A DNA stretch of 44,443 nucleotides. It comes from a virus. Location of the stretch: UHGV virus genome UHGV-0035288; one strand, written 5' to 3'. The notes below the pieces were generated by a model, which was not told the origin of the DNA, searched no databases, and worked only from the letters and a program-made list of their open reading frames with translations. A program made the position numbers and the translations under genes. This document shows, one piece after another, positions 1-44,443 of this stretch (positions are counted from its first letter, which is position 1; the number at the start of each line of letters is the position of its first letter).

Positions 1-43
1 AAAAAAGGTGAAAAGATTGCCCTGTACGCGATAGATCCAGATC

Positions 44-529
44 ATGCAGAAGCGTGAGCAAAAAGATAGCTGGCGCACACCGCCAGCTTTATTTAAACCA
101 CTGCGTCGGAAGTACCGATTCCGTTACGATATGGCGGCAAGCGACACCAACCACCTGCTACCGCGTTACTTCACTGCGGAGCACAGCGCGCTTGATGCGG
201 ACTGGGCAGAGTTGAAAGGGTGGAAATGGTGCAACCCGCCATATTCCGATCCGCTGCCGTGGGTCGAGTGCGCAGCGCACGGACGCCGGACCGTCATGCT
301 ACTGAATCAGGACACGTCGACGAAGTGGGCGAAGCTGGCCCGGAGGACCGCCAATATGATAATTCTTCTTGACTGGCGGATTAGATTCATTCACGCCGTC
401 ACCGGCGAAGTCGGTCCGAGCAATAACAAGTGCCAGCAATTAATAATATTTGACGAAGCGCCGCCAGTAGGCAGCGCACAAATTGAAATAATGAGCGAGA
501 GTGAGCTACATGAATATCTTAGTCGTTGA
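44..529 (+). CDS. dam: DNA N6-adenine methyltransferase, phage Dam-type
   Basis: ATG at 44; in-frame stop at 32-34 prevents upstream extension. 161-aa ORF with NPPY catalytic tetrapeptide (WKWCNPPYSD) typical of N6-adenine MTases. No clear SD; may be coupled to a gene crossing the window junction. Confidence 0.6.
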   Translation: MQKREQKDSWRTPPALFKPLRRKYRFRYDMAASDTNHLLPRYFTAEHSALDADWAELKGWKWCNPPYSDPLPWVECAAHGRRTVMLLNQDTSTKWAKLARRTANMIILLDWRIRFIHAVTGEVGPSNNKCQQLIIFDEAPPVGSAQIEIMSESELHEYLSR

Positions 530-734
530 CCGCAGTATGCGCGTCGTGGACGAAATTGTTAAACGCTACCAAATTAACCCGAGGGAGAACAAAGTGCGGC
601 GGGTCAGTCGCCCGGAGCAATTGCTCGGCCTGGACCTTACCGGCTGGCTTGTAATGACTGCTAGCAGCCATCTTGTGTGTGGCACGTTTTCCGCCCGTAT
701 TGTTCGTGAAAATTTGATCAAGGAGTTGAAATGA
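510..734 (+). CDS. hypothetical small protein
   Basis: Track ORF starts at GTG 501; first ATG at 510 preceded by GAGAGTGAG. Overlaps dam 3' end; stop overlaps next start (ATGA at 731). Confidence 0.35.
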   Translation: MNILVVDRSMRVVDEIVKRYQINPRENKVRRVSRPEQLLGLDLTGWLVMTASSHLVCGTFSARIVRENLIKELK

Positions 735-1201
735 AATTACTGATTTGCGATTTGGATGGCGTTATTAACGGCTCAAGCGATGCGCGTGCCGACCTGGTGC
801 CTGGCATAAAAACTAAATCCACCTTTTGGGCGAAGTGGCACAAAGCGCATATACGCGAAGATCTGAACATGGATATGCTGCCGCTGCTGACCATGTACAA
901 AGAGCAAGGCTTCGAGATCGCGTATCTGACCAACCGGCAGCGAGAATGTTGGGACACCACCGCCGAGCAATTGGAGGTATTCCCGGTAGGCCGGTTGTTT
1001 ATGCGCCACATGCTGGACGACACCCCGCCACCTGAGTTTAAGGCGTGCGCCGTGTTCAAAATGGTGTGCTATGCCGACGTGTCGGAACTGGTCATCATTG
1101 AAGACTGTCCGAAGAACATCGCGGCAATTCGTCGGGCGTGCGGCGATCTGGTCCCGAAGATTTATGCGATAAACGTTGCAAAATTCACTTGCAACCAATA
1201 G
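731..1201 (+). CDS. HAD-superfamily hydrolase (phosphatase-like)
   Basis: AGGAG at 721-725 then ATG 731. N-terminal LICDLDGV matches HAD motif I (DxDG). Confidence 0.55.
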   Translation: MKLLICDLDGVINGSSDARADLVPGIKTKSTFWAKWHKAHIREDLNMDMLPLLTMYKEQGFEIAYLTNRQRECWDTTAEQLEVFPVGRLFMRHMLDDTPPPEFKACAVFKMVCYADVSELVIIEDCPKNIAAIRRACGDLVPKIYAINVAKFTCNQ

Positions 1202-1211
1202 GTTGGTTGCA
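1190..1211. promoter_or_regulatory. perfect inverted repeat TGCAACCAA-TAGG-TTGGTTGCA (paired copy of the recurrent TTGGTTGCA motif)
   Basis: Read directly at 1190-1198 and 1203-1211; overlaps stop codon of the HAD gene and precedes gene at 1266. Confidence 0.5.
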
Positions 1212-1265
1212 GTATCTTAACCACATCGGGAGGCAATACCGCCTCCCACTAAAACGGAAAACATC

Positions 1266-1757
1266 ATGAAAGCATACGAATACTGCAAAAACGCCGCCAC
1301 CACTATGGAACAGCGCGGGAAAGAAAACGGCTATGACAACGCGAAAGAAGAACGCAGCGCTAAACAGATCGCCGCCGTGTTTAACGCGCTTACCGGGCGC
1401 GACCTGTCCGAGCAAGAAGCCTGGACCTTCCTGATCTGCCTGAAGCTGGTGCGCCAGCACCGTAAGCACCAGGAAGATAATATCGTGGACCTGGTAGCGT
1501 ATGCCGCCCTGCTGGGCGAATCTTACATGACCGTGCATGATGAGATTCAGATCGACACAACGGCAGCACAATTCGAAAGCCTAAAAGGCTGGCATTCTTC
1601 CGCGGGCAAGACTGTTAAGGCCCGCGATTTTGGGGTCGTAGCCCCGGACGTCCAGCCTATGGTCGTGCTCACCGGCGAAGACGGGTCGAAAATCTGCATG
1701 ACGCAGGAAGATTTCCGCAACATGGAAAAAACACTGGTGACTGGCGCACTTAAATAA
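1266..1757 (+). CDS. hypothetical protein
   Basis: ATG at 1266; 163-aa ORF in early arm; no motif recognised with confidence. Confidence 0.5.
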   Translation: MKAYEYCKNAATTMEQRGKENGYDNAKEERSAKQIAAVFNALTGRDLSEQEAWTFLICLKLVRQHRKHQEDNIVDLVAYAALLGESYMTVHDEIQIDTTAAQFESLKGWHSSAGKTVKARDFGVVAPDVQPMVVLTGEDGSKICMTQEDFRNMEKTLVTGALK

Positions 1758-1799
1758 TTCTAATCGCGGGCCGAAGCCCGCATCAACGAGGACCACACG

Positions 1800-2375
1800 A
1801 TGTACGGCGAATATGAAATATCTGGTAAACAATTCCACCTGGCGGCAATGATCGCAAGCATCGAGTTTGACCAGTGGCGATACAAGTCCGACGCTTGCAA
1901 GCAAAGCCGTCTGGTCGGTGTGCTGGGTGAGATGTTTGCGGGCATGTACCTCGAAGGGCAGGCGGGCGGGCGTAGCTGTATCCCGCAAGGTTTGCTAATG
2001 CGTACCGGCCTGTTTAGCGCTAACACTATCGACCGCGGCGATATTATCATGGTCGGCAAGCGCAAGGTAAAATCCGGTCCCGACTTCCGCGAACATGTGA
2101 TCGATGCCGTCTGGACCTACGAGGTTAAGGCCACCAGCGGCATCCGTCGCGGACTGGTAGAGGCGCGTTGCGCCCGCGAATATCTTGCTCGTCGAGTTGC
2201 CGGTGTTATCCTGGTAGGCGTAGATTTCGGACAACATAGCGCGCACGGCGTGATCGAGGATATCGCAGAACCTTACGTCATTGTTAATGACTGGCCCTTA
2301 GTGGAAGTGGACGGGAAGGAGTATTACGAAAGCCCGCTGGTGCGGCGCAAAATGGACTGGGAAAACTCAAACTAA
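1800..2375 (+). CDS. hypothetical protein
   Basis: GAGGA SD then ATG 1800; 191-aa ORF, last gene before convergent terminator. Confidence 0.5.
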   Translation: MYGEYEISGKQFHLAAMIASIEFDQWRYKSDACKQSRLVGVLGEMFAGMYLEGQAGGRSCIPQGLLMRTGLFSANTIDRGDIIMVGKRKVKSGPDFREHVIDAVWTYEVKATSGIRRGLVEARCAREYLARRVAGVILVGVDFGQHSAHGVIEDIAEPYVIVNDWPLVEVDGKEYYESPLVRRKMDWENSN

Positions 2376-2401
2376 AAAAGGGGCCGCACGGCCCCTTCTG
2401 T
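2374..2401. terminator. bidirectional rho-independent terminator
   Basis: GGGGCC-GCAC-GGCCCC hairpin (2380-2395) flanked by A6 upstream and T-rich run downstream; sits between convergent genes ending at 2375 (+) and 2402 (-). Confidence 0.6.
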
Positions 2402-4123
2402 TTATTTCTTCAACGCCGCGATCTCGGACTTCAACTCCCCCACCTGCTTATTGAGATATTGAATACACCCCATCAAGTCCATCACGATCGGGTTAACGTC
2501 TACGGACGGTCGGTCTACCGTTTTCTCCCCGATCTTGTTGCCGTCTTCGTCGAGGATATCCTCGACGGGTACTTCGATGTGCTTGATGTATTGCGGCGCG
2601 ATTAACTCCGCTTCTTCGGCGATAATACCGAAGCGACGGCGTCCCTTCTCGTCATCCTTGTACACGAAGTTAACAAGACGCTGGCGGCTAATGCGGTCCA
2701 TGGCCTCGCTTGCGTCTGCCTCGGCAATATCTTTCTTATACTCGCGACCCGACGTACCTTGCAGCGCGAGAATTCCGCCGCTGGTTGGGAATGTTACAAT
2801 GATTTGCCCCGTGTTGCTTCCATCCCCGCGTCGCCTAATAAGGTTGACCGTAGATATGACCCCATCTTCCCCCGATACTTCCATTATTGTCCTTGCGCCA
2901 ACCTGCGTATCCGGCGTGGCATACCTATTCGATTTAAAGGTTACGCCAGGGTATCCCTGGTTCTGGATAGTAATAACCCCGTCGGAGTCAATTGGACCCA
3001 AAGAACGCAGGTTTTTCGCCGAGAAAGTGCCCAGGTCATTAAAATCATAAACGGCGGTGCGGTCGGTTGTTCGGTTGTACACACTCAGGCGCGCGTAGTA
3101 TTCAGCCCCGATCGCCGCTCTGATACGCCAGGCCATGTTCGCTTCTTGAATCCCATTAACGTTGTAACGAGAATAGATCCCCCCGCCGTCAATGGTAGTG
3201 CCGACTGAGGGTTGGGTGGCGTCTTCTTTTATTACCGTCCAGCTATTAGTCGCAGTGCCCGCGTCTAGTAAGGACAGCGCCCAGCGCTTAGTCGCGGCAT
3301 CCAGATCCGCAATGGGGTCCGATCCGACTCGAAGCGGGCCGGGAGGCATAAGGTTCCCCCACGACGCCGTTTTATCAGCAAGCCCAGCAAGGTTGCCGGA
3401 TTTGGTTAGCAGGTTATCCACGTTAACGCTTTGCGCCCACTCCTCGGCCTGATCGCGGAATCCCTGAGCGGCAGTGCTGGCAGCTTGCGCGTCCATCTTC
3501 GCAGTGTTGGCCTCATCCCTCATAACGCTGGTGTCAGCCTTGATCTGGTTCGTCTGGTCTTTGATGGCCTGCGTATCAGTCTTAATCTGGTTGGTCTGCG
3601 TCTTGATGGTATTGGTGTCGTTTTTGAAGCCTTCGGCCTCATTGCGAAATCCTTGCGCTGCTGCTTCCGATGCGGCGGCTTGTTGTTGCAGGTTGCGCAT
3701 CTCAACCGGGTCTACGTTCTTAAGCAATTCCGACAGGTAGCCCCATGACATACCCTGCATGACTTGCCCGTTCGGTAGCGTTACCGTGATTTCTTCAGCG
3801 TCTCCGAAGATTGCACGCCAGTTGTTTTCATCTGCGATCATCAAGCGCAACGCTTTCTGTGCCTGTACGGTAACGCCCATAGTTGCCAGCGACATGGTAT
3901 CGCGCTTAACGCCATCCCACGCGAGGCCGGTTGCCGTTGGGCCGTCGAACGGAAGCACCAGCGTTAGCGCGGTTGCACTTTCAATGGACGCAATCGCTAC
4001 GGTGTAGGGTACTTGGCCCACCACCAGCGTTAAGAAGTCGCCAGCTTTAAACGCCGTAAACGTTGTTCCGACCCCGACAACCGCCTTGCTGTTATTCGTT
4101 ACGGATAGTGTACCCGCTGCCAT
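2402..4123 (-). CDS. tail fiber with C-terminal intramolecular chaperone (peptidase S74-like) domain
   Basis: Start moved to ATG at 4123 (GAGGA SD 7 nt upstream). N-terminus MAAGTLSVTNNSKAVVGVGTTF is a phage fiber anchor-type motif; central heptad-like repeats (QTNQIKTDTQAIKDQTNQIK); C-terminal block (...RLVNFVYKDDEKGRRRFGIIAEE...) resembles the self-cleaving chaperone of endosialidase-type fibers. Confidence 0.75.
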   Translation of the reverse strand: MAAGTLSVTNNSKAVVGVGTTFTAFKAGDFLTLVVGQVPYTVAIASIESATALTLVLPFDGPTATGLAWDGVKRDTMSLATMGVTVQAQKALRLMIADENNWRAIFGDAEEITVTLPNGQVMQGMSWGYLSELLKNVDPVEMRNLQQQAAASEAAAQGFRNEAEGFKNDTNTIKTQTNQIKTDTQAIKDQTNQIKADTSVMRDEANTAKMDAQAASTAAQGFRDQAEEWAQSVNVDNLLTKSGNLAGLADKTASWGNLMPPGPLRVGSDPIADLDAATKRWALSLLDAGTATNSWTVIKEDATQPSVGTTIDGGGIYSRYNVNGIQEANMAWRIRAAIGAEYYARLSVYNRTTDRTAVYDFNDLGTFSAKNLRSLGPIDSDGVITIQNQGYPGVTFKSNRYATPDTQVGARTIMEVSGEDGVISTVNLIRRRGDGSNTGQIIVTFPTSGGILALQGTSGREYKKDIAEADASEAMDRISRQRLVNFVYKDDEKGRRRFGIIAEEAELIAPQYIKHIEVPVEDILDEDGNKIGEKTVDRPSVDVNPIVMDLMGCIQYLNKQVGELKSEIAALKK

Positions 4124-4140
4124 AGCTGAATCCTCATAAA

Positions 4141-4169
4141 TTGGTTGCAATCCTGGTCGAGCGGTGCAA
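4141..4169 (+). promoter_or_regulatory. TTGGTTGCA motif plus degenerate second copy (CGGTGCAAT) upstream of lipoprotein moron
   Basis: TTGGTTGCA at 4141-4149, GGTGCAAT at 4162-4169, 35 nt upstream of ATG 4204. Confidence 0.4.
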
Positions 4170-4203
4170 TACTAAAACTCGACCAAATATAGGAGATGAT
4201 AAC

Positions 4204-4422
4204 ATGAAAACTTTAATTATGATTTGTGCGGTTCTTCTGTCCGGTTGTGCCGGTATGCCGTCTAAAATCTGCGACGCGACATATATGAATAGCGGTATGG
4301 AGTATTCTGTACCAGTGTTCGGTGTCGCCGACTTTAGCGGGCACAAAATGCTCAAGGCGGGGTATCCGTTCAACTTCCAGTATGTGTCGGTCGACCACTT
4401 CAAAAGCACCACCTGCAAATAA
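4204..4422 (+). CDS. small lipoprotein, candidate superinfection-exclusion protein (Cor/Llp-like)
   Basis: AGGAG SD then ATG 4204. MKTLIMICAVLLSGCAG is a signal peptide with lipobox LSGC; 72 aa. Opposite strand to flanking tail fiber genes, own terminator. Confidence 0.6.
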   Translation: MKTLIMICAVLLSGCAGMPSKICDATYMNSGMEYSVPVFGVADFSGHKMLKAGYPFNFQYVSVDHFKSTTCK

Positions 4423-4444
4423 GCCCCTTTCGGGGCTTTCTTCA
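4422..4444 (+). terminator. rho-independent terminator after lipoprotein gene
   Basis: AGCCCC-TTTC-GGGGCT hairpin (4422-4437) followed by TTCTTC. Confidence 0.55.
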
Positions 4445-5116
4445 ATCATAATTGGCCGTGTTAATCGCCATAATCGCGTTGCCGTTGTTAGTATACCCCA
4501 CCACATCCCCCGTGGCGTTCCCCGACGACGCTGCCGATATACGCGTTCGCGACCCATCAAATCTGGCCCCCGTGTACGCCGTTACTGATATTACCTGCGG
4601 CTGTCCCTGCACAAAAAACCGGATCAGCGTAGACCCCAATATGCCAGGAGCGACGGCGTAGCTGCCGTTTAGCGTCTGGTCAATGTTAATCCCTCCGTTA
4701 GCTCCTGGCGATCCGACGGTAACTAAATCACTTAGTACGCGACTCTCGTTAGTAAGCACTAGTTTCCCCGTCTTATCCCAAATAGCGAAGCCCCACCGCG
4801 GAAGGGTCTGTGGGAATATGGCAAAGATGTAAGCCGTCATCGTGAAGCCTTGCCCGAATGGATTGCTGGCGCTCACCTTCACCACATTACCAACGCGAGA
4901 AGATCCTACGACGGTCGGCTGGGCGGTGTGCGTAGTTTTCACAAACGCTATTGCAGGGTAGTCACCGCCCAAATTAATATCGGCAGCCGCCGACTGCGCA
5001 GTGCCGTTAGCCGAAGACCCAACAACCACACGGCGGAATAGACAAAACGGCGTCGATTCTGGCGTGATAAACGGGTTGCCGTTTGGTAAGTCAATCAACG
5101 CGCCGTAATTAGCCAT
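4442..5116 (-). CDS. putative distal tail / receptor-binding protein
   Basis: 224-aa Gly/Thr/Asn-rich ORF between the J-like gene and the lipoprotein/fiber genes; ATG at 5116 overlaps upstream stop (TAATG). Function inferred from position only. Confidence 0.45.
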   Translation of the reverse strand: MANYGALIDLPNGNPFITPESTPFCLFRRVVVGSSANGTAQSAAADINLGGDYPAIAFVKTTHTAQPTVVGSSRVGNVVKVSASNPFGQGFTMTAYIFAIFPQTLPRWGFAIWDKTGKLVLTNESRVLSDLVTVGSPGANGGINIDQTLNGSYAVAPGILGSTLIRFFVQGQPQVISVTAYTGARFDGSRTRISAASSGNATGDVVGYTNNGNAIMAINTANYD

Positions 5117-5418
5117 TATGCTCGCTCCACAAAAACAATAACGTCACATTCAGATGCGGAGTAAACCCCGCCACCTACCGCACTTGCCTCGGAAACCGTG
5201 ATAGTGTTCCCGCTGGCGGTTATTCTGCGGCCTGGCCCGACCGCGCCTTTATCCAGTGCGACCACGTATCCGACCTTCATCCCCGCCGGTACAGGGAATG
5301 ACCATGCGCCTGATTTTTGTCCTTCCGCAAGATGAATCCTTCCGATCACGCTTACCGGTTTAATGCCGTAGTTGTTTGGGCGTCCTTGCGCGTCCCACGT
5401 TGCGATACCGAATGCCAT
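5116..5418 (-). CDS. small tail-associated protein (hypothetical)
   Basis: ATG at 5418 with GAGG SD; 100 aa; immediately downstream of J-like gene. Confidence 0.4.
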   Translation of the reverse strand: MAFGIATWDAQGRPNNYGIKPVSVIGRIHLAEGQKSGAWSFPVPAGMKVGYVVALDKGAVGPGRRITASGNTITVSEASAVGGGVYSASECDVIVFVERA

Positions 5419-5430
5419 AAATAACCTCGT

Positions 5431-5450
5431 TAAAAGGGGCCGAAGCCCCC
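5431..5450 (-). terminator. hairpin / partial terminator after J-like gene
   Basis: GGGGC-CGAA-GCCCC (5436-5449) with TTTTA on the minus strand, placed between J stop and next RBS. Confidence 0.35.
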
Positions 5451-5453
5451 ATA

Positions 5454-8400
5454 CTACCAGCTACCAGTAAGCTCACCAATCTGCACGCGGAGAACGCCGT
5501 TTCCGTCCTTCACGCTGATTCTCGTGTTCGTCTGTTTCATCCCGCCGCCGCTACCGGTCCCCAGGTTGATAAACGTTCCATCTTTCCCTAAGCGCCAGCC
5601 GCGCGTGCTGCCGTCGTAGTTATTCGATTGCAGCGTGTCTGTTATCTGCGCGAAGTTGATGGACGCGTTCTTGATGCGTGCCGTGTCGATATACACCGCG
5701 CCACCGTCCACAATAAACGCAGACGACAGCGTCCCATTGGACGGATGCATGATGTAGAACTGGTCCGCCTTGAACGCAATACGCGATTTAACCGCGTTGC
5801 CAGACGTCACAACGGAAAGCTGCATACCCGCATCATAATAAGTCCCGTTATATGTCACGCCAGCCTTAAGGCTATACGTGGCGCTACCACCAGAGTGGTT
5901 AAACGAGGACGTCATCTTCTGCTCGATAGCGGCGGACTGCTGACCGAACTGTGCAGCGACCTGGGTCTTATATTCCGCCAGCGCTCCCGCCACGTCTGCG
6001 GTTGCCGTTTGTACCTGCTGGATGGCGGCTTCCTGTTCCCCGAACTTAGCGGCAACAGTTTGCTGGTACTGGGCGAACGCTTGTTCCTGTGTGCTCTGCG
6101 CGGTCTGCAACGTGTGGATCGCAGCTTCCGCGTCATCAAGTCGCGTGCCGATCAACGTCTCCAGTTGAGCGACCGCCTTGTGGGCGTCCGCCGCCACGCT
6201 ATACGCGACCGAGATTTCCGCATAAATACCCTTGTACTCGGCGCGGGCGTTGAACAATTGCTGCGCGTCGGTGAGCATCGCCTCGTAAATACCCTGCGGG
6301 ATCGTGTTGATTGCTTCCTGGAAGCGTTTACCATCCTCGGAAGTCAAGAACTCGTCATCAAGCCCCTTCATGTACTCGTCAACTTTGTCACTCACCTGCC
6401 CTTCAAACGGGGCCGACCAGTCCGACAGGTTGCCGATTTTATCCGCTACACGGGCGCGCAACTGCTGGTAAATTCCGAACTCCAGCGATGTTTGCGCATA
6501 CTCCGCCCCCGGATATGGGACGTTGGTAAGGAATTTCCATTCCGTTTCGCCCGTCTTGCGTACTTCAAGCTCTGTGTAAGAGATATCCGTCGCGGCGTTG
6601 TTGTGGTTCCACTTCCATAGGATCTGGTGCAAACCTGAAATCGCGTTGGTGATGATTGGCGCATTAAGCCCTCCGAGGCGACCTTCGATCGGCGTGATGG
6701 GGGACGACACCCACGGGGACGAGATTTCGCCCATACCAATTGCGCGGACGCGTGCCTGATAGTTACCGGAGAACACGTTAGGGATGTGCGCCCCATTCGA
6801 TGCCGTGCGTGGGATGTTCACCCAGTCGTTTCCCCACTGGATTTCCATATTCTGCAAGCTGGTACGTCGCCACTGGATTTCATACACCACGGCATCCTTC
6901 ACCGGAGGGAATACAATATCCACGTTGGTGATTAGCTGGCCTTGCGATGAAATCTGCGACGGGGTTATGGTCACGGATTCCGGCCCCTTCATCACACCGT
7001 CCGGCACTTGCGTAAAGATGCCTGGGTCAAGGCGCGCGCCATTATCAACGGCATCATATTTGCTATCGTTGTATTCAATCCCGCGCACCGAAAAAGTGCT
7101 GGTAGAGTCGTCATATTCCAGGTCGGTGATGCGGAACTTCTGCAACTGGATATCGTTGCCATCAACGCAAAACGGCTGGTCTGGAATCGGGTCGGCATCC
7201 AGTGCAGTTTTTAGCGTAACCTTGTTGCCGTTGACGCTGGCGATCTCGCGAGTCTCCACATTACCGCTATCGGTGCGCACCAGGAACTTATCGCCAGGGC
7301 GGAACGTGATTTCGCTGTCCGTGTTCAGCACGGTACGCGTTCCGGGGTCCGACAACAGTCGACCGCCACGAGTCTCGAATCCGCCAGAAATATTAGTATC
7401 TGCGATCGCGACTACGCTACCAGGAATAAAGAATAACCCTTCCATGCCAACTTTAAAGCTAACTTGCTGGTCAAGCTGGTTGGAGATTAGCGCCCAGTGC
7501 CCGCGGCGTTGCGCTTCAGATTCACGCGTACAGCCGATCGCCGTGATATCAAGACGGTTAATCTTATGGCGGCGTACCAGTTCGACACGTTGCCCCGTTG
7601 CGATGGCATCTTCATAGTGGTTCTTCGGGTTGCCGTATGCGACCGCGAAAGTTGAATACCGAGTTTTCTGGCTGCCCGATGCGTAGTCGAATCGACCATC
7701 AATTACCGAGGCGTTGGTGATAGTGTGCGACACTGCTGCGACCGGTTGGTCACTGACGATATTCAACATCTGGTTGCCCCACCAGGTCATTCCGGCGAAG
7801 ATGGCAGCCAAATCCTTAAGCACGGTCCAGGCATCCGTCTGTGACTGAATGTACATATCATTCTTAAAGCGGATTTCTCGACCACCGTTGCCGTCGCTGA
7901 CCAACTGATCGCAGCGCTGCGCAATCTGGTAGAGCGCGTACCGGTTTAACATTTGCGGTTTGATACGCCGACCGAGGCCGAAGCGCTCAGTAATACAAAT
8001 ATCGTACCAGTGCCACGCAGGGTTATCCGTCCATGCGCGTTTAAACGTGCCGTCCCAGTCCCCGGAATAGGTATGGTTAATCGGGTCGTAGTTGTTCGGT
8101 ATTAGAACTTTGCGGCCTTTGCACTTGATGGACACGCGCGGGATGTTCTGGAACGCTTTGGCGTCGAACTCCACAAACAACAGCGCGGTTAGCGGGTAAC
8201 GCAGACGGGCGTCAATAATCTCAGTGATGGACTGCACCCGGATATCATTAACCACTTTCGCCGATGTGGAGTCCGCCGTTATGCGGTGCACCTCCACTCG
8301 CCAGCCGGTATTCACGTTCGGCGGTAATTCGATGCGGTGGTCGCGCTCATACAGCGACATTGTTTTACCAACGGCGGCGAATCTGAACTCACGCGGGTCG

Positions 8401-8873
8401 GCGTTATCCGTATACACAACTATCTTATAGTCGATGCGCCCGCCCACCAGGTCGCCATTATCTTCGTTAGTGTACAGGGCCGGAATGCCGATGCGAATGC
8501 GAACAGCGTCCAGACTGGTATCGTTAATCTGGCGTACCCACGGCGTGCCGTTTTCCAGTTTTACGCCGACAGATTGCTCACTTTCCACCGCCGAAAATCC
8601 GTGGATCACATCCTGGTGCTGTGTGCCGGGGCGGAACTCCACACGCGCGCCAGGGAAGTTTTCGGACAGGTCAGCGTTCTGGATCGGCGTTCCATCCAAG
8701 TAAACACGCTGCCGCAATTCGCTGGCGCTGGTAATACTTTCGAATTCCCCTTCCCCCAGCGCAAGCAAGATGCGGATTTTAGCCAGCGAATGCAGGCTAT
8801 CGGGCGTCTCCTGCGGGGTGTGCTGTTTGCCGCCGCCGCCTTTATGCCCTGTGACGTCGTAGATAATCGTCAT
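5454..8873 (-). CDS. tail tip / central fiber protein (lambda J-like host specificity protein)
   Basis: 1139-aa ORF, ATG at 8873 overlapping upstream stop (ATGA); N-terminus MTIIYDVTGHKGGGGKQHTPQE resembles J-type proteins; last gene of M-L-K-I-J order. Confidence 0.85.
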   Translation of the reverse strand: MTIIYDVTGHKGGGGKQHTPQETPDSLHSLAKIRILLALGEGEFESITSASELRQRVYLDGTPIQNADLSENFPGARVEFRPGTQHQDVIHGFSAVESEQSVGVKLENGTPWVRQINDTSLDAVRIRIGIPALYTNEDNGDLVGGRIDYKIVVYTDNADPREFRFAAVGKTMSLYERDHRIELPPNVNTGWRVEVHRITADSTSAKVVNDIRVQSITEIIDARLRYPLTALLFVEFDAKAFQNIPRVSIKCKGRKVLIPNNYDPINHTYSGDWDGTFKRAWTDNPAWHWYDICITERFGLGRRIKPQMLNRYALYQIAQRCDQLVSDGNGGREIRFKNDMYIQSQTDAWTVLKDLAAIFAGMTWWGNQMLNIVSDQPVAAVSHTITNASVIDGRFDYASGSQKTRYSTFAVAYGNPKNHYEDAIATGQRVELVRRHKINRLDITAIGCTRESEAQRRGHWALISNQLDQQVSFKVGMEGLFFIPGSVVAIADTNISGGFETRGGRLLSDPGTRTVLNTDSEITFRPGDKFLVRTDSGNVETREIASVNGNKVTLKTALDADPIPDQPFCVDGNDIQLQKFRITDLEYDDSTSTFSVRGIEYNDSKYDAVDNGARLDPGIFTQVPDGVMKGPESVTITPSQISSQGQLITNVDIVFPPVKDAVVYEIQWRRTSLQNMEIQWGNDWVNIPRTASNGAHIPNVFSGNYQARVRAIGMGEISSPWVSSPITPIEGRLGGLNAPIITNAISGLHQILWKWNHNNAATDISYTELEVRKTGETEWKFLTNVPYPGAEYAQTSLEFGIYQQLRARVADKIGNLSDWSAPFEGQVSDKVDEYMKGLDDEFLTSEDGKRFQEAINTIPQGIYEAMLTDAQQLFNARAEYKGIYAEISVAYSVAADAHKAVAQLETLIGTRLDDAEAAIHTLQTAQSTQEQAFAQYQQTVAAKFGEQEAAIQQVQTATADVAGALAEYKTQVAAQFGQQSAAIEQKMTSSFNHSGGSATYSLKAGVTYNGTYYDAGMQLSVVTSGNAVKSRIAFKADQFYIMHPSNGTLSSAFIVDGGAVYIDTARIKNASINFAQITDTLQSNNYDGSTRGWRLGKDGTFINLGTGSGGGMKQTNTRISVKDGNGVLRVQIGELTGSW

Positions 8874-9487
8874 TCGTTCAAGTCCTCGGTTACGATTCCG
8901 GCTGAAATAATAGCGCCGCCGATCTCACGCTCGCCCCATAATACACCAAGCGCCGTGCCTTGCGCTGTTGTATTCACTGGCCCGCCGAACGCGTACGACG
9001 CTTTGTTATCCACGTCCTGCCTTGTCTGCAATCCTTTCGGTTGTGGCGACAGCAATTGCATAACGCCACCCAGCGCCATCGACATCCCGAACGAAAACGT
9101 CGCCGTCCCGATAGCGGCAGCGGTTGCAGCCGAAGCCCCGAAAGCGGCAGTAGCAAGTCCGCCCGTATAGAACGACGCCACTACGATCGCGACACCCGCC
9201 AGCAATTGTCCCAACCCTCTTTTTGCGCCCGTCATAACCGGCGCGATGGTAACTACGCGGTTGCCGTGGAACTCGCCCAGCTCATCATAGCCGGTCATCG
9301 TGTGGTCGCCTTTGCGCACCTTGAACATCATATTGTCCAGGTGGGCCGACATTAGAAAGTCCTGTAAGCCGGGTAACTTCACGCACAGGCCGGTGATACC
9401 CTCGCCCGGAGTGAAGCAGTCCAGCTTATGCACTTTACCGAATCGACGTCCTAAAACGCCGTATAATTTAAATGTGGTCATTGCCAT
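8870..9487 (-). CDS. tail assembly protein I-like
   Basis: 205 aa; C-terminal Gly/Ala-rich hydrophobic stretch and overall pattern as in lambda I; position between K-like and J-like genes. Confidence 0.7.
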   Translation of the reverse strand: MAMTTFKLYGVLGRRFGKVHKLDCFTPGEGITGLCVKLPGLQDFLMSAHLDNMMFKVRKGDHTMTGYDELGEFHGNRVVTIAPVMTGAKRGLGQLLAGVAIVVASFYTGGLATAAFGASAATAAAIGTATFSFGMSMALGGVMQLLSPQPKGLQTRQDVDNKASYAFGGPVNTTAQGTALGVLWGEREIGGAIISAGIVTEDLNE

Positions 9488-10218
9488 TCTGTTATATTCC
9501 CCGGTAGGTCTTTATGACGTACCCATTTAACCACATTGTCCCGGAAAAATCCTGACCGGAAGGGTATCACGCTCGACAGACTGCCGTAGATGTGGTGTAG
9601 TAGTTGGTTGCCCGGAAGGAATATCCCAGCATGGTTAGGCACTGGCGCGCTGATCTGCATGATAACCATCGCCCCCGGCGTATTCTCCTCGCATTCCCTG
9701 AAGCCCGCGCCGTACCAGTTATCCATATACAGATTTTCGCCTGTCTCCCACCAGTTATACGGCACGCGGAAGTCTGGCAGGTTTACGCCCTGCTTTTTGT
9801 GCCATGCCATGACGAGGCCGTAACAGTCAGTAACCCCGAGAACAAATCGGCGGCCTACCAGCGGCGGGTCTTCCGGGTCGATCTCGATAAAGTCGCCATA
9901 TTCGTTAGTGATGGTCCAGACGACGCCACTGCCGTTGCATCCGTTAACGTCTCCCAGTGATGGGGTAAGCTCGCGCTGGCCAGGATGCGAGTGGACTACG
10001 CGCACGACGTCGCCCATATCCTCGGCATCCATCCAGGCCATATCACTAATAGTAAACGCGTCTTTGCGTGAGCGCACGCCGGTCGGGTCTTCGAATACGT
10101 TCTGACATGGTACGAATACTTGCTTGCGACCCACCATGACTACCAACCCACAGGCTTCTTCCGGCAGACATGCCGCAACGTGCGCGGCGATATCGCTTTT
10201 AACCTTTTTCGTTAACAT
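9478..10218 (-). CDS. tail assembly protein K-like (MPN/JAMM plus NlpC/P60-type domains)
   Basis: 246 aa; HSHPGQ (JAMM-like His motif) and Cys-containing C-terminal half; position in L-K-I order. Confidence 0.75.
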   Translation of the reverse strand: MLTKKVKSDIAAHVAACLPEEACGLVVMVGRKQVFVPCQNVFEDPTGVRSRKDAFTISDMAWMDAEDMGDVVRVVHSHPGQRELTPSLGDVNGCNGSGVVWTITNEYGDFIEIDPEDPPLVGRRFVLGVTDCYGLVMAWHKKQGVNLPDFRVPYNWWETGENLYMDNWYGAGFRECEENTPGAMVIMQISAPVPNHAGIFLPGNQLLHHIYGSLSSVIPFRSGFFRDNVVKWVRHKDLPGNITEWQ

Positions 10219-10220
10219 GG

Positions 10221-11009
10221 CTACCCCTTAATTAATCTGGACCCAGGAAAGCCGCCGAAGTCCAGCACCGCCGCTTTCGGGTCCGCAAGCCCTTGCCCAA
10301 ATCGAAGATAACAGTCGGACAAACAGCCGCCGCATCGGTCCATATTCATCGCAATGACTTCATTACCTCGCTCGTCGTAATACTTGATGCCGGGCTTCGC
10401 AAGGTTCCAGGTGCACCCGTCCCCGCTGGCGTACTTCCCGTTGAGCGCCCATTCGCACATATTCATGATTTGGCGACGGGGAACGACCTGCCCTTCCATA
10501 TCCGCAGGCGAGGATAGTGCGAAGGTAATTTGCTTGCCCGGATTGCGCCCGACCTGCGAGTCGATGTAATACTCCTGAACTCGTTTCTGCGTCGGGTCTG
10601 GATCTGTCCCGTTGTCCAGGAACTTCGCGAACGTATCAATGATCTCAACCTTCGCGCCAAGTAGCTGGTCGTGGTTCAGCGACAGCCGGGTTATTATGCC
10701 GCCAATATCGACGATTGTTAGTTGCGGTTCTGCTGCCGTCGATGTGGAGAAGTTAAGGCCAGACAGATCGAAGGGCCAGAATTCGAACTCCTGCCCGCCG
10801 AAGAAGATGGATTTTGGCTTCAGCTTATCCTCGTCACCCCCAGCGGCAGCAATATCCTCGGCAGTGTGCGGAATAAAGCAGTAGTGGAAATAGTGATGGC
10901 CCGCGCCGATCGCACCGTCGCCTGGTTCCACGTCCTGCGCGTCAATGTGAATCAGGCGAACGCGACCCGATGGGTCAAAGCGCGTCGCCTCGCGATAAAG
11001 TTTATTCAT
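10221..11009 (-). CDS. minor tail protein L-like
   Basis: 262 aa; C-terminal Cys cluster (CTWN...CGGCLSDC) as in lambda L; position. Confidence 0.7.
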   Translation of the reverse strand: MNKLYREATRFDPSGRVRLIHIDAQDVEPGDGAIGAGHHYFHYCFIPHTAEDIAAAGGDEDKLKPKSIFFGGQEFEFWPFDLSGLNFSTSTAAEPQLTIVDIGGIITRLSLNHDQLLGAKVEIIDTFAKFLDNGTDPDPTQKRVQEYYIDSQVGRNPGKQITFALSSPADMEGQVVPRRQIMNMCEWALNGKYASGDGCTWNLAKPGIKYYDERGNEVIAMNMDRCGGCLSDCYLRFGQGLADPKAAVLDFGGFPGSRLIKG

Positions 11010-11605
11010 CTTACGAATCCAATAGCAGTCTTAAGGGTGGCGGATACGGTTGCCGTTAGGTGTCCGTTGTCCGTGTACGACAAGCTCGAACGCTCGACCA
11101 CGAATAAACCTGTTTCGCCATCCGGCGCGGTGACGACAAACGGCTTGACGAAGTGCCCGCGAAGGAAGTTGTAAACCAGTTTAGGGTTGCACCACTTGTC
11201 CGTAGTCAGCCCGACGAATTGCACGGGGAACTGTTTCGTTTCGGCGTTCGGGCCGTCCGCGATGTTCTGTCCGTAGCCATTACCAAATTGCAATTCCTCG
11301 GACCGGAAAGCTAACTGCACGTCGCCACCGCCCTGCAATTGCATGTGCCAGTAATAGGGCCATTCGTTTGATCGCGGGTCGTGTGCTTCGATTAGCTCAT
11401 ATGCCGCACCGGATTTCGTCGGACCGGCCCAGTTATCTTTCAGTGTAATGACCGTGTTCGAGTTGAATGCTGCAATTTTGCCGGTGTAGTCGTTGCCGTC
11501 GATGCGGGTGAATACGCGTACCTTCCCGATCTCGCTAAGGAACGCCGTTCCCGCGCCCGTAACGGTCTTACTCCCCTTAGTTAAAGTGATTGTACCTTGT
11601 GACAT
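11006..11605 (-). CDS. minor tail protein (M position)
   Basis: 199 aa between tape measure and L-like gene; N-terminus MSQGTITLTKGSKTVTGAGTAF resembles the fiber N-terminal motif. Confidence 0.55.
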   Translation of the reverse strand: MSQGTITLTKGSKTVTGAGTAFLSEIGKVRVFTRIDGNDYTGKIAAFNSNTVITLKDNWAGPTKSGAAYELIEAHDPRSNEWPYYWHMQLQGGGDVQLAFRSEELQFGNGYGQNIADGPNAETKQFPVQFVGLTTDKWCNPKLVYNFLRGHFVKPFVVTAPDGETGLFVVERSSLSYTDNGHLTATVSATLKTAIGFVR

Positions 11606-11641
11606 AAAAAAGCCCCCACGATGGATGTGAGGGCCATTTTA

Positions 11642-14284
11642 TCATCGTTTGTAAAGTACACCACCCGGTTTCGTCGCCTTCACGATCTCGGCCTTCACCG
11701 CCTCGGTGATTTGCTTGCCGAACGCCTGCGCGGTACGGGGGTCTGGCCCGCTGACACTGGTATCCGTTTTACCCGCCCCCGTGTAAACGTTAGTCGTCAC
11801 GACCATACCACCGCCTGCGCCCGACGCGGCAACGCCCAATTTCCCGTCCGGCCCGCGCTTCAATGGCATGATGGCCTCGGGTCCGGCCTCCCCCATCAAT
11901 CCAGCGCCTTTAGCGAACGCCTGGACGCCATAACTGAAAAAGGTGGGCTGGCTTACCACTTTCCCCGAATAGGCCGCGAGATTGCCGCCTGTGTACGCTC
12001 CGCCGTCCGCATTCTTAGTGAGGCCAGAGAAGATAGCGCCGAACAATCCGTTTTTGCCGCCGTCGCCACCGAAAGCGCTAACGATGGACTTGAACGCCTG
12101 CGAGGTAGCCAGCTTGATTAGTTCGCTCAGGATGGATTTAACCATATCCTTTGCGTTCAGCTTGCCAGTCTCGAAAAACTCGTTCATCGTGTCTTGCATA
12201 GCGCTGAATGTGAATTTCGTGAGCGACGCCATCTGCGTATATCCGTTACCCATTTCATCCACGCTATCTTTAAGACCGCGGCTGAAGCCATCCCATAGCG
12301 AGGCGTTAGCGCCGGTCTGCGCCTCCTGCACTTCGCGCAACTTAGACACCGCCTTGTCGATATCGGTATCGCTAGCGCCAACCCGTTTCAGGCGATCAAT
12401 TAGCTGCAATTCTTCACGTAGGTTTGCCGCTTCGCGAGTGGAAAGCGCATACCCAGCGGCGGTGGCTTTTAGTTCGGCGTTCTGGTTCTTAACGAAGGCA
12501 TCGATCTGCGCGTGCGCCTTAACCTGCTTCTCTTTCGCGTCCAGCAATTTGGCTTCTTCGACGATCTGCTCGCGCACTTCCTTCACGCGTCCGAATTCGA
12601 CCATCTGCTGCTTTTCTGCTGCCGTTAGCGCTCTTTCTTTGCTCGCAGCGATTAACTGCTCATTGTCGGCGATCAGCTTGTTTAAGGCCGCTTGAGCGCG
12701 TTGCGTGCGGGTCTGCGTAGATGCGTTGGCTTCGATCTGCTTGCCGGATTCTCGAAGCTGGGCCAGTTCGCTCCGTGCGACTTCCAGCATTTTCATACCG
12801 GCATCCACGCGAACAGCCGCGGCCTTCTTCGGGGCGGGGTCTTTGTAGCGCTCGTTGACCTGCTTAACCGCCTCGGCTAGTTCTTTCTCATCAATAACGC
12901 CGCGCTTATTCAGCAAATTGAGGCGGGCGATCTCGTCGGCGCGCTTCTTAGCGTTGGTGGCGTATTCCTTCTCGAACGCGGCGCGGTCACGGGCAGTGCG
13001 GTTGGCCTCCTCGTTCGCCTTTGCGGATTCGTCTGCGGCGCGGGCGTTGTCTCGCTCCGCACGGTTACGCAGGGTGAGCGACGCCACCACTTTTTCCTGG
13101 GCGACCAGTTCGCTGTAAAGCATGTTAATACGTGCTTTCTGCGCTTCAGTCATTACCCCACCGGCAGCGTTTACCGCTTTCATCTCGGCATAATAAGCCG
13201 TGGTCATGCGCTGCAATGACTCACGCGCTTTCATCTCGGACTCATTGGAGGACTGCGCGCGGCCCACGTCCAGGATTGCATCCCACATAGATTTAGCTGC
13301 CGATGTGACGACGTTCATCGACCGCTCAAGCGTACCCATGTTGGACTTGATTTCATTGGTCATGCTGGTGAACGACGCAGCGGCTGTTTTGTTAGCCAAC
13401 GCAACTGCGTCTGTCTCACGACCCGCATCAACGAGCGACTGTACCTGCTGGATCTGCGCTTCGTTTACGACGTGATACTTATCCGCCAGCGCACGCAGTC
13501 CGCCAACGGGGTCGGTTGACAGCTTTGCCACAGCCGCTACCACATCCTCGATCGGCTGGCTGGACACCTTCGCGAAGTCATTCACTACCTTAGCCAATGC
13601 GCCGAAGTCACCACCCGCTTTCACACCTGCCGCCGCCAGCGCCTGGATTGTGTCACGCGTCTTGCGAAAGGACCCGCCCATGCGCTCGGCGTTCTCGGAC
13701 AGCACCAGGATCTGGTTAGCGGTGAGGCCGGAGATATTACCAGACAGCGCCAGCGTCTTGTTAAGCGCTGCCACCTGGTTCTCTGCTCGGGACGTAATTG
13801 CCACGCCCACGCCTAAAGTCGCCGTTACAGCGGTGAGGCCGATCCCTACGGGGCCGAGGAAGCCCGCAACATACCGAAGCGTGTTACCCAGTCCGCCAAA
13901 TGCGCCGGTTAGCTGTGGTAACTGCTGAAGCATGACGCGGTGCACCGGCATACCCATCTCAAGCGTAACCGCGATATCCTGTAACTGGAATGCGGCGTTA
14001 CGCGAGGCAAAGCCCAAGTTTTTTGTCGACATGCCTAATCGGCTGGCGAGTCGCTCCTGTTTCGTCATGCCGTCGGCGGCGCGCTGCGATTCAGTCGCTA
14101 ACTTTTCCATTCCGCCCGCGGCGTCGCCAGTAACCTTTTTCGACTTGCCGAGGGTGTCGTTTAATTTCTTTACTTTCTGTTCTGTGTTCTCGGATTTCTG
14201 CGCAAATGTGTCCAGCACAGTATTAGCCGTTTTAATTTGCGCGACGTCCGCCTTTAGCGTGATGCCCGCTGCCTGATCTGCCAT
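11642..14284 (-). CDS. tail tape measure protein
   Basis: 880-aa Ala/Lys/Glu-rich coiled-coil ORF with Gly-rich C-terminal region; ATG at 14284; lies between the GT position and the tip genes. Confidence 0.85.
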   Translation of the reverse strand: MADQAAGITLKADVAQIKTANTVLDTFAQKSENTEQKVKKLNDTLGKSKKVTGDAAGGMEKLATESQRAADGMTKQERLASRLGMSTKNLGFASRNAAFQLQDIAVTLEMGMPVHRVMLQQLPQLTGAFGGLGNTLRYVAGFLGPVGIGLTAVTATLGVGVAITSRAENQVAALNKTLALSGNISGLTANQILVLSENAERMGGSFRKTRDTIQALAAAGVKAGGDFGALAKVVNDFAKVSSQPIEDVVAAVAKLSTDPVGGLRALADKYHVVNEAQIQQVQSLVDAGRETDAVALANKTAAASFTSMTNEIKSNMGTLERSMNVVTSAAKSMWDAILDVGRAQSSNESEMKARESLQRMTTAYYAEMKAVNAAGGVMTEAQKARINMLYSELVAQEKVVASLTLRNRAERDNARAADESAKANEEANRTARDRAAFEKEYATNAKKRADEIARLNLLNKRGVIDEKELAEAVKQVNERYKDPAPKKAAAVRVDAGMKMLEVARSELAQLRESGKQIEANASTQTRTQRAQAALNKLIADNEQLIAASKERALTAAEKQQMVEFGRVKEVREQIVEEAKLLDAKEKQVKAHAQIDAFVKNQNAELKATAAGYALSTREAANLREELQLIDRLKRVGASDTDIDKAVSKLREVQEAQTGANASLWDGFSRGLKDSVDEMGNGYTQMASLTKFTFSAMQDTMNEFFETGKLNAKDMVKSILSELIKLATSQAFKSIVSAFGGDGGKNGLFGAIFSGLTKNADGGAYTGGNLAAYSGKVVSQPTFFSYGVQAFAKGAGLMGEAGPEAIMPLKRGPDGKLGVAASGAGGGMVVTTNVYTGAGKTDTSVSGPDPRTAQAFGKQITEAVKAEIVKATKPGGVLYKR

Positions 14285-14349
14285 TATGCAGTCCCCCTTT
14301 TTATGCAGTTGCCGTCGGTCATTGTATCAGCGAATTTAAAACAAACCTT

Positions 14350-14664
14350 ATTCAGTCTCAGACGAGGGGGGCCATTGACCCCCGTCTAGTCTGAAAGACT
14401 GGGGTGCTGTCCCGCTGTCCCGATCGGCTAAAACCCGCGGCAGCACTGGAGGGGACGGGGTGCTGTCCCGATCTGTCCCGCCTCATTCTGTCCCGCTTTT
14501 TGTCCCGCTTACTTTATGCACTAAAACTGCATAGACATTCACATTTTGGGGGTGGGACAGATCGGGACAGCACCCCTGTCCCGCTTTTAATCTATGCAAT
14601 GTAAGTGGGTAAATATGCAGTTTTAGAGGTGCGGGACAAAACGGGACGTCCCGCCTGTCCCGCT
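14350..14664. repeat. iteron-rich element, copy 1 (hairpin plus at least 13 GTCCCG-core repeats in both orientations)
   Basis: TGTCCCG(C/A) at 14408, 14416, 14464, 14474, 14489, 14501, 14577, 14656; GTCCCGC at 14648; inverted GGGACA/CGGGACA at 14554, 14563, 14632, 14642. Conserved hairpin CAGTCTCAGACGAGGGGGG...CCCCCGTCTAGTCTGAAAGACTGG at 14353-14402. About 70% of this block is repeated at 31188-31366. Confidence 0.8.
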
Positions 14665-14667
14665 TCG

Positions 14668-15344
14668 TTATGCGGGGTTCTGCCGCGCCATTTCATCCAG
14701 CGCAACGCGTTCCATTAGCTTGATATCTTTAAACGCACGTTGCGCGTTTTCGATGCCGTGCATCTTAAATAGCCATTCCAGTACGCCGTAGTCGATGCCG
14801 TATGCGCCGCCGAATCCGGTACGCCATTGCGTGGCGCAATCGGTGAAGACTGCGACTATCTTCGCATTGTCGGGCCATATCGCAACAGGCGGACAAACAT
14901 CTTCGGGGGCCGCACCCCATAAACTTGCGGCTAAATCTTCGGAGGGTGGCGGCGGGCCATAAAAGCGTCGCGCCGCCTCAATTAGTTTTTTTCACGCAGT
15001 CCCATCAGTTCGAGATAGTACGAAGTGTGGAACACGCCGAACGCGCGCGGATAGTTGACCACCAGGCGGCGGACGTTCTCCGCGTTAAATTCGTCCGGCA
15101 GATTCCAGCCTTCTGCGACGTGCATGATGGCCTCGACCATAACGTTAAAGCCTTCCGGGTCGTTGTCGTCGTATTCCGACAGCTTGCGCTCCGTGTCCTG
15201 CATGGTCTGCGAAAATTCGTCGATCGGACGGTGGCGCACGGTAAACGTCATTTTGCCCGGTTCGTTTTCGCCTGGGCGCGGGATCTCAATCGGCAGCTTA
15301 AAAGTAGGCTTAGGGTCAAGTGTAAAGAGTGGTGCTTTAGCCAT
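14668..15344 (-). CDS. tail assembly chaperone GT-like fusion made by programmed -1 ribosomal frameshift
   Basis: Slippery heptamer A_AAA_AAC (minus strand, 14991-14985) at the last codons of G; the -1 frame then stays open for 105 codons (LIEAARRFYGPPPPSEDL...DEMARQNPA) to TAA at 14668-14670. Confidence 0.6.
14982..15344 (-). CDS. tail assembly chaperone G-like
   Basis: Track ORF begins at TTG 15359; ATG at 15344 has GGAGA SD. 120 aa ending ...GLREKN; immediately downstream of major tail gene. Confidence 0.7.
   Translation of the reverse strand: MAKAPLFTLDPKPTFKLPIEIPRPGENEPGKMTFTVRHRPIDEFSQTMQDTERKLSEYDDNDPEGFNVMVEAIMHVAEGWNLPDEFNAENVRRLVVNYPRAFGVFHTSYYLELMGLREKN
14985..14991 (-). other. 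-1 frameshift slippery site A_AAA_AAC
   Basis: Plus strand GTTTTTT at 14985-14991, in frame X_XXY_YYZ relative to G. Confidence 0.6.
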
Positions 15345-15360
15345 TGTAGTATTCTCCAAT

Positions 15361-15383
15361 AAAAAAGGGGCCGTGCTGGCCCC
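15361..15383 (-). terminator. rho-independent terminator after major tail protein gene
   Basis: GGGGCC-GTGCT-GGCCCC hairpin with T6 on minus strand, directly upstream of G RBS. Confidence 0.6.
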
Positions 15384-15413
15384 ATATTAACACCCGCTAT
15401 TTAAGCGACCAAA

Positions 15414-16139
15414 TTACGACAGCGCCTCAACCAAGTCCTTACGGTAAATAACCATATCGGATTGCATGGTCAGAGTGGACTCCACCGTCTCCACGTTGTT
15501 TACTTCAGCCGACGGAATCTTCTGGAAAGACACCTTAGCCGGGTAAATGCGGATCTCACCTTTGCCGCTTGCCGCTGCCGGGTTAGTGAACTTAATCACA
15601 GTGGTTTTCTGTGTGTCGTCCAGGTCTTCCAGAATCGGGCGGATCGGGTCTTCTTCGTCGTGGGTGAAAGTGTAGGTCTGGACCAACGGGTTTTTCGTGG
15701 TATTCAGACTGATCGCAGTATTCACCTGCAACGGCTGGAAGGTAGTAGTCTGCTGGTCGCCACCAGACACGGCGACGTTAGTGATAAACGGGAAGTCGAT
15801 AAAGCTCGACACCTTCACCACCTCGCCTGGTGTGCCTACGCCGAAAGCACCGGTAGGATATTTGGTAACGTCCGAGGTGTCGAAGCGCGCCAGTGTAACG
15901 TCGTTAGTCGCCACTTTACCCACGATAAACGCGCGGTTCAGCGCACGGACCCACGGGGCTTTAGTGAACATAACCACGTCACCAACTTGCAGGCCATGAG
16001 AAGCCGCGCAGGTGATAACGCACCCTTTCGTAAGATCAGAGATCGACGCGGCGGCGTTGGTAGCTGCCGTAACAGCGATGCCGTTGCCCAGTACGGACCC
16101 AATCTGGACGCTGGACCCGTTAGGAAGTTGATAACCCAT
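15414..16139 (-). CDS. major tail protein
   Basis: 241 aa; ATG at 16139 with AGGAG SD; upstream of G/GT and followed by a terminator, as expected for the most abundant tail subunit. Confidence 0.7.
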   Translation of the reverse strand: MGYQLPNGSSVQIGSVLGNGIAVTAATNAAASISDLTKGCVITCAASHGLQVGDVVMFTKAPWVRALNRAFIVGKVATNDVTLARFDTSDVTKYPTGAFGVGTPGEVVKVSSFIDFPFITNVAVSGGDQQTTTFQPLQVNTAISLNTTKNPLVQTYTFTHDEEDPIRPILEDLDDTQKTTVIKFTNPAAASGKGEIRIYPAKVSFQKIPSAEVNNVETVESTLTMQSDMVIYRKDLVEALS

Positions 16140-16200
16140 AATGAACGCTCCTGTTTAGATATACGGTTTAATGATACAGCACGCGCAGAATAGCGCCAAA

Positions 16201-16623
16201 TCAGGCGCAACAGGTGTAGGGGACTGTAACCACGATGCGGGCGCGATCAACGTCCTCAACCACTGAACTGGTGTATGGCGCGTCCTGAAGCTGGAATACA
16301 GCGCCGGAAATCTTTACCGCCAGCCACTTATCCGACGTAGCGATGGCGTCCGCCAGTTCGCTCGCGTACTGTGTGCCAGTACCCGCGGGAAACACAACGG
16401 CAACCTGATAAACGCCTGCATATATTCTCCCCTTTTGCTGGAGGCCCACAAACTGGGTCGGGGCCGGTAGCAGGTACGGCTCCAGGTAAACACCACTCCC
16501 GATTGCGTGGTCCCCTTGCACGTTCTCCCAGTTAACCCGGATCGGACGCGGGCTTGTGCTCAGGCTCGCCGATAACTCTTCTACCACGCTGTTAAGCGCT
16601 TTGCGGATTGCGGTATTGCTCAT
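16201..16623 (-). CDS. tail terminator / tail completion protein
   Basis: 140 aa; ATG at 16623; between neck proteins and major tail gene. Confidence 0.5.
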   Translation of the reverse strand: MSNTAIRKALNSVVEELSASLSTSPRPIRVNWENVQGDHAIGSGVYLEPYLLPAPTQFVGLQQKGRIYAGVYQVAVVFPAGTGTQYASELADAIATSDKWLAVKISGAVFQLQDAPYTSSVVEDVDRARIVVTVPYTCCA

Positions 16624-17216
16624 TATTTCACCTTCGAATTAATTTCTGCCGCTACGACGCGAACAATCCCCGCTGGCGCTTGTTTACTCCAGCCATACTC
16701 AAGTCGCTGCGCGTATGGCACGTTGTTAGTAAACCAGATCGACCCGTATTCACTCGAATCATAGTGCGCCAACACTTCACGCCCAGCGGCTAATGTTGCC
16801 GTTCCAGCCTTGTCCACGCGATCAATAGCGCCAACAGCCGGGCGGTCGAACGTCACCTGCCAGTTTCCCCGGAAGCGTCCGCCGGTGTAATTCTTCGCAG
16901 CCCAGCCACGCTGGCGGAACGTGACGTTGCCGTTTTTAGTCTTGAATGATACCAGCACGCTGGCGTGCTTTTTCTGCCCGCGCTTCAGTTTGCCACCATT
17001 CTTGCGACGCTGCGCGGCGTTCACCTTGTTCGCGTGCTGGCGGGCCAGCGCGTAAGCCCTGTTAATTTTCCACCGGCGAGGGTCGCCCACCGGGGAGATC
17101 TCAATAAGGCGTCCGAGTATTTGCATCCCGTACGCCCGCACCGCCTTATCGTTGTTCTCCTTCGTCTTATCCACCCACGTAGCAATAGTGGCGGCGAATG
17201 AGTAGACTTCAGCCAC
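16623..17216 (-). CDS. neck protein (HK97 gp10-like tail attachment)
   Basis: 197 aa; start is GTG at 17216 with AAGGGG SD; position between head-tail adaptor and tail terminator. Confidence 0.5.
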   Translation of the reverse strand: MAEVYSFAATIATWVDKTKENNDKAVRAYGMQILGRLIEISPVGDPRRWKINRAYALARQHANKVNAAQRRKNGGKLKRGQKKHASVLVSFKTKNGNVTFRQRGWAAKNYTGGRFRGNWQVTFDRPAVGAIDRVDKAGTATLAAGREVLAHYDSSEYGSIWFTNNVPYAQRLEYGWSKQAPAGIVRVVAAEINSKVK

Positions 17217-17217
17217 G

Positions 17218-17571
17218 TTAGCCCCTTAGCTGTAGTTGAAACAGCATGGTCGTCCCCGCCGGTTGCAGTGGGTTAGGGTTAACGACCCGGTAGTCAGTGC
17301 CGTTCAGGTTAACAAGGTCGCCCACCCGCAATTGCTCAACTGCCCGACATAAAAACTTCACATCACCGGCAACGATACGCGTTCCGTCGATCTCGCTAGG
17401 CTTGTACTCCTCGCGAAGACCGATGACGTCGAACGACGTTGGCGGGACCACCACTTCGTCGCCGTCTACGCGATTAACCGATCCCGGACGCGTAACCGTA
17501 ACGGTCATGCCGAATTTTTTAATCAGCGGATTCACTTTCCGCTTTAATCCCGCGTAATTAAAGCCCGCCAT
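17218..17571 (-). CDS. head-tail adaptor / head closure protein
   Basis: 117 aa; ATG 17571 with GAGAG SD; position. Confidence 0.5.
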   Translation of the reverse strand: MAGFNYAGLKRKVNPLIKKFGMTVTVTRPGSVNRVDGDEVVVPPTSFDVIGLREEYKPSEIDGTRIVAGDVKFLCRAVEQLRVGDLVNLNGTDYRVVNPNPLQPAGTTMLFQLQLRG

Positions 17572-17677
17572 CTTCTTCGCTCTCCTGTGCCGGTGGTACT
17601 GGTTCTGGCTCCGGTTCTTGTTCCGTCGGCTGTTTAGTATATGCGGCGAGAATAGCCGCCAGTAATGCAGGATTCAT
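17558..17677 (-). CDS. possible small Pro/Glu-rich ORF (39 aa)
   Basis: ATG at 17677 preceded by GGGGGTGA; MNPALLAAILAAYTKQPTEQEPEPEPVPPAQESEEDGGL; stop overlaps next gene start. Fills a 107-nt gap otherwise non-coding. Confidence 0.25.
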   Translation of the reverse strand: MNPALLAAILAAYTKQPTEQEPEPEPVPPAQESEEDGGL

Positions 17678-17678
17678 A

Positions 17679-18179
17679 TCACCCCCGGAATACGTCAAAA
17701 TTACCCGCTGCGTTGCCGTCGGAGTCAATCCAGTGGCCCAGCAAGCCATCCCACCACGGGAACGAGACACCGCTACCAATCGTCGCAGGGTCATATTCCA
17801 TCGTGATCGGGCCAACAGTTTCGCGGATAGTCTCCTTACCACTGCCAACAGGAGAAATATCGACCTCGTCCGCCACCAACATCGCCAACCTGTAAACGGC
17901 TTGCTCGACGGCAATGGGGATTGATGCAAAATCTACGATCTGCCCTGCAGGCACTACTGCCACAACTTCAGTGAGCGTGTCGCGCACCGGCTTACCGTCC
18001 GATGGGTAATTAAGGCGGGGCCATGCGTCGATTCCGGTCTGGTCTGCTTGTTCGCCGATCCAGTTGATGCCGTTAAGGAAGTCGTTAACGATGGTAAGGT
18101 GTCGCGTTGCATCGCCTAGCGTAATTTCAACGCCTCGCGCAGCGGCATAATCGACAAAGGTTTGCGGGTCGCCATACAT
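17679..18179 (-). CDS. head-tail connector protein
   Basis: Track start 18209 lies inside the terminator hairpin; ATG at 18179 has AGGAG SD. 166 aa; first gene after capsid-gene terminator. Confidence 0.5.
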   Translation of the reverse strand: MYGDPQTFVDYAAARGVEITLGDATRHLTIVNDFLNGINWIGEQADQTGIDAWPRLNYPSDGKPVRDTLTEVVAVVPAGQIVDFASIPIAVEQAVYRLAMLVADEVDISPVGSGKETIRETVGPITMEYDPATIGSGVSFPWWDGLLGHWIDSDGNAAGNFDVFRG

Positions 18180-18194
18180 TGTATTCACTCCTGT

Positions 18195-18218
18195 AAAAAA
18201 GGCGGGCATAAGCCCGCC
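18195..18218 (-). terminator. rho-independent terminator after major capsid gene
   Basis: GGCGGGC-ATAA-GCCCGCC hairpin with T6 on minus strand, just below capsid stop at 18238. Confidence 0.7.
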
Positions 18219-18237
18219 CCTTTGGGATGTGCGCCTG

Positions 18238-19332
18238 TTAGGACGCAGTGGTCGCAGTCAGCGTAACCAGTACGCCCGCGGTTTCCTTGATGTTACGGGT
18301 TGGCACTGCCTGCGCTGTCTGCGTACGGCGGCGGCCTTTGGTATCGCTATCGCTGCCAACATCCTGCACGGTTGCCGGTGCGTTGTCTACCTGGCCCTGA
18401 TCCAGTTCCCAGTTGTCCTTAGTGGTGATATCGGACAGCTTGAACGAGCGGACGCCTTCGACAGGAGTACGAGCGGACGCCTTCAGACGATAGCCTTTAA
18501 CAGCCACGTTGAAGTCGAACTCGCCCTGCCACCAGCGCTCAATGTTCTCGTTGCCGCCTTTTTCCTGCGCCAGCATATCGAGGCCGTTGGTCGTAACTGC
18601 AACAGCGCCAGGGACCAGACCCAGCATTTTACCCGCGCCCATAGCATCGGCAGCGGCATCGGAGATAATGAAACGGCGGCCCAGGCCATCGCCCATTACC
18701 TGAAGATCGCCGATCGCGAATACCTGCTCGGCAGACGGGAGCGCCTGGTATGCAATGAAGTTTGCCCAGGTAACGCCGTCCATAAACCAGGATTTAATCA
18801 AAGACGCCTGATCGCCGAACTTAGAAGCCGCCAGCGGGAAGTCTGCCAGGGTAGGGAAGGTACGACCGCCGACACCATCAACGCGCGCCGGTTGGGTGTA
18901 TGCTGCCGCTGCGTTGCTCTCGATCGCCGCTTTACTCGCGCCGATACCTGCTTTCAGGTAATGCAGCATAATCGCCTGGGTAGCCTGTGCTGCAATCTCA
19001 GCCGCAACGCTGTTAACGTTGGTTTCGATTTTAGCCATCATGGCTTTCGTGATCGCAACCGGACCCACTTTCGCTGACAGGTTAACGGAGTTGGTCAGCA
19101 TACGCGCCAACACTTTCGCGTCTGCCGGAGTACCGACAGGGGCGTAGGCGTTACGGTCGGTAACGAGGTTGGCGATCAAGCCTACGGACATTTTTTCTAC
19201 AACGTCCTTCAGCACTTCACCCGTGCCGAGAACAACAGCACCGTTAGCGGCAGCGTTGAACACGTTCAGGTTATCGGGAATCATTTGCGTAACCGCGGTG
19301 ACGAGTTTACGCTGGAACACTGTTAAAGACAT
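18238..19332 (-). CDS. major capsid protein
   Basis: 364 aa; ATG 19332 with AAGGA SD; follows scaffold-like gene and precedes a strong terminator. Confidence 0.75.
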   Translation of the reverse strand: MSLTVFQRKLVTAVTQMIPDNLNVFNAAANGAVVLGTGEVLKDVVEKMSVGLIANLVTDRNAYAPVGTPADAKVLARMLTNSVNLSAKVGPVAITKAMMAKIETNVNSVAAEIAAQATQAIMLHYLKAGIGASKAAIESNAAAAYTQPARVDGVGGRTFPTLADFPLAASKFGDQASLIKSWFMDGVTWANFIAYQALPSAEQVFAIGDLQVMGDGLGRRFIISDAAADAMGAGKMLGLVPGAVAVTTNGLDMLAQEKGGNENIERWWQGEFDFNVAVKGYRLKASARTPVEGVRSFKLSDITTKDNWELDQGQVDNAPATVQDVGSDSDTKGRRRTQTAQAVPTRNIKETAGVLVTLTATTAS

Positions 19333-19397
19333 ATCGAAATCCTTTGAGTTGTGAGCATTCGCCCAGTACCGTTAATGTTACCTTAGATTTACGCGCT

Positions 19398-19428
19398 CGC
19401 AAAATTGCCCGCTTTCGCGGGCAATTTG
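19398..19428 (-). terminator. hairpin / partial terminator between scaffold and capsid genes
   Basis: AATTGCCCGC-TTTC-GCGGGCAATT palindrome at 19402-19427 with short T-run on minus strand. Confidence 0.4.
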
Positions 19429-19429
19429 C

Positions 19430-20131
19430 TTACTCGTCGCCCATTTTAGCGATGATTTCACCCGCCTGTTTCGTCAGGTCAGTGATGCCGAAGCTATGGC
19501 CCATCGTAATTTTAGACTTCACATCTTCGACGACTTGCGTCGGTTTGCTCGGCGCACCGCCGGCTGGCGTGCCTGCCAGGACGGATGCAAAATCGGCGTT
19601 ATTACGGAACTCTTTTTCAAGCTCTTCCATAGTCAGCGCGGACGGTTTGCCATCCTGCAAGACACGCACCTTCAAGCTGCCGTCTTCGCCGTCTTCCAGC
19701 GTCAGGCGGTCCATAACGTGGCGTTGCATGATGCCTGCATTCTTACCGAATAGCTTCGACGCCAGGTCTTTGGCAGCGCTGCCGATGGTTAGATCGTGGA
19801 TCTGCTTGCGGTAGGCTTCGATTTTTCCCGATGTGTCTGCTTCGTGTTTCGCAAACTTATCTTTCCAGGACTTGTCGATCGCTTCGAGGTCGCCATTTTT
19901 GCGCGCGGCGGCTTCCTCTTTCTCTTTCGCAAGGCGCTCGGCTTCGGCGCGACGTTCGGCTTCTGCTTTCTTCTCGCTAACCAGCTTCGCGTTATTGTCT
20001 TTCAGACCCTTAATCTCCGCCTGTACTTCTTCGGCGGTCATGAACGTTGATTTATACCCGTCACCATCGGCAACAAAAAGCGCCTTCATACCTTCCGGCA
20101 ACGCGTCATATTCTGCTTTAGTAAGTTTCAT
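19430..20131 (-). CDS. capsid scaffolding protein (coiled-coil)
   Basis: Start moved to ATG 20131 (AGGGGGAT SD). 233 aa with charged heptads (KKAEAERRAEAERLAKEKEE); directly upstream of capsid gene. Confidence 0.55.
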   Translation of the reverse strand: MKLTKAEYDALPEGMKALFVADGDGYKSTFMTAEEVQAEIKGLKDNNAKLVSEKKAEAERRAEAERLAKEKEEAAARKNGDLEAIDKSWKDKFAKHEADTSGKIEAYRKQIHDLTIGSAAKDLASKLFGKNAGIMQRHVMDRLTLEDGEDGSLKVRVLQDGKPSALTMEELEKEFRNNADFASVLAGTPAGGAPSKPTQVVEDVKSKITMGHSFGITDLTKQAGEIIAKMGDE

Positions 20132-20218
20132 GCTATCCCCCTGGGATTGTGGCAAAGCGGGCCACCCGCTTGACTTCACGCTTCTAATATTATCAGCGAT
20201 AAAAATAATCGCAAAATT

Positions 20219-20258
20219 CGCTTGCAATCCTTGTATTGGTTGCAATATATTGGTTGCA
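20219..20258 (+). promoter_or_regulatory. promoter region with two tandem TTGGTTGCA motifs upstream of moron
   Basis: TTGGTTGCA at 20236-20244 and 20250-20258; TTGCAA/TATATT hexamers; followed by CACCAACAACGAGGAC leader shared with region 30971-31000. Confidence 0.5.
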
Positions 20259-20280
20259 CACCAACAACGAGGACACAAAA

Positions 20281-21045
20281 ATGAGACTGACCAAAGGCAT
20301 TAAAAACCAGATTCTGGCTAACATTCTGCGCGACCACGAAATCGCTACCGAAGCCAAATCAATCATGACGGACTCGCGCGACCTGGCGTATGACATTACG
20401 TTGCACTGTATGCCGGTGGGCATTCATACGTTCGCCGAACTATTCGCACACATTGAAGCAATCAACGATGACCCGTCGCAGATGTACGGCGTCTGCGTAT
20501 ACACCAACAAGGCGACGTATAGTTATAACACCGACCGCCCCAAAGGTATTGGCAGCGTTTACGACGCCACTTTCGAAATCAACGCAGGCGGTAACGTTCG
20601 CACCTTGTCATTGAGCGGCGATGGGCACCGATACCGAGTACATCGCGGATACTGGGAGTATAAATACATGAATAAGCTATCTCCCGATCTCGGCGATATC
20701 GTACCGGGGTTCGAGGAAGTTATGTTGGCTTCGGTGTGTGAAGTGGACGAGGACGGAAAATCGCTTCCGATCTATAAGCCACGCTGCCGTGCTGATTTCC
20801 CGGCGGATCATGACTTCTGTAAGCGCTTGGACCGTAACGACCAGGCCCGCCGCGAATTGCGTGCGAAGTATGACGCATTCAAGTTGACCGTTACCGGTGT
20901 GCTTGACCTGCACAATACTGACAAGAAGCTGATTAAGGCATGGCCTGAAGTTGAGCAATTCATCCCTTACCCGGACAAGCCAAAATCCACGGCGGTGGCG
21001 CTGGATGTGAAAACTCTCAACGAGATTTGCGGTATTCCGCGCTAA
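20281..21045 (+). CDS. hypothetical protein encoded by a moron inside the structural module
   Basis: GAGGA SD then ATG 20281; 254 aa; opposite strand to all neighbours, own promoter motif and own terminator. Confidence 0.6.
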   Translation: MRLTKGIKNQILANILRDHEIATEAKSIMTDSRDLAYDITLHCMPVGIHTFAELFAHIEAINDDPSQMYGVCVYTNKATYSYNTDRPKGIGSVYDATFEINAGGNVRTLSLSGDGHRYRVHRGYWEYKYMNKLSPDLGDIVPGFEEVMLASVCEVDEDGKSLPIYKPRCRADFPADHDFCKRLDRNDQARRELRAKYDAFKLTVTGVLDLHNTDKKLIKAWPEVEQFIPYPDKPKSTAVALDVKTLNEICGIPR

Positions 21046-21046
21046 C

Positions 21047-21079
21047 GAAAAAGGGGCCATTACGGCCCCTTAATTATTT
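21047..21079. terminator. bidirectional terminator
   Basis: GGGGCC-ATTAC-GGCCCC hairpin (21053-21069) with A5 before and TTAATTATTT after; between convergent moron and spanin genes. Confidence 0.6.
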
Positions 21080-21290
21080 GCTGCAACTCCAGCACCTGCG
21101 CCCTTAGCTTCGCCCCGCATTCCATATTTTTCACGTCAATCATCAAATCCTCGTCGGGGTCTGCGGACGGGCTATCGAACTTGCACGGCGGTCGCAGTGC
21201 CGACTCCGTTAGCGGCATCAACGGCGCGTTGCTTGATCCGCACGCGCTCAGCATCAAAACTACAATCAGGGCGGTTAGGGCGCGTAACAT
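21060..21290 (-). CDS. Rz1: o-spanin (Rz1-like outer-membrane lipoprotein)
   Basis: ATG 21290 inside Rz-like gene in another frame; MLRALTALIVVLMLSACGSS signal with lipobox LSAC; Pro-rich mature part; 76 aa. Confidence 0.6.
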   Translation of the reverse strand: MLRALTALIVVLMLSACGSSNAPLMPLTESALRPPCKFDSPSADPDEDLMIDVKNMECGAKLRAQVLELQQIIKGP

Positions 21291-21501
21291 ATTTAACAAC
21301 CTCTTTCGTGATAGTCCGGTATTCCACGTCGCGGGCCTGTTCGGCCTGCACGGAGCGCTCCACAACTTTAGTTTGCTGCCGTTGGGCTTTGGCTTGCGCT
21401 TCTTGCGCCGCCTCCGCCACTACGCCAGCGCGATAGGAGTCACCTAGCCAGAATCCTACCGCCAGACCGATAACCAGTCCAATCGCTGCATATTTAATCA
21501 C
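21172..21501 (-). CDS. Rz: i-spanin (Rz-like)
   Basis: 109 aa; N-terminal transmembrane helix (MIKYAAIGLVIGLAVGFWL) then Ala/Gln/Glu-rich coiled coil; overlaps Rz1-like ORF. Confidence 0.6.
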   Translation of the reverse strand: MIKYAAIGLVIGLAVGFWLGDSYRAGVVAEAAQEAQAKAQRQQTKVVERSVQAEQARDVEYRTITKEVVKYVTRPNRPDCSFDAERVRIKQRAVDAANGVGTATAVQVR

Positions 21502-22597
21502 GCCATAACCCCCGGTTTTTAAGCTGAGCGATAGTCATTAGTTCGCCGGAATCGGTGAACATCTTCGGAACTTTCACTCCGCGAATAATCTGGTCGGCGC
21601 GTTGCACTCCGTATAATTCCTCCAGGATATGGCGCGGCTGGCGCTGCACCCATGAGAAGAAATCAGTCTGCGCGTCTACCTGCTCACTCAGCAATCTACC
21701 CGCGTCAGCCTTCAGTGCCGGACGCTTACCACTGGGCCAATCTTCCATGCCCTTGACTTTCCACGTCTCCGTCGACCGGCAGCAATAATGCAACTTGCCC
21801 GGACCAGCGCCATATTGTGACCCAGCCACCACTTTCCCGCCGCGCTTTCCTTTGGTGTCGGGAGTAACATCAACCGGATAAAACAGGCGATCGCGTAGCT
21901 GGCACATGGGAGAAGTATGCGTGTCCAATGTAGATAACCATTGGCGACCTTCGAGAATATCGTCATTTGCTTTTACCATTAGTTCGCGGGCGGTCGCCGC
22001 ATAGTGGTTGACTGCGGACTTAACAACGCTTGAGATGGCTTGCGCACTACGACCGCCTAGCGCGCGCCTCACGTCCGCGATAATTTCCATCGTTGGCTTG
22101 CCCTGGATGAATCCGGCGCGCACCTGATTACCTATCTGCGTCCTGGTCCACTCAGAAAGTGAGTCAGGCCATTGCATCATCGTATTACCCTGGAACGGGT
22201 TTTTCATTGCCGTCGCTGCGATCTGCGCACCGGTCACTACGCCAACCACCTCGACCGCCGGTACGGCGACCACCGGCTGGATCGCTGCCGTTAATGTGTC
22301 GGCGAGATAATCGGCCTCGGTGTCGGCGAACTCCTGAAGGCTTTCAGCCAACGCCTTAAACTCGGTGCGCAGTTCCGTTTTGACGGTTTTGTCGAGTTGC
22401 GTTAACAGAGTGGTAAGTGCCTTGTTGTTCATGGACTTTTTACCATCAAGTAACTCGGTCAGCTTACCCAGTAACGTGGGCCGGAACTTCTCCCACATAG
22501 CCAGCACCCTCCGCGCCTGGTCATTGCTCAGGCGCTGGGTGAAGATGTGACGGCGGATCATGCGATCCGCCATATATTGATTAATTGTCTTCGCCAT
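21494..22597 (-). CDS. head morphogenesis protein (minor head protein)
   Basis: 367 aa directly downstream of portal gene, overlapping it by 17 nt. Confidence 0.65.
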   Translation of the reverse strand: MAKTINQYMADRMIRRHIFTQRLSNDQARRVLAMWEKFRPTLLGKLTELLDGKKSMNNKALTTLLTQLDKTVKTELRTEFKALAESLQEFADTEADYLADTLTAAIQPVVAVPAVEVVGVVTGAQIAATAMKNPFQGNTMMQWPDSLSEWTRTQIGNQVRAGFIQGKPTMEIIADVRRALGGRSAQAISSVVKSAVNHYAATARELMVKANDDILEGRQWLSTLDTHTSPMCQLRDRLFYPVDVTPDTKGKRGGKVVAGSQYGAGPGKLHYCCRSTETWKVKGMEDWPSGKRPALKADAGRLLSEQVDAQTDFFSWVQRQPRHILEELYGVQRADQIIRGVKVPKMFTDSGELMTIAQLKNRGLWRD

Positions 22598-24101
22598 TGT
22601 CCGCTACCTCGTCCGGGGCTTCTTCGGTCGATTCTACCGCATCCGGGGACATTTGAGGCAATGGATTCTGATTTCGCAGTTCGTCTTCCACCTGCTCGAC
22701 GGTTTGCGAGTCATCAATAACGCCCTGGGCCATCATCCACTTGATAAAGTCAGCAAGTCGGACAGTACCGGTCTGCACACCTGCCATCATCGCGGTCATA
22801 AGCTGCGCATCAACCGTGATTTCAGTGTAGAACTTGTTCAGCGTTACGCGCTGGTCGGCGGTGTCGCCCGTGAACAGCTTAACGATTTGCAGCGCACGGT
22901 TGAAAGCCTTCTCGACGTTACCGGCAATCAGTGACAGGATACTGTTATCAGTCTGTGCATCATAAGCCGCCTCGGTTGCCGTCTTAGGTGCGGTCCCCTT
23001 CTCGACCAGGGCCGCGCCCAGTTTAGCCATTTGCAATTCGCGGCGCTCACACAGTGCAACAGACAAGTTGCGCTCCTCCGCCTGAAGCAGTTTGGCGTCC
23101 ATGTTCTGGCCCAAGATAACGCCCTTAGTTGCCCCGAGCGCGATTCCTCCTTTCAGGTTCTTGTCCGCCCATGATTGGGTCAGACCAGTCGCAATGAGTG
23201 TAGGTTGGCCCACGATGTGCGCAATCTCGGCGACGTCCGCTTCGGCGTTGTAGTGCTTAATGTTGATGGACGCAATATCCGCCAGCGGTGCGGCGTCCGG
23301 TGTCGCGTTGTTGTCCACAGCGCCACACCAGCAAAATGGCAGTTGAGTAAGCGCATTACCGGAGGCATCCACCAGCGGTACAAGATCGGTGCGGGTGAAT
23401 CCACGCGGCAAGTCCATTTGCACTTCTGACGTGTCCGCATTGTAAAACCAGCGTCGGGCGTGTGCCTTGCCGTCAATCATGCGAAGCTCGGTCCAGATGG
23501 TTACCTCGTGGTTTGCGAAGTCGTCCGGGTCTTCGGTGCTGATTTCGTCCGTTTCCTTCAGCACAATCAGCGTGTCGACGCCGTGGGTCTGCCGCCAGTT
23601 AATGATCTGTTCAGCCGTATACAGGCGGATAAGCGGGCGGTGTGCTGCCATTTCAGCGGCGGTCTGCGGTACTACGTTACCCAGTTCGTCAAAATGCGCC
23701 TGGCGGTCGTAGTCCACCATAAAACCGGCACGGCCTGATTGCAGCACTTCCGACATAGCGCCGCGCAGGAGTTGCGCCAGGGGCATCCCGCTGCCGTCTA
23801 CGTCTTCGATCAGGTCAGCCATTGCCCCGGAAAGGTCCATACTCACCGGTTTGGCGAAGGCGACACCTAACAGTGCATTCAGTGTGCGGGCGGTGGCGTT
23901 CAGGAATACCGCACGTTGCTTATACGCCTTATACCGTGCCCGTGATTTCGGGTCGGTGGTGTCGCCGCTGGCGGGGTGTGGCAGGTACAATGGTCCGCAC
24001 GCCTTCACGGCGCGCTCCCCTGCCACACAATCACGGATCATTTTCCACTCGGGCGCGATGCGCGCATAGAGCGGGTGCTGGTTGTCAACGTTAACGGTCA
24101 T
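22581..24101 (-). CDS. portal protein
   Basis: 506 aa; ATG 24101 with AAGGAAA SD; immediately downstream of terminase large subunit; acidic C-terminus. Confidence 0.8.
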   Translation of the reverse strand: MTVNVDNQHPLYARIAPEWKMIRDCVAGERAVKACGPLYLPHPASGDTTDPKSRARYKAYKQRAVFLNATARTLNALLGVAFAKPVSMDLSGAMADLIEDVDGSGMPLAQLLRGAMSEVLQSGRAGFMVDYDRQAHFDELGNVVPQTAAEMAAHRPLIRLYTAEQIINWRQTHGVDTLIVLKETDEISTEDPDDFANHEVTIWTELRMIDGKAHARRWFYNADTSEVQMDLPRGFTRTDLVPLVDASGNALTQLPFCWCGAVDNNATPDAAPLADIASINIKHYNAEADVAEIAHIVGQPTLIATGLTQSWADKNLKGGIALGATKGVILGQNMDAKLLQAEERNLSVALCERRELQMAKLGAALVEKGTAPKTATEAAYDAQTDNSILSLIAGNVEKAFNRALQIVKLFTGDTADQRVTLNKFYTEITVDAQLMTAMMAGVQTGTVRLADFIKWMMAQGVIDDSQTVEQVEDELRNQNPLPQMSPDAVESTEEAPDEVADNGEDN

Positions 24102-24112
24102 GGTCGGTTTCC

Positions 24113-25498
24113 TTAGTAGAAGTCTACGGTAGGAACAGCGGCGATTGGACGAATCACAGGGAACAGGTGCGCAATAGGGTATCCCGCTGCGTCATTCATG
24201 TGGTCCACTCCGGCAGTTTTATCCGGCTCGCCTTTCTTCAGGTCGTAAACCTGCTGTTCCAGACATTTCGCTAGTGTAGGGCATTTATCCAGGTTGACAA
24301 AATACTGGCGCACGCCCTTCGAGTTGCACATCATCGTATTCATCGCGATCAATCGGTCTTTCACAGGTGGGTTAACGCTGTCATATTCCACCTCGAAGCC
24401 AGCGTCTTCCAGTTGTGCGATATCGGACGACGACGCGTTGACCGTCTTGCGGGATTTGCCGCTGCTATCAGGGTAAACTACAACCTTACCGGCAGCGCAA
24501 TGATCGGGGTAGCGCTCCTCGATCGCTTCAATCATAGCCGGGGTATCAAACAGGTCCACGAATTCATCCACGGCGTGAATCTCGTCGCGGAACTCCTTGT
24601 TCTCGGCGGTGCGCTGCCGTCTTACATACACGACCGCCGCCATTTTCGTGACGTTAAAGTCCATACCGATAATCAGCGTGTCTTCCGGTTGTACTTCTTC
24701 GGTGCTGGCGTTCTCCTCGCGATTAAACATCTTGTACACCGCGCCCGACGTAAGGTTAACAAATAGGCCGTTCAGGTACGCGTCGATCAGGTTAGCCGGG
24801 TACTGACTGCGCAGCGTGTCGATAAAGTCTGCCGGTAAATGGTGGTTGTCGGTGGTCTTCGCCCGGATCAGGCGCTTTTGGCTATCCTTCTCCACCTCGA
24901 AAATTTGATACATTGCCCGGAAGCCTTCCGGCGTGGACACGATGACAAACTGACGGACCACGCCCGCACGCAGACGACCGAGCAATTTGTGATAAGCCGC
25001 CATTGCGACGTCTTGCTTCGTGGTGTCGAACTCGTCGGCAACAATCCACGCGGCGTTGACCCCGATCAGACGGGTATAGTTCTCCATTGATTCACAGATC
25101 ACGCGGGTCCATTTGCCTTTCACCAGAACGCTATAGATCTTGTCCTGCTTGTTGAACTTCCACCGGAAGCCAGCCTCGTCGAAAGCCTTCTCCAATTCTG
25201 GATACATGATTTTAACCAGGAGGGGAATAGTCGGTTCTGTAACGATGCCATCATGACCCGGGTTCAGGGTTAAAAGCTGGATTACCTTACGGGCCGCGAC
25301 CCATGACTTGCCGCCGCCGAAGCCGGAACACAGGCCGAGGATTTTAGTCTTCGTGTCCCGCAGTAGTTCGACCTGGTGCGGTAGGCAATCAGGCTGGTAA
25401 AGCCGCACCGCCTGCGCAACGCGTGTCGGGCGCGGTGGTCGGTTGCGCTTCGCGATCGCGCGTTCCAGTGCGCGGTGTTCTGCAGCATAGTTACGCAT
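24113..25498 (-). CDS. terL: terminase large subunit
   Basis: 461 aa; Walker A GLCSGFGGGKS and Walker B-like WIVADEFD; ATG overlaps terS stop. Confidence 0.85.
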   Translation of the reverse strand: MRNYAAEHRALERAIAKRNRPPRPTRVAQAVRLYQPDCLPHQVELLRDTKTKILGLCSGFGGGKSWVAARKVIQLLTLNPGHDGIVTEPTIPLLVKIMYPELEKAFDEAGFRWKFNKQDKIYSVLVKGKWTRVICESMENYTRLIGVNAAWIVADEFDTTKQDVAMAAYHKLLGRLRAGVVRQFVIVSTPEGFRAMYQIFEVEKDSQKRLIRAKTTDNHHLPADFIDTLRSQYPANLIDAYLNGLFVNLTSGAVYKMFNREENASTEEVQPEDTLIIGMDFNVTKMAAVVYVRRQRTAENKEFRDEIHAVDEFVDLFDTPAMIEAIEERYPDHCAAGKVVVYPDSSGKSRKTVNASSSDIAQLEDAGFEVEYDSVNPPVKDRLIAMNTMMCNSKGVRQYFVNLDKCPTLAKCLEQQVYDLKKGEPDKTAGVDHMNDAAGYPIAHLFPVIRPIAAVPTVDFY

Positions 25499-26049
25499 TA
25501 TTCGCCCTGGCCTTTGCCGGTAGGTTCGACAACGACGTCGCCGTTATCATCTTCGTCGTCATCCAGTGGGATATCGTCGCGTACTCCGTGGTTGGCTTTG
25601 AGCAGGAAGGTCGCGAAGCCCGCCGCGATAGTCACGCCGCCAGCTTCCATCAGGAAAGTTTTCTGCAATTCCATAGCGTCCGCCATAGCCTCGGCGAACT
25701 CCTCATGTGCGCGCGCCCAGCGGTACAGGCAGGCAACGCCCACACCGATTTCCGCGGCAAATCGGCCGAAGGTTGGCATTTTGTTACGAGGGATTACCTG
25801 CGCAGCGCCTTTATCGGAGTAATTGACCTGCCAGGCGTCGGCGTCGGCAAAATAGCGGCGAAGCTGGTCGCAGTAAACGGATCGGTAGTCAGTAGGGCGT
25901 CCACATTTGCCGCCTTTACGGCGCTTGCCGTACTCGATCTCAGGTCCGAGATTGGTATGCTCGGTTTGCTCGCCTGGTTTACGGCGCGGGGTTACTGCCA
26001 CTCGTCCGTCCAGTTTGGCGCGTCGGCCCTTAACTTTGATTTCTGCCAT
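25498..26049 (-). CDS. terS: terminase small subunit
   Basis: Start moved to ATG 26049 (MAEIKVKG...); 183 aa; basic N-terminus, acidic C-terminus; directly upstream of terL. Confidence 0.6.
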   Translation of the reverse strand: MAEIKVKGRRAKLDGRVAVTPRRKPGEQTEHTNLGPEIEYGKRRKGGKCGRPTDYRSVYCDQLRRYFADADAWQVNYSDKGAAQVIPRNKMPTFGRFAAEIGVGVACLYRWARAHEEFAEAMADAMELQKTFLMEAGGVTIAAGFATFLLKANHGVRDDIPLDDDEDDNGDVVVEPTGKGQGE

Positions 26050-26166
26050 GATATAAGCCCTTTTGTGCATATGCGCCGACCATCGGCAACATAGGAGACG
26101 GCCCTGCCATCTAATTGGGATTATAACAGGCACAAAAAAGCCCACCAAATCGGCAGGCTGGGAGGG

Positions 26167-26379
26167 TTAAACGTCACGCCCGTAGTATCGGGTTAACATG
26201 CTTTGTACTTCTCTTATCGCGCCTTCTGTGTAGCGTATTTGCGATAGTATCTCGATCCGTTCGCTGATAGACATGCCTACCGCCGCTGCCGTTCGTTCGA
26301 ATCGGCGCAAGCCTTCGAGTTGTTTGCGTAGTTCTTTCAGGCGATCGGCCTGCGTGCTCATGAATACTTGTCTAATCAT
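26167..26379 (-). CDS. hypothetical small protein
   Basis: 70 aa; ATG 26379 overlaps upstream stop (ATGA). Confidence 0.4.
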   Translation of the reverse strand: MIRQVFMSTQADRLKELRKQLEGLRRFERTAAAVGMSISERIEILSQIRYTEGAIREVQSMLTRYYGRDV

Positions 26380-27518
26380 TTCAACATTTCCGGGCTAATG
26401 GTTAAGCGCGCTACTTCGCCGTAGTTGGCGCTATAGGTGATGACGTTTGCGCTGCGACCGGACATCCAACCACCACGACTGGCGTAGGCGTCTTTCGCTG
26501 CGAGCGTCCGGTGCTGTTCAACAATCATGTTGCGAGACTCGACAATCTTCTGGTGGTGCAAATGCCCTACGTGCGCGTAGCTGTATTCGCTTGACCCGAA
26601 CGCCTGTCTGAATTTAGAAATCATGACGGTTTCGATAGCATCAAAGCGCGCTTTGTGCCCGTGGTGGAAAAATAGCGTGGTCTTGCCGTGCTGCACCATT
26701 TTGTAGACGTCCGGGGACGTATCCACATCGACGCGCGGCTCGTTCTCGTACAGCGTGTTGAACATCTCAGCAAGCCAAATCATGCCCGACTCATCATGAT
26801 TCCCCTGGACGATTAGCAGTTTGACTTTGTGGTGTTTTTGCAGCGCCAGTTCGACGACGTTGCGCACCATGCGAATCATGTAGCGGACCAACTTCTGGTA
26901 TCGGGTGTCGGCGTCCAGTATGTGACCACTTGCCGGAGTGACAGCATCGAGGCTATCAAAGTGGGCCATATCACCGAGGATATTAATTACGGCAGTGCCT
27001 GCGTCCGGGGCGCGTGCGAAGGCTTCGACAAACCAGCGGTAGAACAGGTCTTCGGCGATCGCCATATCCCAGTCTTCTCCAGTCTCCTCTCCCCATGCCA
27101 ACATGCCCAGGTGGAAGTCTGACACGGTGTACAGGTTGAGCAAGTCGAGCGCCTGGATCGGTACTGGCGGGGCTTTTACTGGCGCTGCCGGTGTGATTTC
27201 GCTGTTCATCCCCTCGACAACAGCGCGCATGGCTTCGAGTTGGCGCTCTTTGTCCTGCTCAGTGATGACCCACGACATGACCTCTTCGCCATTGCCGCGT
27301 ACCAGGGCGGATACGCGCTTAACCCCGAAGCCATCGGCAACGCGCTTACGGATTACGGCATCGTTACCGTGACCAATACCTTTCTTCGACAGGCGGGCTT
27401 TGCGCATGTAGACGTTTCGTAGGGATAAACCGTACTTCTTAGAAATCTCTTTCGATGTAGCGCCGGATTGTAATTCAGCAATCAATTGCTCGTCGGTGAT
27501 TTTAGTTTGCGGGTGCAT
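26376..27518 (-). CDS. metallophosphoesterase (calcineurin-like) with N-terminal HTH-like region
   Basis: Start moved to ATG 27518 (AGGAAG SD). Phosphoesterase signature blocks GDxHxD-like (ILGDMAHFD), GNHD (IVQGNHDES), GHxH (HVGHLHH). Confidence 0.65.
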   Translation of the reverse strand: MHPQTKITDEQLIAELQSGATSKEISKKYGLSLRNVYMRKARLSKKGIGHGNDAVIRKRVADGFGVKRVSALVRGNGEEVMSWVITEQDKERQLEAMRAVVEGMNSEITPAAPVKAPPVPIQALDLLNLYTVSDFHLGMLAWGEETGEDWDMAIAEDLFYRWFVEAFARAPDAGTAVINILGDMAHFDSLDAVTPASGHILDADTRYQKLVRYMIRMVRNVVELALQKHHKVKLLIVQGNHDESGMIWLAEMFNTLYENEPRVDVDTSPDVYKMVQHGKTTLFFHHGHKARFDAIETVMISKFRQAFGSSEYSYAHVGHLHHQKIVESRNMIVEQHRTLAAKDAYASRGGWMSGRSANVITYSANYGEVARLTISPEMLK

Positions 27519-27579
27519 ATTAATCCACTTCCTGATTATGGGTCCGAGGACAATATACCACGGTCCCGAGTCAAGCAAT

Positions 27580-27603
27580 AAAAAGCCCGGAATTAACCGG
27601 GCT
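27580..27603 (-). terminator. rho-independent terminator
   Basis: GCCCGG-AATTAA-CCGGGC hairpin with T5 on minus strand; downstream of Ig-like gene. Confidence 0.65.
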
Positions 27604-27610
27604 TGTGGTT

Positions 27611-28024
27611 TTATTCTCCTGCTTCCGTTACGGTGAAGATGGCGGACGCCATTGCCCCGCTACCATCGGAGGCCACCCAAAAGATGTGGGCGCTACCTGC
27701 CGTTTGGGCTGTGATTTCTCCGGTAGTCTGATCGATCGCCGCACAGGCAGGATTCGACGACACCCACGACCCGGCCTTGTTAGTCGCGTCGGGTGGCTGG
27801 ACCGCAACCGAAGCGGTGGCCTTCGCACCAACTGCGGCGGATTCCGGTGTGATAGTTACGGTCGCACTTGTCACCGGCTTACTTTCCGGCGGGCTGGGTA
27901 ACTTCGCGTCGAATACCCCCGCATGGCTGATCGTATCCGCTACAATAGCGCGTGCGCCTGGGTCTTCGGTTTTAGCCAGCGCGGCAAGCGCGTCGGCGTT
28001 ATGATCAAGAATACTTTTTAACAT
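27611..28024 (-). CDS. Ig-like (Big_2-type) domain protein
   Basis: 137 aa; C-terminal Thr/Ala/Ser-rich beta-strand pattern typical of bacterial Ig-like domains; downstream of endolysin. Confidence 0.45.
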   Translation of the reverse strand: MLKSILDHNADALAALAKTEDPGARAIVADTISHAGVFDAKLPSPPESKPVTSATVTITPESAAVGAKATASVAVQPPDATNKAGSWVSSNPACAAIDQTTGEITAQTAGSAHIFWVASDGSGAMASAIFTVTEAGE

Positions 28025-28040
28025 ACTGTGTTACCCCGTA

Positions 28041-28532
28041 TTATGCTGCGTTACGTCCGATCTTCTCGGCAACGTCCCACTGCTTACCATCAAATAGCGC
28101 CTGCCTGCCGATTGCTCGACGGACTAACCCCTTCAGCACTTCGCCACCTTGCTTGCGGAACTGCGGCAGAGTAGCCCGTACCTTCGCCCAGTCGCCCAGT
28201 CGCACCGCATCGTCAAAGTCGTTGGCAATGTTGTCCGGTACGATCGGACCCGGACCGGCATTGATTACCAGGTCCACCAGCGCGTCGAATTGCGCCTGGT
28301 TAATGCTCGGATGCGCGTATTTGTTCACCCAGTCCTCGGCATACGCCACATCGCGCTTGAGCAGTTCCAGCGCTTCAGCACGGGTAATGCTTCTAGGCGG
28401 ATTAGTGCCGGTGTGCCCATAACCCCAGGTGTACAGGCCGCGGGCCTGCTCTTTCTTGGTCGCGAAATACGGCACCGGGCTGAAAGCCTCCCATGCTGCC
28501 GTAAATCGTAGACCGTTATCACTGAATCGCAT
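28041..28532 (-). CDS. endolysin (lysozyme-like muramidase)
   Basis: 163 aa; E...GYGHT-type lysozyme motif (YTWGYGHTG); start overlaps holin gene; no signal peptide. Confidence 0.7.
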   Translation of the reverse strand: MRFSDNGLRFTAAWEAFSPVPYFATKKEQARGLYTWGYGHTGTNPPRSITRAEALELLKRDVAYAEDWVNKYAHPSINQAQFDALVDLVINAGPGPIVPDNIANDFDDAVRLGDWAKVRATLPQFRKQGGEVLKGLVRRAIGRQALFDGKQWDVAEKIGRNAA

Positions 28533-28764
28533 GTTTTACCCCATTCAAAACAGCATTACGCAGGGTGCGCAATGCAAACAGCCAGATTAACGCGGTCCAG
28601 GTGGCATCAGATACGTCTCCCGCTTGCAACAGCCCGACAATACAGGTCATTGCTGTTAGCAGATATAACACCCGACCGAAGAAGCCATCCTGAACGGACG
28701 GCGCATACACGTTAAACAGGGACGAAGCCCCTATGATAACAAACAACAGGACGGTGAGAATCAT
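28519..28764 (-). CDS. holin
   Basis: 81 aa with two to three hydrophobic helices; immediately upstream of endolysin, overlapping. Confidence 0.55.
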   Translation of the reverse strand: MILTVLLFVIIGASSLFNVYAPSVQDGFFGRVLYLLTAMTCIVGLLQAGDVSDATWTALIWLFALRTLRNAVLNGVKHAIQ

Positions 28765-29051
28765 TTTGCGCCCCCCGGAAGGTGTAGCGACGCAATTGTC
28801 TCCCGGATCCGGTCAGCTATTGGCATCCAGAAGATGGCAGTTACGAAGCCCAAACCGGCAACAGTGCGCTCGCCAGACAAACCAGACCACTCGGCAATAG
28901 CTGGCGCACCAAATATGGCACACAGGAAGCCAACTACGACATATAAAACGAAGTTCAACGGCCCTTTCGTTGCCTCGCCATGAATGCGTGCGCCGACGAA
29001 GCCACCAGCAAGACACGCAAGGGCGAATAACCACTCGTTTAGCTTATCCAT
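28761..29051 (-). CDS. holin-like membrane protein (second holin or antiholin)
   Basis: 96 aa, three hydrophobic segments; ATG 29051; overlaps next holin (ATGA). Confidence 0.5.
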   Translation of the reverse strand: MDKLNEWLFALACLAGGFVGARIHGEATKGPLNFVLYVVVGFLCAIFGAPAIAEWSGLSGERTVAGLGFVTAIFWMPIADRIRETIASLHLPGGAK

Positions 29052-29085
29052 AAAAAAGTCCCAGTAAGTTTTATCTCACTGGGAC
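29052..29085 (-). terminator. terminator-like hairpin abutting lysis cassette start
   Basis: GTCCCAGT...ACTGGGAC stem (29058-29065 / 29078-29085) followed on minus strand by T6 that runs directly into the holin ATG. Confidence 0.5.
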
Positions 29086-29103
29086 TATATCACGCTTGCA
29101 TAA

Positions 29104-29391
29104 TTAATCGAAAATGGACCACTTGCCGACGCCTTTCCACTCCCACCCGGATGATCGGACGGCTTCGAACATCCGGCCCCCTATCATATCCCGATACCAC
29201 AGCCACCACATGCGCAACCTGGTCGGGTGCTCCTTGATTCCACGGCGCTTGTATATCCGGAACGTCATGCGGGTAATGCTGGCAGCTTCGACGGCGGGCC
29301 AAATCAGGAAGACCCACACCAACAGCGCCAGCACCATAGCAAAGAGTGCCGCACACCCCAACCCAAACCAATATATCAAATCGTGTAGCAT
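29104..29391 (-). CDS. small membrane protein
   Basis: 95 aa; hydrophobic helix (GLGCAALFAMVLALLVWVFLIW); preferred over the overlapping 114-aa frame. Confidence 0.45.
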   Translation of the reverse strand: MLHDLIYWFGLGCAALFAMVLALLVWVFLIWPAVEAASITRMTFRIYKRRGIKEHPTRLRMWWLWYRDMIGGRMFEAVRSSGWEWKGVGKWSIFD

Positions 29392-29516
29392 AGAATTGCC
29401 CCTTCCGGCTTGCCGATATGGCGCGCCCAGGCACGCGCCACGAAGTAATTGCGAAATACCCTACCGCCTACCTCAAAGCGGTTATGCTGAAGCATATCCC
29501 GGATCGTCGCGCTCAT
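29376..29516 (-). CDS. possible small ORF (46 aa)
   Basis: ATG 29516 overlaps upstream stop (ATGA); below ORF-track size cutoff; translated by hand. Confidence 0.3.
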   Translation of the reverse strand: MSATIRDMLQHNRFEVGGRVFRNYFVARAWARHIGKPEGAILCYTI

Positions 29517-30070
29517 TTCAGAATCACCGAGCGCGGGTCGATGGCCTTCATGCTGCCGTCTCGTTCAACCCGGATGAATCCAACGCCGTATTCCTGTGCA
29601 TAGCGCTGTGCATTCGTCACGGCATCAAAGCGATTGACGATTTCGTGTACGGTGCGGCCCATCTTCGCCTGCGCCTGGTGGGCGTCGTAGGTTGCGTAGG
29701 CTGGCTGTGACTTGCGGAACTCAACGCGCTCATGCGGCTGGCGGGCACGAAGGCAGTATTTTCGGCCCACTCGCTCGTAGTTGACCAGCCCGAAGTAAGT
29801 CATACCTGCTACGCCACCCTTGCGGGATTGCATACGCAGGCCATGAAGGCCGACATATTCAACGATCCAAATACTACCGTCGCGGGTATCACGCAGCACA
29901 TCGCCGCGCTCAATATCGTGGGTCAGTACATCAAAGTTTTCATACAGCCCGTCTTTCTTCGCCCACCAGACCCGACTGCCCGCCGCGTTTTGTAGGCGCA
30001 CGTATGCGTCCAGGGTCTGGATCGGCTTCAGAATACGACCATCGTGCTTACGGCGGAATAGTAATTTCAT
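29513..30070 (-). CDS. hypothetical protein
   Basis: 185 aa; ATG 30070 overlaps upstream stop (ATGA). Confidence 0.5.
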   Translation of the reverse strand: MKLLFRRKHDGRILKPIQTLDAYVRLQNAAGSRVWWAKKDGLYENFDVLTHDIERGDVLRDTRDGSIWIVEYVGLHGLRMQSRKGGVAGMTYFGLVNYERVGRKYCLRARQPHERVEFRKSQPAYATYDAHQAQAKMGRTVHEIVNRFDAVTNAQRYAQEYGVGFIRVERDGSMKAIDPRSVILK

Positions 30071-30219
30071 TGTTCTGTCTCCTCAATCTCGTCAACAGTC
30101 TTATAGTCGCCATCGCATACCGTAGCGATGCCGTCCATCTCATAATCAGCTATGCAGGCGTCTACTGAAATAAACTTCTGCGAGAATCCAGCCATTAGCG
30201 CTCTTTGCATTGGTGTCAT
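30067..30219 (-). CDS. small hypothetical protein (50 aa)
   Basis: GGAGACTGAGCAA then ATG 30219; MTPMQRALMAGFSQKF...; stop overlaps next start; below ORF-track cutoff. Confidence 0.4.
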   Translation of the reverse strand: MTPMQRALMAGFSQKFISVDACIADYEMDGIATVCDGDYKTVDEIEETEQ

Positions 30220-30368
30220 TTGCTCAGTCTCCGATAGTTATTGTTCAGGGTAAATTGGCTGATAGTGTGGCGGGATTTGGTTTTTGGGTGCATGAGCGTA
30301 ACGCTTCCGTTCCCTTCCCACACCACGAGATAAATCAATCCGGTGGCCTTGCTCTTGACTCGGATCAT
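30216..30368 (-). CDS. small hypothetical protein (50 aa)
   Basis: Identical 17-nt initiation region (GGAGACTGAGCAAATGA) as neighbour; MIRVKSKATGLIYLVVWEGNGSVTLMHPK...; ATGA overlaps on both sides. Confidence 0.4.
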   Translation of the reverse strand: MIRVKSKATGLIYLVVWEGNGSVTLMHPKTKSRHTISQFTLNNNYRRLSK

Positions 30369-30634
30369 TTGCTCAGTCTCCAGTGTTTGCCTACCCGCTC
30401 AACGGCGGGCTTCCGGCGTAATGTAATACGAATGCCAATTGGTTGCAAGGACGTTTTTATGGCTAACCCATGCTCCCTGGCGAACTGGCGCAAGTAGCGG
30501 GTCTGCGTTAATGGCTTCACATCGTCGCGATAGCACCAGAACACAGAATCGCCCTCATTCGCATTCTTAGCCCATATTCGTATGCAATGCAGTGGGATGC
30601 TCCACGAAAGCTGTTTAGCTCGTCTACGGCCCAT
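30365..30634 (-). CDS. hypothetical protein
   Basis: 89 aa; AAGGGG SD then ATG 30634. Confidence 0.5.
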   Translation of the reverse strand: MGRRRAKQLSWSIPLHCIRIWAKNANEGDSVFWCYRDDVKPLTQTRYLRQFAREHGLAIKTSLQPIGIRITLRRKPAVERVGKHWRLSK

Positions 30635-30643
30635 TCTGGCCCC

Positions 30644-30970
30644 TTATTTCGCAAGCTTGGCAAATAGTTCGCGCTGGGCTTTAATCCGGGCAACGTTTGT
30701 CACTGCCTTCTCGCCGATCCCGAAGCGATACGCCAGGCGCTCACGGGCAAATGCCAGCGCGTAGTCCTGGATAGCGTTCGCCAACGGCTGGATCTCTCCC
30801 ATAGTGTCGAAGCGGCGCTCAAGCATACAGGCGATGGCCTGCTGCGTGACGCGAACAACAGACCACGCTGCCGATAGTCTTTCGACCGCTTCCGCTCCTT
30901 CACCGGCGAACTCCGCCGCTTCTTGTGCCGCCGCCATAGCCATTGCGTAATTCCAGATAATCGCTTTCAT
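30644..30970 (-). CDS. hypothetical protein (first gene of leftward small-gene operon)
   Basis: 108 aa; GAGGA SD then ATG 30970; promoter motifs just upstream. Confidence 0.5.
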   Translation of the reverse strand: MKAIIWNYAMAMAAAQEAAEFAGEGAEAVERLSAAWSVVRVTQQAIACMLERRFDTMGEIQPLANAIQDYALAFARERLAYRFGIGEKAVTNVARIKAQRELFAKLAK

Positions 30971-30991
30971 CGTTCAGTCCTCATGTTGGTG

Positions 30992-31031
30992 TGCAACCAA
31001 TATAGCAGGGTGCTGGAGTGGGTGCAACCAA
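30992..31031 (-). promoter_or_regulatory. promoter region with two TTGGTTGCA motifs (minus orientation)
   Basis: TGCAACCAA on plus at 30992-31000 and 31023-31031; same leader (TTGGTTGCACACCAACA..GAGGAC) as upstream of 20281. Confidence 0.5.
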
Positions 31032-31182
31032 TATTAATCACGCGCATGAAAAAGTTGATCGCTATCTGCTGTAACTGCAAACTGCATTTTTCACCCACCA
31101 TTCTGCAACGCGCATTGGTTGCCTAGTTCATCGACGACCGCAATTCGCATCTTGTTGCCGTGCGTTATGCAATCCCGGATTT

Positions 31183-31370
31183 TATGCAGTCTCAGACGAG
31201 GGGGGTGCCAGACCCCCCGTCTAGTCTGAAAGACTGGGGTGCTGTCCCGCTGTCCCGCTCCTCGCCAGGCCGCGTCATCCGGGGCGGGACGGGGGTGCTG
31301 TCCCGCTTTGTCCCGCCCCTGGTCTGTCCCGCTTTTTGTCCCGCTTACTTTATGCAGTTTTATTGCATAA
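31183..31370. repeat. iteron-rich element, copy 2
   Basis: Same hairpin (31188-31237) and TGTCCCGC repeats (31243, 31251, 31299, 31309, 31325, 31337; inverted GCGGGAC at 31284) as 14353-14520; in 480-bp intergenic gap downstream of primase-helicase. Confidence 0.8.
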
Positions 31371-31450
31371 CTATGCATTATACTCACACTACACGGCAAC
31401 CAACACGACCGACTAAAAGCACGCAAAATGGCAACCAATGCGCGCAAAAT

Positions 31451-33715
31451 TTAATCTTTTAAATCGTCATCGGTCGCTAAAAGCGTGATAGGGATATCCG
31501 ATTTGATGACCAAATTAGACGACCCATAGATGGCCCCGGTGTGTGGATCGGTGTAAAAACCTATCACTCCTCGCTCCACCATATCGTCGATTGCCTTCGT
31601 CGAAGTGCCACCTTTTGCCAGCCCAGCCTGGCGGACAATTGCCGATTTACTGAATCCAGTATGGTCCGGGTTATCTTCCATCAGTTTTTCCAGTGCCGCA
31701 TAAAGCACTTTCTCTTTTTCGTTGCGCGGTCCGGCGGTGTTCTCTTCCTTAACCGCGGCCTTGCCTGCCGCCTTCGCCTGTTCAATAGCGAACGGTGCCA
31801 GGGCAACCGGTACGAGGTAGAGAGTCTCGTCGCGTGGCGTGGAGGCAATCGGCTTGACGTCCCAACCGGCAACCACGTCACCGAAGTCTGGCCCGGTGCT
31901 GGTGGACTGGTGCGCCTCGAACGCCTCAGATTTGCGGAGATCCACCTTCACCTTGCACTTGAGCAGGACGAAGCCGCGCGGCGCTTGCTTGATGCCGTTA
32001 CGTGACTTCTCATGATACAGGTTCAATTGTCCGGGCTGGTTGTCGTCCGGCTGTTCCAGGAAGAACGCAGAATCGACAGCACCATGCAGCGCGCCGGACC
32101 CGCGTGGCGTTCTGCTGCCGTTTGCACCTTTAGCCGGGTGGTGGATGACGCCCGCACTGCCACCTGTATTTTCCGCGATGGCCTTCAGCGCTTTGACCAC
32201 TTCACCCATATCGCTGGCGTTGTTCTCGTCGAACGGTTTAGCCTCGGCGGACCGCAACGCAACAGTCTGGTTGAGTGAGTCGAACGCCACCAGGCCAACC
32301 GGTTCGCCATTAGCGGTGCGGTTGATAAAGCTGATAACTTCGCGCAAGCCCGATTTGCTGGTGATATCCCAGCCGCGTGACTGCAGATCGATAATGTGCA
32401 GCTTGTCCAGGTCGTGCTCATATTTAATCTGCAATGCTTCTTTACGCTGGTTGGAGGCTTCGCCACCTTCCGCGTCGAAATAGAAGCAATGAGACTGGAC
32501 GACCTTCGCACCGCCAAACGGAATACCCGCGGCAACCGCGCCCATCTGGCCCAGCACGTAGAAAGACTTACCGATATTCGACTCACCCGCCATGTACCAG
32601 GTCGATTTAAAGTTAATCAACCCCTCGATAATCGGGTCGTGCTTACTGAACAGCGCAACCGGCTCGTTATCCAGATCCGCATCGGTGCACCCGCCATATT
32701 CTTCGCCGTCGCCAACCGCATCAACAATATGTTCATATAAGGATTCGACTTCCTCGTCGTCCAGCCCCGGAAGGATGGCGGCGATTTGCTTACGGGACAT
32801 ATTGTGTGGCTCGACGTTCAGGTGGTCCGGTATCCCGATGAGACGTAGCGCCAGGTGCTGGTGTCTATTTAGCTCCGAGCAACACTCGTTGCCGGTGTGC
32901 ATACACTTGAAACGGATCTCGCCATCCTTAACCATGATAGCCGTCGACCCTTCGCCGCTGTGCAGATGTTCGTTCGGGCACGGCACTTCATAGCCCCGCC
33001 CGGAAGATAACTCCTCGAATCCTGCCTGGAAGCACCAGTCCAGAATGCCGTCTGCCACTGCGTCGTCGCCCTGGGTCAGTTCGCGGCGAACTTCCTCCTT
33101 CTCCACGCCCAACTTATCCGCCAGGCGGAGCAGACGACGGACGCGGGCGCGCTTGCCATAGTGGCACTTAATAACAGACTGCTGGTGTGGCAGGTACATC
33201 AGGCGGTTCGTGTCTTTCGTGCAATCGTCGAAGTCCACATCTGACAGACCCAGTTGGTGTAATAGTGCATACTGGACGCGGCCCAGGTCTTCTGCCGGTA
33301 CAGGCTTGTCCGTGAGCACCAGGAAACGGGCGCAACGCGTGCCGCCTTTCAGCGGGTGGCGGTCGCCGGTTGTGGTGTGAAAGACGTGCTCCAGTCCCGC
33401 GTCGATGAACGCCTTACGGCAGCGGCGTAGGGTGCGGGTGTCGGTACGGTCTATATCGAAGAACAGGATCGAGCGGTCCACCGCACTGGTCTTACGACGC
33501 AATCCGTCACTGGTATATGCCACGATGCCGTCGGCCTTACGCTTGCGGCGCGCATACTCGGCTTTATCTTCCGTTTTGTTGATATGCACCGAGGAGATTT
33601 CTTTCGCATCATTGATAAATTCGAAAAACTCTTCGGTAGTCATCTGGAAGTTTTCCGCCCTGGCTTTTTCGCCTTTTTTAGCGGGTCTTGTTACAGCGAA
33701 TTTAATTAAGCTCAT
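31451..33715 (-). CDS. DNA primase-helicase (N-terminal primase-polymerase-like domain, C-terminal P-loop helicase)
   Basis: 754 aa; Walker A-like GESNIGKS in C-terminal half, acidic and Cys/His-containing N-terminal half; ATG 33715. Confidence 0.75.
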   Translation of the reverse strand: MSLIKFAVTRPAKKGEKARAENFQMTTEEFFEFINDAKEISSVHINKTEDKAEYARRKRKADGIVAYTSDGLRRKTSAVDRSILFFDIDRTDTRTLRRCRKAFIDAGLEHVFHTTTGDRHPLKGGTRCARFLVLTDKPVPAEDLGRVQYALLHQLGLSDVDFDDCTKDTNRLMYLPHQQSVIKCHYGKRARVRRLLRLADKLGVEKEEVRRELTQGDDAVADGILDWCFQAGFEELSSGRGYEVPCPNEHLHSGEGSTAIMVKDGEIRFKCMHTGNECCSELNRHQHLALRLIGIPDHLNVEPHNMSRKQIAAILPGLDDEEVESLYEHIVDAVGDGEEYGGCTDADLDNEPVALFSKHDPIIEGLINFKSTWYMAGESNIGKSFYVLGQMGAVAAGIPFGGAKVVQSHCFYFDAEGGEASNQRKEALQIKYEHDLDKLHIIDLQSRGWDITSKSGLREVISFINRTANGEPVGLVAFDSLNQTVALRSAEAKPFDENNASDMGEVVKALKAIAENTGGSAGVIHHPAKGANGSRTPRGSGALHGAVDSAFFLEQPDDNQPGQLNLYHEKSRNGIKQAPRGFVLLKCKVKVDLRKSEAFEAHQSTSTGPDFGDVVAGWDVKPIASTPRDETLYLVPVALAPFAIEQAKAAGKAAVKEENTAGPRNEKEKVLYAALEKLMEDNPDHTGFSKSAIVRQAGLAKGGTSTKAIDDMVERGVIGFYTDPHTGAIYGSSNLVIKSDIPITLLATDDDLKD

Positions 33716-33725
33716 TGCCGTGGCC

Positions 33726-34055
33726 TTACTTAGAAGTTTTATTATTGCGTACCCAGGAGCGCACTGTGCTCTGATTAATTCCGGTCAACTCGGCAATCAT
33801 CGCCCAGGATTTGCCCTCGGCGCGCAAACGGATAACCTGCTTTTTGTATTCTTCCATTTCTTCATTGTGCTTTTGCAGCTTGCTGGCTGCCGTACCGTTG
33901 AGCAATTCCAGCCTGGCGCGTAATTCTTTTTCTACACTGCGCAGGCGCTCTACCTCAAATAGCACCGCCCCAACGGCATCGGTATAAGCCCATGACCGGC
34001 TTGTTTCACTGCTAACAGTCTTCGTTAACATTTCGATTGCGTCGTCGATATTCAT
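33726..34055 (-). CDS. HTH DNA-binding regulator
   Basis: 109 aa; C-terminal helix-turn-helix (SWAMIAELTGINQSTVRSWV); GAGGG SD; first gene of leftward transcription from divergent control region. Confidence 0.55.
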   Translation of the reverse strand: MNIDDAIEMLTKTVSSETSRSWAYTDAVGAVLFEVERLRSVEKELRARLELLNGTAASKLQKHNEEMEEYKKQVIRLRAEGKSWAMIAELTGINQSTVRSWVRNNKTSK

Positions 34056-34185
34056 TGCTCTGCCCTCAGTTGGTTAATGACCAACGAAACTACACCTAAA
34101 ACCGCAAGGTGTCAAATCCTTTGGATATTGAAACGGGCGCGCACGCGTGTAATAATAATTCCCGTCTCATTGTCTCTTATTGGTT

Positions 34186-34220
34186 AGCGCCGTTGCATTT
34201 TGCCTCGGCGCTTTTTTTTT
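34186..34220 (+). terminator. orphan rho-independent terminator in the divergent control region
   Basis: AGCGCCG-13 nt loop-CGGCGCT followed by T9 (34212-34220); no coding gene precedes it on the plus strand within 3 kb. Confidence 0.5.
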
Positions 34221-34231
34221 GAAATTAGTTG

Positions 34232-34260
34232 TTGACTCCCTTCTGCAACCAATCTAATAT
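34232..34260 (+). promoter_or_regulatory. strong sigma70-like early promoter (TTGACT-17-TAATAT)
   Basis: -35 TTGACT 34232-34237, 17-bp spacer containing GCAACCAAT, -10 TAATAT 34255-34260. Confidence 0.6.
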
Positions 34261-34458
34261 TCCCCTCGTCGACAGGATGCAGGACGCAAACTGGAGAGGG
34301 GCAACGCAGGGGCCGGATCGAAGTGTCGGGATTCCCAACCGTGATGATATAACCCGGTCCACTACCCGAACGGGAGAACGCGCAACCGGGCAATATGTTA
34401 AGGCCACCGACGAAGTTAACTGCCGACACCTAAACTTAACCAATCGGAGATATAAAAC

Positions 34459-34974
34459 ATGTTTGAACAAATCGTAAACCTGATTACTCGCGGCGTAGTA
34501 GCACTGGAAACCATCGCTAAGCATTATGAAACCGTTGGCGCTGCCGTTGGTAAGCAGGAAGACAAGAAGCCGTCTAAGGTGAAAAAAGAAGTCGTAGAAG
34601 ATGACGACGATGAAACCGAAGACGAAAAACCGGCGAAAACCAAAAAATCCACAGCGAAAGGCAAGGCCAAAAAAGAAGTCGTAGAAGATGACGACGATGA
34701 AGCCGAAGACGAAAAACCAGCGAAGGGTAAAAAAGCTCCGGCGAAAGGCAAAGGCAAGAAAGATGCCGATCCGCTGGCGGAGATGCGCGACGAAATCAAA
34801 CAATATGCCGCTATTATCGCTGGTGGTGACGACGACGACGCGAACGACGAATTTGACGACCTGCTGGAATCGTTCGAGATCAAATCAATCGCCAAGCTGG
34901 AAGATGAAGACGTCGAAGACTTCCACAAAGATCTTAAAGAAATCGTCGAAACTTATTTCGAACTGGAAGATTAA
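34459..34974 (+). CDS. highly acidic tandem-repeat protein (first early gene)
   Basis: GGAGA SD then ATG 34459; 171 aa; duplicated block KEVVEDDDDE(T/A)EDEKPAK (DNA repeat at about 34584-34634 and 34668-34718); strongly acidic overall. Confidence 0.6.
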   Translation: MFEQIVNLITRGVVALETIAKHYETVGAAVGKQEDKKPSKVKKEVVEDDDDETEDEKPAKTKKSTAKGKAKKEVVEDDDDEAEDEKPAKGKKAPAKGKGKKDADPLAEMRDEIKQYAAIIAGGDDDDANDEFDDLLESFEIKSIAKLEDEDVEDFHKDLKEIVETYFELED

Positions 34975-34981
34975 TATTATC

Positions 34982-35009
34982 CGGCCCGCTAATCTGCGGG
35001 CCTCTTTTT
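34982..35009 (+). terminator. rho-independent terminator
   Basis: GGCCCGC-TAATCT-GCGGGCC hairpin followed by TCTTTTT. Confidence 0.6.
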
Positions 35010-35022
35010 AGAGGACGAGACA

Positions 35023-35274
35023 ATGGCACGATTCACGCTAATCGAGGCGGTGGATTCCCGCGACCAGCGCCCGTACTATTGGCTATTCGAACGCATCGGC
35101 AGCTTTCAGTCACGAGTTGCCGTAATAGATAAACGCCGTAACACCCCCGCGCAAATTAAGCGCACCACCTTTACTAACCCCGACTTTTATATTTGGGCGG
35201 ACTCCAATCTGGAATATGTTCGCTTCGCCGTTGCGTCCGAAGCAAAAACAATTGACCGCTGGGAGACAAAATAA
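35023..35274 (+). CDS. hypothetical protein
   Basis: GAGGA SD then ATG 35023; 83 aa. Confidence 0.5.
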   Translation: MARFTLIEAVDSRDQRPYYWLFERIGSFQSRVAVIDKRRNTPAQIKRTTFTNPDFYIWADSNLEYVRFAVASEAKTIDRWETK

Positions 35275-35463
35275 ATGGCTATATTCTTTGTTTTATTTCG
35301 TTGCCGTATTACCGGCGATGAGCAACCGGAAATCGTTATGAATCAGAACTGGAATTGCTGCTGGACTCAAGCCAGAGGTTTGGCGGCTACCATGAACGAA
35401 GCCGCGAAGCGGGCTGGGGTTAAACATGAATATTACATTGCTCAGTTTTCAAGGGTGGAATAA
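35275..35463 (+). CDS. hypothetical small protein
   Basis: 62 aa; ATG directly after upstream stop; Cys/Trp-rich; weak. Confidence 0.35.
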   Translation: MAIFFVLFRCRITGDEQPEIVMNQNWNCCWTQARGLAATMNEAAKRAGVKHEYYIAQFSRVE

Positions 35464-36893
35464 TGGCAATTAAACCAAAACGTAAAACGCAATCCGGTAG
35501 CAATACGGAACACTCATTACTTGGGCCATCCGGTGCTAAAAAGTGGATGGGTTGCCCTGCTGCCCTGGTGGTGGAAAAAGATATCCCGAACGAATCCGGG
35601 CAAGCCGCGATTAACGGTACGAGTATGCACACCGTATCTGAAGTGGTGCTAAACCGCATTATCGCCGGGGAGAAGCTGATAACCGCGAAGACGTATAAAG
35701 GGTGCTACGTCGAGAACGAAGGCAAGGGGCCGGTAAAGGCACACCCGAAAGCACCGAAAGGCGGCGTACTGGTCAACGACGACATGGTGAAACAGTGCGA
35801 CGCGTACATCGACCACTGGCGACCGCTCCTCGAAGTGGCGGAGTTTGTTCAGCTTGAGATGCGCGCCGATCTGACCCGCGTCCTTCACTCAGGCTACGAG
35901 ATCGACGGCAACAGGATTAAAACGTTCGGTACTGCCGATATGGTCATGGTCATGAAAAAGACCGATGGGACGTACATGCTGATTGTTGGCGACCTGAAGA
36001 CCGGGCGGCATAAGGTCGAGGCGAAAGAGAACAAACAGCTTATGTTGTACGCGCTCGGCCTGCTGCGCAAGCTGCAAACTATGTACGACATTACGACCGT
36101 GCGCCTGGTTATCTTCCAGCCGTATTGCGGTGGGGCGTCGGAGTGGGATATTTCGGTAGAAGCTCTGGAGATATTCGCGAAGTTTGCATCCAAGCGCGCT
36201 ATTGCCGCACTGGAGGCGTATTCCCGAGGCAAGAAGGGGCTTACCCGTGCCGACTTCCGCCCCAGCGTTGATGCGTGCCAGTGGTGCCGATTTGCGGATC
36301 AGTGTAGTGCCCGCGCTAAGGCCGCAATCGACACGATGACACCCCCAACGGCAACCGACGAAGACCTGGGCGACGACGTGAGTATTGCGACAGAGGAAGA
36401 ATGCGCCAACCATGACCGCAATATGGCCCGCGAAGCCAGGAAGGCGGCACGACGTGCGAAGCGCGGTAAGAAAGAAGCGGCCCCCGGTGCTATGAGCGCG
36501 GCGGAACTGCGCAAGGCTTATGAAGGCCTGGACGCAATGCGCCAGCACATCAAGGCTATCGAGTCCGCGGTATTCAAGGCGGTCATGGCGGGCGAAGGCG
36601 AATCGCTGGGCCTTAAGATGGTTGCCGGTAAGGAAGGGATCCGTAAGTGGGCGGACGAGAGCGAAGTGATTGAAATCTTCACGAAGGCCCGGATCAAGCG
36701 CGATGTGATGTACAAAGAAACATTGCTCAGCCCGACAGATGCCGAGAAGGTATTGAAGGACGAAAAACCAAAAGTGTGGGCGAAGCTGTGTGATAAAATC
36801 ACGCGCGCACCTGCCAAACCGGTGTTAGCTCCAATCGACGACCCGCGCCCTGCGTGGTCGGAAGCTACTGACGAGGACTTAAGCAATGAATAA
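35463..36893 (+). CDS. PD-(D/E)XK-type nuclease (DUF2800-like, Cas4/RecB-like)
   Basis: 476 aa; N-terminus HSLLGPSGAKKWMGCPA is the characteristic start of this family; C-terminal Cys cluster (CQWCRFADQC); TAATG coupling to upstream gene. Confidence 0.65.
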   Translation: MAIKPKRKTQSGSNTEHSLLGPSGAKKWMGCPAALVVEKDIPNESGQAAINGTSMHTVSEVVLNRIIAGEKLITAKTYKGCYVENEGKGPVKAHPKAPKGGVLVNDDMVKQCDAYIDHWRPLLEVAEFVQLEMRADLTRVLHSGYEIDGNRIKTFGTADMVMVMKKTDGTYMLIVGDLKTGRHKVEAKENKQLMLYALGLLRKLQTMYDITTVRLVIFQPYCGGASEWDISVEALEIFAKFASKRAIAALEAYSRGKKGLTRADFRPSVDACQWCRFADQCSARAKAAIDTMTPPTATDEDLGDDVSIATEEECANHDRNMAREARKAARRAKRGKKEAAPGAMSAAELRKAYEGLDAMRQHIKAIESAVFKAVMAGEGESLGLKMVAGKEGIRKWADESEVIEIFTKARIKRDVMYKETLLSPTDAEKVLKDEKPKVWAKLCDKITRAPAKPVLAPIDDPRPAWSEATDEDLSNE

Positions 36894-37128
36894 AGTATTC
36901 GCAATCTTATTGATGTTTTTGCTCGGCGCGCTGGGCTTTATCCTGCATTGCGTGCAAGGCGTGTTAATGGTGGCGTGGATGATTCGCCATCCGACCCGCT
37001 GGCTGGATGACGGCTATAGCGAAGTTGCCGTCGATTGGGTGGAAAAGAACATCGAACGCCCGCCGCTAAGCTGGATCGAGAACGCTACCAACTACGTGAC
37101 CAGAAATCTTTTTAATGAAAATGCTTGA
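36886..37128 (+). CDS. small membrane protein
   Basis: 80 aa; GAGGA SD; hydrophobic N-terminus (VFAILLMFLLGALGFIL). Confidence 0.4.
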   Translation: MNKVFAILLMFLLGALGFILHCVQGVLMVAWMIRHPTRWLDDGYSEVAVDWVEKNIERPPLSWIENATNYVTRNLFNENA

Positions 37129-37153
37129 CCGCTTAGGCGCAACCAAGTAGATT
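37125..37153 (+). promoter_or_regulatory. sigma70-like promoter (TTGACC-17-TAGATT) with GCAACCAAG motifs
   Basis: -35 at 37125-37130, -10 at 37148-37153; GCAACCAAG at 37137-37147 and 37154-37163. Confidence 0.5.
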
Positions 37154-37218
37154 AGCAACCAAGCCGAACGGGGTGGCTTCCAATAACCCCGATACATGTG
37201 AAAATGAGGAATTGGAAA

Positions 37219-37998
37219 ATGGCTAAAGTCAACCTGAAAAATGTGCGTGTATGTTTCCTTAAAATTTGGGAACGTGATACCCCTAAACAGGATGGACAAA
37301 AACCGGCATACCGCGCCGTGATTCTTCTTGATAAAGAAGATCCGCAGGTGGACAAAGTGGAAGCGGCAGCGCGCGCAGTGCTCACCGACAAGCTGAAATC
37401 CGAGAAGAATGCCGATAAGTGGATGGACCGCCACTACGCCCAGGATTCTAAGGAATGCGCAGTCCGCGACGGTGACGAGCGCGACGAAGTAACCGAAGAA
37501 TTCGAAGGCATGTTGTACATCAACGCTAAATCGTTCAAACAGCCGAACATCCAAACGTCACTGGGCGAGAAGCAGACCGAGCAAGGTCTGACCGTAGAAG
37601 GCGACGAGATCGAAGGCCAGGAAATCTATTCCGGTTGTTATTGCAACGTGTCACTGGATATTTGGGCGTGGAACAACACCAACGGTAAGGGACTCGGTGC
37701 TGGTCTTTTGGGTCTGCGATTCCGCGTCGACGGCGAAGCCTTCGGCGGTGGCGGGTCTTCTTGCTCGGACGAGGACCTGGGCGACGATGACGAAGATGAA
37801 AGCCCGCGCAAGTCCAAAAAGTCAAAACGTCGTGATGACGATGATGAAGACGACAAGCCGCGCAAGTCCAAAAAGTCCAAGCGCCGCGATGACGACGACG
37901 ATGATGAAACACCTCGCAAACGTCGTAAGCCACGCGATGACGAAGATGAGGACGACGACGACGAAGACAAAGCACCGCGTAAACGTCGCCGCCGTTAA
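37219..37998 (+). CDS. single-stranded DNA-binding protein (DUF2815-like) with Lys/Arg-Asp/Glu repeat tail
   Basis: Track start is GTG 37198; ATG 37219 has GAGGA SD. N-terminus MAKVNLKNVRV typical of this SSB family; C-terminal 90 aa are alternating basic/acidic repeats (PRKSKKSKRRDDDDEDD x2, ending KRRRR). Confidence 0.6.
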   Translation: MAKVNLKNVRVCFLKIWERDTPKQDGQKPAYRAVILLDKEDPQVDKVEAAARAVLTDKLKSEKNADKWMDRHYAQDSKECAVRDGDERDEVTEEFEGMLYINAKSFKQPNIQTSLGEKQTEQGLTVEGDEIEGQEIYSGCYCNVSLDIWAWNNTNGKGLGAGLLGLRFRVDGEAFGGGGSSCSDEDLGDDDEDESPRKSKKSKRRDDDDEDDKPRKSKKSKRRDDDDDDETPRKRRKPRDDEDEDDDDEDKAPRKRRRR

Positions 37999-38017
37999 GG
38001 GCAAAGCCCACTATTCA

Positions 38018-38041
38018 AGCCCGCTTAATGCGGGCTTTTTA
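38018..38041 (+). terminator. rho-independent terminator
   Basis: AGCCCGC-TTAAT-GCGGGCT followed by T5. Confidence 0.65.
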
Positions 38042-38056
38042 ATAGGACAATGAAAA

Positions 38057-38227
38057 ATGCGCATTAAAGCCAGCGAAGTAAAAGTCGGAATGCAGGTATG
38101 GTCCAAATTGCTGGGCGAGTATTTCACCGTTGCCGAGATTCGCAACAATGGCGAAGAGATTGCCCTGTCTGACGGCATCTTCTCCATGATCGGCAGCGCT
38201 GACGCCGTAGTGAGGATTAAGCAATGA
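38057..38227 (+). CDS. small hypothetical protein (56 aa)
   Basis: AGGA SD then ATG 38057; MRIKASEVKVGMQVWSKLLGEYFTVAEIRNNGEEIALSDGIFSMIGSADAVVRIKQ; stop overlaps polymerase ATG (ATGA); below ORF-track cutoff. Confidence 0.4.
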   Translation: MRIKASEVKVGMQVWSKLLGEYFTVAEIRNNGEEIALSDGIFSMIGSADAVVRIKQ

Positions 38228-40515
38228 AAGACTTCGAACGCCTTTTTCTCGATACCGAGACATTTAGCGGGGTGGACCTGAAGAAAGTGGGCGCATACGC
38301 CTACGCAGAACACCCAACAACCGAGATTATGATTTGCACGTACGCCATAGACGAGGGCCGCGTGCAGACATGGGATTGCACCGAGTCCCCAACAATGCCG
38401 CGTGAACTGCGCAAGGCGCTCCGCCAGGTATCCCGCAAGAAAGCAAAAATAGTGATGGCTAACGGCCTCCTGTTTGACCGCCTGGTTATTCGCGAGAAGT
38501 GGGGCATTGACCTGCCGGTAGGCCAGATCGAGGATACCATGATTATGGCCTTTCGCCACGCGCTGCCGGGTAGCCTCGATATGCAGTGCCAGGTGTTGGG
38601 CGTCGACGCAGAGCACGCGAAGGATAAGGCGGGCAAGGCGCTGATCAAACGATTCTGTAAGCCAACCCCCAAGACCTACAAAATCCGCCGCTACACGCGC
38701 GAGACGCACCCCGAGGAGTGGGCTAAATTCCTGCGCTATGCCGCACTGGATATTATAGCGATGAGGGAAGTCTATTGGCGCATACCGGACTGGGGTAACA
38801 CGCCGAAGGAAGATGAAATCCTGCTTATTGACCAGTTGATCAACGACCGCGGCTTCTATGTGGACGTTGACCTGGCGAACGCCGCGATCAAAGCGGTGCA
38901 GGCGCATAAGGAAGAATTGAAGGAAGAAGCATGGGAGCGCTTCGGCGGTAAGCTGACAGGCAATGACTTCCTGCCAGCGCTGCGCGACCTGGCGCCTGCG
39001 TTCACAATCCACAACGCGCAGAAATCCACGCTTAACGACCTGCTGGAAGACCCGGACTTCCCCGACGAGGGCAAAGTGCTTATCGAGATGCGCCTCGGTG
39101 CGTCATCAACGGCATCGACTAAGTACAATCCGCTCGTTAATGGCTTATCCGCAGATGGTCGCCGTCGTGGGTGTCTCCAGTATGGCGGGGCGAAACGCAC
39201 GCTACGCTGGGCGGGCAAAGGCTTCCAGCCGCAAAACCTGGCACGCGGCGAGTATAGCGACGACCACGAAGGGAAGATTAAGCGCCGTGAAGGCGAGAGC
39301 GACGTTTCTTTTTGGGTCCGGTCGCACATGCTCACCAACGGCATCAACTCCCTGTTACGCGGGACAGCGCACTGGGCGTATGACATATCGAAGTTAACGG
39401 CCTCGACCGTTCGCGGGTGCATTATCCCGGCTAAGGGCAAGAAGTTTGTTGTAGCTGACTATTCTAACGTGGAAGGTCGCGGGCTTGCCTGGATCGCTGG
39501 TGAGAAAACCGCGCTAATGGTGTTTAGGGCGGGTCGCGATATCTATTGTGAAACTGCCGGTAAGATGTTTGGCCTCGACCCGGAATACATCAAAGCCAAC
39601 CGCAAAGACTTACGCCAGATTGGTAAGGCGTGCGAATTGGGGCTGGGTTATGGTGGCGGCGTTGCGGCGTTCCTGCAGTTTGCTAAAAACCTGGGCCTCG
39701 ACCTGTATGCGATGGCGGACGTCATGAAGGGCACATTCCCCGATCATATTTGGGCAGCGGCGAAACGGGGCTATGAATACGCCCGCATTAACGAAGCTAA
39801 GCGCCCGCCGAAGCCTGGCAAGAAAGACGAGCGCCCAACTTACATACTGCCGAAAAACGTGTGGTTGACGTGTGACGCGATCAAACGTATGTGGCGTGAG
39901 GCCCACCCGAAGACGGTAGCCTTTTGGGCAGAGCTTGAGGACGCGGTGTTGTGCGCAATCCGCAATCCGGGCAAAGCATACTGGGCTGGCGCGAACGTTC
40001 GCCCGGATGGTAAGAAAGCGCTCAAGATAGTCCGCACGAAGGCGAAGCATGACCCAACCTTCGACGAGGAGCGCGACGACCCGAACGCCGCAGGGTGGTG
40101 GTTGAAAATTGAGTTGCCGTCAGGGCGCATCATGAGCTATCCGGGCATTGCGCTGTCTGTCACTACCGAGATCGACGAAGATACCGGCAAGAAACGCACC
40201 AGCACCCGCATCAAATACCAGGGCGAGAATCAGACGACGCGCCAGTGGGGCTTCCAGTATACCTACGGCGGCAAACTGACGGAAAACATCGTGCAGGCGC
40301 TGTGTCGCGATATCCTCGCGTGGTCCATGCCTGGCGTTGAAGCCGCGGGGTATGAAATAGTCTTATCAGTGCACGATGAATTGATCACCGAAGTTCCGGA
40401 TACTGACGACTACACTACCGAGGAATTGTGCTCGCTGATGTGTGACCTGCCGATTTGGGCGAAAGGCTTCCCGCTTGCTGCGGAAGGCGACATTATGTAC
40501 AGGTACAGGAAATAA
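38224..40515 (+). CDS. DNA polymerase, family A, with N-terminal 3'-5' exonuclease domain
   Basis: 763 aa; GAGGA SD; Exo I motif FLDTETFSG near N-terminus; polymerase motif C SVHDELITEV near C-terminus. Confidence 0.9.
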   Translation: MKDFERLFLDTETFSGVDLKKVGAYAYAEHPTTEIMICTYAIDEGRVQTWDCTESPTMPRELRKALRQVSRKKAKIVMANGLLFDRLVIREKWGIDLPVGQIEDTMIMAFRHALPGSLDMQCQVLGVDAEHAKDKAGKALIKRFCKPTPKTYKIRRYTRETHPEEWAKFLRYAALDIIAMREVYWRIPDWGNTPKEDEILLIDQLINDRGFYVDVDLANAAIKAVQAHKEELKEEAWERFGGKLTGNDFLPALRDLAPAFTIHNAQKSTLNDLLEDPDFPDEGKVLIEMRLGASSTASTKYNPLVNGLSADGRRRGCLQYGGAKRTLRWAGKGFQPQNLARGEYSDDHEGKIKRREGESDVSFWVRSHMLTNGINSLLRGTAHWAYDISKLTASTVRGCIIPAKGKKFVVADYSNVEGRGLAWIAGEKTALMVFRAGRDIYCETAGKMFGLDPEYIKANRKDLRQIGKACELGLGYGGGVAAFLQFAKNLGLDLYAMADVMKGTFPDHIWAAAKRGYEYARINEAKRPPKPGKKDERPTYILPKNVWLTCDAIKRMWREAHPKTVAFWAELEDAVLCAIRNPGKAYWAGANVRPDGKKALKIVRTKAKHDPTFDEERDDPNAAGWWLKIELPSGRIMSYPGIALSVTTEIDEDTGKKRTSTRIKYQGENQTTRQWGFQYTYGGKLTENIVQALCRDILAWSMPGVEAAGYEIVLSVHDELITEVPDTDDYTTEELCSLMCDLPIWAKGFPLAAEGDIMYRYRK

Positions 40516-40793
40516 TGACACCAGAAGGCAAGATTCAAAGTCACCTGATGCGACGGGTGAAAGAGGTAGGCGGATTCTGCCGCAAAATGGCATGGGAGGG
40601 GCGCGCGGGTGCGCCCGATCTGATTATCATCATCAACGGCAAAATAGTGTTCGTCGAAGTGAAGCGCCCGGGCGGAAAACCGAAGCCACACCAGGTACGC
40701 GAGCATGAGCGGATGGCCCGCCGCGGTGCGGACGTTCGCGTCATAGACAACATCGCCTACTGTGATTTATTGGTTGCTGAATTGGTCGCATAG
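40515..40793 (+). CDS. VRR-NUC domain nuclease
   Basis: ATG 40515 overlaps polymerase stop (TAATG), AGGA SD; 92 aa; PD-(D/E)XK core PDLIIIINGKIVFVEVKRPGGKP...QVREHERM. Confidence 0.65.
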   Translation: MTPEGKIQSHLMRRVKEVGGFCRKMAWEGRAGAPDLIIIINGKIVFVEVKRPGGKPKPHQVREHERMARRGADVRVIDNIAYCDLLVAELVA

Positions 40794-40802
40794 CGGTATA
40801 GT
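40774..40802 (+). promoter_or_regulatory. sigma70-like promoter (TTGCTG-17-TATAGT) overlapping TTGGTTGC motifs
   Basis: TTGGTTGC 40770-40777 and TTGGTCGCA 40782-40790; inside the 3' end of the VRR-NUC gene. Confidence 0.45.
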
Positions 40803-40833
40803 GTGCCGGTTAGCCATATCGAGGATTTTATAG

Positions 40834-41007
40834 ATGATTGAAGAAAAACGTTGCAGTAATTGCGGCTGCGTTAAACCGCTATCCCAGTTCCACAAATACA
40901 CCGGTAAGACTGCACGCAGCCCGGACGGGTATCGTGCCGAGTGCAAATCATGCCGCAATAAAAAAGAGCGCGAACGGCAGCGCCGCTACCGCGCAGAGCA
41001 AAAATAA
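40834..41007 (+). CDS. small Cys-rich zinc-ribbon-like protein (57 aa)
   Basis: GAGGA SD then ATG 40834; CSNCGC...ECKSC then basic tail KKERERQRRYRAEQK; own promoter and terminator; below ORF-track cutoff. Confidence 0.45.
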   Translation: MIEEKRCSNCGCVKPLSQFHKYTGKTARSPDGYRAECKSCRNKKERERQRRYRAEQK

Positions 41008-41014
41008 TTAATAC

Positions 41015-41038
41015 GGCGGGCTTGTCCCGCCATTTTTG
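41015..41038 (+). terminator. rho-independent terminator
   Basis: GGCGGG-CTTGT-CCCGCC hairpin followed by ATTTTT. Confidence 0.6.
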
Positions 41039-41050
41039 GTGGACATGACG

Positions 41051-41269
41051 ATGAAAGATCATTACCGACTCACCAAGCTGGGCGAATGTAAACCGGGCGA
41101 TCGCGTATGGTTTATTGCGGGCATGAATGACCCGCTGCCGTTGACGGTATGCTGGCAAAAATTTAAGAGCTTCCGGGCGACGGGTGTGCACATCGGGCAC
41201 CGCACCAACTACGACGCCACAAAAAGGAATTGGAACAGTGAAACCGAAGTCTGGAAAAAGGCGGAATAA
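41051..41269 (+). CDS. hypothetical protein
   Basis: Track start is TTG 41036; ATG 41051 has GGTGGA SD 7 nt upstream; 72 aa. Confidence 0.45.
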   Translation: MKDHYRLTKLGECKPGDRVWFIAGMNDPLPLTVCWQKFKSFRATGVHIGHRTNYDATKRNWNSETEVWKKAE

Positions 41270-41273
41270 AGAT

Positions 41274-42698
41274 ATGGCACGTTTCCGACGTCGCGAATAT
41301 CAGAAGTTGATAACCGCGTTCATCCTCAAGCATAAGCGATGCAATATATGGGCGACAATGGGGTCGGGTAAAACCGGCGCGACTATGTGGGCGCTGAATA
41401 AAATGTTCCAGACTGGTATCCTGTCCAACCAGGAGGACCGAGTATTGGTGCTGGCCCCGCTGCGCGTTGCATCCGGCACATGGCCCCCGGAACAGGAAAA
41501 ATGGCGCTTCCCCGCCTTGCTGGTAGTAGATGGCACTGGGTCGGAGAAGGACCGCATCGCCGCGCTTGAGAGCGACGCTAACGTGGTTTGTATCAACTAT
41601 GATGTAGTTGAGTGGCTTGTTGAGTATTGCGGCGACGAGTGGCCCTTTACGGTCGTGGTTGCCGATGAATCAACTAAGCTGAAAGGCTATCGAAGCAAGC
41701 AGGGGAGTAAGCGCGCCCGTGCGCTGGCAGCGATCGCACATAAGCGCGTCAAGCGCTGGATTAACCTAACCGGCACACCCGCACCAAACGGACTGAAAGA
41801 CCTATGGGGTCAGACGTGGTTTGTCGACGGTGGCGAACGCCTCGGCAGTAGCTATAAGGCATTCACGGATCGCTGGTTTATTAGCAAGCCGGTTAAGCCT
41901 GGCAGCTTCACTATGCAGCACGCCCCGCTAAAAAACTCCGAGAAAGAAATACAACAACGTCTGTCCGACGTATCCCTTACCGTTGACGCGGCTGAATACT
42001 TCGGATGTGACAAGCCAATCTATACGCCTGTTGTTGTGGACCTGCCTAAGAAAGCCCGCAAAATATACGACCAGTTCGAAGCGGAGCTATTTGCTGAACT
42101 GGAAAGCGGAACTGTGGAGGCCGCGAACGCTGCGTCGAAGACTATTAAGTGCCTTCAGCTTGCTTCGGGTGCCGTGTATAAAGTCGACGAAGACGGCGAG
42201 CGCACTGATGAATGGGTGAAAATTCACGACGCCAAACTGGACGCGCTGGAAAGTATCGTGGAGGAGTTGAACGGCGCGCCGTTGCTCGTCGCATACCAGT
42301 ACAAGCATGATCTGGCGCGTCTCAAGAAGAAATTCCCGCACGGCGTAGCGATGGGTAAGGGTAAGCAAGGGAATAAGGATATGGAAGCGTGGAACAGGGG
42401 CGAGATCCCCATCATGTTTGCACACCCGGCATCGGCGGGTCACGGACTTAACCTGCAGGACGGCGGACACCACCTTGCTATCTTCTCAGACACATGGAAC
42501 TTTGAGCACTTTTCGCAGATCGTGGAGCGTATCGGGCCGGTTCGCCAGATGCAAGCCGGGCACCCCCGTCCAGTATTTGTCTACATTATCCAGGCGCGCG
42601 GCACACTGGACGAACTGGTCGCCGAGCGTCGCGACAGTAAGCGCGATATTCAGGACGATTTGATGGAATACATGAAAGCTAAAAAGGCGCGCAAATGA
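41274..42698 (+). CDS. SNF2-family (DEAD/DEAH-like) helicase/ATPase
   Basis: Start moved to ATG 41274; 474 aa; Walker A MGSGKTGAT, DExx box VVADESTKLKG. Confidence 0.8.
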   Translation: MARFRRREYQKLITAFILKHKRCNIWATMGSGKTGATMWALNKMFQTGILSNQEDRVLVLAPLRVASGTWPPEQEKWRFPALLVVDGTGSEKDRIAALESDANVVCINYDVVEWLVEYCGDEWPFTVVVADESTKLKGYRSKQGSKRARALAAIAHKRVKRWINLTGTPAPNGLKDLWGQTWFVDGGERLGSSYKAFTDRWFISKPVKPGSFTMQHAPLKNSEKEIQQRLSDVSLTVDAAEYFGCDKPIYTPVVVDLPKKARKIYDQFEAELFAELESGTVEAANAASKTIKCLQLASGAVYKVDEDGERTDEWVKIHDAKLDALESIVEELNGAPLLVAYQYKHDLARLKKKFPHGVAMGKGKQGNKDMEAWNRGEIPIMFAHPASAGHGLNLQDGGHHLAIFSDTWNFEHFSQIVERIGPVRQMQAGHPRPVFVYIIQARGTLDELVAERRDSKRDIQDDLMEYMKAKKARK

Positions 42699-43390
42699 TA
42701 ATCTGGTCATTGTTTGACGGCAGCGGCTTGATGATTGAGCGTGCTGCCGAGGTGGGGCATAAGTGTTATTGCTTCAACTACTCCGAAGCCGACCACGGGT
42801 CGTACCTGGACTACCGGATTTATGGTCGCGGGATCCGATATCGCAATGAGTTTATTGATCTTGACTTTGTAGACCGCGCGATGAATGGCGATTTCGGTAC
42901 GCCGGATATCATCTACGCATTCCCGCCGTGTACTGATCTGGCGGTGAGCGGTGCACCAGCTTTCCCGCGTAAGCGTGCAAAAGACCCCGCCTTTCAGCTT
43001 AAGGCGGTGCGCACCGCGAAGATCGCCGCTTACCTGGGTGACTTCTTCGAAGTGCCATATATGATTGAGAATCCGCGCAGCGTGCTTTCCACACAGTGGC
43101 GTAAGCCAGACCACTCGTTTGACCCGTGGGAGTATGGTGGCTATCTGCCGGAGGATGACGTACACCCGTTGTTCCCGGAATACATCAACGCCCGCGATTC
43201 ATATCCGAAGCTGACCTGCTTATGGACCGGCAACGGCTTCCGTATGCCCGAGAAGAAACCTGTTTTCGTTGAAAAAGGGTACTCGAAGCAGTATAGTCGC
43301 CTCGGTGGTAAATCCGCTCGTACAAAATTAATCCGCTCACTCACCCCGCGCGGCTTCGCGATAGCAGTCAATGAGGAAAATTTAAAATGA
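42695..43390 (+). CDS. short DNA cytosine-C5 methyltransferase-like protein
   Basis: 231 aa; ATGA coupling to helicase; motif I-like SLFDGSG, motif IV-like FPPCTDLAVSG (catalytic Pro-Cys), ENV-like IENPRSV; too short for a canonical target-recognition domain. Confidence 0.5.
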   Translation: MIIWSLFDGSGLMIERAAEVGHKCYCFNYSEADHGSYLDYRIYGRGIRYRNEFIDLDFVDRAMNGDFGTPDIIYAFPPCTDLAVSGAPAFPRKRAKDPAFQLKAVRTAKIAAYLGDFFEVPYMIENPRSVLSTQWRKPDHSFDPWEYGGYLPEDDVHPLFPEYINARDSYPKLTCLWTGNGFRMPEKKPVFVEKGYSKQYSRLGGKSARTKLIRSLTPRGFAIAVNEENLK

Positions 43391-43710
43391 ATACTACATT
43401 CGAGGCCATTGATTTTTCGGTTGCAATGACTAACCAGTTATTCTCCTACGACAGCAAGACCGGCGTCATTCGCCTGAAGTCCACCGGATGTAAGATTGGC
43501 AACCTCAACACTGCCGATGGCGGCACGCGCATCGAATGCAACGGCAAGACGCTGTCTGGCGCACGCGTGGCGTGGATTATTGAGACTGGCAATACAATCC
43601 CTCCAGGCTATGCCGTAGTGTGCCGTCAACGCACACCAGGCCATTACGGCAACCGCATTAGTAACCTGTATCTGGTAGACGTTGCGCGCGACCCAAATTT
43701 TTATTCGTAA
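43387..43710 (+). CDS. HNH endonuclease
   Basis: 107 aa; ATGA coupling to MTase-like gene; ...CRQRTPGHYGNRISNLYLV matches His-Me finger H-N-SNL pattern of phage HNH proteins. Confidence 0.6.
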   Translation: MNTTFEAIDFSVAMTNQLFSYDSKTGVIRLKSTGCKIGNLNTADGGTRIECNGKTLSGARVAWIIETGNTIPPGYAVVCRQRTPGHYGNRISNLYLVDVARDPNFYS

Positions 43711-43715
43711 ATTGG

Positions 43716-43744
43716 TTGCATAATCATATTGGTTGCATTATATT
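43716..43744 (+). promoter_or_regulatory. sigma70-like promoter (TTGCAT-17-TATATT) built from two tandem ATTGGTTGCA motifs
   Basis: Motifs at 43712-43720 and 43729-43737; -35 at 43716-43721, -10 at 43739-43744. Confidence 0.55.
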
Positions 43745-43746
43745 GA

Positions 43747-43773
43747 GGGTGTCCGGTTGGGACGCCCTTTTTT
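43747..43773 (+). terminator. terminator-like hairpin immediately downstream of promoter
   Basis: GGGTGTCC-GGTT-GGACGCCC stem (one G-T wobble) followed by T6 (43768-43773). Confidence 0.5.
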
Positions 43774-43792
43774 AATACCTGGAGACAACACG

Positions 43793-44035
43793 ATGAGATC
43801 ATTATTTTTCGACTACGACGGCGACCTTCGATTTTGGGTGATACTCACCCTCATGTTTGCCGTTTGTATTTTCGTACCTACCGCGGCTATTTACTACTCG
43901 GAACGCTACGAATGCCGGACTGTGTACGCAGAGCAAACAGGTCGTAACACCCAATGGCGCTATGGTGTCTGCTGGGTTGAGATGGACGGCAAATTTATTC
44001 CTCGCGATGAGATTCGCACAACGGAGATTAAATAA
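43793..44035 (+). CDS. small membrane protein
   Basis: Track start 43733 precedes the promoter/terminator; ATG 43793 has GGAGA SD. 80 aa; hydrophobic helix FWVILTLMFAVCIFVPTAAIYY. Confidence 0.45.
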   Translation: MRSLFFDYDGDLRFWVILTLMFAVCIFVPTAAIYYSERYECRTVYAEQTGRNTQWRYGVCWVEMDGKFIPRDEIRTTEIK

Positions 44036-44443
44036 ATGAAAATTTTACAAGAAGAGAAGAATTACTGGGCAGCGCAATGCCTCGAAGCCCGCGAACAGGC
44101 CGAACGTGCGAACGCGTTGGCGGGCACCAACCAGGCGCTATATGAAGGAGAGAAGAAAGCGCGCCAGGAGCTAGCGGAGCGCTTCGGACTGCTATTCGAA
44201 TTGATGGGGATTATGCAGCGCACCGGATACACCACCAGCGTTGCACTAAACCGCATCACTGCCGAAGGGCTGCGCGATCATTGCAAACGTGCGGAGGAGT
44301 ACGTTCGTCCGAAGGGTCGCCAGTCTAAGATCGACAGGAAAGACCTTGTACTCATGGCGTGGCGCAACCCTACAAACGGCAGCATATACCCGAACGCGCG
44401 CCCGCTTAGTGCCGAGGAATCAAAGCGCGTGCAACGAATCATC
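44036..44443 (+). CDS. hypothetical protein, 3'-truncated at window end
   Basis: GGAGA SD then ATG 44036; open for 136 codons to the last base of the window with no stop. Confidence 0.45.
   Translation, partial: MKILQEEKNYWAAQCLEAREQAERANALAGTNQALYEGEKKARQELAERFGLLFELMGIMQRTGYTTSVALNRITAEGLRDHCKRAEEYVRPKGRQSKIDRKDLVLMAWRNPTNGSIYPNARPLSAEESKRVQRII

Follow-up and report, generated by a model that had tools for sequence, protein, structure and literature searches.

What do the three rightward genes that precede the bidirectional terminator of this phage genome do, and are they sporadic passengers or a fixed part of it? The stretch of DNA analysed here (UHGV-0035288; the window, 44,443 nucleotides) is a circularly permuted Dhillonvirus (HK578-like E. 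coli phage) genome. The first-pass annotation had placed three rightward genes ahead of this terminator, and ORF calling recovers all of them on the plus strand: a HAD phosphatase gene (731–1201, 156 amino acids), a gene for a DUF6378 protein (1266–1757, 163 amino acids) and a gene for a predicted nuclease (1800–2375, 191 amino acids). These ORFs are genuine genes and not chance ORFs, because they have homologues in PHROG (2e-36 to phrog_415, 1e-103 to phrog_9871 and 1.5e-119, respectively), are present in approximately 158 Dhillonvirus records, about as many as carry the DNA polymerase, and show low dN/dS (0.040 for the HAD gene, 0.068 for the N-terminal domain of the DUF6378 gene and 0.041 for the 191-residue gene, against 16–17 relatives). 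Their order (Dam methyltransferase, Ksap1-like gene, HAD, small ORFs, DUF6378, nuclease, terminator, tail fibre) is preserved in three metagenomic relatives with protein identities of 42–62%. Being near-universal, constrained at a dN/dS of 0.04–0.07 and syntenic at roughly 55% identity, the three genes belong to the genus core of the Dhillonviruses, and the term "accessory" that had been applied to them is misleading. The accompanying view that they are not core replication machinery has held, since homology searches find no recognizable core replication protein among the three, and do not assign all of them to well-known core functions. Scans with NCBIfam and PADLOC were uninformative for all three genes, and no biochemical or genetic data on them were found in the literature searched. 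In the GenBank records examined they are mostly labelled "hypothetical", and otherwise mislabelled "polynucleotide kinase" or "phosphofructokinase".

The transcriptional setting of the genes is compact. The phosphatase start codon and the stop codon of the preceding Ksap1-like gene overlap in the sequence ATGA, and a ribosome-binding site, AAGGAG, lies ahead of the start at 720–725. At the other end, the intrinsic terminator at 2376–2399 is a G+C-rich hairpin flanked by a run of A and, opposite it, a run of T. Prediction labels it terminator-like in both orientations, with folding energies of -15.8 and -18.5 kcal/mol (z = -3.9 and -3.6, respectively), and it serves the rightward operon as well as the tail-fibre gene converging on it, which ends on the minus strand at 2402. 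Two further stable plus-strand hairpins (1189–1247; -27.8 kcal/mol, z = -5.5) are associated with the 64 nt that separate the phosphatase gene from the DUF6378 gene. The first (1189–1212) overlaps the phosphatase stop codon and is invariant in the four Dhillonviruses compared, while the second (1228–1247) varies among them in length and sequence and retains a G+C-rich inverted repeat; an RNA processing or stability element and a protein-binding palindrome are candidate roles for the pair. A small GC hairpin, GCGGGC-CGAA-GCCCGC, in the spacer 5' of the nuclease gene (1766–1781, plus strand; -12.7 kcal/mol) is weak, given its z of -2.1. No Rfam match was obtained in positions 1–2600, spacer hairpins included. 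Probably, the three genes form the conserved distal end of an early/middle (replication-arm) operon in the Dhillonviruses and code for three separate small proteins that work on nucleic acids or nucleotides and not in replication itself. In our reading, the set would most likely be involved in breaking down DNA, processing ends and managing the nucleotide pool towards the end of the early/middle programme, with the substrates and any cooperation among the three proteins being inferred in the same way. Alternatively, the three products may do unrelated things, their genes being adjacent simply because of the operon order.

The HAD assignment of the first protein is upheld. The DLDGV stretch noticed previously corresponds to residues 7–11 (motif I, D7-L-D9-G-V), all five of which are invariant in 14 homologues with identities down to 41%, and the remaining HAD motifs follow in the correct order and spacing. 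Motif II is T67 (S in most homologues) followed by an invariant R69, motif III is the invariant K104 and motif IV is E124-D125, with D125 invariant; these residues were assigned from their positions and from alignments with 2i33 and 4xrp, not from a structure. The invariant residues in this set of homologues comprise D7, D9, R19, R69, K104 and D125. Family-level scores are low: the protein matches PF03767 with an E-value of 8.3e-5 and 22.6 bits, under the 27-bit gathering cutoff, and all NCBIfam HAD models score far under their cutoffs, with a weak match to TIGR01533. A profile of the 14 homologues yields marginal matches in the PDB to Pnkp1 (4xrp, E 1.4e-3) and to a class C acid phosphatase (2i33, E 7e-3). 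Judging from these motifs and matches, the product is a putative small, cap-less HAD phosphomonoesterase with all four motifs, whose nearest relatives appear to be the Pnkp phosphatase domain and the class C acid phosphatases. The PHROG/Pharokka label "polynucleotide kinase" is a misnomer, because the protein has only 156 residues, the HAD motifs span residues 7–125 and there is no kinase domain or P-loop (GxxxxGK(S/T)) in the sequence. In some GenBank records the gene is called an acid phosphatase or a nucleotidase. According to the chemistry of the family, Asp7 would form the aspartyl-phosphate intermediate and Asp9 would act as general acid/base, with T67, R69 and K104 holding the phosphate and E124/D125 the Mg2+. 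The proposed substrate is either a nucleotide monophosphate or the 3'-phosphorylated end of a polynucleotide, because the cap is minimal and the relatives are the Pnkp domain and class C nucleotidases.

The second protein, previously described as having no recognised motifs, carries an N-terminal DUF6378 domain (about residues 1–88; 1266–1529, plus strand), matched by PF19905 over residues 16–85 with an E-value of 1.1e-9 and 38.9 bits, above the 27.1-bit gathering cutoff; the same domain is matched in 19 of 20 homologues. Alignment of these 20 homologues (112–235 amino acids) reveals a linker of highly variable length at about residues 89–127 and a conserved C-terminal domain of some 35 residues (1647–1754, plus strand). 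Ten residues of DUF6378 (R17, E29, R30, K60, R63, D71, D75, Y79, L82 and E85) are invariant in 14 diverse homologues from phages of Pantoea, Vibrio, Stenotrophomonas, Klebsiella, Pectobacterium and Enterobacter. Membership in DUF6378, a family without known function, gives no mechanism. The AlphaFold2 model of the full protein, built from a 20-sequence alignment, has a pLDDT of 49, too poor for a fold search, and predicts four helices at a pLDDT of about 50–60; single-sequence and profile HMM searches of the PDB returned only chance matches. In other phages, the neighbours of DUF6378 genes include ThyX, an anaerobic ribonucleotide reductase, a dUTPase and an HD hydrolase, as well as C5-methyltransferases, a DNA polymerase and another PD-(D/E)xK gene, and this context makes the nucleotide-metabolism or DNA-modification role suggested in the first-pass annotation plausible for the three genes.

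The name "phosphofructokinase" given to the second protein (phrog_474, phrog_1167 and some GenBank records) was rejected, the domain being only about 85 residues long and without a PFK match: Pfam scans of the 20 and of the 14 homologues at E ≤ 10 returned only DUF6378 and chance matches. A relationship with MazG-like all-alpha NTP pyrophosphohydrolases or with Nmad-type proteins, a lead suggested by the SECphi18 RefSeq label, finds no Pfam match beyond DUF6378 and no PDB profile match. Since the model is unusable for this purpose and the PDB profile search was negative, a nucleotide-binding role is proposed from genomic context and residue pattern: the protein would consist of a helical domain with a fixed set of four acidic and four basic residues that might bind or hydrolyse a nucleotide, tethered to the small domain at its C terminus through a disordered linker whose length is free to vary.

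The third protein, likewise reported to be without recognised motifs, bears an E...D...ExK signature on a PD-(D/E)xK-like fold. The candidate catalytic residues are E44, on a helix, D81, at the start of the second core strand, and E108-x-K110, on the third core strand, and all four residues are invariant in 16 homologues with 22–78% identity to the protein. In the AlphaFold2 model, E44 lies on helix 34–54 and the strands at 81–85 and 104–112, flanking a basic, poorly modelled 18-residue loop (86–103), form part of an αβββαβ restriction-endonuclease-like core. The structural neighbours of the model include type II and modification-dependent restriction enzymes such as DpnI, NhoI, Eco15I and HincII, and its BFVD neighbours include proteins named "restriction endonuclease"; a Foldseek search against the PDB gave nothing significant (no match under E = 1). 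The protein belongs to no Pfam or NCBIfam family, and single-sequence and profile HMM searches found only chance matches to PDB sequences. Together, signature and model argue for a previously unrecognised, predicted PD-(D/E)xK-type Mg2+-dependent nuclease, a member of a rare family, which would act as an endonuclease through E44, D81, E108 and K110 on host or unprotected DNA, or on branched intermediates. As a rival reading, it could be a recombination or structure-specific nuclease, such as a Holliday-junction resolvase or flap endonuclease, or a domesticated homing endonuclease, functionally unrelated in each case to the other two proteins. Such readings are unlikely in our estimation: the VRR-NUC nuclease gene at 40455–40793, which adjoins the polymerase gene, is a more usual resolvase candidate, the 191-residue protein extends about 80 residues beyond a minimal Hjc-like core, and a fixed position in all of the approximately 158 genomes under strong purifying selection speaks against an active homing element. 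An active homing endonuclease was rejected on the grounds of this fixed position and universal presence.

The genes upstream bear on whether the block is directed at the host. The gene whose 5' part lies at 44036–44443 and continues into 1–54, rebuilt as a plus-strand ORF of 154 amino acids across the window junction, is 82% identical to SM_S22 CDS0035, that is, ORF35, the experimentally demonstrated anti-Tmn gene of PhiSMS22 (PMC11846954); the name that PHROG gives it, "DNA ligase", finds no backing in Pfam and was rejected. The gene at 510–734 (plus strand, 74 amino acids), which is translationally coupled to the phosphatase gene, matches phrog_10685 at 2.5e-44 and is 57% identical to Ksap1 of SECphi18, with conservation of the escape positions L47 and T50. 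Ksap1 is the Dhillonvirus protein that KpAvs2 binds as its trigger, and its gene sits between methyltransferase and phosphatase genes (PMC11564622); the "acid phosphatase" label of Ksap1 in the SECphi18 RefSeq record was rejected as lacking any support. The first-pass annotation did not list these two homologues, which, judging by homology, give the neighbourhood a host-interaction flavour.

A block that opens with a homologue of a proven anti-Tmn gene and contains the Avs2 trigger could be continued by the three genes as a counter-defence module. The phosphatase would then heal the 3'-phosphate or 2',3'-cyclic-phosphate ends that anticodon nucleases or HEPN RNases of the host leave behind, or else destroy a nucleotide immune signal, and the nuclease would destroy a defence nucleic acid such as retron msDNA. 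It is in line with this idea that the best solved relative of the HAD protein, Pnkp1, comes from an RNA-repair system, that phage nucleases are known as retron triggers or antagonists, and that Retron-Eco7 is triggered by a protein of unknown function from a Dhillonvirus, phage98 (PMC12640716). Anti-defence genes, however, are usually patchy and fast-evolving, as seen in the dN/dS of 0.26 of the Ksap1-like gene and in the absence of anti-Tmn from phage PhiSMA8 (PMC11846954), whereas the three genes are universal in the genus and strongly constrained. Furthermore, a ligase or kinase partner could not be detected, the neighbouring "DNA ligase" being the anti-Tmn homologue, and the PADLOC scan gave no match. 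Published escape-mutant studies of Dhillonviruses report no mutation within 731–2375, mapping escape to SSB for Retron-Eco8, the DNA polymerase for Borvo, the portal for RAZR, Ksap1 for Avs2 (PMC11564622) and nmad5 for Tmn (PMC11846954). A counter-defence role for the three genes is unlikely in our estimation.

The two methyltransferases that had been reported upstream are indeed there, a Dam methyltransferase at 44–529 (Pfam match to PF05869) and a C5-type enzyme at 42695–43390 (FxGxG, PPC and ENP motifs), but they do not directly adjoin the three genes, since an HNH gene and the anti-Tmn and Ksap1 homologues lie between or beside them. Nuclease homologues also occur approximately 750 bp downstream of a Dam-family methyltransferase gene in Klebsiella and Enterobacter phages of about 44–49 kb and, in Pectobacterium phage Amona, 1.3 kb from a DUF6378 fusion and a methyltransferase. 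This recurrent proximity, and the restriction enzymes among the structural neighbours of the model, would fit a restriction-modification-like takeover module, in which the nuclease cuts host or competitor DNA that lacks the Dam- and C5-type methylation of the phage, and the phosphatase and DUF6378 protein handle the cleavage products. Four to five genes separate the nuclease from the methyltransferases in Dhillonviruses, however, and E. coli K-12, the isolation host of many of these phages, is already Dam- and Dcm-methylated, which would shield its chromosome if the specificities coincide. The shared gene order may also be plain inheritance: Dhillonviruses are relatives of the Drexlerviridae, and if those Klebsiella phages belong to that group as well, the methyltransferase–nuclease order could be inherited and not functional. 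A takeover module is quite improbable. A virus-encoded, methylation-discriminating system, in which the nuclease cooperates with the Dam- and C5-type methyltransferases of the phage to destroy host or rival-phage DNA lacking the methylation pattern of the phage, and the phosphatase and DUF6378 protein dispose of or recycle the resulting, possibly methylated, nucleotides, is a long shot. If true, it would amount to an "offensive restriction-modification plus nucleotide clean-up" module conserved among T1-like and Dhillonvirus-like phages.

Dhillonviruses rank with the coliphages that are isolated most often, are candidates for therapy and serve as models for defence systems (Avs2/Ksap1, Tmn/anti-Tmn, Borvo, Retron-Eco8 and RAZR). 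The reading of the three genes as a conserved operon end corrects their annotation, with gene 1 as a putative kinase-less phosphatase and gene 3 as a predicted nuclease with an intact active site, and it makes the latter a candidate for comparison with the Dhillonvirus trigger of Retron-Eco7. The outcome is useful annotation and sharper hypotheses, not a new type of system.

With Pnkp-type end-healing enzymes, such as Capnocytophaga Pnkp1 (4xrp) and T4 Pnkp, the first protein shares the HAD fold family, a DxDG(T/V) motif I, an (S/T)-x-R motif II and a minimal cap. The essential-looking arginine of motif II corresponds to R69, and the arginine about 12 residues past the nucleophile to R19, which would be the equivalent of T4 Pnkp R176. 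The 4xrp alignment is marginal (E 1.4e-3) and covers only profile positions 43–99, and the phage protein lacks the kinase domain, the P-loop and a ligase partner. With class B/C acid phosphatases and e(P4) 5'-nucleotidases (2i33, from B. anthracis) it aligns from motif I to motif II, including a W-x-x-W...Y-(L/I)-S-N-R segment, but it is about 100 residues shorter; since motif I begins at residue 7 and there is no signal peptide or lipobox, it should be cytoplasmic and not periplasmic. The N-terminal 88 residues of the second protein match PF19905, a domain widespread in phage replication and nucleotide-metabolism modules; most members are a bare domain of about 90 residues or carry N-terminal extensions, whereas in Dhillonviruses the domain is followed by a linker of variable length and a β-β-α mini-domain at the C terminus. 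Finally, the third protein is just 7–14% identical to the PD-(D/E)xK enzymes compared, namely the homing endonuclease I-Ssp6803I (2ost), the archaeal Hjc resolvases (2wcw, 1gef), fusellovirus D212 (2w8m) and the catalytic domain of DpnI (4esj). From known nucleases of this type it is set apart by an additional N-terminal helix and strand, by its basic 18-residue loop and by a C-terminal extension of about 45 residues in which I161 and W165 are invariant.

Megablast comparison of positions 1–2500 retrieves 159 phage records, nearly all of them Escherichia or Shigella Dhillonviruses (HK578-like siphophages), with top identities of 92–94%; across the two regions compared, 1–2500 and the polymerase gene, nucleotide identity to any record in the phage collection is at most about 94–97%. 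Escherichia phage mckay (NC_073073 / MN850629) encodes proteins about 98–99% identical to those of the window, with a gene spacing that differs by 29 nt. An ORF leaving the 3' end resumes in frame at bases 1–54, indicating that the window is a circular permutation of a complete ~44.4 kb genome, with tail and head genes on the leftward arm and replication genes on the rightward one, which runs from about 34 kb to the end and on through 1–2375. The three ORFs that the first-pass annotation placed at the end of the rightward arm were re-found on the + strand at 731–1201 (156 aa), 1266–1757 (163 aa) and 1800–2375 (191 aa). The bidirectional terminator proposed to follow them is likewise borne out by terminator scoring and folding: a hairpin at 2376–2399, bordered by runs of A and T, is terminator-like on both strands and far more stable than its shuffled counterparts (z = −3.9 and −3.6). 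The convergent gene, for the tail fibre, stops at 2402.

All three are real genes. They match PHROG families (2e-36, 1e-103 and 1.5e-119, in order), each occurs at Dhillonvirus-level identity in 153–158 phage records, as against 158 for the Dhillonvirus DNA polymerase, and their dN/dS values against 16–17 relatives are 0.040, 0.068 and 0.041. Three metagenomic relatives with 42–62% protein identity share the gene order of the window: Dam, Ksap1-like gene, HAD gene, DUF6378 gene, nuclease gene, terminator and reverse tail fibre, with one or two further small ORFs between the HAD and DUF6378 genes. Record counts close to that of the polymerase, low dN/dS and a maintained order thus make these genes core to the lineage, and not sporadic accessories. 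The spacers preceding the DUF6378 and nuclease genes (64 and 42 nt) both contain stable hairpins. In the first, two strong + strand hairpins (1189–1212 and 1228–1247; joint z = −5.5) have no Rfam match: the former is a perfect 10-bp palindrome over the phosphatase stop codon, invariant in four Dhillonviruses, and the latter varies in length and sequence while retaining a G+C-rich inverted repeat. The one or two further small ORFs of more distant relatives (loci L003, L005 and L006) sit at this spacer site.

The main correction concerns the 191-aa protein, which had been described as lacking any recognised motif. Its family is very small: an index of 5.8 billion proteins contains 7 clusters, exhaustive HMM scanning of 1.84 billion proteins yields 15 representatives with E ≤ 1e-3, and no match is found in Pfam, NCBIfam or PADLOC. 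An AF2 model built from seven sequences is confident (pLDDT 81, pTM 0.80) and places a helix at 34–54, strands at 59–62, 81–85 and 104–112, a helix at 122–130 and a strand at 135–143, a predicted αβββαβ restriction-endonuclease-like core. Sixteen aligned homologues, 22–78% identical to the window protein, share G40, E44, G64, R68, D81, E108, K110, Y128, I161 and W165 without exception. E44 lies on helix 1, D81 starts core strand 2 and E108-x-K110 lies on core strand 3; on the model, these residues would form the canonical PD-(D/E)xK catalytic set. A Foldseek search of the PDB with the model returns nothing significant, and matches in BFVD are uncharacterised phage proteins and two entries named "restriction endonuclease". 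Residue conservation and the model together make it quite probable that the protein is an active PD-(D/E)xK nuclease. The genome encodes a second nuclease of this type, a 112-aa VRR-NUC protein (40455–40793, + strand; PF08774, E 5.9e-6), whose gene directly follows the DNA polymerase gene and shares its last ~60 nt; it is the more usual candidate for junction resolution.

Two methyltransferase genes lie upstream on the + strand: Dam at 44–529 (PF05869), and at 42695–43390 a "Dcm-like" gene (phrog_757), whose 231-aa product carries FxGxG, PPC and ENP motifs, lacks both a Pfam-A match at E ≤ 1 and a sequence relative in the PDB, and is a divergent, compact C5-methyltransferase. The nuclease might be supposed to act together with these enzymes in a restriction-modification-like manner, since its homologues recur near methyltransferases. 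In Klebsiella and Enterobacter siphophages of about 44–49 kb, homologues with 29–35% identity sit just ahead of lysis genes and ~750 bp downstream of a methyltransferase pair that includes a Dam-family enzyme 33% identical to the window Dam; in Pectobacterium phage Amona, a 267-aa DUF6378 fusion protein and a methyltransferase are encoded 1.3 kb from the homologue. All of these distant homologues (L007 6001–6528, L008 6001–6525 and L032 4047–4562, − strand, in the loci from these phages) are annotated as hypothetical. The recurrence is suggestive of a functional tie, but Dhillonviruses are relatives of the Drexlerviridae, and inherited gene order is an adequate explanation, leaving joint action with the methyltransferases improbable.

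The HAD assignment of the first gene, made from its DLDGV motif, is upheld by 14 homologues (lowest identity 41%), in which the conserved residues (M1-K-L-x-I-C-D7-L-D9-G-V, R19, W33/W36-H-K, Y65, (S/T)67-x-R69, K104 and D125) correspond to HAD motifs I–IV in canonical order. PF03767 matches weakly (22.6 bits, cutoff 27 bits), and TIGR01533 and other curated models fall far under cutoff; the family profile matches the Pnkp1 phosphatase domain (4xrp, E 1.4e-3) and the class C acid phosphatase 2i33 (E 7e-3, aligned from motif I to motif II). With motif I already at residue 7, there is no signal peptide, in contrast to periplasmic acid phosphatases. By analogy with established HAD enzymology, the protein is read here as a probable cytoplasmic, minimal-cap, Mg2+-dependent phosphomonoesterase, which may act on nucleotides or on phosphorylated ends of nucleic acids. 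The PHROG label "polynucleotide kinase", repeated in several GenBank records, does not fit a protein too short for a kinase domain and devoid of a P-loop. N4-like phages also carry homologues, labelled "nucleotidase" or "polynucleotide kinase".

The second protein had also been listed without a recognised motif, but its residues 16–85 exceed the Pfam DUF6378 threshold (38.9 against 27.1 bits). Among homologues of at least 68% identity, lengths span 130–199 aa: about 88 residues at the N terminus and about 35 at the C terminus are conserved, and the middle stretch gains and loses segments. This linker between the DUF6378 domain and a C-terminal mini-domain (about 1530–1646, residues about 89–127) differs greatly in length even among very similar Dhillonviruses; in homologue P0014, an "EIQIDTTAAQ.DSLKG" segment is duplicated internally. 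Across DUF6378 domains from twelve unrelated phage genomes, the invariant residues are R17, E29, R30, K60, R63, D71, D75, Y79, L82 and E85. Neighbouring genes encode C5-methyltransferases (Pantoea Nafs113, Pectobacterium Amona and Enterobacter ST22, the last also with an HD hydrolase), dUTPase (Klebsiella BU9), ThyX and anaerobic ribonucleotide reductase (a Vibrio N4-like phage), and a PD-(D/E)xK protein together with DNA polymerase (Vibrio 1.245.O). In a Faecalibacterium phage, the domain adjoins ThyX and Dam. The AF2 model, showing four helices and then a β-β-α unit, is unusably poor (pLDDT 49), and profile searches found no PDB relatives. The constant acidic and basic positions on the helices, taken with these neighbourhoods, prompt a best guess, and only a guess, that the protein binds or hydrolyses a nucleotide. 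The PHROG label "phosphofructokinase" is unsupported; the SECphi18 RefSeq name is "Nucleotide modification associated protein".

Upstream, the arm runs through an anti-Tmn homologue, Dam and a Ksap1 homologue, with end-to-start overlaps throughout, up to the phosphatase gene. The first (154 aa; 44036–44443 plus 1–54, + strand) is 82% identical to SM_S22 CDS0035, that is, ORF35 of PhiSMS22, shown to be an anti-Tmn protein (Yamashita et al., PMC11846954); its "DNA ligase" label (PHROG/Pharokka and RefSeq) has no Pfam support. The Ksap1 homologue (74 aa; 510–734, + strand), not part of the first-pass annotation, shares 57% identity with SECphi18 Ksap1 and conserves escape positions L47 and T50; Ksap1 is the Dhillonvirus protein to which the immune sensor KpAvs2 binds. 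It evolves far faster than its neighbours (amino acid identity about 62%; dN/dS 0.26 versus 0.04), and its stop overlaps the phosphatase start (ATGA), coupling their translation. Published Dhillonvirus escape-mutant screens have identified SSB, DNA polymerase, portal, Ksap1 and nmad5, and none of the three genes discussed here. The Dhillonvirus "phage98" becomes able to evade Retron-Eco7 when mutated in a trigger protein that the text of the paper leaves unnamed and describes as of unknown function; combined with the retron, this protein is toxic (PMC12640716). Activation by phage nucleases being the theme of that paper, the predicted nuclease is a candidate counterpart of this trigger.

Of the original interpretation, then, the HAD phosphatase stands, whereas the "unknown" status of the third gene yields to a predicted PD-(D/E)xK nuclease and accessory status is set aside. 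There is no new kind of system in 731–2375, and the worth of the finding lies in a corrected annotation and testable enzymology. The set consists of a HAD phosphatase lacking a kinase domain, a protein with a DUF6378 domain and a predicted PD-(D/E)xK nuclease that is clear although it had gone unannotated. Conservation of all three is universal in a well-sampled phage genus, and they lie next to two genes whose part in the interplay of phage and defence has been published.

Follow-up and report, generated by a model that had tools for sequence, protein, structure and literature searches.

A motif-covered predicted internal promoter and a GC stem-loop at a gene junction of an Escherichia Dhillonvirus

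Results

Layout of the phosphatase gene junction

The DNA analyzed here (UHGV virus genome UHGV-0035288, 44,443 nucleotides, hereafter the window) is that of an Escherichia Dhillonvirus, an HK578-like siphovirus with 159 phage records at 80-95% DNA identity. The junction of interest lies at the end of a HAD-type phosphatase gene on the plus strand (731..1201, homologous to HK578 gp28), whose product (N-terminus MKLLICDLDG) gives matches to the PHROG 'polynucleotide kinase' phosphatase family (2e-36) and to Pfam HAD IIIB (8e-5, under the curated cut-off). An earlier sequence-only reading had described here a perfect 9-4-9 inverted repeat, and direct reading of the sequence bears this out: the arms TGCAACCAA (1190-1198) and TTGGTTGCA (1203-1211) flank TAGG (1199-1202), and the palindrome overlaps the stop codon of the phosphatase gene, TAG at 1199-1201, so that the last codons of the ORF (ACT TGC AAC CAA TAG) are themselves one copy of a recurrent motif. 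The same reading held this to be the sole perfect palindrome of that motif, and indeed nowhere else in the window do two copies face each other at a gap of 2-8 nt; shorter partial palindromes from half of the motif are found as TTGGT-N5-ACCAA at 20251-20265 and 30985-30999, and as GTTGGT-N5-ACCAAC at 34070-34086.

Farther downstream, the hairpin GGGAGGC (1228-1234) / GCCTCCC (1241-1247), with loop aatacc, has no T tract on either strand, as also claimed previously. It is followed by two plus-strand genes (1266..2375) encoding a DUF6378 protein (1266-1757) and a homologue of HK578 gp26 (1800-2375), with a second T-less hairpin after the DUF6378 gene (1766-1781) and a bidirectional terminator (2378-2397) closing the unit. 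Upstream, a further inverted repeat with an A/T-rich center, GTTGCAA-aattcac-TTGCAAC (1175..1195), is possibly an UP-like element or a second site; a related block (repeat family D15) is present at 20211-20227.

A 10-bp word enriched in noncoding DNA and conserved across the genus

The motif was proposed to recur genome-wide, and its counts agree: exact TGCAACCAA occurs 11 times in the window versus 0.54 expected, a 20-fold over-representation, with at least 11 occurrences in 0 of 100 shuffles. The 8-mer GCAACCAA is present in 18 copies, and noncoding DNA, 7.9% of the genome, holds 14 of them (binomial P about 9e-13). One copy lies inside a tail gene, and three are beside a putative origin. 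Eight other genomes carry 11-14 copies of the 9-mer each, and across the nine genomes the word stays constant while its flanks drift, delimiting the conserved unit to the 10-mer T-GCAACCAA-T, beyond which there is no conservation. At eight other sites the motif is likewise invariant, with single-genome exceptions, and the DNA between copies varies; paired copies at these other locations are direct, with start-to-start spacings of 14, 16, 17, 31 or 35 bp. These patterns support the prediction that the motif behaves as a protein-binding site, and its invariance across diverged phages fits a host binder equally well. Full-text searches with the motif sequence matched only unrelated primers, no description of it was found in the literature on Dhillonvirus or HK578 promoters and transcripts, and both motif and candidate regulator appear undescribed so far, operator-covered phage promoters being a known kind.

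A predicted sigma70-type promoter underneath the palindrome

A -35/-10 pair on the gene strand, conforming to the sigma70 pattern (A at position 2 and T at position 6 of the -10, 16-18 nt between the hexamers), is found at the junction as TTGCAA-N18-TATCTT (1189-1218). The predicted -35 hexamer (1189..1194) overlaps both the upstream A/T-rich repeat, which otherwise lies directly 5' of it, and the forward motif copy 1 (T-GCAACCAA-T, 1190..1199), and motif copy 2 (1202..1211 on the minus strand) occupies the spacer, ending 1 nt before the predicted -10 hexamer TATCTT (1213..1218), from which we infer a transcription start near 1225. By this prediction the junction is a promoter, a point missed in the sequence-only reading, and the issue it raises is consequently re-initiation and control, less so read-through between the phosphatase gene and the next one.

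The site in the window matches the consensus at 8 of 12 positions, and our promoter scan left it uncalled because of its weak -10; orthologous sites reach 9 of 12. Within the 400 bp scanned in HK578, the single promoter-like site is TTGCAA-18-TATAGT, on the gene strand and at the junction, and the single one in the 400 bp of slur06 is TTGCAA-17-TATATT, again on the gene strand and at the junction. The -10 hexamer is retained in all 17 distinct junction sequences, reading TATAGT in most relatives, TATATT in lineages with directly repeated motif copies and TATCTT in the window, and the -35 TTGCAA is retained in every junction sequence still abutting the motif pair, across three motif arrangements; the bases between the -10 and the hairpin are variable. 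Genome-wide, 7 of the 16 best matches to a sigma70 position weight matrix in the window carry the motif, an association that is partly circular because the motif contains TTGCA, itself scoring as a -35; a control on TTGCA pentamers gives only P = 0.014. A -10-like hexamer adjoins 5 of the 18 copies versus a 3.4% background (P = 3e-4), and convincing promoter-like sites underlie only about half of the motif clusters. Searches of the literature returned neither a published transcription map nor transcript 5' ends, binding or expression data for any Dhillonvirus.

Orientation of the two copies varies among relatives

The palindrome had been interpreted as the site of a dimeric DNA-binding protein, and it is this claim that comparison with relatives does not sustain. 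The inverted arrangement is found at the junction in most genomes (Envy and Sloth have the whole 22-mer flipped to its exact reverse complement). At the same position slur06, McMelon and TH11 carry two direct copies (GCAACCAA-taat-GCAACCAA), the arrangement in L010 is direct as well, and the two copies of LM40P1, 17 bp from each other, are direct but point the opposite way. Dyad symmetry is therefore not kept at orthologous sites, and palindromy is not the conserved feature, because lineages differ in how the two copies are oriented to each other. Common to all relatives are two motif copies and a -35/-10 pair, suggesting that what is conserved is a motif-covered, predicted internal promoter that would serve the two genes at the end of the replication operon. 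The junction is also a place of gene content change: LM40P1 has lost the phosphatase gene and retains the two motifs with TATATT, and McMelon and TH11 have an extra ORF inserted between duplicated GC hairpins.

A scan of IMG/VR contigs for the palindrome recovered 13 Dhillonvirus contigs and one AT-rich contig of 211 kb, the latter taken as a chance match. The corresponding scan with the direct-repeat form GCAACCAA-N4-GCAACCAA was uninformative, because it also picked up unrelated contigs, over 120 of them, many of which contained the form several times in tandem.

The GC hairpin is conserved and lacks the T tract of an intrinsic terminator

The hairpin consists of a 7-bp stem and a 6-nt loop, is preceded by ACCACATC and followed by ACTAAAAC, and has a predicted folding energy of -15.4 kcal/mol on its own. 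RNA spanning 1180-1270 folds as two hairpins at -27.8 kcal/mol (z = -4.45), an energy that none of 200 shuffles attained. Every relative has the GC hairpin, with paired changes between GGGAGGC/GCCTCCC and GGGGGC/GCCCCC or GGGGC/GCCCC, plus single-sided intermediates. The comparison of stems was visual and backed by a separate fold of every sequence; a formal count of pairs in the alignment was dropped because paired stem indels misalign the 3' arm.

An intrinsic (Rho-independent) terminator was rejected because the stem has no T tract, a feature that follows 10 of the 14 intergenic GC hairpins of the window, and the element is absent from the terminator scan list; that scan placed a minus-strand call on the palindrome itself (AGTGAATTTT tail), where it faces no upstream gene. 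An RNase III site was likewise rejected, since the stems are only 7-10 bp, too short for the enzyme. Covariance models of Rfam 15 gave no match up to E = 1 on either strand of 1000-1500.

Motif copies at other predicted promoters

Similar configurations are predicted elsewhere in the window. On the plus strand, an early promoter TTGACT-N17-TAATAT (34232..34260) holds the motif in its spacer (34245-34252), and its homologue is the motif-bearing site annotated as a promoter in the HK578 record. A predicted promoter TTGACC-N17-TAGATT 5' of the SSB gene (37125..37162, plus strand) has one motif in the spacer (37139) and another directly after the -10 (37155). The plus-strand region 43712..43773 combines TTGCAT-N17-TATATT (43716-43744) with two reverse motif copies 17 bp apart, and overlaps a terminator-like hairpin and T run (43747-43773); HK578 is without the two ORFs that follow. 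At the variable Nmad5 gene, TTGCAA-N18-TATATT (20222..20266, plus strand) has a motif in the spacer (20236) and another over the -10/start region (20250), and three different genes follow this conserved predicted promoter among relatives.

On the minus strand, TTGCAC-N17-TATATT (30999-31027, within 30984..31031) heads the gp49-to-lysis block, with motifs at the -35 (31024) and the -10/start (30993), and a copy at 30439 provides the -35 of TTGCAA-N17-TACATT inside the gp50 homologue (30420..30448). Another minus-strand copy (4141..4149) lies in the divergent region between the lateral tail-fibre and lipoprotein genes, where the plus strand allows a weak promoter-like reading (TTGCAA, 17 nt, AATACT), and 5' of a Lar-like gene the motif (40770) and a degenerate copy TTGGTCGC sit on promoter-like TTGCTG-N17-TATAGT (40770..40802, plus strand). 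Starts are predicted at about 34267, 37160, 43751 and 20258 for the plus-strand promoters of this set and at about 30992 on the minus strand. Finally, three copies of the variant GGCAACCAA (31115 on the minus strand, 31396 and 31431 on the plus strand; 31115..31438) flank the repeat 'region B', a putative origin beside the helicase-primase gene.

A candidate motif-binding protein

The most probable binder, judging from gene content and conservation, is the phage's own 109-aa coiled-coil and helix-turn-helix protein, encoded on the minus strand at 33726..34055, which features a variable N-terminus, a long helix (residues 22-79) and a C-terminal helix-turn-helix that is invariant. A scan of 20 small or unassigned proteins found no other helix-turn-helix. 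Pfam matches to its C-terminal domain (HTH_23, 2.3e-7; Sigma70_r4_2, 8.4e-7; HTH_28, 1.7e-6) are all above cut-offs, and the AF2 model (mean pLDDT 82.5) gave as best Foldseek matches the helix-turn-helix domains of SdiA, RhlR, IstA, GerE and NarL, with rmsd about 1 Å over 34 residues and probability 0.9-0.99, but E about 1. These similarities to tri-helical LuxR/GerE, sigma-70 region 4 and transposase-type domains assign a DNA-binding fold only, and no function, and a PDB sequence search with the protein profile returned nothing meaningful beyond a designed repeat protein and coiled-coil noise.

The C-terminal 60 residues are essentially invariant across homologues with unrelated N-termini, and in every genome only about 10 nt separate the end of the gene from the helicase-primase gene. 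Relatives at about 69% DNA identity in the helicase gene retain both the protein and the motif, whose copies there occupy the spacers of promoters (TTGAC-GCAACCAA-n-GCAACCAA) as well as the leader preceding the helix-turn-helix gene; the predicted promoter of that gene in the window has a degenerate copy only, TTAACCAAC.

Discussion

We favor, with confidence slightly above even, a model where the 22-bp palindrome consists of a 10-bp recognition word shared across the genus, T-GCAACCAA-T, in two copies placed on a regulated internal sigma70-type promoter and read by a phage helix-turn-helix protein, and where the GC hairpin is a 5' stem-loop. The promoter would re-initiate transcription of the last two genes of the replication/modification block (1266-2375), with copy 1 covering the -35 and copy 2 filling the spacer as far as the -10. 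Because a protein bound over the -35 and spacer would compete with RNA polymerase, the site could act as an operator shutting off or timing the promoter, and since such occlusion would be independent of orientation, we propose that this is why inverted, direct-forward and direct-reverse lineages all persist. Since several copies lie exactly at a -35, the protein may also activate instead of repress. The hairpin begins some 3 nt past the predicted start and would therefore stand as a stem-loop at the very 5' end of the promoter transcript; it would also permit read-through of transcripts arriving from upstream.

The palindrome could instead be a true dyad-symmetric operator, in which a dimer requires inverted arms and the symmetry sets this site apart from all other copies. 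Its 9-4-9 symmetry is perfect, both arms are unchanged in 5 of 9 complete genomes and, among the 14 IMG/VR contigs with the downstream gene, in 13, and the long helix of the candidate binder could dimerize; yet four genomes carry two direct copies and one carries two reverse direct copies with the promoter hexamers intact, the motif is palindromic nowhere else in any genome, and other pairs are direct, leaving this reading unlikely. The direct-repeat lineages also bear on the proposal that the junction works at the RNA level only, its two adjacent hairpins being a processing or stability signal in a polycistronic mRNA with no promoter involved: the first hairpin is impossible in these lineages, yet they keep the motif copies and the -35/-10 pair. 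We find this quite improbable despite the good folding of both hairpins (z = -4.45), the paired changes in the GC stem, the duplication of the GC hairpin around the inserted gene in McMelon and TH11 and the second T-less hairpin after the next gene, as the motif occurs elsewhere in both orientations relative to transcription, often 5' of predicted starts, and the short stems do not suit RNase III.

The identity of the binder admits two further readings. The motif might be the word of a replication initiator or helicase loader, with the junction a secondary or titrating site and any effect on transcription incidental, as the position of the helix-turn-helix gene, directly 5' of the helicase-primase gene in all genomes, would suggest, together with motif copies flanking 'region B' (annotated as a possible origin in the Sodalis phage SO-1 record) and tandem copies 15-16 bp apart after the helicase-primase gene in distant relatives. 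Most copies, however, are scattered as singles or pairs across the genome, in at least nine promoter-like regions, rather than in iteron clusters, and those at the putative origin are the variant GGCAACCAA; we give this reading little credence as a replacement for the regulated promoter, and initiator and regulator roles are not mutually exclusive. Alternatively, the host repressor CytR could bind, the palindrome reading ACTTGCAAC-N10-GTTGCAGT. Described CytR sites include TGCAA-N2-3-TTGCA, TTGCAA and AYGTGCAAC-N10-13-GTTRCATT, and the protein accepts inverted or direct half-sites at variable spacing (PMC3454398), which matches the orientation variants seen here; by our own count against the consensus from that source, the palindrome agrees with the paired octamers AATGCAAC / GTTGCATT at 8 of 9 positions in one half and 7 of 8 in the other, the halves being 10 nt apart. 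Conservation across the genome falls instead on AACCAAT, not part of the CytR octamer, variant sites TAACCAAT retain AACCAAT and lose TGC, the AA before TGCAAC in the octamer is not conserved, and CytR works with flanking CRP sites, of which none (TGTGA-N6-TCACA, up to 2 mismatches) was found in the seven motif regions scanned. Binding by CytR is thus very unlikely indeed. Other known designs were rejected on arrangement: a sigma54 promoter (GG-N10-GC) because it would need a spacing other than that in TTGGTTGCA, a MotA-box-like replacement of the -35 because the motif stands at differing positions with respect to the -10, and PdhR- or GntR-type sites (TGGT...ACCA) because the order of half-sites is reversed.

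The regulated promoter favored here would be a phage gene switch conventional in kind, introducing no new principle. Phages such as lambda, P22 and 186 encode helix-turn-helix regulators that cover sigma70 promoters at the -35, spacer or start. The present sites resemble these in placing short recognition sites over the same regions of promoters for the host polymerase, in having one word common to multiple promoters, and in a likely autoregulatory site beside the regulator gene. They differ in that the word is asymmetric, used in either orientation and at variable spacing rather than as fixed dyads, in that the phage is virulent and without a lysogeny module, and in the candidate regulator, which combines a long helix with a C-terminal helix-turn-helix, has no characterized homologue and is known from sequence and model. 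A more limited likeness to E. coli CytR operators lies in the TGCAAC/GTTGCA half-sites, inverted or direct and variably spaced (PMC3454398), with the differing core and the missing CRP sites setting the two apart. With regard to the hairpin, ompA-type 5' stem-loops stabilize mRNA, and the stable hairpin a few nucleotides from the predicted 5' end and upstream of the ribosome-binding site makes a similar stabilizing role likely by analogy; unlike in the ompA type, the start is a prediction and the hairpin would also be internal to transcripts from upstream.

Dhillonviruses are among the most frequently isolated coliphages and are represented in the BASEL collection, in defence-system studies and among therapy candidates. 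If correct, the model would provide a promoter/operator map for the genus with about nine regulated promoters, name a candidate master regulator and supply a compact, orientation-tolerant 10-bp operator potentially useful for engineering these phages, and it hints at accessory gene swapping at fixed junctions. In its most far-reaching form, which we hold to be rather unlikely as a whole, a single early protein with a frozen DNA-reading head and an exchangeable N-terminal half would read the 10-bp word at -35s, spacers, starts, its own leader and the putative origin, serving as master timer of a virulent siphovirus by repressing some promoters and activating others, coupled to helicase-primase loading, and word-promoter-hairpin units would be portable recombination cassettes shuffling accessory genes, a siphovirus counterpart of the PeSLs (promoter-early stem-loop) of T4-type phages.

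PeSL cassettes are described in the T4-type phages RB49 and phi1 (PMC2839356, PMC4122927). They are units repeated at gene junctions, each joining a polyG/polyC stem-loop to a sigma70-like promoter with an A/T-rich stretch 5' of it, a composition that the present sites may share in part, and the units here coincide with points of gene insertion, deletion or replacement between close relatives. By contrast, the stem-loop here follows the promoter and lacks a T tract, whereas in PeSLs it is described as an upstream terminator or attenuator, and the cassettes share a 10-bp word instead of long sequences 85-100% identical; next to the mini-circles and recombination associated with PeSLs, the cassettes of Dhillonviruses are so far a matter of sequence comparison. 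Promoter-then-hairpin units, in this order opposite to that of PeSLs and with only the 10-bp word in common, are found at 1189-1247, 37125-37190 and 43716-43773. The change points flanked by cassettes comprise the extra ORF of McMelon and TH11, the phosphatase loss of LM40P1, the two ORFs after the 43716 promoter that are missing from HK578 and the differing cargo genes after 20222, and in LM40P1 the same two-motif cassette design is present at two loci.

A short asymmetric word concentrated in non-coding DNA

The 10-bp word T-GCAACCAA-T recurs throughout the window: shuffled sequences predict 0.54 occurrences of its 9-mer form TGCAACCAA, but 11 are present, and its 8-mer core GCAACCAA is found 18 times. 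Fourteen of these 18 copies lie in the non-coding 7.9% of the genome (P about 9e-13), and a fifteenth, the first copy of the palindrome at 1190-1211, overlaps a stop codon. In an alignment of the 18 copies, only the positions of T-GCAACCAA-T carry information and no element is conserved at a constant distance from them, which makes the unit a short and asymmetric word, not one half of some larger, fixed arrangement. The exact 9-mer is present 11-14 times in each of eight other Dhillonvirus genomes; at eight sites other than the junction the copies are invariant across nine genomes, save for single-genome exceptions, while the bases separating paired copies vary freely. The most restricted part is AACCAA, whose non-coding occurrences fall almost entirely within the full word; those outside it are TAACCAA(T/C) variants, grouped in the early control region. 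Our literature search returned no earlier description of the motif or of its candidate regulator.

Two repeat-rich non-coding regions, 14284-14665 and 31165-31369, are related to each other, with similarity reaching 89% over stretches of 36-104 nt, and are built of TGTCCCGC/GGGACAG and TTATGCAGT units. Their counterparts in the Sodalis phage SO-1 record, 'region A' and 'region B', are annotated there as possible origins; three GGCAACCAA copies flank region B.

The conserved object at the junction is a predicted promoter

Over its first 3 kb the window shares 80-95% DNA identity with 159 phage records, of which almost every one is an Escherichia or Shigella Dhillonvirus (HK578-like virulent siphovirus); positions 1000-1500 give the same picture, and annotation transfer from HK578 recovers a complete Dhillonvirus gene set in an orientation reversed relative to the HK578 and BASEL records. 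The junction lies near the end of a long block of plus-strand genes for replication and DNA modification, between a HAD-type phosphatase gene (731-1201, +) and two plus-strand genes of unknown function (a DUF6378 gene at 1266-1757 and a second at 1800-2375), whose transcription unit is closed by the bidirectional terminator 2378-2397. The two downstream genes are separated by another GC hairpin that lacks a T tract, GCGGGC-cgaa-GCCCGC (1766-1781). Within the replication block, terminator-like hairpins with T runs also follow the gp44, SSB and Lar-like genes (34983-35002, 38017-38037 and 41015-41031), and its layout resembles a series of promoter-gene-terminator modules more than a single operon.

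The palindrome, its overlap with the phosphatase stop codon and the GC hairpin at 1228-1247 are all located where the sequence-only reading had placed them, and the palindrome is indeed the sole face-to-face pair of motif copies in the window. The junction comparison covered 14 IMG/VR contigs as well as nine complete genomes, which some of the contigs duplicate. The majority of relatives carry the same 22-mer followed by (N)TATAGT, or by TATCTT in the window and phage StarDew. Phages slur06, McMelon and TH11 and one contig instead feature two direct copies, TTGCAACCAA-taat-GCAACCAA-c-TATATT, and LM40P1, in which the phosphatase gene is wholly lost, has two copies in the opposite direct orientation, TTGGTTGC-aatccgtat-TTGGTTGC-ac-TATATT. 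In the Envy/Sloth type (four sequences) the 22-mer is the exact reverse complement, with a CCTA rather than TAGG center that abolishes the TAG stop, so that the phosphatase reading frame extends through the hairpin; this flip looks like an inversion between the palindrome arms. Every arrangement retains the gene-strand -35 TTGCAA, a 17-18 nt spacer and the -10; what is conserved is thus a predicted promoter overlaid by a pair of motif copies, and palindromy is one among several tolerated arrangements. An independent consensus scan of 400 bp found exactly one promoter-like site in each of HK578 and slur06, at the junction; the window's own junction promoter, at 8/12, falls under the threshold of that scan.

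At the LM40P1 homologue of 4141-4175, a single-motif region upstream of a lipoprotein gene is replaced by TTGGTTGC-aatcacgta-TTGGTTGC-ac-TATATT, the same two-motif design as in the junction cassette of that phage, which suggests cassette copying between the two loci. A palindrome-like site in an unrelated AT-rich 211-kb viral contig (TGCAACCAA-atca-TTGGTTGCA, 1117-1138) was taken as a chance match to 18 specified bases.

Motif copies cover predicted promoters elsewhere in the genome

A position-weight scan of both strands of the window places the motif in 7 of the 16 best sigma70-like sites (37125, 34232, 20222, 43716 and 40774 on the plus strand; 30999 and 30420 on the minus strand), an association that is partly circular because the word itself contains TTGCA. 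The HK578 record annotates the homologue of the 34232 site as a promoter. The word lies within the spacer, abutting the -10, at 34245, 37139, 43729, 20236 and 1203, provides the -35 as TTGCA at 43712, 31024, 30439 and 1190, and covers the -10/start region at 37155, 20250 and 30993. For 5 of the 18 copies the adjoining sequence is a -10-like hexamer, where the background rate is 3.4% (P = 3e-4), and a good -10 is more common after motif-borne TTGCA than after other TTGCA pentamers, at only P = 0.014. Overall, about half of the motif clusters appear convincingly associated with predicted promoters; the remaining copies include three variants flanking the putative origin and one in a tail gene.

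Several of these sites have further features. The 21-nt sequence TGTTGGTGTGCAACCAATATA is shared, as a perfect inverted copy, by 20246-20266 and 30984-31004; in each place it makes up the -10/start region of a predicted promoter, and a small palindrome, TTGGT-gtgca-ACCAA, lies within it. The gene behind the 20222 promoter (20281-21045) encodes an Nmad5 (nucleotide modification associated domain 5) protein (Pfam, 2.6e-56), and different genes lie behind the same promoter in HK578, TheodorHerzl and SO-1. The predicted promoter TTGCAT-N17-TATATT at 43716 directly overlaps a terminator-like hairpin with a T run (43747-43773). Initiation about 7 nt past the -10 of this promoter would place the start inside the 5' arm; transcripts from upstream could terminate there while those from the 43716 promoter escape. 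In the early control region (34056-34458), divergent predicted promoters at 34087-34115 (minus, serving a helix-turn-helix gene) and 34128-34156 (plus) are accompanied by TAACCAA(T/C) variants at 34070, 34180 and 34438 and by GTTGGT-cattaa-CCAAC in the helix-turn-helix gene's leader. A terminator-like hairpin with T9 (34187-34220), beyond the plus-strand promoter and upstream of the motif-bearing one at 34232-34260, could mark the end of a very short transcript.

A candidate binder and possible modes of action

Of the 20 small or unassigned proteins that were scanned, one alone bears a DNA-binding signature: the 109-aa product of that helix-turn-helix gene (33726-34055, minus), the first gene of the helicase-primase transcription unit. 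It matches HTH_23, Sigma70_r4_2 and HTH_28, each above the Pfam cut-off; PHROGs labels its family 'transposase'. Its AF2 model (mean pLDDT 82.5) features a short helix, a long helix (22-79) and a C-terminal helix-turn-helix, the last of which most resembles, in structure, helix-turn-helix domains of the LuxR/GerE type, of IstA and of resolvase (about 1 Å over 34 residues, with E-values that are not significant). Homologues were found only in Dhillonvirus-like contigs; in these, residues 1 to ~45 are hypervariable or unrelated, and apparently exchangeable, and residues 47-106 essentially invariant. The HK578 copy is more divergent, yet keeps the recognition helix IN(Q/R)ST(V/I)R(S/Q)W. Both the invariant domain and the word persist in two contigs of relatives with only ~69% helicase-gene DNA identity, where tandem copies fill promoter spacers (TTGAC-GCAACCAA-n-GCAACCAA) and others lie in the helix-turn-helix gene's own leader and, again in tandem, past the helicase-primase gene. 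Because a frozen reading head, a many-site word and a copy beside its own gene fit what is expected of a regulator, this circumstantial evidence points to the protein as the regulator and to the words as its operators.

A protein on the -35 and spacer would shut out RNA polymerase, and such occlusion would be indifferent to site orientation; since this fits the orientation variants, we favor a phage-made repressor or timer of the early and middle promoter set, of which the junction would be one member. Activation could operate at some promoters, from copies positioned exactly at weak TTGCA -35 elements. The direct-repeat lineages contradict a symmetry-dependent dimer site; the sequence-only reading described the feature correctly but partly misread it, as a stand-alone dimer site in a passive junction. 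As the palindrome hairpin cannot form in these lineages, they equally contradict a palindrome acting purely at the RNA level. The word may also serve as an initiator site or iteron, perhaps alongside a regulatory role, as the position of the helix-turn-helix gene and the copies around region B would suggest, although this leaves the dispersed promoter sites unexplained. Host CytR bears an intriguing resemblance as binder, with ACTTGCAAC-N10-GTTGCAGT here against AYGTGCAAC-N10-13-GTTRCATT and a tolerance of direct or inverted half-sites (PMC3454398); however, conservation centers on AACCAAT, outside the CytR octamer, and CRP-like sites are absent at every motif cluster scanned. Judged from sequence, the feature is real, conserved and functional-looking, and is best read as an internal promoter under regulation whose transcript would carry a hairpin in its leader; it is of modest interest, operator-covered sigma70 promoters being a conventional, well-known kind.

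The GC hairpin as a probable leader structure

The region 1180-1270, comprising palindrome and GC stem, folds as RNA at -27.8 kcal/mol (z = -4.45), and the GC hairpin on its own at -15.4 kcal/mol. As previously noted, it lacks a T run, in fact on both sides, unlike 10 of the 14 perfect non-coding GC hairpins, which resemble terminators, and it was rejected as a terminator. The -10 and the stem are 9 nt apart in nearly all relatives, and a predicted start near 1225 (about 7 nt past the -10) leaves about 3 unpaired nt ahead of the stem. Relatives carry GGGAGGC/GCCTCCC, GGGGGC/GCCCCC, CGGGGC/GCCCCG or GGGGC/GCCCC stems, differing by an A-U to G-C exchange and paired length changes, with single-sided intermediates in SO-1 and one contig (A.C), a further contig (G.U) and LM40P1; the loop (A/G)ATA(C/T)N is fairly conserved as well. 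The region has no Rfam match. In our reading the hairpin is an RNA structure that does not terminate transcription and would be 5'-terminal on the predicted promoter's transcript. By analogy with ompA-type stem-loops at 5' ends, it would most likely stabilize the mRNA against 5'-end-dependent decay.

The closest structural analogy to the junction cassette is the PeSL cassette of RB49/phi1, in which a sigma70-like promoter, an A/T-rich upstream stretch and a polyG/polyC stem-loop occur at gene-shuffling points (PMC2839356). The Dhillonvirus cassettes likewise coincide with indel and replacement points, and their two-motif design is repeated at two LM40P1 loci. We nonetheless do not class it as a PeSL, as the order of parts is reversed, the junction stem-loop has no T tract, and the cassettes have only the 10-bp word in common. 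In McMelon and TH11, a 336-nt extra reading frame lies between the hairpin and the next gene (24377-24838 and 29397-29858 of the respective genomes), with a 29-nt block, aaccacatc plus the hairpin, duplicated on either side of it.

Follow-up and report, generated by a model that had tools for sequence, protein, structure and literature searches.

The Cor proteins of the temperate phages N15 (gene 24), phi80, HK022 and the HK75/mEp group are experimentally studied lysogenic-conversion proteins that inactivate FhuA. A separate named family is represented by Llp of phage T5 (PDB 8A60 chain B, 7QJF), whose gene lies beside a receptor-binding gene in this virulent siphophage and encodes a small lipoprotein of the outer membrane. 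The mechanism of Llp has been solved experimentally, whereas that of Cor is inferred. Llp is periplasmic, its termini are tied by a Cys11–Cys58 disulfide, and it recognises the FhuA plug in a non-native state; by reverse allostery, the FhuA loops EL7 and EL8 are made to fold inward, so that the receptor-binding protein (RBP) of T5 cannot bind (PMC9586334). Cor proteins were proposed to act likely in the manner of Llp, with their mechanism still to be resolved (PMC9586334; bioRxiv 10.64898/2026.03.26.714494). Another superinfection exclusion lipoprotein, Rtp45 (PDB 9RPS), is that of LptD-targeting small siphophages. This small periplasmic lipoprotein follows the same logic, and in T1-like and Dhillonvirus phages its gene occupies the same slot, next to the RBP locus that follows gpJ (PMC12685063; PMC8594841), but unlike Cor it targets LptDE and no TonB-dependent transporter.

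In the BASEL study, the genes that mediate receptor binding proper, together with the exclusion gene that matches them, were placed downstream of gpJ (PMC8594841). The names GeorgBuechner, KarlBarth, and PaulFeyerabend, looked up there for their receptors, do not occur in its main text, and receptor assignments were taken from PMC13164509 and PMC10373560. Modelling of the Dhillonvirus JLBYU60 led to the proposal that FhuA is bound by a gp23-like, 'hand-like' protein (PMC12309495), and the gp23-like protein has been put forward as RBP in two studies (PMC8594841; PMC12309495). A 2026 survey described a three-gene 'cor cassette' and reported it for every FhuA-using Drexlerviridae and Dhillonvirus phage of the BASEL collection (PMC13164509). 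Published work already covers the cor gene, its family, the cassette, the association with FhuA and the structural resemblance to Llp, while in the literature no experiment on the Cor described here or on any other Dhillonvirus Cor was found.

The window analysed here, i.e., the whole stretch of 44,443 nt of the virus genome UHGV-0035288, is a Dhillonvirus genome that shares 92–95% identity with Envy, EC115, and JLBYU37 across 25 kb. We are highly confident that its positions 4204–4422 are cor, encoding the exclusion lipoprotein of FhuA-dependent siphophages. The gene and its surroundings comprise the following features:

2402–4123, minus strand: lateral tail fibre with a C-terminal intramolecular chaperone domain (PHROG 1980, E 7e-130; Pfam Peptidase_S74, E 7e-9)
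4145–4173, plus strand: candidate sigma-70 promoter of cor (TTGCAA, 17-nt spacer, AATACT), read by eye
4191–4195, plus strand: Shine-Dalgarno sequence AGGAG of cor, 8 nt 5' of the ATG, from the sequence
4204–4422, plus strand: cor, prolipoprotein of 72 aa with signal peptide 1–14, predicted lipidated cysteine C15 and a mature part of 58 aa
4421–4438, no strand assigned: GC-rich hairpin AAGCCCC-UUUC-GGGGCUU (stem of 7 bp, loop of 4 nt) at the point where cor and the gp23-like gene converge
4442–5116, minus strand: homologue of N15 gp23 and T1 ST31, 224 aa, legacy name 'membrane associated protein' (PHROG 425, E 5e-70)
5116–5418, minus strand: homologue of N15 gp22 and T1 ST32, 100 aa, legacy name 'outer membrane protein' (PHROG 557, E 1e-32)
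5454–8873, minus strand: central tail fibre or tail tip protein J, 1139 aa (PHROG 31, E 0)

Comparison of the 72-aa product with protein families showed a match over residues 1–72 to PHROG 1119 ('Cor superinfection exclusion protein'; E 5.3e-28) and, over residues 2–71, to the NCBIfam equivalog NF047972 ('phage exclusion lipoprotein Cor'), a model named for the lambdoid Cor protein, with 62.8 bits at a cutoff of 31. A Pfam search yielded no model for Cor or its two cassette neighbours, for which PHROGs and NCBIfam gave matches. By tblastn against 50,697 phage records, 246 records matched. Cor was 100% identical to the annotated super-infection exclusion proteins of the Escherichia phages jat and welsh, and identities decreased to 83–96% in other Dhillonviruses, 52–56% in Hanrivervirus and other T1-like phages, 49% in T1, 45% in HK75/mEp, 42% in N15 (gene 24), and 29–31% in Stx2-phage 86 and SSU5. 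Global alignment gave 48% identity with T1 Cor and 41% with N15 Cor. A profile search of a large protein database with a 7-member alignment retrieved 247 clusters from phages and enterobacterial prophages, many of them named 'phage exclusion lipoprotein Cor' or 'cor protein'; a single-sequence query had returned only 6 near-identical proteins because the word index is of limited sensitivity.

An alignment of 68 sequences showed C15, C23, G53, F66, and C71 to be invariant, with A52, P55, and F56 conserved in at least 90% of the members. The AGYPFNF/W motif was present in Cor, plus two further conserved cysteines near the ends of the mature domain. T1 Cor (ST30) is of the same family and has the lipobox and three invariant cysteines as well. 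The Cor proteins of the temperate phages N15 and HK75, also of this family (41–45% identity), differ from the window Cor by a 3-residue insertion after the lipobox. Rtp45 matched the Cor profile over the signal peptide region only, at an E-value of 1.5. As to the annotation of this gene elsewhere, cor is unannotated at 401–619 in the GenBank record of phage SM_S22 (L009), where two short minus-strand 'hypothetical proteins' have been called across it, and several other Dhillonvirus records name it just 'hypothetical protein'.

The gene order J / gp22-like / gp23-like / cor matched that of T1, N15, HK75, damhaus, jat, and JLBYU37. The gp22-like protein was 54% identical to T1 ST32 and 72% to N15 gp22, and the gp23-like protein 53% identical to T1 ST31 and 64% to N15 gp23. 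As in the window, cor is convergent with the gp23-like gene in T1, the Hanrivervirus damhaus, jat, and JLBYU37. The temperate phages N15 and HK75 have the same order, followed by the side tail fibre, but there cor is co-directional with the tail genes and expressed from the prophage, whereas it is inverted in the window and T1; in SSU5, gp22, gp23, and cor are co-directional and lie downstream of the tail fibre genes. T1 (J / ST32 / ST31 / cor) likewise has a hairpin terminator separating cor from ST31. The opposite flank of T1 cor is occupied, however, by a recombination gene (exonuclease VIII), whereas the window has the lateral tail fibre at this place, as do N15 and HK75; no other difference of substance between T1 Cor and the window Cor was observed. 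The gp23-like protein is a candidate for the FhuA-binding RBP of the cassette. It had been taken for a putative distal tail protein in the earlier note, which is replaced here by its assignment to PHROG 425 as the N15 gp23 / T1 ST31 homologue. That note placed the lipoprotein gene beside receptor-binding genes; in the cassette, its neighbour is this gp23-like candidate and no Dit.

Mosaic boundaries were visible around cor, in the region 2402–5116. For the gp23-like gene, identity is 100% with JLBYU37 and 99.6% with jat, while Cor is 84.7% identical to JLBYU37 Cor and 100% to jat Cor, and the lateral tail fibre is 574 aa long vs. 805 aa in JLBYU37 and 476 aa in jat. The DNA match to JLBYU37 and related phages splits into several pieces around this region, which implies breakpoints of recombination close to the terminator hairpin and inside the fibre gene. 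Upstream of the fibre, the stretch 44–2375 on the plus strand holds accessory genes:

44–529, plus strand: homologue of Dam-type N6-adenine methyltransferases, annotated so in jat
731–1201, plus strand: polynucleotide-kinase-family protein (PHROG 415)
1266–1757 and 1800–2375, plus strand: two conserved proteins of unknown function

The gp23-like, gp22-like, and J proteins were 100% (JLBYU37 gp20), 99%, and 99.4% identical, respectively, to those of JLBYU37, which was experimentally found to require both FhuA and loop 8 of this receptor (PMC10373560). Because the candidate RBP of this FhuA-dependent phage is identical, the receptor of the window phage is predicted to be FhuA, and BtuB, which the earlier note had listed alongside FhuA, need not be considered. 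We regard it as quite unlikely that Cor, while belonging to this family, targets an outer-membrane protein other than FhuA, or not FhuA alone (e.g., BtuB or others). Cor-like proteins do occur in BtuB-using Markadamsvirinae and in one BtuB-using group of Tempevirinae, but in the same survey the complete cassette with gp22-like and gp23-like genes was present only in FhuA-using phages (PMC13164509). Likewise, Cor is 15% diverged from JLBYU37 Cor while the candidate RBP is identical, so that its fine specificity could differ. This RBP is nevertheless 100% identical to that of a phage requiring FhuA, jat carries the same Cor beside an RBP that is 99.6% identical, and Cor passes the equivalog-level Cor model, all of which argue for FhuA as the target.

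The AlphaFold2 model of Cor, built on the 68-sequence alignment, had a mean pLDDT of 85.3, rising to about 94 over the mature domain, and contained four beta strands. In a Foldseek search with this model, FhuA-bound T5 Llp (8a60_B) had the best rmsd and the best target-normalised TM-score among the leading hits, at a non-significant E-value of 0.11, and the predicted fold of Cor was closest to, and classed as the same as, that of T5 Llp in its FhuA-bound form. Matches in BFVD were to Cor first and then to lipoproteins of T5-like phages. At the sequence level, the Cor profile searched against PDB sequences gave no significant homology to Llp (8a60_B, E 0.06, 16.7 bits, over residues 1–43 only, which are mostly signal peptide). 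Cys23 and Cys71 of Cor, mature positions 9 and 57, are equivalent to Cys11 and Cys58 of Llp, so that both proteins have a corresponding cysteine pair near their two ends. The partner RBP of Llp in T5 is pb5, whereas the neighbours of Cor in the window are the gp23-like and gp22-like proteins (PHROG 425 and 557). Llp targets FhuA from the periplasmic side, and the same is proposed for the window Cor. The reading of this gene in the earlier note as a Cor/Llp-type lipoprotein is supported by PHROG 1119, NF047972, the identity with T1 and N15 Cor, the shared cassette and the Llp-like predicted fold.

The ORF of cor, 219 nt in length, extends from an ATG at 4204 to a TAA at 4420–4422 on the plus strand, opposite to both neighbours (2402–4123 and 4442–5116, both on the minus strand), and its full translation is MKTLIMICAVLLSGCAGMPSKICDATYMNSGMEYSVPVFGVADFSGHKMLKAGYPFNFQYVSVDHFKSTTCK. 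The Shine-Dalgarno sequence reads AGGAG or AGGGG across all aligned relatives. A longer reading of 93 aa, initiated by a TTG at 4141, was discarded as superfluous, since every homologue begins with the same MK... at the ATG start. The N-terminus, MKTLIMICAVLLSGC followed by AG..., contains Lys2, a hydrophobic core, the lipobox LLSG preceding C15, and Ala at the +2 position. The lipobox MKTLIMICAVLLSG, followed by C15-A16, fits the lipobox expression, and the +2 residue is non-Asp. According to the +2 rule, Ala following the lipobox cysteine leads to Lol-dependent transfer to the outer membrane, and outer-membrane sorting is therefore predicted for Cor. In the whole window, 7 of the 1976 candidate starts (at least 30 aa) matched a permissive lipobox expression; the only family-supported genes among these seven were cor and the o-spanin gene at 21060–21290. 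The description of a 72-aa protein with a clear lipobox (LLSGC) on the opposite strand was therefore accurate, with the ATG-initiated ORF, Shine-Dalgarno sequence and lipobox all present.

Upstream of cor, the candidate promoter consists of TTGCAA (4145–4150) and AATACT (4168–4173) with a TG at −15/−14, as in the extended −10 type, and scores 8/12 against the consensus by eye. This score is under the 9/12 threshold of the promoter scan, which explains its absence from the scan output. The TTGCA core and the TG were retained in 18 unique Dhillonvirus sequences, all of them close relatives, and it is plausible, judging from these motifs, that 4145–4173 is the cor promoter. The scan gave instead two 9/12 sites within cor or overlapping its start. 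A promoter-like site on the minus strand, at 4216–4243, lies within the signal-peptide codons of cor (CGGACA-16-CATAAT, 9/12); in JLBYU60, its −35 reads CTGACA in the alignment. This site could drive the lateral tail fibre gene, which likely starts at the ATG at 4123–4121, divergent from cor. If it is not the fibre promoter, the fibre gene needs read-through of the hairpin and antisense transcription over cor.

Downstream, the hairpin at 4421–4438 overlaps the final two bases of the cor stop codon. Its folding energy was −12.4 kcal/mol on the plus strand (z −3.3) and −14.0 kcal/mol on the minus strand (z about −3.2). It is kept in relatives, with the loop inverted in Opt212, and a terminator is annotated at the corresponding position of T1. 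The hairpin is likely a bidirectional intrinsic terminator common to cor and the gp23-like gene. A consensus terminator scan did not call it, and the U-run 3' of the stem was short by eye. An inverted repeat, GGTCGAG-N16-CTCGACC at 4157–4186, spans the putative −10 of cor and is perfect in the window. It was considered as an operator or RNA hairpin and rejected: its folding was modest (z −2.2) and its arms do not covary. In the 18 unique Dhillonvirus sequences, the combinations C/G, T/A, T/G, and C/A all occur and several sequences have arm mismatches, and because the polymorphic arm positions combine freely, the repeat was rejected as a conserved structure and is probably fortuitous. Of the gene's own promoter and terminator, as claimed from the sequence earlier, the terminator hairpin was confirmed, and the promoter match is weak, at 8/12 plus the TG.

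The GC content of cor is 47.0%, compared to 54.8% for the window and 54–55% for the flanking tail genes, a value within the bottom 5% of 219-nt windows and consistent with a horizontally exchanged module. Dhillonvirus is generally treated as a virulent genus. The term 'moron' used in the earlier note applies loosely: cor is an independently oriented unit of low GC with a terminator hairpin and a candidate promoter (8/12), but it is part of a conserved receptor-specific cassette, in a genus treated as virulent, and moves with that cassette and not alone. Prophage expression, as for morons, would be irrelevant in a virulent phage.

The promoter of cor, at 8/12 and uncalled by the scan, and the convergence of cor with the tail operon, by which it is read against late tail transcription, could be taken as signs of a decaying or silent remnant. 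We consider this very improbable: the ORF is intact and has a strong Shine-Dalgarno sequence, the lipobox cysteine codon is kept in all aligned Dhillonvirus copies, the differences among 7 aligned cor genes (84–100% protein identity) are, by eye, in many cases at third codon positions, the inverted arrangement is kept in T1 and Hanrivervirus, and the key residues are invariant in 68 family members.

o-Spanins are small outer-membrane lipoproteins of 50–80 aa with a lipobox. Cor has a lipobox too, but the probability that 4204–4422 encodes the o-spanin (Rz1-like) of the lysis system is negligible, and this identity was excluded: the phage has its own, true overlapping spanin pair elsewhere (21060–21501, minus strand), Cor had no spanin family match at E-values up to 0.01, and cor overlaps no i-spanin gene and sits among tail genes. 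The spanin pair is composed of:

21060–21290, minus strand: o-spanin lipoprotein, 76 aa, MLRALTALIVVLMLSAC... (PHROG 5672, E 4e-26)
21172–21501, minus strand: i-spanin, 109 aa (PHROG 2536, E 4.5e-37)

The o-spanin gene overlaps the 3' part of the i-spanin gene in another frame, and a 367-aa gene (21494–22597) immediately precedes the pair. No holin or endolysin was noticed beside it.

The analysis shows the gene, its lipobox, its family membership, the synteny and the fold similarity to Llp. For the exclusion lipoprotein Cor, we infer outer-membrane sorting, FhuA binding, an allosteric mechanism and a particular timing of expression, as follows. The 72-aa precursor would be exported by Sec, lipidated on Cys15 and cleaved by signal peptidase II, after which the protein would be anchored in the inner leaflet of the outer membrane. 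The 58-aa mature Cor, a small beta-sheet fold with its ends probably tied by a Cys23–Cys71 disulfide, would bind the periplasmic face and the plug of FhuA and, by analogy with T5 Llp, lock FhuA with its extracellular loops, notably loop 8, folded inward. The phage's own gp23-like tip RBP and the RBPs of other FhuA-dependent phages would then be unable to bind FhuA, and adsorption or injection by the window phage and other FhuA-dependent phages would be blocked from the periplasmic side. As a result, the infected cell would be spared superinfection, and progeny would not be wasted on infected cells and debris.

Because cor forms its own transcription unit and points against the late tail operon, it may be expressed independently of the tail genes and presumably before them. 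The inversion of cor in the virulent lineages (T1, Hanrivervirus, and Dhillonvirus), compared to its co-directional arrangement in temperate phages, would uncouple it from late tail transcription. The 15% divergence of Cor from that of JLBYU37 with an identical RBP, the inversion, and the position abutting a hypervariable lateral tail fibre also led us to two speculative ideas, namely that Cor alleles of virulent Dhillonviruses are under diversifying selection (e.g., against FhuA plug variants, or for the exclusion of another set of competing phages), or that convergent or antisense transcription across cor times the change from early exclusion to the late expression of the tail fibre. Both are offered as long shots that we hold to be unlikely.

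Conceptually, the identification of cor adds nothing new to the literature of 2021–2026, and for the window it matters as annotation only. No Cor–FhuA complex has been solved. For such work, a short Cor from a virulent phage whose confident model resembles FhuA-bound Llp would be a sensible choice. The presence of cor marks the phage as a Dhillonvirus of the FhuA type, and cells infected by it are predicted to be refractory to T1, T5, phi80, and similar phages.

Follow-up and report, generated by a model that had tools for sequence, protein, structure and literature searches.

We find that the 383-bp non-coding block between the GT chaperone and tape-measure genes (region A, 14285..14667, minus strand) of virus genome UHGV-0035288, whose whole 44,443-nucleotide sequence we refer to as the window, is probably a DNA-level, origin-type initiator-binding module. 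Judged by sequence comparison, it is a duplicated and enlarged copy of a second module, region B (31154..31377, minus strand), which lies beside the primase-helicase gene and is likely the primary origin. Both blocks are built of short repeats. The repeats are conserved among relatives and co-vary with a C-terminal segment of the primase-helicase that is predicted to fold as a winged helix.

Results

A non-coding gap separates the GT and tape-measure genes

By its sequence, the source phage is a Dhillonvirus of the HK578/SSL-2009a/SO-1 type, a virulent coliphage. A 1-kb query around the gap matched 159 phage records at 80-96% identity, and the gap alone was covered to at least 80% in 151 of them, so that the block is present in most of the related phages with which the first-pass annotation had proposed to compare it. 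In the annotated maps of NHEP3 and SO-1, one long operon runs from the HTH and primase-helicase genes through small genes, lysis, terminase, head, tail, G/GT, and tape-measure genes to the tail tip, and a shorter divergent arm carries DNA polymerase, SSB, exonuclease, and helicase genes. GC skew marks neither block; it tracks gene orientation and is lowest at the divergent promoter near 34 kb.

The genes around region A all lie on the minus strand. The major tail protein gene (16139..15414) is followed by an intrinsic terminator found by a terminator scan (15383..15367, minus strand) and by the tail assembly chaperone G gene (15344..14985; Pfam Phage_TAC_4, E=9e-24), the 3′ end of which is the slippery run GAAAAAAAC at ~14990. 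Our reading of the sequence gives a -1 frameshift extension T (GT; G + T span 15344..14668, TAA 14670..14668). The tape-measure gene is an ORF of 880 aa (14284..11642, ATG 14284..14282). Because the -1 frame of GT stops at 14668 and the tape measure starts at 14284, the gap is real, and the claim that it holds no credible ORF was upheld: its ORFs are only 32-66 aa long and cross the repeats, and the 15 relatives show 1-nt indels and no conserved frame. The small ORFs annotated in the gap differ from record to record.

Both loci had been flagged before. The SO-1 record (NC_013600) lists repeat regions A (11214-11597) and B (40178-40657), which are the same two loci, and the portion of its note that we retrieved speaks of direct, inverted, and palindromic repeats, of their mutual similarity, and of a "possible ..." function. 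Our literature search returned nothing on these repeats, their binder, or a Dhillonvirus origin, no published mapping of replication starts or of protein binding in Dhillonvirus, and no analysis of the lineage words, distribution, or function described below.

Region A consists of iterons, AT-rich boxes, and a composite hairpin

Region A comprises a core module (14308-14533, minus strand) that has a counterpart in region B and two extra ~79-bp units that are found in region A only (14534-14667, minus strand; repeat family D12, 14549-14586 and 14628-14665). Each ~79-bp unit is made of an AT-rich box segment plus three or four repeats in mixed orientation. Just 3′ of the GT stop lies an iteron quartet (14631..14663, minus strand; GCGGGACAGGCGGGACGTCCCGTTTTGTCCCGC on the sense strand) with two direct and two inverted cores, a stretch labelled as a rho-independent terminator in the HK578 record. 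Next come an AT-rich spacer (14585..14630) with TATGCA boxes at 14593-14598 and 14614-14619, and an iteron triplet (14552..14584, minus strand) of two inverted and one direct core that forms the right arm of a 26-nt inverted repeat. The following AT-rich spacer (14509..14551), which carries the palindromic box TTATGCA-N6-TGCATA (14514-14533), is a candidate unwinding or second-factor site. The main iteron array (14451..14508, minus strand) has four direct copies of GCGGGACA on the sense strand and an inverted GTCCCC variant; on the plus strand, its GTCCCG words stand at 14465, 14475, 14490, and 14502, at spacings of 10, 15, and 12. Two adjacent direct iterons (14408..14423, minus strand) lie beside the composite hairpin (14353..14401), which is formed by a word X (AGTCT), its complement X′ (AGACT), a G-run/C-run stem, and a distal X′. 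The octamer ACGGCAAC (14308..14315, minus strand), a copy of a genome-wide polar octamer, closes the module, and two ACTGCATAA boxes (14284..14307, minus strand) are placed around the tape-measure Shine-Dalgarno sequence and start codon.

The repeats are highly concentrated. Exact GTCCCG occurs 12 times in 14409-14662, nine times in one orientation and three in the opposite one, where ~0.16 copies would be expected by chance in that 254 bp. The whole window holds 33 copies against an expected 28.6, and 19 of the 33 fall in two clusters. Core variants in region A are GTCCCA at 14552-14559 and GTCCCC near 14452, and the core count is 13 for region A and seven for region B; the first-pass annotation had given at least 13 copies of the GTCCCG core in both orientations. 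Exact TTATGCA is found at 14284, 14301, and 14514 and TATGCA at 14593 and 14614, while an inverted TGCATA at 14528 completes the palindrome; the window contains 33 TGCATA/TATGCA words, six of them in region A and five in region B. These boxes had been listed in the first-pass annotation, as had a bulged hairpin and an AT-rich stretch, which we recovered as the composite hairpin and the two spacers. Short-word clustering far above chance in non-coding DNA is a feature of iteron origins and is present here. Likewise, direct and inverted cores border the spacers at 14509-14551 and 14585-14630, an arrangement that, as far as sequence can tell, matches that of iteron origins. A reading of TTATGCA as a DnaA box was dropped, because conservation stops at TTATGCA and does not extend to the CACA end of the consensus.

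Region B lies directly 3′ of the primase-helicase gene

Region B sits inside a 480-bp gap 3′ of the primase-helicase stop (31451), the module beginning within ~75 bp of it. All of its parts are on the minus strand: the octamer (31154-31161), two TGCATAA boxes (31165-31189), a hairpin (31187-31236), two iterons (31243-31258), five iterons (31284-31344), and palindromic boxes (31350-31377), with seven GTCCCG in 100 bp. The two regions are similar over ~190 bp (31182-31370), with 82-89% identity, the same orientation, and an offset of 16,834-16,836 bp, confirming the second copy that had been reported 16.8 kb away beside the primase-helicase gene. On the sense strand, both core modules read in the same order: AT-rich TGCATA-type boxes, four direct GCGGGACA with 10-16 bp spacing, an inverted copy, a variable GC-rich spacer, two adjacent direct repeats, the composite hairpin, TGCATAA boxes, and ACGGCAAC. 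Placement downstream of the putative initiator is a property of region B and not of region A, which is 16.8 kb off.

The primase-helicase gene (31451..33715, minus strand) encodes 754 aa, with an AAA_25/RepA-type helicase at residues 357-531 and, in a structure model, a C-terminal winged helix at approximately residues 666-737 (nt 31505-31720, minus strand). A PDB sequence search with this protein returned only a weak match to RSF1010 RepA (E=0.5) and no P4 alpha. Also on the minus strand, a neighboring gene (33726..34055) encodes a small HTH protein of the HTH_23 or sigma-70 region-4-like kind. Region B is flanked by sites of a second family, TTGGTTGC, which has 18 copies. Downstream of region B, direct reading of the sequence gives a promoter-like TTGCAC-17-TATATT with two TTGGTTGCA sites (30984..31031, minus strand), which would serve the next operon.

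Repeat cores and the hairpin topology are conserved

For the within-genus comparison, we used 15 distinct Dhillonvirus copies of each block. In both, the repeat cores are invariant and the spacers drift; the first core is shifted by 1-2 nt in some relatives and is still intact. In the hairpin, the stem does not vary and the loop does. The 26-nt inverted repeat (14457-14482 with 14551-14576) is found in the window's lineage only, and the box spacer is inverted in some phages relative to others. Invariant cores amid drifting spacers, together with a lineage-specific inverted repeat, indicate that selection acts on the short word, the target expected in a protein-binding site, rather than on a single RNA structure.

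The whole gap folds far beyond shuffled sequence (z = -8.1 and -7.5 for the two strands) because of its inverted repeats. Folding of individual modules gave either one long composite hairpin or alternative small hairpins (z -2 to -4.6). Since MAFFT/RNAalifold lost the register of hairpins from divergent lineages and recovered the apex stem alone, we scored covariation by checking the complementary words directly rather than by alignment. In ten modules from six word lineages, a 5-nt X is followed 3-5 nt downstream by its exact complement and by an imperfect G-rich/C-rich stem, and nine of the ten have a distal second complement of X ~35-40 nt further on. Five X words occur (AGTCT, TCATC, TCCTC, TCTCC, and CTCCT), with topology kept and complementarity intact; in the window the hairpin reads AGTCT-TTC-AGACT, G-run/C-run stem, second AGACT. 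By this pattern of complementary change, the composite hairpin is a conserved nucleic-acid structure, which could equally be single-stranded DNA, a cruciform, or RNA.

The module follows the primase-helicase gene in many lineages, each with its own repeat word

We gathered primase-helicase relatives at 37-69% identity, including Kagunavirus St162 and metagenomic lineages (L numbers). The ordered module lies directly 3′ of the primase-helicase gene in HK578, L139, L238, L239, L146, L147/L244, L151, St162/GRNsp27, and L231/L233, and it starts at once after the stop codon in at least ten lineages besides the window. Its order across lineages is boxes, three to four direct repeats, inverted repeats, a GC spacer, two repeats, the composite hairpin, and ACGGCARC. 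TTATGCA-type boxes and ACGGCARC are common to all lineages with the module, and the repeat word differs: it is CGGGACA in Dhillonvirus, L139, and L238, GTGTGGCA in L239, CCGACA in L146, GGGATAA in L147 and L244, GGGGATG in L151, GGGGGAGA in Kagunavirus St162 and GRNsp27, and CGGACAA in L231 and L233. The words TTGCGAG and GGGATC occur in looser arrangements in L240-L243. No module was present 3′ of the primase-helicase gene in K1H, EcoPhCCP1, and Jerseyvirus Ent1, or in six IMG/VR contigs (L142-L145, L148, and L149) whose enzymes are 43-45% identical. A 14-mer pattern search of IMG/VR gave mostly chance matches, and a gapped pattern gave five loci only. On this distribution, the primase-adjacent copy is the ancestral and widespread one.

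The copy in the tail operon is, among the genomes compared, confined to Dhillonvirus and its sister clades. St162 has one cluster of its word, and its chaperone/tape-measure junction is uninterrupted, without a region A. In sister clades, where the chaperone is 61-66% identical, a complete module lies directly upstream of the tape-measure start, with the word CGGGAC[A/G] in L245 and L246 and GTGTGCCAA in L247. The AGTCT/AGACT hairpin is kept in these copies, as is a CGGCAAC, and GT is separated from the module by one or two reverse-strand genes plus TTGGTTGC sites. The presence of region A in sister clades with each clade's own word implies that the block is maintained and co-evolves, and the layouts suggest that it travels with the upstream side of the tape-measure gene while its word changes by clade. 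Concordance of the A and B words within one genome applies to the CGGGACA clade. The first-pass annotation had called the block "inserted". That term suits it only in part: upstream of the tape measure it is an old, conserved resident in several clades.

The repeat word changes together with the C-terminal segment of the primase-helicase

A natural swap between St162 and L233 bears on the identity of the repeat-binding protein. Over residues 1-665 their primase-helicases are 97-100% identical, against 35-47% over the last ~100, and the repeat word differs along with this C-terminal segment. At the DNA level, identity breaks at that codon, stays broken through the repeats, and resumes at the common boxes. 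The Cro-like HTH protein is identical at 72 of 73 residues between the two. A 76-80-aa ORF upstream of the primase-helicase gene is also non-homologous between St162 and L233 and is a possible alternative binder; it has no counterpart in Dhillonviruses. In HK578, the N-terminal primase domain has diverged, and the C-terminus and the repeat word are as in the window. A comparison of the window, L238, and L239 does not discriminate, as their winged-helix segments have diverged to about the same extent with or without a common repeat word.

The winged-helix fold of this segment is predicted from the structure model and is a generic one. We detected no specific similarity of it to P4 alpha or SaPI Rep, and a homologue search with the C-terminal 199 aa alone returned nothing, whereas the full-length query found the relatives. 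As a candidate iteron binder, the small HTH_23 protein was rejected: its DNA-reading helix is 90-95% identical in L239, where the iteron is different, which makes it an unlikely reader of the repeats. L239 keeps TTGGTTGC, and the HTH_23 protein fits that site better than the iterons.

Discussion

A winged-helix helicase, lineage-specific repeats 3′ of its gene, AT-rich centers, and repeats in opposite orientations lead us to read region B as an origin, and by analogy with known systems it is most likely the ancestral origin and the replication origin of the phage. From the module's parts we infer a path of binding, melting, helicase loading, and priming. The C-terminal winged helix of the primase-helicase would bind GCGGGACA repeats, direct and inverted, and form multimers on the arrays to either side of the AT-rich TGCATA-box spacers. 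Melting would occur at these spacers, where the RepA-type helicase ring could load itself. The composite hairpin and ACGGCAAC might then act as a structured single-strand signal or as the first priming site for the fused primase. Region A would either fire as a second origin in the late operon or be a cis-acting auxiliary site or sink, in which case it would capture, loop, or titrate the initiator. The proposal of an origin- or partition-like site in the first-pass annotation thus holds in its first part, an origin-type protein-binding array being favored by the comparative evidence; for partition, we found none.

Several known systems share parts of this design. In SaPI origins, the C-terminal winged helix of Rep recognises 6-12 short iterons immediately downstream of rep, the iterons lie around an AT-rich center in opposite orientations, iterons and winged helix are element-specific, and in SaPI5 the primase and Rep are fused (PMC9371898). 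The phage is similar in that iterons directly follow the helicase/initiator ORF and surround an AT-rich center, and in having a C-terminal winged helix, here predicted. It differs in host and in kind of element, being a virulent coliphage, and in its helicase core, which is of AAA_25/RepA type whereas SaPI Rep is an MCM-like AAA+ 3′-5′ helicase. We detected no sequence similarity between the two, and the phage adds the composite hairpin, the octamer, and a distant second copy. The alpha protein of P4 binds octamer type-I iterons in ori and in the distant, cis-required crr, which consists of two direct ~120-bp repeats with inverted iterons; the two 79-bp units of region A resemble these repeats. 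P4 alpha also combines primase, helicase, and C-terminal winged-helix DNA-binding domains in one polypeptide (PMC2777425), and the phage protein has this same order, again with a predicted winged helix.

Like the IncQ plasmid RSF1010, the phage has an AAA_25 helicase, RepA being the best, though weak, PDB match noted above. The ssi hairpins of RSF1010 form an inverted pair on opposite strands, unlike the phage hairpins. RSF1010 oriV is described as iterons, an AT-rich segment, and hairpin ssi signals used by the plasmid primase (PMC8567376). Iteron binding, helicase, and primase functions are divided among RepA, RepB′, and RepC in the plasmid, unlike the phage, in which they are apparently fused. 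The Bacillus phage SPP1, a virulent siphovirus, has two distant initiator-binding repeat regions, oriL and oriR, one in the replication gene cluster and the other far away among late genes. Initiation in SPP1 occurs at oriL (PMC5737612). Unlike region B, oriL is inside the initiator gene. In SPP1, origin binding falls to a separate protein, the initiator G38P, which brings in a helicase loader and the helicase; the sequences are unrelated. By analogy, region A may be a helper or sink like P4 crr or SPP1 oriR.

Transcription passes through both blocks and their hairpins are conserved, which makes a transcription or RNA leader the main rival. It would control the downstream operon by termination, pausing, or antitermination via hairpins, with a logic like that of HK022 put, and its targets would be the tape measure and tail tip for region A and the small, lysis, and structural genes for region B. 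Such a leader would suit the location of both copies in the sense path of long operons, directly before the first gene, as well as the TGCATAA boxes on both sides of the tape-measure ribosome-binding site, the compensating changes in the composite hairpin, and the terminator annotated after GT in HK578. Moreover, the TTGGTTGC sites of the sister clades may mark a promoter sending transcripts through the module into the tape measure. However, bidirectional, lineage-specific words that change with the winged-helix segment point to DNA-protein recognition, and the long inverted repeat is not conserved. Terminator-like hairpins do occur in the gap, but on the antisense strand only, where they are formed by iteron pairs, and the window's conserved hairpin is followed by TGAGACTGAATAAGG in place of a U-run. 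An Rfam scan of the whole window gave no match at the gathering threshold, and scans of both gaps found no sigma-70-type promoter. In Kagunavirus-like phages, the module is distinct from a canonical promoter that comes after it. The leader accounts for neither the lineage-specific bidirectional words nor their tie to the winged-helix segment, and we regard it as unlikely, although it is the strongest competitor to the origin-type module.

An operator or partition-like array for a small phage DNA-binding protein, HTH_23 or another, serving regulation, segregation, or condensation, is in our judgment distinctly improbable. An HTH gene does lie in the primase-helicase operon, the TTGGTTGC family flanks region B, and a small ORF also differs in the St162/L233 swap; yet the HTH_23 reading helix and the Cro-like HTH protein both stay nearly unchanged where the word changes, with TTGGTTGC kept in L239 in the former case. 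The annotated maps contain no ParA/ParB-type gene, and nothing indicates a plasmid-prophage stage in this virulent phage. We give still less credence to a selfish or neutral repeat, that is, a functionless duplicated miniature element or a recombination scar at a tolerant junction. It would account for two copies per genome, for the inversion of the box spacer between phages, and for a GT/tape-measure junction that takes foreign reverse-strand genes in sister clades. It would not account for position and internal order being kept across clades whose chaperones are only ~60% identical, for cores that are invariant amid variable spacers, or for a word that changes by clade in region A as in region B, and we saw neither terminal inverted repeats nor target-site duplications.

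Taken together, the comparisons offer a concrete pairing to test, a ~75-residue winged helix with a 7-8-bp word, and at least nine natural specificity variants make a ready system for initiator-origin co-evolution. Neither Dhillonvirus nor Kagunavirus has a defined origin. The two groups are frequent in collections of E. coli and Salmonella phages and in work on defence systems. For instance, HK578 mutants that escape the OLD system map to the primase-helicase and its promoter (bioRxiv 10.64898/2026.07.10.737580). A module inside the tail operon that breaks the tight GT/tape-measure junction raises the questions of whether late operons host origins and of how replication and late transcription coexist. 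For annotation, the block explains the spurious small ORFs and "terminator" calls in the gap. A more speculative and rather doubtful extension is sequence-programmed replication, in which the fused primase-helicase would load itself at two modules that split the 44-kb genome and ACGGCARC would act as a priming or orientation signal. If this were true, lagging-strand priming sites and fork directions would be encoded in the genome, and the module in the tail operon would couple late-gene dosage or expression to replication.

A polar octamer is enriched throughout the window

Apart from the two blocks, we observed that no 8-mer family in the window is as frequent as ACGGCARC (50 copies; 4.5 ± 2.1 expected); our literature search on it returned nothing. 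Forty copies are on the minus strand; of the two arms, the long late one has a strand split of 33:3 and the replication-gene one of 7:7. The octamer occurs in all three reading frames and outside ORFs, and it is intact at 28 of 35 aligned SO-1 sites, compared with the 53% expected from flank identity. It is enriched in St162 as well. A strand switch of the octamer was considered as a marker of fork direction and set aside: the window gives a significant result (p=1.6e-4), which is however confounded by the orientation of the genes, and St162 gives a non-significant one (p=0.15). The octamer could be a primase/helicase signal or some other polar signal. Each module ends in one copy, and region B has another, in plus-strand orientation, on its opposite side. 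Its density is ~1 per 0.9 kb on the strand that would be tracked by a 5′-3′ helicase moving co-directionally with late transcription.

Repeated words across the genome

The 8-mer TTGGTTGC occurs 18 times in the window against approximately 1.4 expected from a simple count, and its copies are frequently paired and intergenic. These sites lie at 1191-1211, 4141, 9604, 20236-20266, 30439, 30993-31031, 31115, 31396-31438, 34245, 37139-37162, 40770, and 43712-43736. On the minus strand at 31031-30984, TTGGTTGC overlaps a promoter-like TTGCAC-17-TATATT. At equivalent positions in Kagunavirus-like phages its place is taken by TTGGCTGC, and wherever TTGGTTGC is kept, we found that the reading helix of the small HTH_23 protein is conserved as well. 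TTGGTTGC is likely an operator for this protein.

A different word, ACGGCARC, reaches 50 copies in the whole window versus 4.5 ± 2.1 expected, for instance at 14308-14315 (minus), 31154-31161 (minus), and 31393-31400 (plus); the two most common 8-mers in the window are ACGGCAAC and ACGGCAGC. The octamer is polar, with 40 of its 50 copies on the minus strand; counted minus to plus, the late-gene arm has 33:3 and the replication-gene arm 7:7. It occurs in all three reading frames and also outside ORFs. When compared with the relative SO-1, 28 of 35 sites were intact versus 53% expected, a conservation that exceeds that of the flanks, and the genome of the Kagunavirus St162 is likewise enriched for the octamer. 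ACGGCARC is distinct from E. coli Chi. It may be a primase/helicase signal or a polar signal of another kind.

Mosaicism and a Cys/His cluster in the primase-helicase

The primase-helicase (31451-33715) carries a conserved Cys/His cluster, CPNH...H...C-x-H-x-H-C...H-Q-H (columns ∼278-328 of alignment A1), located past the N-terminal primase region and ahead of the AAA_25 helicase core. This cluster is probably a zinc-binding element and is a candidate template-recognition module. Upon comparison with HK578, the first ∼190 residues (33150-33715) differ by 20 to 70% while the remainder is ∼100% identical, which places a sharp mosaic boundary within the gene, after the N-terminal ∼190 aa.

Variation at the GT/tape-measure junction, and other repeated elements

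In three sister-clade contigs, the chaperone is separated from the iteron module by one or two reverse-strand genes (L245, 10674-11504; L246, 10674-11817; L247, 9614-10143). Their products, of 57 to 126 aa, gave no Pfam match. Since the GT/tape-measure junction of these sister clades contains such genes in addition to the module, it is a recurrent foreign-gene insertion site.

At 31350-31370 and 14514-14533, inverted TTATGCA/TGCATAA arms enclose a spacer that reads GTTTTAT in some Dhillonviruses and ATAAAAC in others, so that both orientations occur; the entire palindromic element appears to have been flipped.

Near-identical intrinsic-terminator hairpins (AAAAAAGGGGCC....GGCCCC) were also observed 3′ of the major tail gene and at the ends of two other gene clusters (2373-2397, 15360-15389, and 21044-21069). 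Lastly, replication-arm genes contain in-frame tandem repeats of 87 bp and 54 bp (34576-34749 and 37783-37890) that encode acidic, lysine-rich (D/E/K) protein stretches.

Follow-up and report, generated by a model that had tools for sequence, protein, structure and literature searches.

A conserved 10-bp element in the predicted promoters of Dhillonvirus coliphages: a candidate operator for a phage-encoded regulator

Introduction

The short asymmetric sequence ATTGGTTGCA recurs throughout the genome of a Dhillonvirus and, judging from its placement and conservation, is most likely where a regulator made by the phage docks, one that would control all phage transcription. Nearly all predicted sigma70-type promoters of the phage appear to have one or two copies as part of their core (-40 to +11). 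In a more specific form of this proposal, to which we give about an even chance, the 10-mer is an operator half-site of a phage regulator, likely the early HTH protein, that would repress sigma70-type promoters and regulate its own synthesis. Elements of this kind are ordinary, and for this one we found no published description in searchable literature or in GenBank feature tables: a literature search with the sequence string of the motif returned primers only, the Dhillonvirus genome papers searched make no mention of promoters, repeats or a regulatory motif, and the GenBank records of these phages annotate at most three consensus promoters.

Dhillonviruses rank among the most often isolated coliphages and include Bas14-18 of the BASEL collection and SECphi4/SECphi18, which are in use for work on anti-phage defence. 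The motif supplies a map of about a dozen predicted promoters in phages with few annotated ones and, together with the HTH protein, forms a testable regulator-operator pair. It also offers an engineering handle for tuning or silencing phage genes and for building reporter phages, and it bears on the wider question of how early and late gene expression is timed in small virulent siphophages that use the host polymerase alone.

Genome and data sets

The window, by which we mean the whole stretch of DNA analyzed (44,443 bp), is an essentially complete genome of a Dhillonvirus (an HK578/SO-1-like E. coli siphophage); its head region is 97.6% identical to that of phage SECphi4, and about 150 related records exist. 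Mapping of the SECphi4 proteins onto the window gave the gene layout. A rightward (+) early/replication unit extends from about 34277 to the end of the window and wraps around to 2375, and a leftward (-) unit, reaching to 2402, comprises the HTH gene (33726-34055), the primase-helicase gene (31451-33715), small genes, and the lysis, terminase, head and tail genes. Two + strand genes interrupt the leftward unit: cor (ATG 4213) and a gene encoding an Nmad5 domain (20281-21045).

Eleven regions were aligned among seven genomes, namely, the window, SECphi4, HK578, "rolling," SO-1, CHD5UKE2 and Gluttony. Protein families were sought in Pfam and PHROGs with 38 window proteins, made up of the non-structural set and one Ig-like (Big_2) protein. 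Six related records annotate neither an RNA polymerase nor a sigma factor, the family scans of the 38 window proteins detected none, and host RNA polymerase is therefore expected to transcribe the phage promoters. Integrase and immunity genes are absent from six annotated genomes of the phage group.

Distribution of the motif

A sequence-only reading of the window had proposed a recurrent intergenic motif, and the counts bear this out. The exact 9-mer TTGGTTGCA has 11 matches on the two strands (1190-, 1203+, 4141+, 20236+, 20250+, 30439+, 30992-, 31023-, 34244-, 43712+ and 43729+), against 0.33 +/- 0.59 expected from 100 dinucleotide shuffles; the 10-mer ATTGGTTGCA, with at most one mismatch, has 16 against 3.3 expected, and the exact 8-mer TTGGTTGC is found at 18 places. 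The remaining sites of the earlier list (31116, 31396, 31431, 37137/37154 and 40770/40782) are real as one-mismatch variants of the 9-mer, represented by TTGGTTGCC (three times), TTGGTTGCG, TTGGTTGCT (twice) and TTGGTCGCA. That list stands for every site it names but overlooked two intragenic copies, 30439+ (in gp51) and 9604+.

Non-coding and coding frequencies, whose equality would have spoken against a regulatory element, are strongly unequal. Non-coding DNA makes up 7.2% of the window and holds 14 of the 18 copies of TTGGTTGC (binomial P = 2e-13) and 9 of the 11 copies of TTGGTTGCA (binomial P = 2e-9). Moreover, of the four "coding" 8-mers, three (1190, 40770) or their partner (40782) fall within the final codons of a gene, right before the next one. 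The top recurrent non-coding k-mer of the window is ATTGGTTGC(A), level with a separate repeat, GCGGGACA, which marks two origin-like regions with clusters at 31245-31340 and 14285-14667.

Many copies are paired, with start-to-start distances of 12, 13, 14, 16, 17, 31 and 35 bp. The extended leader said to be common to the sites at 20250 and 30992 is indeed present at both: TATATTGGTTGCACACCAACA..GAGGAC..ATG occupies 20246-20284 and 31004-30968(-), and it is unchanged through ...ACCAACA in the seven genomes. The palindrome TTGGTtgcacACCAA within this leader could be read as an RNA hairpin; the predicted transcription start falls inside the element, leaving a transcript without the 5' arm, and we therefore treat it as a DNA palindrome.

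Placement of the copies within promoters

Positional analysis (Table 1) shows what had been suggested from the letters, namely, that the motif lies over the -35 hexamer or in the spacer of sigma70-like promoters. A sigma70-type layout, consisting of a -35-like hexamer, a 16- to 18-bp spacer and TAnnnT, was found for ten promoters with assigned coordinates, three of which also emerged from a consensus scan. Alignments of seven regions show that T1, A2 and T6 of the -10 hexamers are fixed and that positions 3 to 5 are free, as in the variant sets TAATAT/TATCAT/TATTAT, TAGATT/TAAATT/TACATT and TATATT/TATCTT/TAGATT; the retention of T1, A2 and T6 beside the copies argues that the predicted promoters are functional.

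Table 1. Predicted promoters, motif copies and candidate regulator gene in the window (positions relative to the start are numbered with the -10 hexamer taken as -12 to -7; copies are listed under the strand of their promoter)
Feature	Coordinates	Strand	Details
Promoter before gene 43793-44035	43711-43744	+	-10 TATATT 43739-43744, 17-bp spacer
Forward copy	43711-43720	+	ATTGGTTGCA at -40 to -31; its TTGCAT is the -35
Second forward copy	43728-43737	+	-23 to -14
Promoter of Nmad5 gene (20281-21045; opposite strand to leftward unit)	20222-20266	+	-10 TATATT 20246-20251
-35 hexamer	20222-20227	+	TTGCAA, within degenerate copy ATTCGCTTGCA
Forward copy	20235-20244	+	-23 to -14
Forward copy	20249-20258	+	-9 to +1, forming palindrome TTGGTtgcacACCAA (20250-20264)
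gp50 promoter (gp50, first gene of long leftward unit)	30984-31032	-	-10 TATATT 31004-30999
Forward copy	31032-31023	-	-40 to -31; -35 TTGCAC
Forward copy	31001-30992	-	-9 to +1; palindrome TTGGTtgcacACCAA and leader same as at 20249
gp35 promoter (gene 40834-41007), inside 3' end of gp36	40769-40802	+	-10 TATAGT 40797-40802
Copy	40769-40778	+	ATTGGTTGCT at -40 to -31
Copy	40781-40790	+	ATTGGTCGCA at -28 to -19
Promoter of cor (superinfection-exclusion gene, ATG 4213)	4140-4173	+	-10 AATACT 4168-4173
Forward copy	4140-4149	+	-40 to -31 relative to AATACT
Promoter of gene 1266-1757	1189-1218	+	-10 TATCTT 1213-1218
Reversed copy	1190-1199	+	TGCAACCAAT, giving -35 TTGCAA (1189-1194)
Forward copy	1202-1211	+	GTTGGTTGCA at -23 to -14
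Main early rightward promoter P_R	34232-34260	+	-35 TTGACT 34232-34237, 17 bp, -10 TAATAT 34255-34260
Reversed copy	34244-34253	+	TGCAACCAAT in P_R spacer, -23 to -14
P_ssb, Gp2.5-like SSB gene (37219-37998)	37125-37163	+	-35 TTGACC 37125-37130, 17 bp, -10 TAGATT 37148-37153
Reversed copy	37138-37147	+	CGCAACCAAG at -22 to -13
Reversed copy	37154-37163	+	AGCAACCAAG at -6 to +4
HTH gene promoter	34069-34115	-	-35 TTGACA 34115-34110, 17 bp, -10 TAGTTT 34092-34087
Palindrome	34084-34070	-	TTGGTcattaACCAA at -4 to +11, then RBS, then ATG 34055
Promoter-like site facing into GCGGGACA repeat region	31377-31439	-	-10 TATAAT 31382-31377
Copy	31439-31430	-	ATTGGTTGCC; outside any recognizable promoter
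Copy	31404-31395	-	GTTGGTTGCC at -34 to -25, 12 nt from -10
Isolated copy	31114-31123	+	ATTGGTTGCC, far side of GCGGGACA region; invariant in seven genomes
Possible internal promoter in gp51	30420-30448	-	TTGCAA 30448-30443, 17-bp spacer, TACATT 30425-30420
Candidate binding protein (HTH), 109 aa	33726-34055	-	First gene of early leftward unit, directly upstream of primase-helicase

Copies occur at several positions: -40 to -31 (four in the window plus those of two metagenomic relatives, L127 and L128, introduced below), -35 to -26, -34 to -25, -28 to -19, -23 to -14 (five times), -9 to +1 (twice), -6 to +4, and +2 to +11. Forward copies at -40 to -31 supply TTGCAn as the -35, with a 17- to 18-bp spacer, and end exactly 18 nt from the -10 in 4/4 window promoters, as they do in L127 (3171) and L128 (6953); where there is a second copy, its place differs by up to 5 bp from promoter to promoter. 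The sequence-only reading overlooked the orientation of the copies at 34244 and 37138/37154, which are reversed relative to their own promoters. An activator or specificity role would be just as compatible with the strict distance between forward copies and the -10, and with the way orientation goes together with -35 quality.

Individual promoters add detail. In front of gene 43793-44035, a terminator hairpin (43745-43769) starts directly after the -10; both copies of the pair are kept in seven genomes, the 7 nt between them are variable, and the -10 varies only at position 4 (TATATT/TATCTT). The copies at -9 to +1 upstream of the Nmad5 gene and gp50 read as TATATTGGTTGCA. At cor, an alternative -10, TAAATT (4135-4140), overlaps the start of the copy. 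The copies at 1190 and 1202 form a perfect inverted repeat, the central 4 bp of which are flipped in phage Gluttony, as expected for a palindromic site; the -10 of this promoter, TATCTT in the window, is TATAGT in the other genomes. The HK578 GenBank record marks the stretch orthologous to P_R as a sigma70 promoter. For the isolated copy at 31114-31123 we found no convincing promoter around it. The TTGCAA inside gp51 derives from a reversed copy (30447-30438), the conservation of which carries little weight because it lies in coding sequence.

Conservation across the genus and in distant relatives

The 10-mers are invariant in the seven Dhillonvirus genomes, and the adjoining bases change freely in the eleven aligned regions. 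The 17 to 18 nt between the -40 to -31 copy and the -10 of the gp50 promoter are almost wholly rewritten between genomes, as are the 7 nt that separate the -35 from the spacer copy in front of 20281. The latter promoter is the same in all genomes, while HK578 and CHD5UKE2 have a different gene behind it.

L127 and L128 were found via homologs of the HTH protein. Their primase-helicase genes are 68.8% and 69.8% identical, respectively, to that of the window, and their intergenic DNA is otherwise unalignable; the 10-mer is nonetheless kept after the primase-helicase gene, in the early rightward and HTH promoters, and in the promoters that precede the next gene cluster and the phosphoesterase/terminase genes. 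In both relatives the P_R spacer is filled by two overlapping reversed copies, and a full reversed copy (TGCAACCAAT / TGCAACCAAG) lies at about +2 to +11 of their HTH promoters. The retention of the sites across the genus and in these two distant relatives, while their surroundings diverge, upholds the earlier view of a phage-specific element.

The sites are not universal. In front of the phosphoesterase/terminase genes, the promoter of most relatives contains two reversed copies; the late-region promoter of the window (27519-27610) is a minority allele without this pair, and sites are therefore dispensable at some promoters. The syntenic Guernseyvirinae phage SP-031 (Salmonella) has no ATTGGTTGCA in the 12 kb examined. 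A scan of IMG/VR for motif pairs yielded nothing on distant relatives, and only Dhillonvirus contigs were relevant among the matches inspected; the others were mostly coding tandem repeats with periods of 9 to 54 bp in unrelated viruses, along with one unrelated GC-rich 20-bp array.

A candidate regulator

The HTH protein encoded at 33726-34055 is the most probable binder of ATTGGTTGCA, a candidacy that was already raised in the sequence-only reading and that several observations make reasonable. It is the sole recognizable regulator, no other sequence-specific DNA-binding domain being recognized in the Pfam and PHROGs scans of 38 window proteins; it occurs only in motif-bearing phages; its own promoter carries a site; and wherever the motif does not vary, neither does its HTH. 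The second protein proposed at that stage, the zinc-ribbon protein gp35 (40834-41007), is an unlikely operator binder and was set aside on its PHROGs matches to Lar-like restriction-alleviation proteins and endonuclease VII zinc ribbons.

The HTH protein matches HTH_23, Sigma70_r4_2 and HTH_28 in Pfam. Its AlphaFold model (mean pLDDT, 88.7) has one 59-residue helix (residues 21 to 79) followed by a C-terminal HTH of the LuxR/GerE/sigma70 region 4 type, and the C-terminal 35 residues superpose on the HTHs of SdiA, GerE, LiaR and NarL at about 1 A; Foldseek E-values are weak, the alignment being limited to about 35 residues. The middle of the protein has a coiled-coil score, which suggests a dimer whose two HTHs are flexibly held, and a search of PDB sequences returned a designed repeat protein and coiled-coil proteins only. 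For a dimeric HTH protein, direct repeats at variable distances, such as those formed by the motif copies, are unusual.

The N-terminal half of the protein has been swapped outright between lineages, a 109-aa type being found in the window and a 142- to 149-aa type in HK578 and CHD5UKE2, and lineages with these unrelated N-terminal halves share an HTH segment that varies little or not at all, in parallel with the invariant motif. The recognition helix of the type-2 HTH differs (INRSTIRQW versus INQSTVRSW) with the motif unchanged, and the HTH promoters of the type-2 phages HK578 and CHD5UKE2 have no site. No co-variation of recognition helix and site was seen, and the link between protein and site is therefore one of co-occurrence only. 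In the protein database and IMG/VR the family is found only in Dhillonvirus-like phages, and there is no homolog in bacterial genomes of 185,579 species; in SP-031, the slot upstream of the primase-helicase gene is taken by an unrelated XRE regulator.

Operator model and alternatives

The 10-mer is more conserved than its flanks, overlaps the polymerase footprint and occurs in either orientation, as operators do. Its presence in both orientations and at several positions, with a second copy that shifts, points to the operator of a binding protein rather than to an RNA polymerase contact; likewise, ATTGG plays no part in sigma70 recognition but is conserved to the same degree as TTGCA, and we therefore read the 10-mer as a regulator site. 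We posit that after infection the regulator would build up, fill its sites and compete with or reshape polymerase binding. At the strong early promoters of consensus type (P_R at 34232, P_ssb at 37125 and the regulator's own promoter), which carry the site in the spacer or at +1, binding would repress, resulting in early shut-off and autoregulation; at promoters in which the motif provides the -35 (TTGCAn), the outcome would be either repression or retention of the polymerase by the regulator. Repression alone, at every promoter including that of the lysis/structural unit, does not in itself account for late-gene expression. We speculate that the 18 to 22 sites on each replicating genome titrate the regulator and thereby free the late genes.

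The same placements could mean, though we consider it unlikely, that the motif is a positive promoter-specificity element, with a factor at -40 to -31 replacing or assisting sigma70 region 4 and switching polymerase to TTGCAn promoters while reversed copies repress the early ones. The exact 18-nt distance, the weak -35s (TTGCAT/C/A, TTGCTG) beside good -10s, the near-consensus -35s of all reversed-copy promoters (TTGACT, TTGACC) and the score of the HTH domain as Sigma70_r4_2 would all fit. However, TTGCAn at 17 bp is already a usable sigma70 -35 and requires no activator, the spacer copies and those at -9 to +1 are badly placed for one, and no MotA or AsiA homolog was matched in Pfam or PHROGs among the 38 window proteins. 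A broader scheme, in which one small coiled-coil HTH protein would run the whole program, its forward copies at -40 to -31 giving a MotA/AsiA-independent -35 replacement in which it stands in for sigma70 region 4, its reversed spacer copies shutting off the consensus early promoters and the ATTGGTTGCC copies by the GCGGGACA iterons coupling transcription to replication, strikes us as distinctly unlikely. It is improbable, too, that no dedicated factor exists and that a promoter cassette read by host sigma70 polymerase has spread by duplication or recombination and been kept as a promoter and recombination linker: TTGCA does serve as the -35 in many copies, and the promoter before 20281 stays constant while HK578 and CHD5UKE2 carry another gene after it, as at a recombination boundary, but ATTGG is as invariant as TTGCA without a sigma70 role, copies in the spacer, at +1 or reversed are no part of a promoter as such, no promoter accompanies the isolated copy at 31114, and in L127/L128 the 10-mer alone survives with the rest diverged.

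Host factors and replication have also to be weighed. PdhR half-sites read ATTGGT and the CytR octamer has GTTGCA as its core, and a site for a GntR-type (PdhR/LldR-like) protein with ATTGGT half-sites or for CytR with GTTGCA repeats would be consistent with a motif that stays unchanged when the N-terminal half of the phage HTH protein is swapped. We nevertheless regard a host transcription factor as very improbable: the window has no PdhR-type TTGGT-N3-ACCAA palindrome, those present having N5 (a search for ATTGGT-N3-ACCAAT gave one match at one mismatch, not above chance), the two bases after GTTGCA that the CytR octamer requires are variable, and the syntenic SP-031 region lacks the motif even though Salmonella is a related host. 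Least probable of all, and close to negligible, is the idea that the copies are replication iterons, bound by the primase-helicase or an HTH partner so as to define or activate an origin. Five copies flank a 480-bp non-coding region downstream of the primase-helicase gene (30971-31450), the equivalent of which the SO-1 record marks as a repeat region; the copies there form the distinct ATTGGTTGCC subclass, and the HTH gene adjoins the primase-helicase gene. Against this, most copies are dispersed genome-wide over 10 or more promoters, the tandem repeat of that region and of its twin (14285-14667) is GCGGGACA rather than the motif, and the twin has no ATTGGTTGCA-like copy even at two mismatches. 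A sigma54 promoter (TGGCAC-N5-TTGCA, with GG and GC 12 bp apart) was rejected on spacing, GG and GC being 4 bp apart within a copy and 16 to 21 bp or more apart between paired copies.

Relation to known systems

The operator reading has counterparts among characterized phages. The repressor gp71 of mycobacteriophage L5, a small HTH protein, reportedly binds many copies of a 13-bp asymmetric site; L5 is temperate, and its sites are said to serve lysogenic silencing, lying mostly downstream of promoters in one orientation and blocking elongation. The sites described here are similarly short, asymmetric (10 bp) and numerous, nearly all lie in short non-coding stretches and some overlap promoters. 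Unlike L5 stoperators, they occur in both orientations and inside core promoters, and unlike temperate L5, this phage group is devoid of lysogeny genes in annotated records and of prophage relatives in bacterial genomes. In T4 middle promoters, the MotA box is centered near -30, 11 to 13 bp from the -10, and acts through sigma appropriation by MotA/AsiA. The resemblance is that a virulent coliphage dependent on the host polymerase has, ahead of a good -10, a phage-specific 9- to 10-bp asymmetric element in place of the consensus -35. In contrast to the MotA box, however, the element ends 18 nt from the -10, so that TTGCAn is an ordinary -35, only the copy at 31404-31395 being at 12 nt, and there are extra spacer, +1 and reversed copies. 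With no single orientation, no temperate life style and no -30 MotA/AsiA placement, the motif and its protein would therefore constitute a new regulator-site pair of a familiar kind, outside the L5 and MotA families.

Lambda CII binds TTGC-N6-TTGC at the -35, and phi29 p4 is an early/late switch. The analogy with these proteins is functional, in that one small protein acting in or beside core promoters would repress strong early promoters and help those with a weak -35; site architecture and protein folds differ. A dual role like that of phi29 p4 would reconcile the features that speak for repression with those that speak for activation.

A further parallel comes from the T1-like phage TLS, which has 21 copies of the direct repeat aaATAGCACnnnTTGnTAAAA, arranged as single oriented 21-mers upstream of genes, and few recognizable consensus sigma70 promoters (PMC11447400). 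Drexlerviridae are the sister group of Dhillonvirus, and the TLS repeats are, likewise, promoter-associated and unexplained; they differ from the motif in sequence and length, whereas the 10-mers described here are embedded at defined places of -35/-10 pairs.

Variation and compact architecture at promoters

The motif ATTGGTTGCA, which recurs in promoters of this Dhillonvirus genome and is the proposed operator of a phage regulator, figures at two loci where relatives differ (see the table). The window phage has a minority allele before the phosphoesterase and terminase genes. A 501-bp query around it matched 129 records, but in only 20 of these was 80% or more of the query covered. This allele keeps TTGACT and lacks the reversed pair of motif copies and the CATACT -10 element that are there in the Dhillonviruses SECphi4, HK578, 'rolling', SO-1 and CHD5UKE2 and in L128, a distant metagenomic relative. 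At the gene for the Nmad5 protein, HK578 and CHD5UKE2 have an identical motif-bearing promoter with a different gene downstream, so this promoter marks a point of cassette exchange.

Features located in the window
Feature	Position	Strand	Setting
Stem GGTCGAG...CTCGACC	4155-4190	+	presumed cor -10 inside
Array similar to the GCGGGACA array	14285-14667	-	flanked by tail chaperone genes and tape-measure gene
Nmad5 (nucleotide modification associated domain 5) protein gene	20281-21045	+	opposite-strand gene within head module
Minority allele	27519-27610	-	before phosphoesterase/terminase genes, window phage
GCGGGACA array, at least seven copies, and GC-rich palindromes	31245-31340	-	480-bp gap after primase-helicase
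Near-consensus promoter TTGAAA-17-AATAAT, TG extension	34128-34156	+	
Hairpin and T9 terminator	34187-34220	+	~30 nt beyond promoter 34128-34156
Intrinsic terminator hairpin	43745-43769	+	directly 3′ of -10 of promoter 43711-43744

Upstream of the superinfection-exclusion gene cor, an alignment of the promoter region reveals a compensatory C:G to T:A change in the stem between genomes, with Gluttony, another Dhillonvirus, holding the T:G intermediate; this covariation suggests that the stem is formed as a plus-strand RNA hairpin and that cor possibly starts at a site other than the one presumed. The stretch 43711-43769 reads as a compact module joining terminator and promoter, in which transcripts arriving from upstream would end at the hairpin and those initiated at the promoter itself would be made without the 5′ arm of the terminator stem. 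In the early divergent region, the stretch 34128-34220, which includes ATTGGTTAGC (at 34179) and the conserved CTCATTGTCT, could encode a small RNA of ~55 nt. A third recurrent non-coding word, AAGGGGCC, has seven of its nine copies in non-coding sequence and appears to be a stem common to several intrinsic terminators, such as that at 21150-21175.

Repeat arrays

The GCGGGACA arrays are separate from the ATTGGTTGCA motif. Named repeat region B (31245-31340) and repeat region A (14285-14667) in the SO-1 record, they look like the halves of a two-part origin and bring to mind the two-part ori/crr of P4. The syntenic Guernseyvirinae phage SP-031 has GGGGGAGA repeats in the corresponding position.

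Seven copies of ATTGGTTGCA, several spaced at 20 bp (cccgcctaATTGGTTGCAtcc...), lie within ~360 bp (2795-3160) of the IMG/VR contig 3300038463_000167. This viral contig of 56% GC has no similarity to the window and is unrelated to it; its array has the look of iterons or operators belonging to another element.

Follow-up and report, generated by a model that had tools for sequence, protein, structure and literature searches.

The plus-strand gene that lies among the head genes of phage genome UHGV-0035288, analysed here over its whole stretch of 44,443 nucleotides (referred to as the window), was identified as nmad5, which encodes a full-length member of the Nmad5 protein family. The arrangement of sequence signals around it supports a predicted autonomous one-gene transcription unit on the strand opposite to its surroundings. 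The explanation favoured, held with somewhat less than even confidence, is that nmad5 encodes a dispensable, non-structural early protein that would bind host or replication machinery, with a C-terminal surface that would interface with the membrane NTPase Tmn. The gene, its family and its phenotypes have already been published, and it is not a new system. A first-pass annotation of this DNA, made from the sequence alone, had portrayed the gene as an undescribed moron of unrecognisable nature with a possible role in defence. The autonomous, accessory and defence-related character of the cassette was borne out, while its description as unrecognisable, undescribed and sporadic was not, orthologues having been studied experimentally in 2025. 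The genomes of hundreds of phages and prophages, Shiga-toxin prophages among them, carry Nmad5 under the annotation of a nucleotide-modification protein, and its reinterpretation bears on the reading of the Tmn escape mutation and on the engineering of therapeutic Dhillonviruses.

Table 1. Positions of nmad5, its predicted signals and its flanking genes in the window
Feature	Position	Strand	Remarks
Head scaffolding gene	19430-20131	-	Flanks nmad5
Predicted sigma-70-type promoter	20222..20251	+	-35 TTGCAA 20222-20227, 18-nt spacer, -10 TATATT 20246-20251; consensus scan
Two tandem TATTGGTTGCA copies	20234-20244, 20248-20258	+	Overlap of the second copy with the -10 and with the predicted start of transcription
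Inverted repeat TTGGT-TGCAC-ACCAA in leader	20250..20264	+	Read from sequence
Ribosome-binding site GAGGA	20269..20273	+	7 nt before ATG; read from sequence
nmad5 CDS	20281..21045	+	254 aa plus stop; ATG 20281; Pfam PF18757, PHROG 1965
K216 codon, site of the published Tmn-escape change K216E	20926..20928	+	K216 inside HNTDKKLIKAWPEV
G+C-rich hairpin AAGGGGCC-ATTAC-GGCCCCTT	21051..21071	both	Between convergent nmad5 and o-spanin genes; terminator-like
o-spanin	21060-21290	-	Nested spanin pair flanking nmad5
i-spanin	21172-21501	-	Nested spanin pair flanking nmad5

Genomic location and coding capacity of nmad5

The genome was found to be that of a Dhillonvirus with SECphi4 as its nearest relative. 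Escherichia phage SECphi4 shares 97.9% identity with the 3.2-kb stretch around the gene, which is matched by 159 phage records, nearly all of them Dhillonviruses of Escherichia or Shigella. Between positions 2402 and 34055, all long ORFs were found on the minus strand with the exception of nmad5 and the Cor lipoprotein gene (4141-4422, plus strand), which agrees with the leftward block of 2.4-34 kb with two exceptions described in the first-pass annotation. An identical strand layout was seen in the annotation of the relative Zumzum. The spanin pair that flanks nmad5 (21060-21501, minus strand) sits within the head-gene block, at a distance of approximately 7 kb from the lysozyme and holin genes (28041-28532, minus strand).

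The start of the gene was fixed at the ATG of position 20281, rather than at an upstream TTG (20236), because the N-terminal residues MRLT are conserved across the family, and this ATG is also the one served by the ribosome-binding site of Table 1. Comparison with six relatives gave a dN/dS of approximately 0.11, indicative of purifying selection and thus of a functional protein. Together with the full-length match to the Pfam Nmad5 family described below, this argues that the ORF did not arise by chance and that the opposite-strand gene of 254 aa called at first pass is real. An antisense ORF (20677-21060, 127 aa) was dismissed, since both homology and codon-level selection favour the plus-strand frame. 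The encoded protein is 98.4% identical to its counterpart in SECphi4 (QJI52553).

Promoter motif, leader and terminator

Two tandem copies of the motif TATTGGTTGCA were identified together with the predicted sigma-70-type -35 and -10 elements upstream of nmad5, in accordance with the paired-motif promoter that had been proposed for the gene. When one mismatch was allowed, 11 sites were found in the window (positions 1190, 4139, 20234, 20248, 30437, 30992, 31023, 34244, 40768, 43710 and 43727) against 0.75 expected, a number reached in none of 100 shuffled sequences. At the sites inspected, the orientation of the motif matched that of the downstream gene. In paired copies the first provides a -35-like TTGCA, followed after 17 nt by the opening TATATT of the second, which forms the -10. 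This architecture (TTGCA, 17 nt, then TATATT or TATAGT) recurs at other sites of the motif, and tandem pairs are frequent. The motif stands before the primase-helicase operon (34244), before the minus-strand gene 30644-30970 (30992/31023) and before the Cor gene (4139), and a further copy lies in the replication block (40768). That nmad5 shares it with these sites suggests expression of an early type that depends on the host polymerase. The sites may be read as promoters of one family, used by the host polymerase to transcribe early and accessory genes, and the motif looks like a promoter or operator family of the phage's own for that polymerase. No description of the motif was found in the literature searched, nor did a search yield a transcriptome of any Dhillonvirus.

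Other sites of this motif have features of their own. At position 1190, an inverted copy stands back to back with the motif, suggesting divergent promoters. At 43710-43795 (plus strand), a terminator-like hairpin, GGGTGTCC...GGGACGCCC with TTTTTT (approximately 43747-43773), comes within approximately 10 nt after a paired-motif promoter and ahead of the next ATG at 43793; this arrangement of promoter then terminator could be an attenuator. The motif at 34244 is followed first by a gene (33726-34055, minus strand) for a 109-aa protein with matches to HTH_23 and Sigma70_r4_2 (E values of 2e-7 and 8e-7), labelled as a transposase in relatives. A candidate regulator, this helix-turn-helix protein could have the TATTGGTTGCA repeats as its binding sites.

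The leader of nmad5 contains an inverted repeat that is found as an identical module before the minus-strand gene at 30644-30970, the wider module TATTGGTTGCACACCAACA...GAGGAC...ATG having a near-verbatim second copy there. The repeat, which might act as an operator or as a 5' stem, is kept in relatives regardless of which cassette gene comes first.

Downstream of nmad5, the hairpin was called as a terminator on both strands, and its stability exceeded that of shuffled sequence (-19.2 kcal/mol, z -3.2). The minus strand has a good T tract (TTTTT), the plus strand a weak one (AATTATTT). Promoter, leader and hairpin were all kept in eight relatives (SECphi4, Pandora71, SM_S22, EC115, SM_A8, Zumzum, JL1 and Teewinot), the hairpin being retained even in those from which nmad5 has been deleted. 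With a predicted promoter and terminator of its own, separate from the flanking operon, the gene has the organisation of a moron. A search of the whole window against Rfam identified no RNA family.

Three hairpins of similar build (GGGGCC, 5-7 nt, GGCCCC, with flanking A and T runs) were noted at 2380-2396, 15367-15385 and 21053-21069, two of them at junctions of convergent genes, and these appear to represent a common design of bidirectional terminator. If the hairpin at 21051-21071 stops leftward transcripts, the downstream scaffold and capsid genes would need read-through or a promoter missed by the consensus scan.

Variation of the cassette among Dhillonviruses

Comparison among relatives showed that the promoter, leader and hairpin are shared, with the cargo between them being variable. 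In the window, SECphi4, SM_S22 and Pandora71, nmad5 is the only gene of the cassette. In EC115 (L003, 1887-2201), SM_A8 (L004, 1887-2201) and Zumzum, a 104-aa gene (PHROG 24635) precedes nmad5 to form a two-gene operon. This gene, common in Dhillonviruses between the shared promoter and nmad5, is absent from the window, and its product had no match in Pfam or PADLOC. WF5505 carries nmad5 along with a 184-aa gene (L023, 2462-3016), while in JLBYU27 (L024, 903-1463), and probably in Sodalis phage SO-1, a gene of approximately 186 aa takes the place of nmad5. Furthermore, nmad5 is internally deleted in nature in JL1 and Teewinot.

For the protein of approximately 186 aa, a sub-threshold likeness was found to the beta sliding clamp in its central domain (PF02767, E value of 5e-5, 24 bits where 27 is the threshold), along with a match to PHROG 947, "processivity factor" (3e-8). 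Such beta-clamp-like proteins of approximately 185 aa occur in 279 phage records, are widespread in small siphoviruses and bear labels that vary between "RusA-like resolvase" and "DNA pol III beta". Outside Dhillonvirus, this gene proved not to be a conserved neighbour of Nmad5: the beta-clamp-like genes of C130_2 and PEi21 are without an Nmad5 gene within 3.5 kb, and in VLCpiS11a the gene upstream of Nmad5 is unrelated.

Although the cargo varies, nmad5 was found at the identical position in about 150 of the 159 Dhillonvirus-type records, and it is therefore not a sporadic moron. The first-pass annotation had named, as signs against an accessory role, a virion structural match or a position conserved in all relatives together with an assembly phenotype. 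The position is widely shared, as stated, but an orthologue can be deleted with retention of viability (PMC11846954), natural deletions exist, and searches of homology and structure for a virion structural identity returned no structural match. Both the viable and the natural deletions support the conclusion that nmad5 is not a virion or assembly gene.

The second plus-strand gene of the leftward block encodes a Cor superinfection-exclusion lipoprotein (4141-4422; PHROG 1119, E value of 1e-27) and has the same promoter motif at 4139.

Protein family, conservation and predicted structure

The encoded protein was matched over residues 1-253 to positions 1-206 of the Pfam profile PF18757 (Nmad5, "nucleotide modification associated domain 5") with an E value of 2.6e-56 and 191.4 bits against a cutoff of 27, and to PHROG 1965, of unknown function (E value of 4e-58), so that the absence of any recognisable motif reported at first pass was mistaken. 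The family is small, with 84 representatives at an E value of 0.001 or below among 1.84 billion clustered proteins. Nearly all of these are shorter than 250 aa, and larger multidomain proteins are absent from among them.

Conservation is concentrated at both ends of the protein (R2-L3-T4, H177, T213, K215-K216-L217, W221-P222-E223, L246-N247 and G251-x-P253). The window protein has all signature residues of the family, namely the N-terminal R-L-T, H177, T213/K216/L217, W-P-E and L-N-x-x-x-G-x-P, whose conservation among 58 diverse members ranges from 76% to 98%, with R2 and L3 each found in 91%. The block that holds K216 is the family's most conserved, and the residue stands in the same context as in the orthologues, HNTDKKLIKAWP; it is invariant in 38 Dhillonvirus cluster representatives and is a lysine in 76% of the 58 diverse members. 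Among Dhillonviruses no change occurs in the last 14 residues, and codons 46-130 (20416-20670) are the most variable, with changes in 75-88% of columns. Such a variable middle with an invariant end would fit a variable recognition surface joined to a fixed functional end. The gene was also found to change faster than its neighbours, with a dN of 0.046 compared with 0.003-0.019 for the scaffold, head-morphogenesis and capsid genes, and with a DNA identity to most relatives of 80-90% compared with 90-95% for the surrounding 3.2 kb.

Structure prediction, which had been suggested as a check on the protein, was performed with AlphaFold2 using the 58 diverse homologues and yielded a confident model (pLDDT 84.4, pTM 0.79). 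In this model, three N-terminal helices are followed by a six-stranded beta region (79-128), mostly absent from short homologues, and by a long helix (178-209). The C-terminal part is predicted to comprise two short helices bearing the TxKKLIxxWPE block (T213, K216, L217 and W221-P222-E223), a linker of low confidence (233-240) and a short terminal helix with the LNxxLG(L/I)P tail. Comparison of the model with solved structures identified no fold match and no known enzyme fold, and sequence and profile searches of the PDB likewise gave no match. A new catalytic fold is possible on the basis of the model. No match was found to anti-phage defence systems with PADLOC, nor to structural protein families in the Pfam, PHROG and fold searches, and NCBIfam gave just a 12.8-bit match to a sigma factor, which was taken as noise.

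Published phenotypes of nmad5 and the relation to Tmn

Orthologues of the gene were studied by Yamashita et al. 2025 (Commun Biol 8:290; PMC11846954) in the Dhillonviruses SM_A8 and SM_S22, where the protein is named a DNA modification enzyme. On E. coli expressing Tmn, escape mutants were obtained with the substitution K216E in SM_A8 or K296E in SM_S22. Reversion of K216E restored sensitivity to Tmn and K216E alone conferred resistance, making the substitution both necessary and sufficient. Deletion of nmad5 gave viable phage with unchanged sensitivity to Tmn, and attempts to clone the gene failed owing to toxicity, which blocked a test of co-expression with Tmn (PMC11846954).

The window protein was found to be an orthologue of both, encoded at the same locus, with 87.8% amino-acid identity to the SM_A8 protein and 89.8% to that of SM_S22. 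Residue K216 is the same residue in SM_A8, and K296 of SM_S22 is the same position. The apparently longer SM_S22 protein of 334 aa (L016, 1141-2145; PP627283 CDS6) was rejected as an annotation artefact, its first 80 residues running antisense into the scaffold gene and its M81 beginning the sequence MRLT. The published difference between the two phages, described as a truncated N-terminus, is accordingly an artefact, because the SM_S22 start was over-extended by 80 codons.

Since K216E acts differently from deletion, the mutant protein must still do something. In T2 infection, the activator of Tmn is the early, replisome-associated protein RIIB, in which one residue separates binding from activation; single-residue changes in RIIB abolish the activation of Tmn, and rIIB nonsense mutations escape it (PMC13001434). 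A link of nmad5 to host interaction and defence, in line with the first-pass annotation, is supported by the toxicity on cloning and by the escape of K216E from Tmn, but a function of the wild-type protein as an anti-defence or exclusion factor is unsupported, deletion leaving sensitivity to Tmn as it was (PMC11846954).

The nucleotide-modification label and genomic context elsewhere

Iyer et al. 2013 reportedly based the name of the Nmad5 family on its association with nucleotide-modification genes. Pfam scans of the sizeable proteins of the window identified no homologue of aGPT-Pplase, 5-hmdU kinase (HMUDK) or thymidylate synthase, and none was present in an annotated relative. Products that were identified in these scans were a Dam methyltransferase, a PD-(D/E)XK/DUF2800 nuclease, an Enc34-type SSB and DNA polymerase A, along with an SNF2 helicase, a primase-helicase, a lysozyme and a helix-turn-helix protein.

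Genomic context was sampled in 11 lineages of Nmad5. In three of these (Yuavirus, cyanophage Pam3 and one metagenomic phage) the gene lies in a hypermodification cluster, always between aGPT-Pplase1 or HMUDK_hel and a thymidylate-synthase homologue. Eight of the 11 were assigned to early replication or recombination operons, with the stand-alone Dhillonvirus cassette counted among the eight. In Stx and HK542 lambdoids, Nmad5 is encoded in the pL operon directly after N; in a Guernseyvirinae phage of Klebsiella it heads an exonuclease-SSB-polymerase operon; in two metagenomic phages it is found amid early nuclease, helicase or polymerase genes; and in Bas95, a Serratia phage and Vibrio phages it is found amid small early genes. 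The common theme of these contexts would be early expression close to genes of DNA metabolism.

The absence of modification partners and of a recognisable enzyme fold, together with the presence of most homologues in early replication or recombination operons, suggests that the modification label was acquired through guilt by association and that the family comprises early proteins that interact with the host or the replisome. It is argued that the label "DNA modification enzyme" is unsupported for the window phage, and it is proposed that nmad5 takes no part in a DNA hypermodification pathway in this genome.

Interpretation and alternative explanations

In the favoured explanation, a promoter of the phage's repeated family, read by host RNA polymerase, would be followed by a ribosome-binding site, the coding sequence and a bidirectional hairpin, the whole cassette opposing late head-gene transcription. 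Nmad5 would be made early and would be a binding protein rather than an enzyme, its target being a conserved component of the machinery for DNA replication and nucleotide metabolism in host or phage; such binding would account for the toxicity in uninfected E. coli cells. Whether Tmn fires during infection would be decided at the conserved C-terminal surface, possibly through direct contact with Tmn. By analogy with the split between binding and activation in RIIB, the K216E protein could bind Tmn or the true trigger unproductively. Several observations weigh against this explanation. Residues R2, T4, H177, T213, K216, E223 and N247 could equally form the active site of a new fold, and the fixed slot in the thymidine hypermodification clusters of three lineages argues for some link with modified DNA. 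Moreover, the deletion phenotype indicates that Nmad5 is not simply the trigger of Tmn, and the published experiments used relatives of the window phage.

The target of this proposed binding may be suggested by the tail of the protein. Clamp-binding peptides follow the consensus QL[SD]LF or QLxLxL in a flexible terminus. The pattern [LIVMF]N..[LIVMCF]G[LIVM]P was found within the last 22 residues in 41 of the 58 diverse members, after the linker of low pLDDT, with N at the first position of the motif in 97% of sequences and the canonical Q in none. The tail consensus LNxxLG(L/I)P may be regarded as a lead, resembling clamp-binding hexapeptides such as QLxLxL in a non-canonical manner. In a speculative extension of the favoured explanation, to which only a slim chance is given, Nmad5 would not be a modification enzyme but a widespread early factor that docks via its conserved C-terminal patch and LNxxLGLP tail on a universally conserved replication hub, such as the beta sliding clamp, that Tmn-type sensors watch; K216E would be a dominant decoy that binds without activation, and the alternative beta-clamp-like cargo of the cassette would do an equivalent job.

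Among the other explanations, it is considered unlikely that Nmad5 is a dedicated anti-defence or restriction-alleviation protein, that is, an early inhibitor of an immune system other than Tmn, as Ral is after N in lambda. The autonomous cassette of early type, the lambdoid slot just downstream of N in the accessory part of pL, the faster evolution than the flanks (with the hypervariable middle at 46-130), the variable cargo of the locus and the dispensability of the gene in the laboratory (PMC11846954) are all what such a protein might be expected to show. Conservation of the termini across phages of Pseudomonas, Vibrio, cyanobacteria and enteric bacteria would be unusual for an inhibitor of one system, however, the dN/dS of 0.11 gives no overall positive selection, and the deletion has no reported phenotype.

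A role for Nmad5 as a DNA-modification enzyme or its obligatory cofactor, marking phage DNA with a mark that Tmn senses or is influenced by, appears distinctly improbable. It accords with the Pfam name, with the constant slot that the gene occupies in Yuavirus, Pam3 and the metagenomic phage, flanked by aGPT-Pplase1 and the thymidylate-synthase homologue, with several conserved polar residues and with the Dam-type methyltransferase encoded in the window. These points are countered by the absence from the window of the three partner enzymes of such pathways named above, by the failure to find an enzyme-like fold and by the location of most homologues outside modification clusters. In addition, the steps of the 5-NedU pathway of phage M6 were assigned to gp51-gp54 (a lysate mix also containing gp55), with Nmad5 unmentioned (PMC8989533). 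In the BASEL study, the deazaguanine-modified Queuovirinae, as regards resistance to restriction of types I and II, were contrasted with Drexlerviridae phages and with Dhillonviruses, the latter being less resistant (PMC8594841), and deletion of nmad5 leaves Tmn sensitivity unchanged (PMC11846954).

Of equally low probability is the explanation in which Nmad5 is itself the protein recognised by Tmn, like RIIB in T2, with K216E removing recognition. The same substitution arose in independent escape mutants of two phages and its reversion restores sensitivity (PMC11846954), and single-residue changes in the T2 trigger RIIB abolish activation (PMC13001434). The phage with deleted nmad5 nevertheless stays sensitive to Tmn (PMC11846954), and therefore either a second trigger exists and K216E is dominant, or the trigger is a protein other than Nmad5.

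A function in head assembly or in the virion is scarcely credible, being indicated by location only (between the scaffold and head-morphogenesis genes) and opposed by the opposite strand and own predicted promoter of the gene, the viable deletion (PMC11846954), the natural deletions in JL1 and Teewinot, the early operons that hold homologues elsewhere and the lack of a match to structural families.

Comparison with known systems

The closest known counterparts are the genes of SM_A8 (PP920553, CDS7) and SM_S22 (PP627283, CDS6), which represent one and the same gene as that of the window and share with it the locus, promoter, terminator and K216. SM_A8 differs in having an extra 104-aa gene between promoter and nmad5, which is not present in the window, SM_S22 or SECphi4. 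The Nmad5 proteins of Yuavirus (M6 and PAC5), Pam3 and the metagenomic phage share with the window protein the PF18757 domain, the MRLT-type start and the motifs T-x-K-L-I-x-V-W-P-E and LNxxLGLP. These cluster-associated proteins are of approximately 186-213 aa and are without most of the beta-sheet middle, in contrast to the 254 aa of the window protein, and their genes are co-directional with that of the DNA polymerase, whereas in the window the gene forms a cassette by itself, antisense to the head module around it.

Lambdoid Nmad5 (HK542c102; Stx1 and Stx2 prophages) is a full-length member of the family (E value of 3e-71) and resembles that of the window in belonging to an early unit driven by host polymerase, with accessory neighbours and no modification genes nearby. 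It differs in its length of 207 aa, in its identity of approximately 27% and in its location within the N-antiterminated pL operon of a temperate phage, compared with the stand-alone cassette of the window. The Cor moron of the window, as the other plus-strand gene of the block, shares the promoter motif with nmad5, but it encodes a lipoprotein with a known exclusion role and is unrelated to nmad5 in sequence. With T2 RIIB (bioRxiv 2026.03.01.708804) the likeness is a functional analogy only: in both proteins single-residue changes decide whether Tmn stops infection, but rIIB nonsense mutations escape Tmn and deletion of nmad5 does not.
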